Origin: a virus
Taxonomy: Duplodnaviria > Caudoviricetes
Strand: one strand, 5' to 3'
IMG/VR virus record: IMGVR_UViG_3300005281_000077
Location: 1 to 27,904 of that record
Length of the DNA: 27,904 bases
Positions within the stretch are counted from its first letter, which is position 1; each line of letters begins with the position of its first letter. The notes below the pieces were generated by a model that saw only the letters and a program-made list of their open reading frames with translations, was not told where the DNA came from and made no database searches. This document shows positions 1 to 27,904 of this stretch, piece by piece. The translations under genes were made by a program, and so were the position numbers.

Positions 1-1
1 G

Positions 2-379
2 TCGGGGCAGACTGTCGCTGGCTTTTTGAAATCCCTTATGGGCATTAAGCATGTAGCCCAGGGAACACAGACAGCCTACCCGCGACGGTATGTCGAAGAA
101 CGATGGGATATCTATTTGGACAATGCCAAAGAGCTTCCCGATGACGACGTACTCAGCGCGGCCAAAGCGTCCTTATTTAATATCCTATTCCCGCGCGATT
201 CAGAAACGGCTGTCGTGCGAACGCATACTCAGTTTGAGTGTCCGTTTACCGGCAAGCGGTATGGTTCGATGGATAAATTGGTTCGCGCCGCGATCCCTCA
301 TTTGATCGACAGCGCGAAGCGCGACAAAGAGCGTAAAGCCGAGATGGCAGCGCTGAGGGAGCGTAATCTCGCGAAATAA
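2..379 (+). CDS. hypothetical phage protein, 5'-truncated by window edge
   Basis: The frame of ORF 26..379 is open from position 2 (SGQTVAGFLKSLMG...) and stops at TAA 377-379; no family recognised. Confidence 0.6.
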   Translation, partial: SGQTVAGFLKSLMGIKHVAQGTQTAYPRRYVEERWDIYLDNAKELPDDDVLSAAKASLFNILFPRDSETAVVRTHTQFECPFTGKRYGSMDKLVRAAIPHLIDSAKRDKERKAEMAALRERNLAK

Positions 380-468
380 GCCCGCCCAGCCATACGGCCG
401 AGTAGAGTTCCGGCGTCGCTTTGACACGATGTCCGATCGAAATTTTGTCAATGTTCGTATTTTGTTCC

Positions 469-506
469 CCTATACATATGTATAGGTTTGTGATATATTT
501 ATATCA
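469..506 (+). promoter_or_regulatory. sigma-A-like promoter P1 with two overlapping palindromic operators
   Basis: TATACA(471-476)-N17-TATATT(494-499) with a TG extension; perfect palindrome CCTATACATATGTATAGG (469-486) and TGATATA-TT-TATATCA (491-506). Confidence 0.6.
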
Positions 507-532
507 GAGATCAGGACAAGGGAGCGATTAAG

Positions 533-958
533 ATGAACATCGTCCAAATGTACGAGCTGGTAAAAGCGATCTACGAAAAACATAAGGATGAATATTACTA
601 CATCGGTCTTCGGTTTGAAAACAAAGACCGGGAAATCGGCGAGGTGTGCGAGAACAGCCGCCATAACGCCGACCGCGAGGACGAACGTGACTTCCCGGCC
701 TATGGAACGCCTGAATACGAGGAAATGGAAATCCTCGACGGCACGAGCGCCTGGAACATGGACCCGAGCATCTACGGTAAACAGTACCATCCCGGAATGT
801 ACAGCTTGCGGGATATTAATCTCGAAAAGGATTGCCGGAGTTTCTTTTTGGCCGACCATTGCTACGTGATCGCCGGCCACCGCGAATGCCGCCACGATGA
901 CCCCGATGAAAACGAGATCGTCATTAAGGACGCCGTGGTTATCGCTAAAATTTTCTAA
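533..958 (+). CDS. acidic hypothetical protein, anti-defence candidate with possible ART-like R-S-E motifs
   Basis: SD AAGGGAG upstream; 141 aa, D/E-rich; motifs YIGLR, DGTSAW and DENEIVI; first gene after P1. Confidence 0.75.
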   Translation: MNIVQMYELVKAIYEKHKDEYYYIGLRFENKDREIGEVCENSRHNADREDERDFPAYGTPEYEEMEILDGTSAWNMDPSIYGKQYHPGMYSLRDINLEKDCRSFFLADHCYVIAGHRECRHDDPDENEIVIKDAVVIAKIF

Positions 959-1004
959 TCATTGGTGAGGTCGACCTCCCCTTTTCTGGAAATGGAGGAA
1001 TGTT

Positions 1005-1310
1005 ATGAGTGACATTTGGATAGGAACCGGCATTTGGGAGGGATGGCGCATTACAACCGATCACCCCGCCAGTTCCTACGGTCAGCCGGTACTGGTTGAT
1101 CCCGACGGTAACGCCTACGGACCTGGCGACATACGCAAACGCATCTATCAGGCTGATCTTGCTCGGCAGCTAGGCATAACTCGAGGTGCGATCCAAGATA
1201 GGGTTAAGCGAGGCACATTGCCTCCATTTGATGGGTACGACGAGGGCGGCCGGGGATACTGGCACATAGGGACGATCAAACATTTGCTCAACGCTGACAA
1301 AGAGCAGTGA
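1005..1310 (+). CDS. HTH DNA-binding protein (Aca-like) with N-terminal accessory domain
   Basis: SD GGAGG; C-terminal IYQADLARQLGITRGAIQDRVKRGTLP is HTH-like (AlpA/MerR style); last gene of unit 1. Confidence 0.75.
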   Translation: MSDIWIGTGIWEGWRITTDHPASSYGQPVLVDPDGNAYGPGDIRKRIYQADLARQLGITRGAIQDRVKRGTLPPFDGYDEGGRGYWHIGTIKHLLNADKEQ

Positions 1311-1328
1311 GGTTAACCCTCCTGCTCT
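1301..1328 (+). terminator. hairpin ending unit 1 (weak U tract)
   Basis: AGAGCAG-T-GAGG-TTAAC-CCTC-CTGCTCT inverted repeat over the stop codon. Confidence 0.4.
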
Positions 1329-1357
1329 TCTGCTCTCCTATGTAAAGTTTGTTCCGA

Positions 1358-1390
1358 CCTATTTACATATAATTATTTATATGTTATTAT
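1358..1390 (+). promoter_or_regulatory. sigma-A promoter P2 with inverted-repeat operator (copy 1 of a 33-bp exact repeat)
   Basis: CCTATTTACATATAATTATTTATATGTTATTAT: TTTACA-N17-TATTAT with a TG extension; ACATATAA-N4-TTATATGT palindrome; identical to 2671-2703. Confidence 0.8.
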
Positions 1391-1423
1391 ATAGACAAAG
1401 GGTATCAAAGGAGCGGATCGAAG

Positions 1424-1786
1424 ATGAAAAACGTAATGACGCGGGCATGGGAAATCGCTAAGGCGGCAGCCAGCATTCACGGCGGCAAGGCATCGGAATA
1501 CATCGCCGACGCGCTGCGCATGGCATGGGCGGAGTCCCGTCGTCCAAAATGCGTAACGATTGAGCTGCGCCAGCCGAACCGCAAATCCAAAACGTGGGTC
1601 GCCGCGATCGTCGGCACGCATCCGGTTTACAAATTCGAGCGCAAGTTCGTCAACCCGATCGCATACGGCGAAACGACGTGGGAACTGGCCGAAGGTGTAT
1701 ACGAGGTTTGCGAAAACGGCAATCGTTACTTTATCCGGGTCGCTGGTGGCGACTACCGCCGGATCGACGCGAAGGACGTGGCTTGA
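1424..1786 (+). CDS. hypothetical phage protein
   Basis: SD AAAGGAG; 120 aa; N-terminal MTRAWEIAK...LRMAW helical motif; first gene after P2. Confidence 0.75.
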   Translation: MKNVMTRAWEIAKAAASIHGGKASEYIADALRMAWAESRRPKCVTIELRQPNRKSKTWVAAIVGTHPVYKFERKFVNPIAYGETTWELAEGVYEVCENGNRYFIRVAGGDYRRIDAKDVA

Positions 1787-2451
1787 TGCGCGGACAGCAG
1801 ATCGAGGTGGGTCAAAAGTTTACCCGGCTAACGGCGAAGGAAAAACTCGCGGAGAAGTGGCACAACGAGGAAGCCTGGCTCTGCGAGTGTGAATGCGGCG
1901 AAATGACGATCGCCACCAAGGGACAGCTTTTGTCCGGACGAAAGAAATCTTGCGGCTGCCTGCGCAAAAAGACGCCGGCGAACGCGCTTGACCTGGCAGG
2001 TAAGATCGTCAATGGCATCAAGGTAATCGAGCGTGCTGGCCGTACAGCCAGAGACAACGCCGTTTGGCTTTGCGAATGCAAGTGCGGCGAAAGATTTCTG
2101 GCGGCTGGCACACAACTTCGGCGCGGAGAAATCGTCTCATGTGGATGCGAACGACCAGCACAAGCGGCTAATGCCCGCAACGTGCTGATGATAGAAAAAT
2201 CCATTGATGGCGTCGCGGTTCCGCTGCTCACCAAAAAGGTGCGATCTGACAGCGGAACAGGTATCAAAGGCGTCCACCGGCGCGTGCGAAAAGGCAAGGA
2301 ATATTTTGAGGCGTATATCTCTGTCAAAGGCAAGAGGATATGGGCACCGCCGAGGACAAACTTGGCCGAAGCGATCGCGGATCGGAAGAGGCTGGAGCAA
2401 GAATATCATAAGCCGTATATCGATCAACTGGAGGGACAAGACGATGGATAA
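1786..2451 (+). CDS. Cys-rich repeat / AP2-domain DNA-binding protein
   Basis: ATG at 1786 overlaps the upstream TGA; two W-L-C-E-C-x-CG...SCGC repeats followed by an AP2-like SGTGIKGV...AYISVKGK...A..RKRLE domain; no HNH motif seen. Confidence 0.75.
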   Translation: MRGQQIEVGQKFTRLTAKEKLAEKWHNEEAWLCECECGEMTIATKGQLLSGRKKSCGCLRKKTPANALDLAGKIVNGIKVIERAGRTARDNAVWLCECKCGERFLAAGTQLRRGEIVSCGCERPAQAANARNVLMIEKSIDGVAVPLLTKKVRSDSGTGIKGVHRRVRKGKEYFEAYISVKGKRIWAPPRTNLAEAIADRKRLEQEYHKPYIDQLEGQDDG

Positions 2452-2656
2452 AGAGAAAATCAGACGGTGGATACAAGACAACCTGGTAATGCAGGACGAA
2501 GCTCGGCGGATAACCGGACAATCGGTGTCTGGATTTAACCAGTCTGTCCAAACGGGACGAATCATCCCGTTTGTGGAATTCGGAGATGCGCGCAAAACGC
2601 GCCTTTATCTCCGATCCGATCTGGAGGAGTACGCGAAAAACAAAAGAGTCCGTTAA
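2444..2656 (+). CDS. small HTH protein (HTH_17/excisionase-like; Aca-like regulator)
   Basis: SD GGAGGG and ATG at 2444; MDKEKIRRWIQDNLVMQDEARRITGQSVSGFNQSVQTGRIIP...RLYLRSDLEEY, 70 aa. Confidence 0.75.
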   Translation: MDKEKIRRWIQDNLVMQDEARRITGQSVSGFNQSVQTGRIIPFVEFGDARKTRLYLRSDLEEYAKNKRVR

Positions 2657-2670
2657 TTTTTTTGCCTTAC

Positions 2671-2703
2671 CCTATTTACATATAATTATTTATATGTTAT
2701 TAT
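2671..2703 (+). promoter_or_regulatory. sigma-A promoter P3 with the same operator (copy 2 of the 33-bp repeat)
   Basis: Exact copy of 1358-1390. Confidence 0.8.
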
Positions 2704-2755
2704 TAAATCACAGCAGGGGACGACATACAAAATTAAATCAAAGGAGAGGTTGAAA

Positions 2756-2920
2756 ATGGCAAAAATCTACTACGAGGACATCCTGGTCGGAGAGGTGGTC
2801 ACAAACCGCAGCTTGACGGTGGATGAAGCGTTGGAGGTAATCGGATTTGACGAGCAAGCGTTTATCGCAGAGCACGGCTTCGACGAAATCGACTACAACG
2901 ATTTTAAGCTTGTGTACTGA
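2756..2920 (+). CDS. small very acidic protein (54 aa), Acr/DNA-mimic candidate; absent from the ORF track
   Basis: SD AAAGGAGAGG; MAKIYYEDILVGEVVTNRSLTVDEALEVIGFDEQAFIAEHGFDEIDYNDFKLVY; 13 D/E versus 3 K/R. Confidence 0.75.
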   Translation: MAKIYYEDILVGEVVTNRSLTVDEALEVIGFDEQAFIAEHGFDEIDYNDFKLVY

Positions 2921-2948
2921 GAGCGGAGGGGCTCCGGCCTCTCTCTCC

Positions 2949-3005
2949 CCCGCCTGATGATGGCCGGATGGGAACCGACCGAAACGTCCACCCGAGCGTC
3001 GCGGG
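2949..3005 (+). ncRNA. type I hammerhead ribozyme (one extra U after A9)
   Basis: Stem I CCCGC(2949-53)/GCGGG(3001-05); core CTGATGA(2954-60); stem II GGCCGG/CCGACC; GAAA(2981-84); stem III ACG/CGT; GTC triplet with predicted cleavage after 3000. Confidence 0.8.
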
Positions 3006-3033
3006 ATACCCGCCACGAGTTGAAAACCGCATA

Positions 3034-3073
3034 CCGCATAAGACCTCACCTTCGGGGAGGCAGCGGAAAGGAG
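3034..3073 (+). promoter_or_regulatory. conserved RBS-adjacent RNA hairpin motif, copy 1
   Basis: CCGC-ATAAGA-CCTC-A-CC-TTCG-GG-GAGG-CA-GCGG-AAAGGAG; homologous to 3635-3676. Confidence 0.65.
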
Positions 3074-3081
3074 AATGAACC

Positions 3082-3624
3082 ATGAAACTCTCTCAATTGC
3101 TTTCCACAAAAAAAGTTATCGCTTCTGGATTCGCGGCCATCGCTGGCCTGGGGGGCCACTCCAAAGGCACGGAAGAGGTTGTCCTGTCGTCGCTGGCTCC
3201 GTCCATCTTGGCGGAGCAAGGCGTGACGGAATACTATGCGCTGGAGCTTCCGCGCGGGACGGTGTTTAACACGCCGGAGGAGATTATCGCAGCCGATCCG
3301 GACGTGCGGCGCTACACGATCCAGTCGGTTGACAACGTGAGTGACCTGGACGTGGTGATTGTCTCCCGCCACGCAGGCACAGTAGCGCTCCTGCAAGACC
3401 GCTATCCGGGCGCTCAGGTACTCGACTCCGTGACGCCGGACCAAATCGCCGGCAAACACGTCGTCGGCACGCTCCCGCCGCATCTTATTACGGCAGCCGG
3501 AGCATATACAGCCGTTACGATTCGCGGGTTTGACTACGCCAAAGACGGGGACTTGGCGGGCCAGGAGTTGGCGGCGCGGATCGTCATCGCTGACAAGCCG
3601 CTCCGGGTCGTGGAGATTAACTAA
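3082..3624 (+). CDS. Csx16-like (VVA1548 family) putative ring nuclease with tandem-duplicated domain
   Basis: The C-terminal half has VIVSRHAGTV...VVGTLPPHL, matching the Csx16 SRHxG and VIGTLPxxL signatures; the N-terminal half resembles a degenerate copy. Confidence 0.7.
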   Translation: MKLSQLLSTKKVIASGFAAIAGLGGHSKGTEEVVLSSLAPSILAEQGVTEYYALELPRGTVFNTPEEIIAADPDVRRYTIQSVDNVSDLDVVIVSRHAGTVALLQDRYPGAQVLDSVTPDQIAGKHVVGTLPPHLITAAGAYTAVTIRGFDYAKDGDLAGQELAARIVIADKPLRVVEIN

Positions 3625-3634
3625 TCATAGCGAT

Positions 3635-3676
3635 GCGCATAAGTCCTCACCTAAGCGGGAGGCCGCGCGAAAGGAG
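3635..3676 (+). promoter_or_regulatory. conserved RBS-adjacent RNA hairpin motif, copy 2
   Basis: GCGC-ATAAGT-CCTC-A-CC-TAAGC-GG-GAGG-CC-GCGC-G-AAAGGAG; compensatory change in the outer stem versus copy 1. Confidence 0.65.
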
Positions 3677-3684
3677 TAGATATA

Positions 3685-4413
3685 ATGTTTAACATCGATT
3701 TTGTGTATGATTCGGCCAATCTGCCGAGTCAAACGGGCAAGGAAGGCATCCGGGCAGTCCTCAATTATCTCGACACCACGACGGGACAAATCAAGTCGAT
3801 TACGGGCAGGATTGGTTACGGAAGATATACCGCCGGTTTCAGTCGGGATGGAGGATTTTCCTCTAAGTCATATGGATTATCTATGGCGCAGGAGGGTATC
3901 CTGCTCAGGTATTTTAACAACAGCAACAACGGGAGCTGGACCTGGTTTATCCCAGACAATCTCTCCGAGATAGAGGGCGTTCTCGTTTTTGCTTTTACAG
4001 CACATGGCAGGTCCATCGACTCGTATGTCCAAAGTATTGACTACGGCTTGGTGCTAAAAGTCAACTTGAAGGACTATGGCGAGCGTCATCCGTTAAATTT
4101 GATTTATGACTCAATCAAATTTGATCAGTATCGACCCGTGTTTAATCTCTTTGGAGATTATTTGGCTGTCCTTTTGCTGTCGCTTTTGGCCGAGTATAAG
4201 GACGCATTAGCGTATACCTTTACTACCGGGTTATTAGTAGGCAAGACTTTGGGGTCTGCCCTGTATGATATTGCGTCTCGTAGACACTCGGCTTTTTTAG
4301 ATGCGATGTTGGCCGGAGATATCAAAGTCGATCCAGCCCAACTTTTGAGGGGGTCGAAGTACCTCGGGCGGGATCTGTATCCGCAATATTATTCGGCTAC
4401 GCCCACCCGATAA
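3685..4413 (+). CDS. hypothetical protein
   Basis: SD AAAGGAG 8 nt upstream; 242 aa; no family recognised. Confidence 0.75.
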   Translation: MFNIDFVYDSANLPSQTGKEGIRAVLNYLDTTTGQIKSITGRIGYGRYTAGFSRDGGFSSKSYGLSMAQEGILLRYFNNSNNGSWTWFIPDNLSEIEGVLVFAFTAHGRSIDSYVQSIDYGLVLKVNLKDYGERHPLNLIYDSIKFDQYRPVFNLFGDYLAVLLLSLLAEYKDALAYTFTTGLLVGKTLGSALYDIASRRHSAFLDAMLAGDIKVDPAQLLRGSKYLGRDLYPQYYSATPTR

Positions 4414-4454
4414 GGCTGATGGGTAACCTAGCAACTACGTTGAGTTGTCCGCAC

Positions 4455-4537
4455 AAATGACAAGAGCCCCCTTGCGGGGGCTTGTCGTTTGGGTAAAAGG
4501 TTGTTTTAATCAACGCCTCGCTCGTGGCGGGCGACAT
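4455..4537 (-). ncRNA. solitary type I-C CRISPR-repeat-like small RNA (Racr/crRNA-mimic candidate)
   Basis: Minus strand 4535-4503 reads GTCGCCCGCCACGAGCGAGGCGTTGATTAAAAC: GT + 7-bp stem + 5-nt loop + 11-nt tail similar to TGGATTGAAAC; it has its own promoter and a 3' hairpin. Confidence 0.6.
4459..4490. terminator. strong hairpin, probable bidirectional terminator
   Basis: GACAA-GA-GCCCCC-TTGC-GGGGGC-TTGTC between the convergent unit 3 and the minus-strand sRNA; U tracts are weak. Confidence 0.55.
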
Positions 4538-4543
4538 ACTTTA

Positions 4544-4572
4544 AATATATATTCTTTTAAAAAAATTGTCAA
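4544..4572 (-). promoter_or_regulatory. near-consensus sigma-A promoter for the repeat-like sRNA
   Basis: TTGACA(4572-4567)-N17-TATATT(4549-4544); predicted +1 near 4537, 2 nt before the repeat. Confidence 0.75.
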
Positions 4573-4712
4573 CGGATTCCAAGCAGATCGATCAAAACCG
4601 ATTATGCGACCTCCCCTTCCCTCTTATGCAAACATTTACCGTCACAATTCAAGCGTTCAGAATGCTAAAATCGGTATATCAATTTTAGATATACGGACGG
4701 TGTACACTCCCC

Positions 4713-5564
4713 ATGTTTATTGCTCCAATGCTGGCTGAAAAACGCGAAAAGCCTTTCGATGATGACCGTTACATATTCGAACCGAAAATCGACGGCCATC
4801 GTCTTATTCTGTCCATGCAGAACGGCGTCGTTCGGCTCTACACGCGCCACGGAAACGAGGTCACGCGCCAGTACCCGGAGTTGCATAACGTGCCGATCGA
4901 GGACGGCTCTGACGTTGTTCTGGACGGCGAGGTGGCGGTTGTTAATCCGGAGACGGGCGCAATCGAGTTTGAGGGCATTATGGAGAGGTTTCGTCTGAAA
5001 AAGCCCTTGAGCATTCGCGAGGCGTCTGTCCGTCAGCCGGTTCATTATTTTGTCTTCGATATTCTGCGGTATAAAGGTGAAGACGTCCGCTCGTGGCCGC
5101 TCACGGAGCGTAAGACGCTACTGAACGAGGTTTTGGAGGATAATCGGTACTACAGCCGCACGCTTGCTGTAGACGGCGCGGGAATGGCGCTCTTTGAGGC
5201 GATCCGGGAAAAGGAGCTTGAGGGGATCGTTGCAAAGCGGAAGGACAGTCCGTATGTCAGCCGGCGCGATGCAAACTGGGTTAAAATCATCAATTACAAA
5301 TATGCTACCGTCCGAATCGCGGGGTACAGAAAAAATCAGTTTGGCTGGCTTGCTCAACATAATGGCCGCGCTGTGGGGATCATTGAACTGGCGGTGCCGG
5401 CTGCACACAGGCAGGCGTTTTACGGTGTTGCAAAGACGATCATAACCGGTGAGGATCGGGACTTCGTTTATGTGCAGCCGAGCATTGAGGCGGTTGTGCG
5501 GTTCCGGAATTGGACCCGGGCCGGGATGTTGCGGGCGCCGGAGTTTGTGCGGTTTGTGGTGTAA
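4713..5564 (+). CDS. ATP-dependent DNA ligase (LigD ligase-domain / SPbeta LigB-like)
   Basis: Motif I EPKIDGHR, VLDGEV, YFVFDIL, LEGIVAKRKDSPY and WVKI, plus a C-terminal OB fold ending GMLRAPEF. Confidence 0.92.
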   Translation: MFIAPMLAEKREKPFDDDRYIFEPKIDGHRLILSMQNGVVRLYTRHGNEVTRQYPELHNVPIEDGSDVVLDGEVAVVNPETGAIEFEGIMERFRLKKPLSIREASVRQPVHYFVFDILRYKGEDVRSWPLTERKTLLNEVLEDNRYYSRTLAVDGAGMALFEAIREKELEGIVAKRKDSPYVSRRDANWVKIINYKYATVRIAGYRKNQFGWLAQHNGRAVGIIELAVPAAHRQAFYGVAKTIITGEDRDFVYVQPSIEAVVRFRNWTRAGMLRAPEFVRFVV

Positions 5565-5662
5565 AAAAAGCAGTGAAAAAAAAGTCTCTGTTTCTTCGTT
5601 ATAAGAATCGTTATACTGATTGTAGCATTCGGTGGGGAGGAGGACAGTAGGTAAGATATAAC

Positions 5663-5692
5663 AAAAAAAGGCGGATGAGGCTCTCCGCCTTT
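5663..5692 (-). terminator. intrinsic terminator of the TA operon (possibly bidirectional)
   Basis: AAAGGCGGA-TGAGGCTC-TCCGCCTTT with an A7 run giving a U tract on the minus strand. Confidence 0.75.
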
Positions 5693-5705
5693 ACTGCTCA
5701 GAATT

Positions 5706-6140
5706 TTAATGAGTTATTCTTCTTTCTTTCAATAAATGCGGATTCCTTGATCTAATATCTTGTGCACTGATTCTTTGTTTTAAAATTTCATATGTGTTGC
5801 TATAAAGGGAATATTTTGAATGGATTATCGATAACTGCACTGGATCCATTGTTCGATTCCCGCATAATACGCTTAACTCCAACTCTGAAAAATATTCAAA
5901 TTCATAAAGAGCGTCAAGTTTAACAAATGAATCTCTTTTAAAAGGAGGAGAATATTTTAAAATTCGTTCATTGGAAGGCAAAGCAAGTTTATGCTCTTTT
6001 CCTTTTATTGACGATACGTTTAAAGCACGGATAAACTTATCGGAGGTTTCAATTACTAAAAATGTGCGGGGTTCTGAACACTCCGTTCCGTCTGCATAGA
6101 TTGCTTTTAGCAGCAATCCGTTACCAGCAGTGATTGGCAT
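5706..6140 (-). CDS. putative PemK/MazF-like toxin (PanT)
   Basis: Coupled to the Panacea gene (TAATG overlap); EPRTFLVI...ALNVSS...DSFVKLDALYEF resembles PemK RPxLVV..PITS..DSxVxxDQI. Confidence 0.55.
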   Translation of the reverse strand: MPITAGNGLLLKAIYADGTECSEPRTFLVIETSDKFIRALNVSSIKGKEHKLALPSNERILKYSPPFKRDSFVKLDALYEFEYFSELELSVLCGNRTMDPVQLSIIHSKYSLYSNTYEILKQRISAQDIRSRNPHLLKERRITH

Positions 6141-6796
6141 TAGAAAATCACTAAGCCAGCCGTTTCGTCTTTATAAATTGTATAAGAAGAATCTTCCCCG
6201 CTAAAAGATTCTAATATAGTCAATAAGTTGCTGTCGAGTTCAATTTCATTTGGGTCATAATAAAATTTCACATTATTTATTTCAATAAAATTGTCATTCA
6301 TTAAGCCATCCTCATAAGCTTTAATTGTCTCTTTAATGAGGTCAACTTCATTTTTCCGCAACTGATCTATCGTGATATAAGCATTTTCTTTCCACGAATA
6401 TCCACCACTAAGTGATCTACCGTATGATTCACGCCATGAAACATGTTCATGATTGATATCAGATAGCTCTGACGCAGACAATTGTCCGAAAATTTCCTCG
6501 ACAGTTTGGAGAGTGTCAAGTTGTTCGCTTGTAAGGTCAATTTTTTGAGAAAGCGCTCTGATTACATAATTTTGAAAATCGTGATGGTAAGGTTGTCTAA
6601 CAGTTTCAACTACAGACCCGTGTCTAAACGCATAAATCGTATCGTCGAATAATGGCTCATCATATTTTGCGAGATGAACTAATTGGGAGAAATATAACAA
6701 CTTTTGCAATTTCATATTTCCATCGAATGTATTTCTGGGTGTATCGTAATTGTTTTTTATAAACCAATAGGCGAATGGTTGGGCACTTCGGTACAT
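6140..6796 (-). CDS. Panacea/SocA (DUF4065) antitoxin
   Basis: NMKLQKLLYFSQ...PLFDDTIYAFRHGSVV...LSASELSDINHEHVSW signature; SD AAGGAGG. Confidence 0.85.
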   Translation of the reverse strand: MYRSAQPFAYWFIKNNYDTPRNTFDGNMKLQKLLYFSQLVHLAKYDEPLFDDTIYAFRHGSVVETVRQPYHHDFQNYVIRALSQKIDLTSEQLDTLQTVEEIFGQLSASELSDINHEHVSWRESYGRSLSGGYSWKENAYITIDQLRKNEVDLIKETIKAYEDGLMNDNFIEINNVKFYYDPNEIELDSNLLTILESFSGEDSSYTIYKDETAGLVIF

Positions 6797-6855
6797 AACA
6801 CTTCCCTCCTTTCACCAATAATAACGCAATTTTACCAGTAGTCAATATCAAACTG

Positions 6856-6869
6856 AGAACACATGTTCC
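6856..6869. promoter_or_regulatory. LexA (Cheo/SOS) box
   Basis: AGAACACATGTTCC fits the Firmicutes GAAC-RNRY-GTTC pattern; ~60 bp upstream of the Panacea start. Confidence 0.6.
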
Positions 6870-6953
6870 TAATTTTGCAAATAATTTAAACCATTAATCG
6901 CAGCTTATTCTCCTTATTTCTGATTTGACAATAAATTAGTGAAGTTGCATGGC

Positions 6954-6982
6954 AAAAAGCCCGAGAGCCGAAGCCCCCGGGC
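6954..6982 (-). terminator. intrinsic terminator after the endolysin
   Basis: Minus strand GCCCGGGGGC-TTCG-GCTCTCGGGC-TTTTT. Confidence 0.8.
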
Positions 6983-6988
6983 CGATCA

Positions 6989-7885
6989 TTAGCGATAAAT
7001 AAACACCTTTTTGACCTCTCCGTTCCAGCTCACTCGCGCTCCCAGCAACTCAGCAGCCGCCCGTACGCCGACGTAAGTCACCCCGTCGATGATCTCGAAC
7101 ACGTCCACGACCTTGCCGTCCACGTATGGCAGCTTGGACTCATTATCCCAGTGGACCACCTTGCCGAGCGCCTCCCCGAGCTGCCGCAACGGTAAATAGA
7201 CGTGACCGTCAATCGCTCGACCGTAGCCTGCCAGCTTGTCGTTGACGACGACCTTGATGGTATCCTTTTCGTTGGTCTGCGGTGCGGCCGCCTGTGCCGG
7301 GTTCGTGTTCCACCAGCCTTCGCCGCCGTATGATTCGTTCAAGTCGACCGTCGCGTCGGCCAAGCTGACGCCGTTTTGATGCTGCCAGATGTTTGCGCGC
7401 GCCGACTTCCTGCCCCGGCTCCAGGCGTAGGTCTGCCAGAAATGCTTGGCGGCGCCGCGCCGGGCCATTTCCTCAATGACGGCATACGAGCCGTAAACGC
7501 CGACCCGATAGCCGGGGATCGCGGACGACGCGGCGCGCAGGTATGCCTCAATCGCGTCGTAGTCCTTGGGCTGCGCGTCGTAGTCCACGGCAAAATAGAT
7601 GGCCGTACCAAGAGGTTGTCCGATAGCGATAGCCTCTTTGAGTGCTTCGGAACCGTCTACGATCCCGGCCGCGCCGCCCCCCGCCGGCCGATTGGCGGTC
7701 GTCTCGAACACGCTGACAATCTGCATCCCGGCGGCCGTGATGGCCTCCGCCTCGCCCCTCGTCAGCCGCTTCCAGGCATAGCGCTCCGGCACCAGGTAAC
7801 GCGCCGCGAAGGTGTATCCGGCTGCGGCGATCGCTTTGGCCGTACTGGCGGTAAGCGGAAGCGCGCAATCGATGCCTTTAGTCAT
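6989..7885 (-). CDS. endolysin: DUF1906 (Rv2525c-like) glycoside hydrolase plus C-terminal stalk-like cell-binding repeats
   Basis: GIDC...FAARYL..KRLT..EA..I..IYFAVDYD..GVYGS..WQTYAWS; C-terminal YLPLRQLGEALG and YVGVRAAAELLG repeats; located in the lysis module. Confidence 0.85.
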   Translation of the reverse strand: MTKGIDCALPLTASTAKAIAAAGYTFAARYLVPERYAWKRLTRGEAEAITAAGMQIVSVFETTANRPAGGGAAGIVDGSEALKEAIAIGQPLGTAIYFAVDYDAQPKDYDAIEAYLRAASSAIPGYRVGVYGSYAVIEEMARRGAAKHFWQTYAWSRGRKSARANIWQHQNGVSLADATVDLNESYGGEGWWNTNPAQAAAPQTNEKDTIKVVVNDKLAGYGRAIDGHVYLPLRQLGEALGKVVHWDNESKLPYVDGKVVDVFEIIDGVTYVGVRAAAELLGARVSWNGEVKKVFIYR

Positions 7886-8204
7886 TGGTCACATCCCCCT
7901 TTCCCTTCCCACTCCCCGGCGGGTTCAGCGCCTTGTTCTGCATCTGGCCGGCTGCCGCCGCGACCAAGAAGCCGTTCGCCAGCGCCAGCGCGTACACCCG
8001 CCAGTCGCCCCCGTCGGCGCCTACGGCAAGCTGCGCGGCCGTCAGGATGGCCGTCGCGATCACAACTGCATACAGGTCTGTCGGCAGCCATTTGGCAAAG
8101 CGGTCAACAAGCCCCTTCGTATACTGCACGATCAGGTACGTCAACAAAGAAGCTCCCCCCATCGCGGAGAGAGCTTCCCAAGTGAAGAGTTGTCCGGATT
8201 CCAT
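7878..8204 (-). CDS. putative holin
   Basis: 108 aa with about three hydrophobic segments, directly upstream of the endolysin. Confidence 0.7.
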   Translation of the reverse strand: MESGQLFTWEALSAMGGASLLTYLIVQYTKGLVDRFAKWLPTDLYAVVIATAILTAAQLAVGADGGDWRVYALALANGFLVAAAAGQMQNKALNPPGSGKGKGDVTND

Positions 8205-8205
8205 A

Positions 8206-8538
8206 TTATGATCCGACTCCTTTCCAAAGTAATGCGATTGCGCCGCCGATCCCGCCGGTGATGATGGCTGCTATGACGGTACGCCACAACCATTTGATGT
8301 CATCTTGCACACTCTTGATTTGCGAAACGGTCTCGTCTATTCGGTGATGTGCGCTCTTAGCCCGCTGATCGGCATCCCTCGCAATGTCGTCGGACCGGTC
8401 TAGTTTTTCGACGAGTCGGTTAACGTTGGCCGTAAGCTCCGTTGTGGTGCGAACGGTGGCTTCCTGTAGGGCTTCGAGTCGCCCAAGCCTTCCTTCGATT
8501 TTTCCGAGCGCTTGCAGCTCTGTTGCGTCCATGCTCAA
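8206..8538 (-). CDS. XhlA-like holin-associated membrane protein
   Basis: Coiled coil, AKSAHHRID motif, then KWLWRT and a C-terminal TM helix; start may be ATG 8532. Confidence 0.75.
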   Translation of the reverse strand: MSMDATELQALGKIEGRLGRLEALQEATVRTTTELTANVNRLVEKLDRSDDIARDADQRAKSAHHRIDETVSQIKSVQDDIKWLWRTVIAAIITGGIGGAIALLWKGVGS

Positions 8539-8685
8539 GCTCTCACCCCCATTAAGAATGCTTTAAAAGTCCTACAAGGCGGAAAAGATCGGGACCAATC
8601 ACGGCTTCGATTTACCAAGTGCCTGTAAATCTGCTCCGCTATATTCTTAATGTCTTCTCCGATCCTAATTTCCACACCGCCAAAA

Positions 8686-8799
8686 CTATCCGGTCGCCTT
8701 TGTGGCGGACGCATTTTTTAATTCTTCCCGAACGATCTCTCTAATCATTTCTGTCGTGTCGGGATCCAACTTGACTACACCTCTAATCGATTCCGCCAT
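8686..8799 (-). CDS. small hypothetical protein (37 aa, possibly a frameshifted remnant)
   Basis: SD GGAGGTG; MAESIRGVVKLDPDTTEMIREIVREELKNASATKATG. Confidence 0.4.
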   Translation of the reverse strand: MAESIRGVVKLDPDTTEMIREIVREELKNASATKATG

Positions 8800-8825
8800 C
8801 CCGTTCACACCTCCATAACATAAAC

Positions 8826-8852
8826 AAGGTAATTTCTAGCATTTTGTCGAAT
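8826..8852 (+). promoter_or_regulatory. sigma-H-like promoter of a moron gene
   Basis: AAGGTAAT-N12-GTCGAAT resembles RNAGGAWWW-N11/12-RNNGAAT. Confidence 0.35.
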
Positions 8853-8882
8853 GTTCATCTCTGGGCAAATCCGTACGAAGGA

Positions 8883-9128
8883 GTGATTAATCTGTCGAGA
8901 ATTAACGTAGAGGAAATAGCGTCAAAAATTGCGCCGAAATTGGAAGATCAATACTTATCTGACTTAAAAAAGCTTGTTGTTGATGCCACCCATGAAGCAA
9001 ATGACATCGTCCACAAAGAATCATTGCTTCTCTCTGGTGTAGCAACGAGCCTGAAAAATCATATTGAACGCTTTACCGTCGAACTTGTTCAGGCTGTTGT
9101 TGATCGGCTGGAATCCGAGAAGAATTGA
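8883..9128 (+). CDS. hypothetical moron protein
   Basis: SD AAGGAG at 8878-8883; start uncertain (GTG 8883 or CTG 8892); ~80 aa, helical, AT-rich. Confidence 0.55.
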   Translation: MINLSRINVEEIASKIAPKLEDQYLSDLKKLVVDATHEANDIVHKESLLLSGVATSLKNHIERFTVELVQAVVDRLESEKN

Positions 9129-9285
9129 GGACCAGATTATAAACCTCTTTGGCAATGGCGAGCGCTTGCCCACCGTTCGCCTTCTTTTCCTCGGCCAATT
9201 CCTTTTCGATCCGCTCAACACGTTCTTTAAGCGATGCGATTTCATCGACAATAATTTTGAACGCGCTTTTTTCTTGGTATTCCAT
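9073..9285 (-). CDS. small coiled-coil hypothetical protein
   Basis: SD GGGGTGA; 70 aa; its 3' end overlaps the convergent gene. Confidence 0.5.
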   Translation of the reverse strand: MEYQEKSAFKIIVDEIASLKERVERIEKELAEEKKANGGQALAIAKEVYNLVLNSSRIPADQQQPEQVRR

Positions 9286-9301
9286 CGTTCTTTCACCCCC
9301 A

Positions 9302-9332
9302 ACACAAAAACCCGAAACCTGCCGGCTCGGGT
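9302..9332 (-). terminator. intrinsic terminator between the tail and lysis modules
   Basis: Minus strand ACCCGAGCC-GGCA-GGTTTCGGGT-TTTTGTGTT. Confidence 0.6.
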
Positions 9333-9372
9333 CGTGGTATAATATAGTAAAAACATCAAGGAGATGATCCCC

Positions 9373-9918
9373 TTGAAACAGTTGCGGACCATCATCGTCA
9401 GCATGCTAGCCGGCGCGCTGTTGGCGACCGCCGGAACGACTTTCGGCGCGGAGGCATACAAGAAGATTTCCGCCACGCTGCGGCCGGACCTTGCCGTTAA
9501 GGTGGACGGCGAGAAGGTAAAATTGCAAAACGCACCATTAACATATAACGGCACCACCTATGTACCACTGCGCGAAGCAGGGCAGATTTTAGGAGCAACG
9601 GTTGGCTACAATGCCGGGACCATTACGATTGATTCAAAGGAGGCAAGCAAAGTGAACGAAACGACGACGGAAACGGGTTGGATTACATTGCAAGAACTGA
9701 GTAAGCATGTAGATTCGATAACCCTTGGAGGAAATGATCTCGCCCTTACCATTAAAAAGGGAAACACAACAATAGAGGTCGAGCAATTTAAGCGTCCAGC
9801 TCAAGGAAGTGAGGTAAGTTTCCAGGTAACAGGTGGTGGTGAGTTAAGAGCTAAGTTTCTACAATACGAAACCCAACTCTCCGTTGAAGACCTCACCAAC
9901 TTAGGGGTAAGTTTTTAA
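9373..9918 (+). CDS. secreted stalk-domain (copper amine oxidase N-terminal-like) moron protein
   Basis: Extended -10 TGGTATAAT (9335-9343); SD AAGGAG; signal peptide; PLTYNGTTYVPLREAGQILGATVGY motif; TTG 9373 is better spaced than ATG 9364. Confidence 0.8.
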   Translation: MKQLRTIIVSMLAGALLATAGTTFGAEAYKKISATLRPDLAVKVDGEKVKLQNAPLTYNGTTYVPLREAGQILGATVGYNAGTITIDSKEASKVNETTTETGWITLQELSKHVDSITLGGNDLALTIKKGNTTIEVEQFKRPAQGSEVSFQVTGGGELRAKFLQYETQLSVEDLTNLGVSF

Positions 9919-11861
9919 AAATTCCCGCCACCTTGACTACTGATGAATATTTGCTCGACAACTGACGCAACAACTCGCCCCAAACTATTCGGGGCGATTT
10001 TTATTTCTGCCCATCGTCCCCGCTGGATTTTTCCAGACCCGTCCTTCGCTAAATACGGAATGATATCGATTTCCTGCGCACTCGTCCCCAATCCCGTAAC
10101 GGCATTCCCGTCTACCGTCACGGTAACCGCCGTCGGTGTCGGGCCTTCGTAAATGCCGAATTCAATCCCATGTGTATGAGATGGTATTTGGTGTGTATGA
10201 TCCATACCGTGTGTATGTGGCATATCATGTGTATGTTCCATTTGATGTGTATGGTCCATTCCGTGGACGTGATCTGGAAGGGTAAATTCGTGGCGATGTC
10301 CTACTATTCCGTGTCTATGCTGACCGGACGCTGACCATGTTACTGCTCCACCGCCAACAGTTGCTAATTGCGTGCCATCCGGGATTCCGTGATTATGCAA
10401 ACCGGTCATTTCTGTTGCTTCCGGCGCCCCAAAATCGAAGTCCAGACGCCATATTTCATCCCCCGTTGATGTGTCTACCAATCCGCCTCCTGCAGCCGTT
10501 GTTGTTCTGCTACTCGGCCCCGACGTGGTTCTGCTGCTTGGCCCGGTCGTCGTGATGCTACTCGGCCCTGTTGTTGTGATACTGCTGGGACCGCTCGTGG
10601 TGGCCGGGGCTGACTCGATCGCCCGTTCATACGCTCTAAACGGCTGACACTCATAGGACAACATGACCTTGTTAATTCGCACCGCCTCTTGCGGAATCCA
10701 AAACCGCAGCACGGCCGGATGATCCGGATCGCAGTTGTCCGCGAAGTCATGGGTATTGATGTTGGTAGCTCCCTGTGCATAGACCTCGCTGATCCGCTGG
10801 CGGTTCGCCAGGTCCGCAATCGTGTCCGCGATATTAACAGACTTGTTTGCGATTTCAAGCTCCACGTCTCCCGGGGATCCCATCACATCCCGGCGACGCC
10901 GATTAACCACCCGAGCAACGATATCGATACCCATTTCCGAGTCTTGCACGCGGACCAGCGTGCCGACCCTGAACCGATCAATCGGGTCGTTTGTGATGGC
11001 ATAAAGCTCCGAGGCATCGACCGTATAGGTGACCTGTGGCACCTGCAGCTGTTCCAGCATGGATTGAGCGTATGCTTTCAGCGTCTCCGGGTTAGTAAAT
11101 CGCTGATCGACCAGGATGCGCGTGATGATCCCGTATTGCGCCTGCGTCGGTGCGTCCAGGTACGGCACGCCGCCGTTGACTTCGGCGATCGTGAGCTGGT
11201 TGACGCCCTCCCCATAACCCAGCGGGTAAATCCGCGTGCAGATTTGCGTCGGGTCTGTCATTTTGGTAATGCCTTGAAGGTTGACGCCATACCGGATACG
11301 CGCCTCTTCGCCCGCCGGCGGCACTACGAGGTTAAGCGTCCACGGGTAAGTGCTGGTGTCCCAGGTCCACATATATTCGTCCGTAAACGGCTTGGGAACG
11401 CTGAACAAAGCCCCAAGGAGCGACTCGTTTTCCCACGTGTATTCGAACTGCCTCGTGAAATCGACTCTCCCAATCCGCCAGCGCTGAACCGTTTGGCGTT
11501 GCAGGATATAGGACAGCACGTCGGCCGTGTAGGTCCCAAGGTTGCCTACCGTATGGAATTGGAACAGCACATCGTCCAGCAGCGTCCCCAGGACGTGCTC
11601 CAACTGGTAGGTAACGGTCTGTCCATCGCGGCTCCTTTCCATTGTGTTCGGGACGATCCGGAAGAGGTCAACCCGTTCGGCCCCGTCGTATAGCTCCACA
11701 AAATATAATGGCTTGCACTCGGCATTTTTCGGGTCGTTGGCCGGCAAGCTGAATTCCGCCCGCCAGAGGCTGTTCAGCGGTTGCTCGTAGCCGATCCCGA
11801 AGGCATTTTCAAGGTACGCAACCTTTCGCATATTAAGGTCGTAAACCGTCGTTACATTCAC
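9915..11861 (-). CDS. tail spike / Tal-like (prophage endopeptidase tail) protein with HxH needle
   Basis: SD GAGGTG and GTG at 11861; ICTRIYPLGYGEG motif; C-terminal TTxGPSS and HTHxM repeats. Confidence 0.85.
   Translation of the reverse strand: MNVTTVYDLNMRKVAYLENAFGIGYEQPLNSLWRAEFSLPANDPKNAECKPLYFVELYDGAERVDLFRIVPNTMERSRDGQTVTYQLEHVLGTLLDDVLFQFHTVGNLGTYTADVLSYILQRQTVQRWRIGRVDFTRQFEYTWENESLLGALFSVPKPFTDEYMWTWDTSTYPWTLNLVVPPAGEEARIRYGVNLQGITKMTDPTQICTRIYPLGYGEGVNQLTIAEVNGGVPYLDAPTQAQYGIITRILVDQRFTNPETLKAYAQSMLEQLQVPQVTYTVDASELYAITNDPIDRFRVGTLVRVQDSEMGIDIVARVVNRRRRDVMGSPGDVELEIANKSVNIADTIADLANRQRISEVYAQGATNINTHDFADNCDPDHPAVLRFWIPQEAVRINKVMLSYECQPFRAYERAIESAPATTSGPSSITTTGPSSITTTGPSSRTTSGPSSRTTTAAGGGLVDTSTGDEIWRLDFDFGAPEATEMTGLHNHGIPDGTQLATVGGGAVTWSASGQHRHGIVGHRHEFTLPDHVHGMDHTHQMEHTHDMPHTHGMDHTHQIPSHTHGIEFGIYEGPTPTAVTVTVDGNAVTGLGTSAQEIDIIPYLAKDGSGKIQRGRWAEIKIAPNSLGRVVASVVEQIFISSQGGGNF
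10170..10271 (-). repeat. 18-bp/6-aa HxHxMx tandem repeats
   Basis: HVHGMD HTHQME HTHDMP HTHGMD HTHQIPS HTH in the translation. Confidence 0.85.
10497..10601 (-). repeat. four 24-bp/8-aa TTxGPSS(I/R) tandem repeats
   Basis: TTSGPSSI TTTGPSSI TTTGPSSR TTSGPSSR in the translation. Confidence 0.85.
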
Positions 11862-11871
11862 ACTGCACACC

Positions 11872-12390
11872 TCACACGAATTTATCCCTGTAAGTGATCC
11901 GTACCAGTACGCTTCGGCCCGTCGCGGTATCCGTATACGTGATGACGTTGTCTCCGAGGTTGAGGCCAAAGAAGTCGCCCGACATTTGACTGAGGATATT
12001 GACGCCGTTTTTCCGGATCGTCAATCGGCCGTTATCAATGACGATCTTCTCACCGGGCGCAAACGGACCGTTCACCGTAATGCTCTCTACATGAAACCGG
12101 CTGCCGTTGGCTCGCAAGAAGCCTTCTCCGTCCATTTTGGCGCCGAACATCCTCTCCCGAATAAACTCGGCTGTCAGTTCTCCCTCGCCCGCCATGGTCG
12201 CTGCGGCCACGATCTCTCGGATAAAATCGGCCGTCAACTCGCCTTCGCCGGACATCGTAATGGTGGCAGCGTATTCGGCGCTCGGGGAGGCTATCAATTC
12301 CCCTTCGCCGGCCATGGTGGCGGAGAAAAACACTTCGACCGTATAAGGCCGGTTGAACGTGGAGCGATTGAAAAACGATCGGTTAAACAT
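11872..12390 (-). CDS. minor tail protein with MxGEGEL repeats
   Basis: Four MxGEG repeats; C-terminal GDFFGLNLGDNVITY resembles siphophage tail-component C-termini. Confidence 0.7.
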   Translation of the reverse strand: MFNRSFFNRSTFNRPYTVEVFFSATMAGEGELIASPSAEYAATITMSGEGELTADFIREIVAAATMAGEGELTAEFIRERMFGAKMDGEGFLRANGSRFHVESITVNGPFAPGEKIVIDNGRLTIRKNGVNILSQMSGDFFGLNLGDNVITYTDTATGRSVLVRITYRDKFV

Positions 12391-12401
12391 GGGGCACCCC
12401 C

Positions 12402-12431
12402 AATAAAAAGGCCCCGCTATTCAGCGGAGCC
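12402..12431 (-). terminator. internal terminator-like hairpin after xkdX
   Basis: GGCTCCGC-TGAATA-GCGGGGCC-TTTTTATT. Confidence 0.6.
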
Positions 12432-12560
12432 GTATTCTTCGCCCGTTATTTGCGCATATTCTTCCGGCGTGATTACACCGTATTGGACATACTGACGCAG
12501 CTGCGGCTTCTTGGCCCAGCCTTTGCTGTAGTAGTATTGGATGCGCTCAAAATCGCTCAC
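12417..12560 (-). CDS. xkdX: XkdX family protein (47 aa; absent from the ORF track)
   Basis: MSDFERIQYYYSKGWAKKPQLRQYVQYGVITPEEYAQITGEEY; GTGA overlap with the upstream gene. Confidence 0.8.
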   Translation of the reverse strand: MSDFERIQYYYSKGWAKKPQLRQYVQYGVITPEEYAQITGEEYGSAE

Positions 12561-12922
12561 GCCCCTGCACCCCCTTCCAGCGCCAGCAAACGCAGCTCCA
12601 AGTCAACAATCTGCTGGCCGAGCATTTGGTTTTCGGTGCGCAGTTCCAGGGCTTCGAGCTCGCGCTGCACGAGTTGTTCACCGATGATTTCGAGTTCTGA
12701 CGGCGGCGGGGGCGGCAACGATGCCAGCTCCTCGGCTATCTCCTCTTCAGTCTTTGCGCGGATTGTCTCGCCATCAAGTTTATATCTGCTGGCGTCCACG
12801 CTGTACTCTTGCCACTCTTCGATCGTTATCGGCACTGCCGACTCTGGTATGTTTTGGTGGATCTCATCAATGTAAAATCCGGCGATATTGCCGTCATCTT
12901 TAAAATCAACAAAGTATTGCAC
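12557..12922 (-). CDS. tail fibre assembly/chaperone-like protein
   Basis: SD AAAGGAGG and GTG at 12922; GFY...IPESAVPITIEEW, PPPPP linker and coiled coil; follows the fibre gene. Confidence 0.65.
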   Translation of the reverse strand: MQYFVDFKDDGNIAGFYIDEIHQNIPESAVPITIEEWQEYSVDASRYKLDGETIRAKTEEEIAEELASLPPPPPSELEIIGEQLVQRELEALELRTENQMLGQQIVDLELRLLALEGGAGA

Positions 12923-12939
12923 GGTATTTGTTCCTCCTT

Positions 12940-14022
12940 TTAAACCCACCCTATGGCCATCCATCTAAATCTAACATTGCCGCCGAGAGAATTTCTGAGT
13001 TGAAACTGGGTGTTTGAGGTGCTGCTATCCACTATACTGACTGCATCAGGGTAGTCCATTGTAACGCCTACTATTTGTGGGATACAGTTGGCAGCGAAGG
13101 CAATTGGGTATGTTATTGTTTTAGTTTCGCTCGCACTCAATACTGACGTACCCCACTGTAATAGGAACCCATTCGCCAATTTTTGATACCCAACATTTGA
13201 TTTTGTCACGGGTGAATTTCCGGCGTCGAAGATTATATTTTCATATCTTTTAAGGCTAAATGCATAAAAATTAAGGTCGGCTTCCCCGACAGTTGTAGTT
13301 CCCCCAAACGCAATAATACGTGCGTCGTAATCAATGTTATTTCCGCTTGAATGAAAATCAATATATGGAGTATCGGATTTATTTCTAAGACCTACTTCTA
13401 TGCTGGCTCTAGCGTCAATGGGCCCATTGAACGTTTGGATAGCTGAAAAGTTATTATCTACATTGGTTTTGGCCATGTTAGCGTCCTTGGCATCAACGTA
13501 CCGCTTAGTAGCGGCGTCATCGTCGGATACGGGGTCCGTGACCTTGGCTCGGCCAGATGTGTCTCGCTGCATGAGCGTGCTGGCCGTGGCTGCCGGCGTA
13601 GCCTCATCCAGTTTGGCCTTGTCCGCCGCACTCATGAACCCCGATGCTACCGCCGTAGCCACAGCGTGCGCCGAACCGCCAGAGCCGATGTGCGCAGCAA
13701 GCCGGTTTTCATGGTCAGCGATATTGCTCCGAAACGTGTCATGATCATAGGCCGTAAACATCCGAGCGACTTTGGCCCCCGCCGTCCACGCCTTGGCCGT
13801 CCCCTGAAATCCCCTCGTCACGCCCGACAGCTCGTTGCCGTCCTTGACGGTGTATAAGATCGTCTCGGCCGTCTCGTCGCTGCCGATCGTCGCCAGATTG
13901 GGAGCGTCCGGCAAGGCTGTGCCGTTGAGTACCGTTATGGATGTGGCCGATGCGTCGATGTCCGCCGCCAGTTCGGTTTGCGGGCTGTTGACGATTGCCG
14001 GGTACATAGGTTGTTGTGCCAT
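12940..14022 (-). CDS. tail fibre / receptor-binding protein
   Basis: GFMSAADKAKLD, DAATKRYVD, YIDFHSSG..DYDARI and GYQKLANGFLLQWG (gp53-like) fibre motifs. Confidence 0.8.
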   Translation of the reverse strand: MAQQPMYPAIVNSPQTELAADIDASATSITVLNGTALPDAPNLATIGSDETAETILYTVKDGNELSGVTRGFQGTAKAWTAGAKVARMFTAYDHDTFRSNIADHENRLAAHIGSGGSAHAVATAVASGFMSAADKAKLDEATPAATASTLMQRDTSGRAKVTDPVSDDDAATKRYVDAKDANMAKTNVDNNFSAIQTFNGPIDARASIEVGLRNKSDTPYIDFHSSGNNIDYDARIIAFGGTTTVGEADLNFYAFSLKRYENIIFDAGNSPVTKSNVGYQKLANGFLLQWGTSVLSASETKTITYPIAFAANCIPQIVGVTMDYPDAVSIVDSSTSNTQFQLRNSLGGNVRFRWMAIGWV

Positions 14023-14039
14023 TTTATTGCGTCACCGCC

Positions 14040-14441
14040 TTAATTGAGAGATAGAGAGAGCGAGTTGGCCTGGAATTTGAAAACATCGTTTTTGAGGATG
14101 CTCCTGGGGTTGTCCACCGCACCATAAAACAGTAGATTGCCCCCCGTGGCCGCGTCCCGGATGCCGACATGCGTAATCGTGCCCCAGTCGGCGGACGCGG
14201 CCGGAAAGGCGATCTCTGCCGAATTGCTGATCGTCTGTTTTCCGTTGACGCTGGTCGGTGCTCCAAACGTGACCGCCTGCCGCGCATAATCGCCGCCAGA
14301 GACTTCCGTGCCGGTGTCCGCCGCCGTTGGGTTGGACGTATACAACGCCACGTAGACCGTCGTCGGGCGGGTGTAGGCGGTGTTCCGGAACACCTGATTG
14401 AGCAGCGCGTTTGCCAGATAATTGCTGACTGCGAGTGCCAT
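14040..14441 (-). CDS. minor tail/baseplate protein
   Basis: YVALYTSNPT..GTEVSGGDYARQ...WGTITH.GI.DAATGGN.L motif, typical of siphophage tail modules. Confidence 0.75.
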   Translation of the reverse strand: MALAVSNYLANALLNQVFRNTAYTRPTTVYVALYTSNPTAADTGTEVSGGDYARQAVTFGAPTSVNGKQTISNSAEIAFPAASADWGTITHVGIRDAATGGNLLFYGAVDNPRSILKNDVFKFQANSLSLSLN

Positions 14442-14453
14442 GATCGACCACTC

Positions 14454-15020
14454 CTATTCGATTTGATATTCAGTCGAAAGTGTAAACTGGTTGATCGTCG
14501 TCGTGCCGTTGTTGGTTAGCTCGATGACGGGGGACGTGAGGATGTCACCATCCGAACGTATGTTGATCACCGTAGGCGAGGCGGTTATCGTTTGCTCCGT
14601 AATGCGCTCGTCGCCATACGCATAAGGTTCGAAGGCGACAAGCGGAAGCGTAAATCTCCCGAGCCCAATGATCCGGTCGATTTCAAGCGATCCGGAATAA
14701 CGGACCTGATAATGCCGATCGGGCCGGGTGTCGAACGTCAATTCTAATGTCCGCGGCTTGCCGTACCGGTCCACCATGAGAGCCGCCAACCTTTCGATGG
14801 CCATTTGCAAAGCCACCGCATTTTGCTCGATCAGCGCGCAATCAAGATTGAATGGCCTTGTCCCTACGTCCGCCCCAAAGTCCCAGGCTCCATTACGCCC
14901 GGGGATGGAGATGGTCCGGTCCACGGTCGGCGGGAGGATGGGGCGCTTCGACGTGCCGATCATAATGATGCCAAGTTCTTTGGCCGGCACACCGCCAAGA
15001 GTAAACCCTCCGTTAATCAT
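14454..15020 (-). CDS. distal tail protein (Dit)
   Basis: Directly after the tape measure gene; SIPGRNGAW, LTFDTRPDRHY and EPYAY motifs. Confidence 0.85.
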   Translation of the reverse strand: MINGGFTLGGVPAKELGIIMIGTSKRPILPPTVDRTISIPGRNGAWDFGADVGTRPFNLDCALIEQNAVALQMAIERLAALMVDRYGKPRTLELTFDTRPDRHYQVRYSGSLEIDRIIGLGRFTLPLVAFEPYAYGDERITEQTITASPTVINIRSDGDILTSPVIELTNNGTTTINQFTLSTEYQIE

Positions 15021-18000
15021 TTAATCCCCACCCTCCTCATTGCCGTTTGCTGCATGTTGTAAATCTCTTTTGCGATCAATGAGATGTCGTTATCATTCCG
15101 GACGCTGAAATTGAGTACCGCTCCTGCAAATATGCCTTCTGCGCTGAAAGAGTTTGCTCCTGATCCGGAAGCCCCGGCCATCTGTACGGTCGGCGATGTC
15201 ACCCCAGTTAAAACACCTGAAGCCGCTGCAGCCATGTCTGCCGCCCGCTGCCGTACATCGGCGATCGTGTTGCCGATTCCTTTGATAAACCCCTCGCCCG
15301 TATACTCCCCGAGCTCCATTAAGACGCGAGACGGTGAGTGTATTTTTAAGGCATTTCGAATCGTGCCGCTCACACTGTTTGCGATCTCTTGCGCCTTTTT
15401 AACCAGTTGCCCCTGCATTGACGCCAAGCCCGAAATCAAGCCGTTTATCACTTGCTTTCCGATCTCGGGCATGGATGCGACCATTGCATTAAATTGGCCG
15501 GTCGTGCCAGTACGAATCGACGAAATTTTTTGCTGAAACTCATTGCTCAAAAGCGTCAATTGGTTAGATGCTTTTTGTCTGAGCTCGGCAATTTGCTGAT
15601 CCGTATCGTTTTTCAACCCTTGTAATTCGGATACTGCCTGCTCACGGGCCAACCGGCTCTTTTCACGCCATAGTTCTTGGTATTGCTCCAATTGAGCGTC
15701 CGTCAGATAGTTCAAGGCCATGATTTCGTCAGCAGCTTTTGGTCCGGCGCTTTGAAGCTCAGCTAACAATCCCTGATCGATCCCGCGTGCGGCCAGGCTC
15801 GCTAATGCAGACGACCATTCTTTTAATGCTTCGACCTGGCTATTCAGATTTTCGATGAGTTTTTCTCCCGTTACATCTGCCTTACGCGTAACCTCATCGA
15901 AAATACTGGCGAAGCTGTAAATTTGGCTTGCGCGATCCTCAACGGCTTTCTGATAAGCCTCGGTCAGCCTTTGTTCTTCCGCTGCCAAATTGTCGTTGAT
16001 TTCCTTGACTTTGGCCAAATAGTCGTCCGACGCCGCTTTTAGCTGGTTGTAAATCTCTTGCCGGACCTGAGCAGCTTGTTTTTCGGCTTCGATTCGTTCC
16101 TGCGAACCCTTCGCGTAACGCTGCTGGACCCTCTCCCACGCCGACAATTCTTCCATGAGCGACAGTTCCGCGAATTGTTTCCGGCTTTCGATCCATTGCT
16201 TGGATTTCTCGAAGGAATCTCGTTCGGCTTGCTCTTGCGCCTTCAAGATTTCCTGTTTTACGCGATATACCTCGCGGTCGGCGGCCTTCCGTTGCTCCGT
16301 ACCTTCCTTATACCGCGATGCAATTTTTTGCCAGAGGGTCAATTCTTCTTCAAGCGACAATTGGTTGTAATATTTACGTTCGTCGATCCACGCTTTCGAA
16401 GCCTCAAACGCCTCTTTGGCAAGCTCCTCCGCTGACTTCCGAACCTTTTTACCACTCTTCGCAATCCCTTGGGCAAAACCTTCGCCCGTGTATTCGCCAA
16501 GCTGCATTGTCACTCGGGAAGGCGAATGAATGCCAAGCGCATCGCGAATGCCGCTGGTAACTTTGTCGGCAACCCCTTTAATGGCGTCCCCGACCTTATC
16601 GGTCATGCCTTTGATACCATTTACCAGCCCCTGAATGATGTCCTTACCCAACTGCACCATTTGAGCTGGCAGTGTTTTGATCCAGTCGATCGCGGCCGTT
16701 ATCCCGGTTACGATCGCGTCTTTAACGCCCGTAACCGTACTTACAACTGCGTCTCGCATGCGGCCGAACATGTTTGAGCCAATTTTGTAGAGCAAATCTG
16801 GAAGGCTGCGGAACCATCCAAGCAGCGCATTCCAAGCATCCTTAATCCACGAAACCGTAGCGGAAACGATGCTGGATATGATCGATTTGATGCCGCTCCA
16901 TGCCGAATTCGCCGTTGTCTTGATGCCGCTCCACGCCGAATCCAGCACCTTTGCGATCAGGTCTAGCGATGCTGTAAATACCTGCTTAATGCCGTCCCAA
17001 ATATTGGCGAAGGCATTTTTTAGGTTATTCCAAATTGCCTGCGCGTCTTTGGATAAGTTTTCGAAGTCCCCTGTCACCAAGTCGACGATCAACAGGAGCG
17101 CGCCGGCAAATATATTTTTGATCGCCTCCCAAACGCCTGCGAAAAACGTTTTAAACCCATCCATGATCGGGCGAACGACACCGACAAGCGCTGTAAATGC
17201 CGACTGTGCCGCTGCTATGAGCCCATTCCATGTATTCGTGACGAACGAGACAATGCCATTCCATATATTCGTGAAGAAAGTTGCTATGCTCTCAAACACC
17301 GATATCGTGGTGCTTTTGATCGACTCCCATGCAGCAGAAAGGCCAGATTTTATACTATCCCATGTGGAAATTGTGACGGATGCTATGCCGCCCCAAAGAT
17401 CAACGAAAAACTGCTTAATGGATTCCCAATTTTTGATGACCAGATAAACAGCAGCAGCCAAAGCTACAAGAGCAGCGATTATTAGTCCTATTGGATTCGC
17501 GTTCATCGCTGCATTGAGTCCCCATTGGACTGTGGTTAGATCTTTCATTGCCTTTCTGATCAGTGTAAATCCGGCCACAATCTGCGGGATATACCCTATC
17601 AGTAACAACAGCGGTCCGGTAAACAAAAGAAGCGCAGTTGTAAGAGCGCCCACTGTGGCTATGGTCGATTGGACGCCTGATGGCAGGCTATTAAACCCAT
17701 CAACAACCTTTTGTATGATCCCCGTGAGCGTCCGCAACGCCGGAATCAGGGCCGATCCAATCGCGATCTGTGCCGTCTCCAGCGATCCGCTCAACTGCTC
17801 AAGGGTGCCCTTGAACGTGTCCAGCTTTTGCGCGGCTACGTCTTCGGCGGAGATTTTACCCATCGCCGTCGCCATGGCCTCAACGCCCTGCGCGCCCTCT
17901 TTGTAGAGGATGTTTGCGGCGCGGATGGCGTCGGAACCGAACATAACCTCCAATGCCGCCTGCCGCTGCCGGTCGTTAAGGTTGGCCATGCTTTTGTTGA

Positions 18001-19351
18001 GCAAATCCGCAATCTCGGACATGCTTTTAAGCTGGCCGTTGGCGTCGTAGAACGATGAGTACACCCAGCCATTTGCCTCGATCATTTCCTGGGCTTGCTT
18101 GAAATACTTGCTGCTGACGGTTTTGGCGCCGTCCATTTTCGCGATGTATCCGGCCAAGGCGGAAGTAATATCATCAACGGACTCGCTCGCCGGTTTTATA
18201 CCCACTTTTGCGAAGTATTCCATGACTTTTTGGGTATCGACTGTCAAGAGGCCCAGGCGCTTAAACTCGTTGTACGCAGCTTCGGTGCTGGGCTGCAGGT
18301 TCATGAGCATCGTCTTGAGCGACGTACCCGCATCGCTACCCTTAAGCCCATTCTGGGCGAACGCCGCAAGCGCCGTTACCGTGTCTTCAAAAGACAACCC
18401 GACGCCAGACGCCACAGCGGAAACCTGCGACAAGCCGAATTTAAGCTCTCCGACACTCGTCGCGGAGGCGTTCGCTGCTCCGGCCAGAATGTCGGCGGCC
18501 TGCTGGACGGTGATGGCATCATCCTTGAACGCATTGAGCGCTGTGCTTGCAATCTCGGCAGCGTCCGCCAACTCCAGTTCGCCGGCCGTCGCCAAAGATA
18601 AAGCGCCCGACAGCCCTCCGTTTAGGATGTCCTGGACACTTACACCGGCTTTGACCAGTTCCTCGATGCCGCGCGCCGCTTCGGTTGCGCTGTATTTGGT
18701 TTGCGCCCCCATGGTAACGGCCAAGTCCTTAAGCTCGTCCTTGAACTGAGCGACTTCATCCGGCGCCATGACGGAGTAGACATTTGCCATTCCCTGTTCA
18801 AAGTCAGCAGCGCCCTTGACAGCCACGCCCAAGCCTGCAGCAATTGCAGCGCCGGCCGCCGTCATGCCGGTACCCAGCTTTTTGGCTTGCTCGAAGGTAT
18901 TCCCGAGCGATTGTTTGGCCTGTTCAAACGATTCCTGATAGTCCTTGCCGAGCTTTTTCACAAAGCCGCTTTGATCGCCAAGCTCTTTCGTGACATCGGA
19001 GAGGCGGTCTTCCAGATTCCGGAGCTCCGCTTCTGTCTTCGCAACCTCGCGCTGGAATGCCCGGTATTGGCCCTGGCTAATCTCGCCGCGGGCAAGTTGG
19101 TCGTTTACCTGTTCCTGAGCTGCACGCAGCCGGTCGAGTTTTTCCCTCGTGTTCGCGACGGCGTCGCCCAGGAGCTTTTGCTTTTGCGCGACCAATTCTG
19201 TATTTGATGGGTCGAGTTTAAGAAGCTTCTCGACCTGCTTGAGTTCAGATTGGATATCGCGACTCTTTTTGTTTACATCAGACAGGGCGGCAGACAAACC
19301 GGTTGTCTCCGCCCCTATGACGACGTTTATGCCTTTAATTGTTTCGGCCAA
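15017..19351 (-). CDS. tail tape measure protein
   Basis: ~1444 aa; TP901-type core (YSATEAA..GLKGSDAGTSLKTML), Trp-periodic repeats, two IHSPSR motifs; TTG 19351 fits the SD better than GTG 19360. Confidence 0.95.
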   Translation of the reverse strand: MAETIKGINVVIGAETTGLSAALSDVNKKSRDIQSELKQVEKLLKLDPSNTELVAQKQKLLGDAVANTREKLDRLRAAQEQVNDQLARGEISQGQYRAFQREVAKTEAELRNLEDRLSDVTKELGDQSGFVKKLGKDYQESFEQAKQSLGNTFEQAKKLGTGMTAAGAAIAAGLGVAVKGAADFEQGMANVYSVMAPDEVAQFKDELKDLAVTMGAQTKYSATEAARGIEELVKAGVSVQDILNGGLSGALSLATAGELELADAAEIASTALNAFKDDAITVQQAADILAGAANASATSVGELKFGLSQVSAVASGVGLSFEDTVTALAAFAQNGLKGSDAGTSLKTMLMNLQPSTEAAYNEFKRLGLLTVDTQKVMEYFAKVGIKPASESVDDITSALAGYIAKMDGAKTVSSKYFKQAQEMIEANGWVYSSFYDANGQLKSMSEIADLLNKSMANLNDRQRQAALEVMFGSDAIRAANILYKEGAQGVEAMATAMGKISAEDVAAQKLDTFKGTLEQLSGSLETAQIAIGSALIPALRTLTGIIQKVVDGFNSLPSGVQSTIATVGALTTALLLFTGPLLLLIGYIPQIVAGFTLIRKAMKDLTTVQWGLNAAMNANPIGLIIAALVALAAAVYLVIKNWESIKQFFVDLWGGIASVTISTWDSIKSGLSAAWESIKSTTISVFESIATFFTNIWNGIVSFVTNTWNGLIAAAQSAFTALVGVVRPIMDGFKTFFAGVWEAIKNIFAGALLLIVDLVTGDFENLSKDAQAIWNNLKNAFANIWDGIKQVFTASLDLIAKVLDSAWSGIKTTANSAWSGIKSIISSIVSATVSWIKDAWNALLGWFRSLPDLLYKIGSNMFGRMRDAVVSTVTGVKDAIVTGITAAIDWIKTLPAQMVQLGKDIIQGLVNGIKGMTDKVGDAIKGVADKVTSGIRDALGIHSPSRVTMQLGEYTGEGFAQGIAKSGKKVRKSAEELAKEAFEASKAWIDERKYYNQLSLEEELTLWQKIASRYKEGTEQRKAADREVYRVKQEILKAQEQAERDSFEKSKQWIESRKQFAELSLMEELSAWERVQQRYAKGSQERIEAEKQAAQVRQEIYNQLKAASDDYLAKVKEINDNLAAEEQRLTEAYQKAVEDRASQIYSFASIFDEVTRKADVTGEKLIENLNSQVEALKEWSSALASLAARGIDQGLLAELQSAGPKAADEIMALNYLTDAQLEQYQELWREKSRLAREQAVSELQGLKNDTDQQIAELRQKASNQLTLLSNEFQQKISSIRTGTTGQFNAMVASMPEIGKQVINGLISGLASMQGQLVKKAQEIANSVSGTIRNALKIHSPSRVLMELGEYTGEGFIKGIGNTIADVRQRAADMAAAASGVLTGVTSPTVQMAGASGSGANSFSAEGIFAGAVLNFSVRNDNDISLIAKEIYNMQQTAMRRVGIK

Positions 19352-19359
19352 AGGTTTCA

Positions 19360-19414
19360 CCCGCCTTTTATTTCAAAGGCAGGCATTGGCTCGCTACTTG
19401 ATGTGCGGCTCGCT
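19360..19414 (-). promoter_or_regulatory. RBS-sequestering hairpin of the tape measure gene plus tandem AGCGAGCC boxes
   Basis: Minus strand AGCGAGCC(19414-07)...AGCGAGCC(19395-88), then CCTGCCTTT-GAAATA-AAAGGCGGG, which pairs the SD. Confidence 0.5.
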
Positions 19415-19537
19415 CTGTTCCTTTAATTTCACAGTCAAGATTTTTTTGCAGCGCTGGCACTTGATTTCGAGGTCAGCGCTGTGTGCATAAAACAAGGTCT
19501 GCCCACAATGTGGGCATTGAATCTTTTTCATCAGCAT
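19394..19537 (-). CDS. Mu Com-like zinc-finger protein (47 aa; absent from the ORF track)
   Basis: MLMKKIQCPHCGQTLFYAHSADLEIKCQRCKKILTV...: CxxC..L..EIKCxRC; TGATG coupling with the upstream gene. Confidence 0.75.
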   Translation of the reverse strand: MLMKKIQCPHCGQTLFYAHSADLEIKCQRCKKILTVKLKEQSEPHIK

Positions 19538-19845
19538 CAACTCGCTTCGACTTCTTTGCGCAATTTGTCCATTGCTACGGTGAGTTTCCTTTTCGTTTTC
19601 CTGATTCGCTTATCGAGACAATCCGCTTGCTTCGCTGACATGCCCCTGCGCAGTTTACGCTGCAGGGCGCTCAGCTCCTCTTTGAGCCTCTTTGTGACAG
19701 AATTCTGATAATATGCCGTATACACCTTGCCGCAATGAGGGCATGAAAAGCCGACTCGTTCTATGTCGCCCTTGACAACTTCACTTCCATAGCTGATCAG
19801 TATAAAATCCTGACCGCAGCCTTCGTTGCAGACCAGATTTAACAA
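19537..19845 (-). CDS. zinc-ribbon / coiled-coil hypothetical protein
   Basis: CNEGC and FSCPHCG motifs followed by a basic coiled coil. Confidence 0.7.
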   Translation of the reverse strand: MLNLVCNEGCGQDFILISYGSEVVKGDIERVGFSCPHCGKVYTAYYQNSVTKRLKEELSALQRKLRRGMSAKQADCLDKRIRKTKRKLTVAMDKLRKEVEAS

Positions 19846-19851
19846 AGCGAC

Positions 19852-20079
19852 TCACCCCCGGTAAAATGCGTCAATATCGTCCTGTGTTGCCATTCGCGGA
19901 CCGTCGTCCTTCGCCCCCATATAGGAACGCGCTAAATCAAAAAGGTCTGTCACCCGCAGTTCGTTCATCTCTGCAAATGACAGACCTATCCGCTTCCCTA
20001 CCGCCAGCACATCGATTTCCGTTCGTCGTTCTGGGTCAACGGACTCCTCCTTTGATTCCGTCTGCCCCGGAACGAAAAA
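19852..20079 (-). CDS. tail assembly chaperone frameshift extension (gpT-like)
   Basis: The frame overlapping the chaperone 3' end ends in PRMATQDDIDAF; entered at TTT TTT CGT (20080-20072). Confidence 0.7.
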   Translation of the reverse strand, partial: FFVPGQTESKEESVDPERRTEIDVLAVGKRIGLSFAEMNELRVTDLFDLARSYMGAKDDGPRMATQDDIDAFYRG

Positions 20080-20434
20080 AGCCGTTCGCCGCTTCCTCAA
20101 TTACCGCGGTCAAAGTGTCGCCGCTGAAAAGGTCGAACGACTCCAAAGATGCAATCCATTCTTGGAACGACGGGAAAGGACGCCCAAAGGCGTCAGCCTT
20201 CGCCATCGCCCAAATTAGCTGAAGAAAAGCGATCGAATCGAGCGCACCGAGATTAATCTTCGAGAAATCAATTTGCCCTACTCCGCTAATCAACGCCTCC
20301 ATACCAACAAGCGACTGCACCATTTTAAGCAGATCGCCGAGCAAATCCGTCTTAAATTCCTGCCGATAATACAAAAGAGCCAGGGGCGTCGCCCTGACTC
20401 TGACCGTCTGTTCTCCAATTTTAAGTTCGCGCAT
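20036..20434 (-). CDS. tail assembly chaperone (gpG-like)
   Basis: Between the tail tube and tape measure genes; ATPLALLYYRQEF..D.L motif. Confidence 0.8.
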   Translation of the reverse strand: MRELKIGEQTVRVRATPLALLYYRQEFKTDLLGDLLKMVQSLVGMEALISGVGQIDFSKINLGALDSIAFLQLIWAMAKADAFGRPFPSFQEWIASLESFDLFSGDTLTAVIEEAANGFFRSGADGIKGGVR

Positions 20435-21024
20435 TAGGTGCTCACACCACCCGTAAACGACGGAACGTAAACGGCATTAAAGAATCCGTTGTATGCCGTC
20501 GCGTTAGTGTCGCTCAACTCCAAATCGCCTTTTACGATGTTTTTTCCGTCAATTTCAATCGGCGAAATCGTCAGGTTCAAAACATCGGTTGCCGGCGTGA
20601 TTGATTCGTTTTTCGTCGTACGTTCTTTCGCCGGCCGAGCTGCGACGCAATCATAATAAACAAAACGGCGGTTCCGCTTATCTCCTTGGACTTGGCCGAG
20701 AAGCGCGAACTTTTTCGGGATTGCATCAGAAACTTCGATCAATGCGCCATTATCATCGATCTCCCAACCAAGCATTTCGGCAAGGACAGCATCCGGCACG
20801 TTTGCCAGTTCCAGCTCGCCGGTGTATCCGTTGTTCGCGGTCACCGTAAAATACGCCGTATTGTCCGCATAAAACGTGGACGATTCGCCTACGGTTGACG
20901 GCGTCCAGCGAACAGCTCCGGGGATCGGAACAGGCGTTTTCCATGCCGGCTGCGTCTGTGCTTCTGTGTCCACAAATGCGATATGGACTTTTTCAAGCCC
21001 AAATGTCACTTTGTTCTGAGACAT
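20434..21024 (-). CDS. major tail (tube) protein, phi13 family
   Basis: NKVTFGL..VH, PIPGA, FYADN..Y and NNGY.GELE motifs. Confidence 0.9.
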   Translation of the reverse strand: MSQNKVTFGLEKVHIAFVDTEAQTQPAWKTPVPIPGAVRWTPSTVGESSTFYADNTAYFTVTANNGYTGELELANVPDAVLAEMLGWEIDDNGALIEVSDAIPKKFALLGQVQGDKRNRRFVYYDCVAARPAKERTTKNESITPATDVLNLTISPIEIDGKNIVKGDLELSDTNATAYNGFFNAVYVPSFTGGVST

Positions 21025-21031
21025 GTTCGGT

Positions 21032-21367
21032 TCACTCTCCTATGATTTGAACTTCGTAAATGGTTTGAAAGAGCTTTTCATCGTCCAGCCAAGTTCCCGT
21101 TTTGGAATATGGCAATCTTAGCTCTTTTAGTTTGTTCTGAACGCGCTTTTCAGCGGAGACATCTTTGATCGCGGTATATAGCTCAATCTGATAGTTGCTG
21201 ACCTCGACGTAATTCAGATTGTCGGCCATTACATCGTTGGAATAAGCAAACTGCACCGTAATAAATGGCGGTGGTGGGGCGGGATTTTCGGGCGTAGAAA
21301 CAAAATGGCTATATGCCACCGGGAAGCCGATAGATTCTAGAGCCTGAATTATTTCTGCATTTGTCAT
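21032..21367 (-). CDS. tail completion/terminator protein
   Basis: PVAYSHF..PPPPFI..ADN..QIELYT motifs; synteny. Confidence 0.75.
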   Translation of the reverse strand: MTNAEIIQALESIGFPVAYSHFVSTPENPAPPPPFITVQFAYSNDVMADNLNYVEVSNYQIELYTAIKDVSAEKRVQNKLKELRLPYSKTGTWLDDEKLFQTIYEVQIIGE

Positions 21368-21762
21368 GTGCCGCCCCCGTTGCGGATGATCCGCTTGATT
21401 TCGTCCGGCAACTTCGCAGCATGCTTATCGTGAGCCGGCCGCAAATGCGGATAAGCCTTAACCCGACCACCGCCGCGCTTGGCATGACCAAACTCAAGTA
21501 AATGCACGCGCCGATAATGCTTTTTGTTCCAGATGACACGCCTCGTTTTTTCACCCCGGTCCTGCTTTGTGACTTTAAACCCCGCTGTATAGTCGCCAGT
21601 ACGGTCCTTATAGGAGTGGTTCGTTTGCACTTCTTTGAGGACTTCATTGGCGACCTCATCGACTTTTTCCGCAATTGCTTCGGACACATCTTCGGTATAC
21701 TCCCGAACGGCTTTTGTGATCTCGTTAGCAAGTTGATTAATCGAAATATTAACCATTACCAA
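21364..21762 (-). CDS. HK97 gp10 family neck protein
   Basis: RTGDY..HLLEFGHAKRGGGRV..PHLRPA motifs. Confidence 0.85.
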   Translation of the reverse strand: MVMVNISINQLANEITKAVREYTEDVSEAIAEKVDEVANEVLKEVQTNHSYKDRTGDYTAGFKVTKQDRGEKTRRVIWNKKHYRRVHLLEFGHAKRGGGRVKAYPHLRPAHDKHAAKLPDEIKRIIRNGGGT

Positions 21763-22078
21763 GCACCCTCTCGCAAACCAAAATCACTTTGTCGCCGTTG
21801 TTCCTTGTCCGAATGATGCTGTAGACGATCCCTTCATATTTAAGCTTTTGTTGGCCCGAATAATGGACGGCGTAAGTCTCCAATTGCTTTTCCGGGCGAA
21901 GGCCAGCGGCCGCGGCATTGTAGAATGCTGAGTCGCTGACGTTCAACTCGCGCCCGAACACCTTCTTTTCGGAATAGGACGGGATTTGGTTCCCATCCTC
22001 GTCCCTAGTGATGGTGCTCGACATCAGAAAAAAGACTTTGTCGTAGCGGACCATTTGACTTCGCTTCATCGTCGCCAT
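21749..22078 (-). CDS. head closure / head-tail adaptor protein
   Basis: DEDGNQI, FYNAAAAGLRP and YSIIRT motifs; synteny. Confidence 0.75.
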   Translation of the reverse strand: MATMKRSQMVRYDKVFFLMSSTITRDEDGNQIPSYSEKKVFGRELNVSDSAFYNAAAAGLRPEKQLETYAVHYSGQQKLKYEGIVYSIIRTRNNGDKVILVCERVLGNG

Positions 22079-22357
22079 TTAAACCACCTGGCTTCGATAT
22101 GCTAATTGATTCGCCATGACATAAAAGGCGGGTGAGAACTTCGTCTCCCCGCCTGTCAAGTTCCAGATGTCGGTCACGCCGAGCACAATTACGCCGACGG
22201 CTAGATCATCATTGAGCACCGCATCAGATACGCCGGCCCCTTTTAAGAACGACTTCACGGCCAAAATTTTTTGCATAAGCACGCCGTCAAAATCGGTTCC
22301 ATCTTCGGGTAGGCTCAACCCTTTTTTGCATTCGACGAGCAGATCGGCGTCAGTCAT
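22079..22357 (-). CDS. head-tail connector (gp6-like)
   Basis: 92-aa helical protein after the capsid gene. Confidence 0.7.
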   Translation of the reverse strand: MTDADLLVECKKGLSLPEDGTDFDGVLMQKILAVKSFLKGAGVSDAVLNDDLAVGVIVLGVTDIWNLTGGETKFSPAFYVMANQLAYRSQVV

Positions 22358-22560
22358 TTCGCAACACCGGCTTCCGCATCCACGCTGAACGGAACAAGCA
22401 CGATTTTCACGCCACTTTTCGCTTGTTCGAAGCGCAGCTTTTCCGAAAGTTGCTCATGCTCTGCTTGAGAGAGCGGACGATTCGCCTTCCAAAGCAGGAT
22501 GGTTTCACCGTTTACCTTGATTTCGCCGGCCGGTTCTGCCTCCGTTTTTTTTCTTGCCAT
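22354..22560 (-). CDS. hypothetical protein
   Basis: SD GGGGGTGA; 68 aa; ATGA overlap with the next gene. Confidence 0.65.
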   Translation of the reverse strand: MARKKTEAEPAGEIKVNGETILLWKANRPLSQAEHEQLSEKLRFEQAKSGVKIVLVPFSVDAEAGVAK

Positions 22561-22577
22561 GTCATCACCCCCAATTT

Positions 22578-22600
22578 AAAAGAGGGGCATTAAGCCCCTC
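22578..22600 (-). terminator. post-capsid terminator/attenuator hairpin
   Basis: GAGGGGC-TTAAT-GCCCCTC-TTTT. Confidence 0.6.
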
Positions 22601-22603
22601 CGA

Positions 22604-23923
22604 TCAGGTTGCAGCGCCTTTCTTGACGATAACGACGCCGTTCGGGTCGATCAGTTTGCCATCGGCAATCAAGATTGCTTTGTCAACCCATTCATTCGTG
22701 TCATGGTCGAAGTAGCGGAACATGGTCATTTGCATGTTGCTGTTGAAACCATAATTTCGCAGATCGCAGTATACCGCCACCACATCACCTTCAGCAGCGT
22801 CATCAAACGGCGCAATCACATCATCTTCGACTTGAATGACTTCTTTTCCGCCGAAACGTTCTTGCGGACCGTCCGTAATGCCGTAATTCACACGACCAAC
22901 GGGCTGGCCGTTCGCATCGACCATGCCGTCGATATATCCTTCAAACGTGCCGGAAGCCATAAGGAACGTAGCTCCGGCTTTGTAAGCGAGCGGCATTTTC
23001 GCGAATACTTTGCGTTTCCATGCATCCCATGTTGCAAATTCGGACGGCGACAACGTGACAATTTGGGTAGACGGAACCCGATTGTCGGCCGTAATACCGA
23101 GCGGTTTGCCCGTTCCGTCGCCTTTAATGACCGCAAGGTCGACAGCCTGAACCATGGCTTCCACGATTAGATCCGTGATGACATTTTCGAACCCGGTCAG
23201 GGTTACAGTATCAGCCAACAACGACGTCGAAACCTTGCATTCCAGTCCATAGTAGCTGAATGTAACACTGGTGTTCGCCTGAACCTTTTGCTTATCGCTA
23301 GTCGGCGCTTCCCCGATCCACGTCGCCTTCGGACGAAGAGAAAGAATCGGAACTGTCACGCCACCTTTGATGTTGAGCTTGCGAACGCGATTGAACACCT
23401 GTCCATAAACCGTCATTTTCTTGACGACTTCGTTCAAAATCGTGCTCGGAATGACGGCGGTCACATCAGAAACGGCGGTCATTGCATCAGCACGAGCTTC
23501 TTGACCAACAAGCAAAGCAGGTGTAACCTTGCCTGTTTTCGCAAATTGCATGAATGCCTGCCGATATTCAAGCGTGCCATAAATATCTTCTGGCTCCGCA
23601 GAACGCTGTTGCGGTTGTTGACCTCCGCCCAAGCCGTATGCGGCCAGAATTTGCGTGCGGCCGACAGGGGACCCGGAACGTTGTTGCCCTTGATCATCTG
23701 CCGGAGGCAGTACGCCTCGATTTTCTTCAACCGAATCGTCCGGCATGACATCGACAATGCCGCGAAGCTCCGCGATTTCGGTATTCAGTGTTTCAAGCTC
23801 GGCATTGATGGAGCGGAGCTCTTTCACATCTTCCGTGGTGTTCGCCTTCGAGACGAGTTCAGCTTTGCGCGCTTCCTTCTTTGCAATCAAATCAAGCAGT
23901 TTCTTTTTGTTCACTTTGACCAC
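22604..23923 (-). CDS. major capsid protein, HK97 family
   Basis: N-terminal coiled-coil delta domain; ATWIGE and GDGTGKPLGI motifs. Confidence 0.93.
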   Translation of the reverse strand: MVKVNKKKLLDLIAKKEARKAELVSKANTTEDVKELRSINAELETLNTEIAELRGIVDVMPDDSVEENRGVLPPADDQGQQRSGSPVGRTQILAAYGLGGGQQPQQRSAEPEDIYGTLEYRQAFMQFAKTGKVTPALLVGQEARADAMTAVSDVTAVIPSTILNEVVKKMTVYGQVFNRVRKLNIKGGVTVPILSLRPKATWIGEAPTSDKQKVQANTSVTFSYYGLECKVSTSLLADTVTLTGFENVITDLIVEAMVQAVDLAVIKGDGTGKPLGITADNRVPSTQIVTLSPSEFATWDAWKRKVFAKMPLAYKAGATFLMASGTFEGYIDGMVDANGQPVGRVNYGITDGPQERFGGKEVIQVEDDVIAPFDDAAEGDVVAVYCDLRNYGFNSNMQMTMFRYFDHDTNEWVDKAILIADGKLIDPNGVVIVKKGAAT

Positions 23924-24568
23924 TTATCCTTTCGCGAGAATTTTGGCTTTGAGTCTTAGTGCTTCCAGCTCGTCTTTCGAACTCTCCAGTTCGGACCTCG
24001 CGCTCCCCAGCGCGGCGCGGGCGCTCTCCAGTGCCTGCTTGTCACGAGCCGATATGTCAGTTCCCGAATAAGCCGGGAACGAGACAGCGGATACTTCGTA
24101 AACTTTTGCGATATCCAAAATGCGACGAGTCGGGTAATCGGTATCGAGGTTTTCCCATTTTTGCTCGCGCACGACAAAAATAAAGGACATCCCGGAGATG
24201 TCCCCTCTGCCTATGGCGCTATAAAGTGCCTTGGCATCTGCATTATTTTCGATATCCAAAGTCGCTCGGGTAAAAAGCCCCTGATCGTCAATGGATAGTT
24301 GCAGCGTGGAATTGACGTTGTTGTTACGGCTCCTAGCCAACGGAATCTTCGACAAGTCGTGATTGACGGTTAATACAACATCCCGAAAATCGGTATTGTC
24401 GAAGGCTCCGCGCTCGATGATTTCTTGGAACCATCCGCCAATGTCGGTCGGTTGATTAAAAACGGCCGCATGGCCTTGGATGATTCCGTTATCCTGCTCT
24501 GCGCGAATATCCGGCATCGCAAACGCCCGGACAGTGCGCTCAAATGTGTCGGGTAATTTTTTACTCAC
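23924..24568 (-). CDS. HK97 family prohead protease
   Basis: GHAAVFN, EIIERGAF, NHD, GMSFIF and EVSAVSFPAY motifs. Confidence 0.93.
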   Translation of the reverse strand: MSKKLPDTFERTVRAFAMPDIRAEQDNGIIQGHAAVFNQPTDIGGWFQEIIERGAFDNTDFRDVVLTVNHDLSKIPLARSRNNNVNSTLQLSIDDQGLFTRATLDIENNADAKALYSAIGRGDISGMSFIFVVREQKWENLDTDYPTRRILDIAKVYEVSAVSFPAYSGTDISARDKQALESARAALGSARSELESSKDELEALRLKAKILAKG

Positions 24569-25817
24569 TGTTTTGTGTACCTCCTTGTTTAGTCGCTAGG
24601 CGACCAAGTTGATAAGTATTTGCCAGATTTACATCAATATAGTTTAGCGACATGGTGCGCCGCGAACCGGTGCCGTCTTCCAGCGGTGGGTAACCAAGTA
24701 TGGCAAGCTTTTGGTCGTCGGTTAGCAAGCCTTGTTCTCCGGCCGTTTTGATCAAGTCGAGCTTCGCCCGCGTCGAAAGGTACATCATATTGCGGTGGTA
24801 AAAAACGATCTCGTTTCCGACATCCAATTCCCGGGCAGAAAAAAGCGTTCTCGAAAAAGCCTGCCCGAGCGAAATCACCAATGGCTCGAGCGTCTTTTCG
24901 TAGAACGCTTGGTATTGTTCATCTGTATAATCTCCAGTCAGGATCGGAAGCGGAACGCCGAACCATCGTTGTACCTTGCTATCCAAAAACTCCAGTGTTT
25001 CTTTATCGACGATCTTCGGGTCAAGATTGATAGGAATGAATTCACCCTTTATATCGATTGGCAAAATACCCGTATCACCGGTGCGCATCAGGTTTTCAAA
25101 TCTGGCGCGTTCCGCCCTCTGTGCATCGTCGTCCAACATTGTGTTAATCTTCATGACGCCTCTGACTGACATGCTGGTCTTAATTCCTTTTTCGATTCCC
25201 TGTAACACAGTGTCGTTGATCTGCAATACTTTCAATAGTGCTGCATTGTCTGGTTGACCATACACGCCACCCCCCATGATCTCGTTGACTGAGAATTTTT
25301 TTCGAAGGTGAATGATATCCGAATATGGGAAAGTGAAGTTTTCTCCGTTTGAAAAATAAAACCGGACATAGAGTGTTTCGGATAGGTCTTGCAAATACTC
25401 AACCCGTGTCGGATTGAGTGGATACAGTCCGGTGTAGTATCGAATTGTATTCCCCCGAGCATCTGTCGTCAGTGTGTAGGTCGGATAAATAAAAGCGTTG
25501 TAATTGAGATACAGGAGCCAGATGATTTTTTCAAGAAAATCCCGTGTTGTCATAATATCGTTTGGTGCAAACTTGAATAATCGGTTCAAGTCGCTACGCG
25601 GAACATTCTGCATCCCGTTTGCATCTGTCCGAATATGCTTCGGCTGAAGCTTGCTGATCTCCGTAGCGATCACATCAATACAGTTCTGCACCACGTCCGA
25701 AGCGTATATGTTGTCGCCGAACTGGCTAAATACCGGAATATATCCGCCCATCAGTTTAGCGTAGACGTATTGCTTGGCTTTATTAGTTAGTCTCTTCAGT
25801 GTATCCCATAGTGCCAT
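24561..25817 (-). CDS. portal protein, HK97 family
   Basis: SD GGGGTGA and ATG at 25817; IATEISKL, YSDIIHLR and FGVP motifs. Confidence 0.92.
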   Translation of the reverse strand: MALWDTLKRLTNKAKQYVYAKLMGGYIPVFSQFGDNIYASDVVQNCIDVIATEISKLQPKHIRTDANGMQNVPRSDLNRLFKFAPNDIMTTRDFLEKIIWLLYLNYNAFIYPTYTLTTDARGNTIRYYTGLYPLNPTRVEYLQDLSETLYVRFYFSNGENFTFPYSDIIHLRKKFSVNEIMGGGVYGQPDNAALLKVLQINDTVLQGIEKGIKTSMSVRGVMKINTMLDDDAQRAERARFENLMRTGDTGILPIDIKGEFIPINLDPKIVDKETLEFLDSKVQRWFGVPLPILTGDYTDEQYQAFYEKTLEPLVISLGQAFSRTLFSARELDVGNEIVFYHRNMMYLSTRAKLDLIKTAGEQGLLTDDQKLAILGYPPLEDGTGSRRTMSLNYIDVNLANTYQLGRLATKQGGTQNSE

Positions 25818-25821
25818 GCCA

Positions 25822-27525
25822 TCACCCCACTCTCTTGGACAACTCTTGAAATTCGGTTCGATTGTCGATATAAACGCGGTAGGCAATAATCATCGTCACC
25901 GCGCCGTCGATTTTCTTTTCGTCTTTTCCTTGCACTTTGACCGGCATCTGCTCCATTTTGTTGTTAACGGCCAGTGCCGTATTTTCAAGGCAGTAGCGAT
26001 CAATCGGATGGTCGTTGTAAATAAGAAATTTACTGCTCAAATCGGCCTCAACAAGCTTCATCGGCTCGCTCATGCTGCCCCATTTTTGGTCCACTCGCTG
26101 CATGTCGAAGCCATATTCCTCCATCTCTTTGACCCAGTAGATCGCGGACCATCGGTCATAGCCGATCTTGTAAAACCGGATTCCGTATTCCTTCCAGAGT
26201 TTTACGAACCACGCCGTGACAAGCCGGAAGTCGTTTTCGTTGCCTTCGGAAATGGTCAGCAAGCCATCTTCCTTCCATGTCTCATAACGTTTCTTCTCAT
26301 CCCCGGTCAGCTTGTCCAGTTTAGTTTGCGGGATGAAATACTGCTGAACGGTGTACTTCTTACCGTTTCTCAAAAACAACGCCCGGGCAGAAGCCAGGTC
26401 TCCGGACTTGGAAAGGTCAACGGCTCCGATAGCAAACGCGCTACGGAAGTCTTCAAGGTCGAATGTCTCCTTGTTGTCGATTGTTTCTGCGTCCAACCAC
26501 GCCGCCGCGTTGTTCTGCTTGATATTGAAGTCCTTCGCCAACACGAATGCTCGTGTCGCTTTGTTCGTCTTGGCCTCTTCGATCATTCCGCGAAGGAAGC
26601 TCCACTTTTTGATTGGCCCGAGCCCAGGATTCGATTTCACCCATGTTCGCTCATCCTGCCAGACCTCTTTTTCGCTGTCCTGCGTATACATCCAGATGAG
26701 CCAGCGAGGACGATCCAATTCACCGGCCAACACTTGGCGAGCGTCTCGAATGCGCTCATCAAGGTATCCATCGTTCGTAAACCCCTCGGTCGTCAGTTCA
26801 AAATAAAGAGGCTCCTCTTGGGTGGAAAGAGCCTGTCGGATCGGCATGACCAATGAATTGTCCTTCATTTCGTGAACTTCATCGACCGCCCCGACGCCGA
26901 TGTTACGCCCTTCTTTTGCGCCGGTCTTCGCAGAAATCTTACGGATCGTCCCTTTGTTGCTGTAGCTGAACTTCCCGGAATGCGTCGGGTGCTTCGGATT
27001 GCCGAAGAAGATCCCTTTAATGTTCTTTCGCGTTCGCTTTTCCAAAGCAGGACTTTCCTCACGCATGGCATTGATCGCGTCGAACATGAGTCCCGCCTGT
27101 TCGTAGTCATTGCTGGAGCAGAGAATCCGAATTCCTTTTGGGCCGCAGAAAAACTCGGCCAGGTTAATCGCGCTGACAAGGGGCGTTTTGCCATTCTTGC
27201 GCCCGATCACAAGAAGGACATCCTGAAACAGTCTCACCCATCGTCCAATTTCAGGATCGTATATTTTAAAGCTGTAAACAGCCTCGATGAATGCTTTTTG
27301 AAACAGTTCAAGGATAAATGGCTTTCCGGAAAACGGCGCTTCATAGTGCTTGCAATGCGTTTCAATGAACTTGATCCGTTTATGAGCGTCGTCCAGTTCG
27401 AAACGGATATCCGGGTTATTCAAATGTCTGCGCAGGATTTCATGCATTTTCCGCATGTCCTGGCCGATCAAGATTTCCCCGGATTCGCATTTGTCCATGT
27501 ATTCGATCAGGAATGAATGGCTCAT
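25822..27525 (-). CDS. terL: terminase large subunit
   Basis: Walker A IGRKNGKT, Walker B VDEVHE, nuclease motifs AVDLS and KIDGAV. Confidence 0.95.
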   Translation of the reverse strand: MSHSFLIEYMDKCESGEILIGQDMRKMHEILRRHLNNPDIRFELDDAHKRIKFIETHCKHYEAPFSGKPFILELFQKAFIEAVYSFKIYDPEIGRWVRLFQDVLLVIGRKNGKTPLVSAINLAEFFCGPKGIRILCSSNDYEQAGLMFDAINAMREESPALEKRTRKNIKGIFFGNPKHPTHSGKFSYSNKGTIRKISAKTGAKEGRNIGVGAVDEVHEMKDNSLVMPIRQALSTQEEPLYFELTTEGFTNDGYLDERIRDARQVLAGELDRPRWLIWMYTQDSEKEVWQDERTWVKSNPGLGPIKKWSFLRGMIEEAKTNKATRAFVLAKDFNIKQNNAAAWLDAETIDNKETFDLEDFRSAFAIGAVDLSKSGDLASARALFLRNGKKYTVQQYFIPQTKLDKLTGDEKKRYETWKEDGLLTISEGNENDFRLVTAWFVKLWKEYGIRFYKIGYDRWSAIYWVKEMEEYGFDMQRVDQKWGSMSEPMKLVEADLSSKFLIYNDHPIDRYCLENTALAVNNKMEQMPVKVQGKDEKKIDGAVTMIIAYRVYIDNRTEFQELSKRVG

Positions 27526-27848
27526 TCAAATTCGTCCATCCCATCATCCGGATCAAGTGTGTTTTTGCTAAGCACGCCATTCAGCGCCTTGATAACGACG
27601 GCGTAACTGTTGATGTTTTTGAGATACTGCCGCGCCGCCTCGACCGGTTTCTGCAAGTTTGGATTCTTTGGATGGACTAGCACCATACCGGATTCCTTGA
27701 GCGTTTCTCGAAGCTGTGCATTCTCAGCCCTTAGGAATGCCGCGTCTTCAATAAGCCCTTCGACCAGTTGGGCTTTAGATGGGTCAACTTCCTTGAAAAG
27801 CTCGCGTAACTTCGCCAACTCTCGCTGATATATTTCGGACTTGTCCAT
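27522..27848 (-). CDS. terS: terminase small subunit (P27-like)
   Basis: SD GAGGTG and ATG at 27848; directly upstream of terL with an ATGA overlap. Confidence 0.8.
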   Translation of the reverse strand: MDKSEIYQRELAKLRELFKEVDPSKAQLVEGLIEDAAFLRAENAQLRETLKESGMVLVHPKNPNLQKPVEAARQYLKNINSYAVVIKALNGVLSKNTLDPDDGMDEFE

Positions 27849-27904
27849 GTTTCTGAACACCTCGGTCCGATTTCAAAATTTTTGCCGTGTATCGAAAATG
27901 GGAG

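Follow-up and report, generated by a model that had tools for sequence, protein, structure and literature searches.

Csx16 (PF09652 Cas_VVA1548, TIGR02620) is a proven ring nuclease. In a survey of type III systems, the single Csx16 that was assayed is specific for cA4 and leaves cA3 uncut, and Csx16 is reported in two phage genomes (PMC12409355). The same survey places ring nucleases only next to effectors using cA4, describes the loci encoding NucC as being without a known ring nuclease or off-switch, and considers that enzymes against other signals may await discovery (PMC12409355). NucC is described as activated by cA3 and serves CBASS too; a global survey, where cA4 is the signal for 84% of effectors, has it in only 35 loci.

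Viral ring nucleases beyond AcrIII-1 have been described: AcrIII-2, Crn4 and viral Csx15. Crn4 and broad-specificity Csx15 can cut cA3, and their viral homologues have been proposed to be anti-CRISPRs (PMC12830947 and bioRxiv 2026.10.26.761840). The Crn4 paper names Acb1 as the only viral enzyme shown to degrade cA3, treats the cleavage of cA3 by a two-fold symmetric dimer as a puzzle, and speculates that cA3 occupies only one of the two sites. Related literature includes PMC13148439, bioRxiv 778746, PMC11317161, PMC8284326, PMC11229360 and PMC5135824.

Here we analyse a gene of 180 codons carried by a stretch of phage DNA of 27,904 nucleotides (the window). Its product resembles Csx16 in the SRH, GxLP and lid motifs, in a predicted small alpha/beta fold and in what may be a weak likeness to the AcrIII-1 family. 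It differs from Csx16, which is modelled as a homodimer of subunits of about 95 residues, in being one chain of 180 residues with two unequal repeats and one predicted site; moreover, its family is not found beside type III genes, and the protein scores below the Pfam cut-off and lacks a TIGR02620 match. It is a Csx16-derived variant that lacks several traits of Csx16 proper and probably acts like a ring nuclease. AcrIII-1 and Crn2 (DUF1874) differ as well: AcrIII-1 forms a symmetric homodimer and cleaves cA4 on either side, and our protein has no match to PF08960 at E up to 0.1. Crn4 and Csx15 are other families, symmetric dimers of broad specificity, whereas in tandem Csx16 the asymmetry lies within one chain. 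Csm6-2 has, like tandem Csx16, a dimeric nucleotide-binding unit duplicated into one chain, and SAVED and Can1 are further fused pseudo-dimeric sensors; all three belong to hosts, as effectors of the CARF/SAVED kind, whereas tandem Csx16 is a phage protein of the Csx16 type.

A sequence-only reading had presented this protein as a candidate new anti-type III ring nuclease. Its newness does not stand, since both the activity of Csx16 and its presence in phages figure in PMC12409355, and Bacillus phage Shbh1 gp42, a member of the family described below, may be one of the two phage entries there. A stand-alone Csx16 is also annotated in Methanobacterium virus Drs3. We found no description of a tandem or cA3-specific Csx16 in the literature searched, which lies outside subscription papers.

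Two unequal Csx16-like repeats in one chain

The gene is a real open reading frame, preceded by a ribosome-binding site (Table 1). Of 506 candidates from a word-based search, 73 are full-length relatives of its product; Bacillus phage Shbh1 gp42 is one of these, and others belong to Cohnella, Paenibacillus and Clostridium scindens. A profile search over 1.84 billion representatives gave 574 matches, 150 of them among those listed. We collected 222 proteins, 125 of which span both halves and make up the set behind all counts out of 125. Clostridia, gut phages and Saccharibacteria MAGs are the source of many members, and some members already go under the label Csx16 or 'CRISPR related domain' in databases. 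Two long, Thr/Ser-rich repeat proteins matched by the profile (P0151, P0157) were rejected as false positives. Many members carry unrelated C-terminal extensions of 60-190 residues (L005, L007, L009, L015, L101; P0009, P0020, P0036 and others) and a few carry N-terminal ones; the extensions scanned have no Pfam match.

The Csx16 signatures first noticed by eye are present in the C-half as quoted: IVSRHAGT at residues 93-100, VVGTLPPHL at 127-135 and DL..QEL..RI at 157-167. This half matches Cas_VVA1548 over residues 93-147 (E 5e-5) with 23.8 bits, under the 25-bit cut-off that some homologues exceed (27.2 bits), and it matches Csx16 in PADLOC (E 5e-6). For the whole protein there was no match to TIGR02620, nor any in sequence searches of PHROGs and the PDB (the latter at E up to 10). 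The N-half was examined with a profile of 27 stand-alone proteins retrieved with the family profile, four fragments or split copies of the family being excluded. We call them Csx16-like rather than canonical because of this retrieval and because one of the six tested passes TIGR02620. A search at shorter lengths gave six proteins resembling family fragments or split copies. Residues 32-83, which the sequence-only reading had likened to the C-terminal part of the same fold, match this profile with an HH probability of 78.5 (E 1.7e-5) and a score of 30.7, compared with 19.4 for the best of 200 column shuffles. A further profile, built from 12 tandem Csx16 proteins, is colinear with that of the family across 170 columns (probability 99.3, E 1.4e-20), a score that probably derives mostly from the C-half, and the two halves compared directly are weakly alike (score 19.8-21.7, E 0.001-0.004).

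The halves have kept different residues. The C-half keeps S95-R96-H97 and G129-T-L-P-P (H97 in 121 of 125 members, G129 in all 125). Its lid is remodelled to FDYxKDGDL, with the acid D157 retained and the Arg gone; D151, D155 and D157 are strongly conserved, making acidic a lid that is basic in Csx16. We considered FDYxKDGDL as an EF-hand and rejected this, since the usual lid of Csx16 lines up with D157, L158 and E162. The N-half, conversely, retains the lid P-R58-G (R in 119/125) and a GxLP-like motif and is missing the lid acid; it has neither the SRH motif nor a conserved His (H26 in 37/125). At the expected SRH position it has xGF (F17 in 121/125), an equivalence set by eye from the order of secondary structures, the lid positions being taken from profile alignments.

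The AlphaFold2 model of the 180-residue protein (pLDDT 93.5) gives both halves the order strand-helix-strand-helix-strand-helix-strand, except that a short strand and helix are missing from the N-half, which has an extra N-terminal helix. The single-chain pTM of 0.85 indicates a confident placement of the halves relative to each other, and the predicted fold of the two repeats is a pseudo-dimer within one chain. Fold searches gave only weak matches, and what the N-half matches in the ESM Atlas (0.76) is probably the cluster of the family itself. The protein consists of two fused, unequal Csx16-like repeats: the homology of both halves and the split of their residues bear out the earlier proposal of an asymmetric tandem fusion with one half eroded.

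Table 1. Features of the tandem Csx16-like gene and its leader in the window, and other tandem proteins compared with it.
Feature	Position	Strand	Basis
Promoter-like site, extended -10 sigma-70-type, with a near-palindrome between the boxes	2671-2703	+	Sequence
Type I hammerhead-like RNA in the gene leader, predicted	2949-3005	+	Descriptor match; variant stems in relatives
Ribosome-binding site AAAGGAG, 8 nt before ATG	3067-3073	+	Sequence
Gene of the single-chain tandem Csx16-like protein, 180 aa	3082-3624	+	Open reading frame; 73 full-length homologues; AlphaFold2 pLDDT 93.5, pTM 0.85
N-half, residues 1-87, eroded Csx16 repeat	3082-3342	+	Profile alignments; folds alone, pLDDT 94.9
Arg58 codon, lid arginine predicted to act across the pseudo-dimer	3253-3255	+	Aligned to the stand-alone lid Arg; analogy with AcrIII-1 R85 and Crn2 R533
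C-half, residues 88-180, Csx16 repeat	3343-3621	+	Pfam; HH probability 99.9 against the stand-alone profile; PADLOC
His97 codon, predicted general acid	3370-3372	+	121/125; role by analogy with AcrIII-1 H47
Asp157 codon, predicted partner acid of His	3550-3552	+	D/E in 121/125; analogy with Crn2 E536
Fourteen further tandems: P0150, P0156, P0158, P0159, P0163, P0165, P0167, P0178, P0179, P0184, P0186, P0192, P0196, P0197			

A predicted split active site in tandem Csx16-like proteins

The distribution of the putative catalytic residues is complementary between the halves. H97 and D/E157 of the C-half occur together with R58 of the N-half in 116 of 125 members, and at the mirror positions a His is found in none, an acid in one and an Arg in eight. 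Better-known enzymes offer an analogy: the His of AcrIII-1 is the general acid and its lid Arg extends to the far half, while the lid Arg of Crn2 touches the opposite monomer and a Glu in its lid assists the His. The stand-alone Csx16-like proteins have the His in 26, the lid Arg in 23 and the lid acid in 25 of 27 cases. All three residues are in one chain in 21 of these 27 proteins, compared with 4 of 28 tandem halves. E88 of AcrIII-1 makes contact with the His across the subunit boundary; tandem Csx16, for which we infer a wiring within one half, would differ in this respect.

These tandem halves belong to 14 other proteins with two clear Csx16-like repeats (Table 1), of which four of the eight tested pass TIGR02620. 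All 14 have exactly one site with His and acid in one half and Arg in the other, the site being in the N-half in eight and in the C-half in six. When the halves were re-paired, this pattern had a p of 0.0014 (0.0029 after the removal of two close relatives), in a test that is post hoc (the tandem motifs were known beforehand) and on tandems that are partly related, with pairs up to 48% identical. Alternative wirings produce a site in only 3-6 of the 14. The complementary halves and the single split site in every one of these tandems argue for one composite active site, and the residues of the 180-residue protein point to such a site shared between its halves. This rule predicts the active-site residues of Csx16, which are not mapped in the literature covered.

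The split also bears on whether the C-halves of two chains might form an ordinary symmetric Csx16 dimer, with the N-half as an accessory domain. The N-half is indeed confidently predicted to fold alone and its direct likeness to the C-half is weak, as such an arrangement would have it. However, the lid Arg is missing in the C-half (present in 8/125) and kept in the N-half, the arrangement of the halves is confident in the single-chain model, and all 14 other tandems obey the split-site rule, so that we hold this arrangement to be very improbable.

One of the other tandems, P0158, passes TIGR02620 with 126.5 bits and aligns with Shbh1 gp42 in one unbroken stretch across both halves (residues 15-190, E 2e-4); no viral locus was found for it. 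The sequence clusters of the ten tandems looked up are near-singletons with no useful names, and a first metagenome scan found nothing. A tree of the halves is poorly resolved: each family half forms one clade and the other tandems appear scattered, which leaves the number of fusion origins unfixed.

Genomic context and leaders of the gene

The window belongs to a tailed phage whose minus strand encodes terminase, portal, capsid and tail proteins and the lysis functions. The gene lies past the lysis module, in a plus-strand accessory region with HTH, Gp111, HNH and ATP-dependent ligase genes. The regions of the tandem Csx16-like gene, ligase, endolysin and holin are common to the window and a Cohnella prophage (76-88% nucleotide identity), and this synteny makes a Paenibacillaceae host likely. 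No CRISPR spacer matching the window was found in 53 Cas10 loci.

The family is encoded in 11 IMG/VR loci, two named phages and prophages, as well as on an ICE and on a megaplasmid of Paenibacillus, and the 107 neighbours chosen from 16 family loci include no cas gene of type III. These contexts and neighbours support the phage setting of the first reading, in mobile elements rather than in a type III locus. An exception is a Saccharibacteria member (L019), which lies among housekeeping genes. ArdA adjoins one family member downstream. In the L008 phage the homologue is flanked by an N-terminal fragment of Cas8c and by Cas5c standing alone (483-1235 and 5753-6370), and a radical SAM gene also lies between these two; they may form a cas-derived anti-CRISPR cluster.

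The promoter-like site upstream of the gene has an exact 33-nt copy at 1358-1390 and a weaker one at 467-499. It likely drives a 54-aa open reading frame and the tandem Csx16-like gene, in a window where the number of promoters is at chance level (6 vs 4.7). Small HTH genes close the first two modules (1005-1310, 2444-2656), an arrangement that resembles acr-aca cassettes. The open reading frame directly downstream (3685-4413, plus strand) encodes 242 residues that match nothing in Pfam, NCBIfam or PADLOC; its one PHROG match is at chance level. At 5706-6796 on the minus strand, a low-GC (35%) cassette of two genes, a Panacea/SocA-like antitoxin and a phrog_13386 partner, is probably a toxin-antitoxin moron.

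The leader of the tandem gene contains a predicted hammerhead-like RNA, assigned by its match to the hammerhead core pattern. It has an additional U after the core and no hammerhead match in Rfam at E up to 5. Similar RNAs, whose stems differ yet pair, are found at L001 4645-4701, at L100 8915-8971 and in the L037 leader. In a Cohnella prophage (L029 1119-1189), a twister-sister ribozyme (50.4 bits, above the Rfam gathering score) lies immediately upstream of the homologous gene, and leaders judged by eye to resemble it occur in L003, L039 and L040. Two classes of putative self-cleaving RNA are thus predicted upstream of the gene in different phages. A leader made of a hairpin and a ribosome-binding site is repeated in the window, before the tandem gene (3036-3075) and before the 242-aa open reading frame (3637-3680), and occurs also in L001, L035, L037 and L102.

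Signals of the probable hosts and the proposed function

Type III systems of the probable hosts were sampled in 401 Paenibacillaceae genomes, 46 of which have strong Cas10 matches, in 51 loci; weak matches to the Cas10 palm, those with E higher than 1.2e-9, occurred in 124 of 170 genomes and were excluded as probable GGDEF proteins. NucC-like genes are present in 48 of these 51 loci (L080-L099, L104-L136). When two loci from other carrier genomes are included, a NucC-like gene lies within about 10 kb in 50 of 53, a count in which the NucC profile was built from 17 of the 50 loci and then found 33 of the other 36, the genomes being related. Carrier genomes G002 and G003 both have NucC-like genes. 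The PDB and PADLOC confirmed the NucC identity of the examples tested, and NucC is split into two open reading frames at L096 10436-11298 (genome G365) and L104 998-2096. G365 also carries a tandem Csx16 gene on a prophage. Among the genes scanned in the 53 loci, CARF-HEPN effectors occur in two and one locus lacks an effector; none of the loci has a Csx16-like gene. By analogy with the NucC family, we assume that these NucC-like proteins of 285-374 residues respond to cA3. The near-exclusive pairing of Cas10 and NucC in Paenibacillaceae is a separate observation that can be checked in its own right.

The sequence-only reading had entertained a less symmetric signal as the ligand, an idea that gains real support from the presence of NucC at 50 of 53 host Cas10 loci. 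The cA4-specific AcrIII-1 family, moreover, is found in none of the 401 Paenibacillaceae (its control worked), and this absence, together with the pairing of Cas10 and NucC, favours cA3 for this phage. The clostridial members are left unexplained, and they count against cA3. Many members are found in Clostridia, where type III systems are mostly without NucC: of 186 genomes sampled across the phylum, 42 have Cas10 and six have NucC, with NucC near none of 52 Cas10 matches. The link to cA3 is thus shown only for Paenibacillaceae and the two other carrier genomes.

We propose, with a probability of roughly 40%, that the fused Csx16-like pseudo-dimer with one composite site is an anti-defence ring nuclease that opens cA3, and possibly cA4, and so keeps off NucC-based defence by type III CRISPR and by CBASS. 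The proposal builds on the tandem build, the complementary residue split, the mobile-element contexts and the NucC genes beside nearly all Cas10 genes of the host family, all of which are observed. The ring of the cyclic oligoadenylate would be held in the cleft between the halves, and the N-half lid with Arg58 would shut over the C-half site. His97, assisted by Asp157, would protonate the leaving group during a metal-independent attack by the 2'-OH, so that a single cut at the His97 site would linearise the ring. The dead half may have been remodelled for a smaller, odd-membered ligand.

The protein could instead be a cA4-specific anti-type III ring nuclease in which the fusion merely abolishes the need to dimerise, acting by one nick or by two cuts through rebinding. 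The tested Csx16 cuts only cA4 (PMC12409355), cA4 is the signal of 84% of known type III effectors, and the Clostridia infected by members have type III loci mostly not linked to NucC. Yet a CARF-HEPN effector is present in only 2 of the 53 probable-host Cas10 loci, among the genes scanned, AcrIII-1 was not found in the 401 Paenibacillaceae, and the repeated loss of exactly one site (14/14) is unexpected with a symmetric substrate. We consider cA4 specificity unlikely, if worth weighing.

A different asymmetric signal might also be bound or cut, such as CBASS cAAG or dinucleotides, SAM-AMP or linear oligoadenylates, or the protein could be a low-turnover sponge. The C-half lid, rebuilt and acidic, is unlike the basic lid of Csx16, CBASS also uses NucC, and some Csx15 proteins are described as sponging or cutting CBASS trinucleotides. 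Against these possibilities, the putative catalytic His, acid and Arg are retained (all three in 116/125), and sponging is considered weak against the large signal output of type III systems; we judge these possibilities, taken together, quite unlikely.

The carriers themselves raise the question of a role outside immunity, for instance at RNA ends or in binding host proteins, with ring-nuclease activity lost or incidental. The tandem family is present in 5 of the 401 Paenibacillaceae, one of them the search centre, and only one of these five has a strong Cas10 match. The family member among housekeeping genes is in line with such a role, as is SIRV2 gp37, which belongs to the AcrIII-1 family and is reported to block a methyltransferase of the host while not working as an anti-CRISPR when infection is native (bioRxiv 2023.01.10.523387). 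Against this, it is the nucleotide-binding cleft whose residues are conserved, other anti-defence genes are among the neighbours, and the same asymmetric site recurs across diverse tandems, which makes a non-immune role improbable.

In its widest form, the proposal of a cA3 ring nuclease becomes tentative and, taken whole, somewhat doubtful: tandem fusion, repeated in both orientations, would have broken the symmetry of a cA4 nuclease and produced a dedicated cA3 ring nuclease. The phage family would then be an anti-NucC system of Paenibacillaceae and Bacillaceae, directed at both type III and CBASS, and the other one-site tandems would be the missing off-switches, or anti-defence proteins, for odd-membered cyclic nucleotides. 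A natural single-chain Csx16 with one site makes both the question of a cA3 off-switch and the puzzle of the symmetric dimer testable with one small protein.

Follow-up and report, generated by a model that had tools for sequence, protein, structure and literature searches.

Cracrs, which are carried on phages and plasmids outside the cas locus, consist of a single repeat-like unit, a short pseudo-spacer and a terminator (10.1101/2024.10.29.618823), and the element described here is built in the same way. According to the available text of that preprint, the 219 predicted Cracrs take in type I-C candidates and Bacillota hosts, and those tested belong to types V-A, I-E and I-F. Cracrs are defined there by at least nine PAM-proximal matches to a cellular CreR/CreA guide, whereas our element reached six to eight at best in the sequences searched. 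Racrs, or solitary repeat units (PMC10651486), are lone intergenic phage repeats behind a promoter whose subtype is that of the system in the likely host family, and the element shares these properties. In the accessible part of PMC10651486, RacrIC1 is co-transcribed with acrIC5 and RacrIF1 acts by lacking the 5' handle; the element differs from the former in having its own promoter and terminator and from the latter in retaining an 11-nt handle and a conserved seed.

The cellular type I-C crlRNAs (Nezha, Gabija, CRISIS; 10.1101/2024.12.27.630466) likewise combine a hairpin and an 11-nt handle with a short guide and a 3' hairpin. In the available part of that source they lie directly before cas5c, have their target nearby and give products of 48-50 nt, whereas our element resides on mobile elements without cas genes, has a predicted product of 39-42 nt and has no target in cis. 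A viral mini-CRISPR array carries two repeats around a full-length spacer, in contrast to the one repeat and 21-nt linker found here. The element was not described in the literature searched, including the available parts of the PMC10651486 and PMC10120712 supplements, and the supplementary tables of the preprints may list it. Both mechanisms proposed in the initial annotation, a decoy and a promoter-repressing guide, are already published. By comparison with these systems the element may work as a Cracr does, at a probability a little under one half, or, less probably, as a Racr does.

Setting and anatomy of the element

The DNA analysed, here called the window, is a 27.9-kb siphovirus fragment (27,904 nt) whose minus strand encodes terminase, portal, capsid, tail and lysis proteins; small accessory genes form a block at positions 500-6800. 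In agreement with the initial annotation no array or core cas gene was found anywhere in the window, nor was any Rfam family at gathering score. The 39 window proteins included no member of a cas family, save for a sub-threshold Csx16 match, and none matched a known Acr family. Named members of the phage protein clusters came from Paenibacillus sp. JMULE4 and a Cohnella MAG, so the host of the phage likely belongs to the Paenibacillaceae. The features considered are as follows.

4544..4572, minus strand: promoter of the sigma-70/sigma-A type, TTGACA-17-TATATT, with 11 of 12 consensus matches and a start predicted near 4537
4535-4503, minus strand: 33-nt repeat-like unit, apparently an altered single type I-C CRISPR repeat
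4514..4535, minus strand: 5' part of the repeat mimic as folded, with GU, a 7-bp stem with one bulged A and a 5-nt loop
Between 4514 and 4513, minus strand: predicted Cas5c cut, after the available parts of PMC3973291 and PMC8524198
4503..4513, minus strand: 11-nt handle expected at the 5' end of the processed RNA, with two differences from the repeat of array L114
4482..4502, minus strand: 21-nt linker, the candidate guide or pseudo-spacer, whose last 5-10 nt pair with the terminator in the precursor
4455..4481, minus strand: putative intrinsic terminator, a GC-rich hairpin (4481-4466) with a U-rich tail, terminator-like on both strands
3685..4413, plus strand: 242-aa gene, convergent on the element's terminator, replaced by another gene in sister phage G002 (L051)
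3082..3624, plus strand: Csx16-like gene of 180 aa, candidate cA4 ring nuclease against type III CRISPR (PF09652, E 5e-5, below the curated cut-off)
2949..3005, plus strand: type I hammerhead-like motif in the early accessory operon, core CUGAUGA...GAAAC...GUC, three stems checked

The minus-strand promoter was located just before the repeat unit, as had been claimed, and is the best of 17 promoter-like sites at window positions 1-10000. Its -10 hexamer TATATT ends at 4544, 8 nt ahead of the repeat (8-24 nt across the five alleles described below), within the limit of 250 bp upstream that, in the accessible text, is used as a criterion for Racrs. The transcription start near 4537 was placed by spacing alone. 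The element is likely transcribed. A 789-nt contig of RNA run X5 has the sequence of the G002 allele and breaks off at L051:4003, a single base ahead of the predicted handle; a DNA contig of run X4 spans this position. The stop was not counted as evidence of expression: it comes from one study, the contigs carry neither strand nor ends, and the hairpin itself could cause it.

When folded alone, the repeat reproduced the proposed type I-C geometry: after GU come a 7-bp stem interrupted by the bulged A, a loop of 5 nt and a free tail of 11 nt (z -2.07; equalled by 5 of 200 shuffles). The whole element folds as two hairpins (z -3.93), and none of 200 shuffles folded as well. The likeness goes beyond chance, for a loose I-C pattern had no match in 200 simulated windows. 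Scored locally against 33 array repeats, the element reached 22, compared with at best 15 elsewhere in the window and 13-17 in eight simulations, a comparison biased toward the element since the array repeats had been collected by a pattern derived from it. The unit is single and intergenic, with no second copy or array in the window.

The linker of about 21 nt and the GC hairpin after it are both present as first described, with the correction that the 3' stem takes in the last 5-10 linker bases. The hairpin GCCCCC-GCAA-GGGGGC scores as terminator-like, and its five C-G pairs are invariant while the loop changes among the alleles; its stem reaching into the linker end, its U-rich tail and the different loop of the plasmid copy also argue for a terminator. 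Possibly it ends the convergent plus-strand transcript as well. The suggestion that this hairpin doubles as a degenerate second repeat stem was dropped, since it has no GU start and no handle and its loop is replaced in the plasmid copy. Four Rfam matches near the hairpin, at E 5.7-8.6, are at chance level.

The ATG at 4537, at the predicted transcription start, begins a 46-codon open frame, which could be read as a leaderless peptide gene. The ATG is present in two of the five alleles, single-base indels shift the frame, and the frame crosses the terminator; the coding reading, which we consider barely credible, was therefore rejected.

The convergent 242-aa protein matched no Pfam, PHROG or NCBIfam family, its Atlas matches were all below 0.9, and only five close homologues were found. 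Also in the post-lysis accessory region are genes for a Panacea-domain antitoxin, whose downstream partner varies, and for an ATP-dependent DNA ligase (window 5706-6796, minus strand, and 4713-5564, plus strand). An exact 33-bp direct repeat (window 1358-1390 and 2671-2703) contains a TTTACA-17-TATTAT promoter and drives two small-gene blocks. An inter-gene motif made of GCATAAG, a short hairpin and a ribosome-binding site is repeated at window 3036 and 3637 (plus strand) ahead of exchangeable accessory genes, and gene swaps at these points are visible in RNA and DNA contigs.

Alleles of the element and type I-C repeats of related hosts

Five alleles were identified, in the window phage, in its sister phages G001 and G002, in metagenome contig L136 and in plasmid pTHECO01 of Thermobacillus composti KWC4. 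The G001 allele was one of 39 loci in a 17-letter scan of viral contigs, the other 38 being unrelated, and the G002 allele was one of two loci in a pattern scan. The pattern scan of metagenomes gave 97 loci, six of them with the unit: the window's own copy, four further copies of the G001 or G002 alleles, and L136 as the new one. The pTHECO01 match (78%, E 5e-7, BLAST against 72,556 plasmids) stood far ahead of the other 42 records. Contig L159, with a similar tail and terminator but without the full repeat, was rejected as a carrier. The 26 short matches in INPHARED phages (E up to 10) included no homologue, and a scan of species genomes returned five loci, all unrelated, with a pattern unable to catch a plasmid-type allele and thus giving no proof of absence. 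The range of the element is narrow: two of 39 endolysin-anchored loci, those of the two known phages, contain it, although many of these loci extend for less than 1 kb in its direction. In L180 (96% identical) an integrase takes the place of the element.

Alignment of the five alleles revealed that invariant columns make up one of two positions in the 5' GU, all seven of the 5' stem, one of five in the loop, all eight of the 3' stem with its bulge, 10 of 11 in the handle, six of six at linker positions 1-6, five of ten at linker positions 7-16 and 20 of 32 in the terminator part. Positions 7 and 9 of the linker are among those that vary. The seven pairs of the repeat stem never vary, so covariation is absent, and the alleles are close kin. 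The initial annotation had looked to related prophages for conservation of repeat and promoter, and both were found to be kept: the repeat geometry recurs in all five alleles, as do TTGAC(A/G), the 17-nt spacer and a -10 with 4-5 of 6 matches, despite differing surroundings.

In G001 the downstream genes are the same as in the window, and homology extends only to the 5' edge of the repeat (4536), beyond which a different promoter sequence follows. G002 has its promoter in common with the window, together with a different downstream gene and one extra upstream gene; the gene just upstream of its promoter is presumably a small spore protein gene. The pTHECO01 copy sits behind a hicB gene, with no cas genes in the 20 kb around it.

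According to the available text of PMC8524198, Cas5c of B. halodurans recognises the stem base and the 3' overhang and ignores the loop and 5' overhang, and Cas5c of S. mutans cleaves a G23U variant at near wild-type level. The columns that vary among the alleles (loop, 5' overhang) are the parts that Cas5c reportedly ignores, so the allele pattern fits a type I-C repeat mimic. G23U is one of the two handle differences from the L114 repeat and occurs in two of the five alleles (window and G001). In the accessible part of PMC3973291 Cas5c cuts between G21 and U22, leaving an 11-nt handle.

A Cas-independent role was weighed against this pattern. The element might be a relic, either a bidirectional terminator made from a piece of a repeat or an antisense RNA against the convergent early operon, and the terminator-like hairpin on both strands (with an equally good plus-strand fold, z -4.02), the few and closely related alleles and the low count among endolysin-anchored loci are all consistent with it. 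We consider it improbable. Repeat and promoter are both kept though a terminator requires neither, and in comparison with the plasmid copy the repeat (27 of 33) is better preserved than the terminator part (17 of 26). As for an antisense role, the RNA would not overlap the convergent ORF, which is itself exchanged among carriers.

T. composti KWC4 is listed with type III-D, I-B and I-C systems and a 32-nt repeat in the available part of the PMC10536717 supplement, and that of PMC8482600 assigns the sequence of this repeat to type I-C, with TTC as its PAM. Its 14 stem bases are identical to those of the element, which adds one A, and aligned by eye it matches the window copy in 25 of 33 columns and the plasmid copy in 27 of 33. 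The 25-copy array of L114 has the same stem and matches in 28 of 33 columns, the best among the 33 array repeats; two Paenibacillus plasmid arrays match in only 22 of 34, and the bulged A is missing from every array repeat compared. As described in the accessible text, SRUFinder demands a match of at least 90% identity that covers at least 90% of a known repeat, and uses a database of 17,823 repeats; the element, compared with the 33 array repeats and that of T. composti, falls below this identity at 28 of 33 and 25 of 33 columns respectively.

A cellular element of the same build was found in Paenibacillus amylolyticus plasmid pY5S7-1 (L219:6453-6375, minus strand), where a shortened I-C repeat, a guide and a terminator lie between cas3 and cas5c. 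The guide has a TTC-flanked match of nine positions at 6541, 88 nt away, which one of 1000 shuffles reached. This is likely a self-regulating guide of the cell, and its build and match suggest that Paenibacillaceae-type I-C loci use such regulators. Together with the conservation in five alleles and the T. composti repeat match, it supports the original reading of the phage element as an I-C repeat mimic.

A contig from DNA run X4 departs from the G002 sequence at L051:4123 and passes into 24 letters of an I-C-type repeat, the adjacent bases being TTC; the contig is single, the length of its matching part is not given, and its repeat has a different stem. It suggests that an I-C array in the X4 community targets sister phage G002 at a TTC PAM. 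The X4 repeat pattern had no match in viral contigs. Given the different stem of the X4 repeat and the named relatives, a Cohnella MAG and Paenibacillus sp. JMULE4, T. composti is only a possible host of the phage.

Predicted mode of action and candidate targets of the linker

The element probably acts through type I-C proteins of the host. An RNA of about 85 nt would be transcribed from near 4537, and host Cas5c would cut it after 4514 so that the product carries the 11-nt handle. The product would measure about 39-42 nt, assuming 3' trimming within the hairpin loop of the kind that published I-C crlRNAs undergo. Loaded into Cascade, the processed RNA would rival real crRNAs, and its linker would likely hold Cascade at the promoter of a host cas or defence gene. 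The full sequence of events, a Cracr-like anti-CRISPR RNA with Cas5c cutting, Cascade loading, competition with crRNAs and repression of a host promoter, is put forward tentatively, as a model that falls somewhat short of an even chance.

Several observations argue for this guide model. The stem and handle are kept while the loop and 5' overhang are free to vary, and the unit persists while the upstream promoter sequence and the downstream gene are exchanged. The build is that of published I-C crlRNAs and Cracrs, T. composti has a listed I-C system with a stem-identical repeat, and the L219 element and the X4 contig point the same way. The six invariant bases after the handle also favour a guide, although the close kinship of the alleles means that this linker seed may have been conserved by hitchhiking with the handle. 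Counting against the guide model are the predicted product, which is shorter than the published 48-50 nt, the bulged A that the compared array repeats do not have, and the outcome of the target search, in which no site with at least nine PAM-proximal positions was found in the sequences searched.

In the window, G001 and G002 the best linker matches ran over six to eight positions; no target was found in 20 kb of pTHECO01, and five other Bacillales I-C loci gave one 8-position TTT site only. A TTC site at 2754-2745, over a ribosome-binding site, matches at seven positions in all three phages, with about one such site expected by chance by our estimate. No single target could pair along its full length with every allele, given the differences at linker positions 7 and 9.

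The same observations bear on a simpler possibility, in which the Cas5c-cut RNA is an anti-CRISPR of the Racr kind that merely soaks up Cas5c/Cas7c or the whole Cascade, the linker being a short scaffold. All the repeat evidence fits such a decoy equally well, and the variation at linker positions 7 and 9 favours either a decoy or host-specific targets. The lack of a linker target in the phage records, the 20 kb of pTHECO01 and the five Bacillales I-C loci, the strong, near-consensus promoter and the Csx16-like gene 0.8 kb away in two of the three phages are in keeping with it, and the available text of PMC10651486 offers RacrIC1 as a tested I-C precedent. A decoy would, however, leave unexplained why the six bases right after the handle are invariant, the plasmid copy included, and why the fixed short linker and terminator are the same as in the cellular regulator of L219; the repeat is also far more degenerate than the 90% identity demanded of catalogued solitary repeats. 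We rank a decoy acting alone second, not far behind the guide model. The two models overlap, since according to the accessible part of the Cracr preprint (10.1101/2024.10.29.618823) such RNAs also compete for Cas proteins.

The linker could also be the single guide of a mini-CRISPR directed against a rival phage or plasmid, and viral record G004 does contain a TTC-flanked 11-nt match to it. This match ends at 11 nt, lies inside a coding sequence of a record with 32% GC, and was rejected as a target: with at most one mismatch the linker pattern and the reversed-pattern control gave seven sites each, which is chance level. A linker of only 21 nt, the lack of a second repeat and a seed common to phage and plasmid also make a mini-CRISPR very improbable. 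A search with 1203 array spacers against the phage and plasmid records gave matches of only 14-18 nt.

Neighbouring motifs and significance

The Csx16-like protein has 73 homologues, most with PF09652 and some named Csx16, among them several in Paenibacillaceae and one in Bacillus phage Shbh1; no PDB sequence matched it. Its gene lies 0.8 kb from the element in the window, is present in G001 and is absent from G002, for which reason it was treated as context only. In the available text of PMC12409355, Csx16 degrades cA4 and is found in 2 of 28,114 phage genomes.

The motif at window 2949-3005, which we take to be hammerhead-like by its consensus, had no match to the Rfam hammerheads. In G001 and pTHECO01 a second copy lies on the other strand, immediately next to the element's -35, and in pTHECO01 it has GCC instead of GUC. 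Outside the window record the motif was located at L154:6242, at L156:9940 (minus strand) and at L200:9371 (minus strand). Hammerheads flanking prophage genes have already been described, as the accessible part of PMC3088659 records. In another prophage (L200:9249, minus strand) an I-C handle-like 14-mer immediately precedes a ribosome-binding site, with a hammerhead motif about 120 nt upstream of it, and a 2-kb metagenome contig (L126, near 874) holds an unrelated lone, shortened I-C-like repeat between a TTGACA promoter and a hairpin.

These features could conceivably belong together in a portable anti-defence module of temperate phages and a megaplasmid of thermophilic Paenibacillaceae. In this speculative scheme, to which we give little credence, a degenerate, bulged I-C repeat, followed by a 6-nt seed that is fixed and a tail that can be retuned, would direct Cascade to different host promoters and evade published repeat searches, a hammerhead would stand back to back with it in two carriers, and the phage would add a Csx16-like ring nuclease against type III.

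No new principle is indicated, the hijack trick having already been described. If the guide model is true, a type I-C example from Bacillota would be added to a class which, in the available text, has been tested for V-A, I-E and I-F. With alleles available from nature and a carrier in culture (T. composti KWC4), the choice between guide and decoy is directly testable. The element further suggests that viral repeat mimics can fall well below the 90% identity filter, so that catalogues may undercount them.
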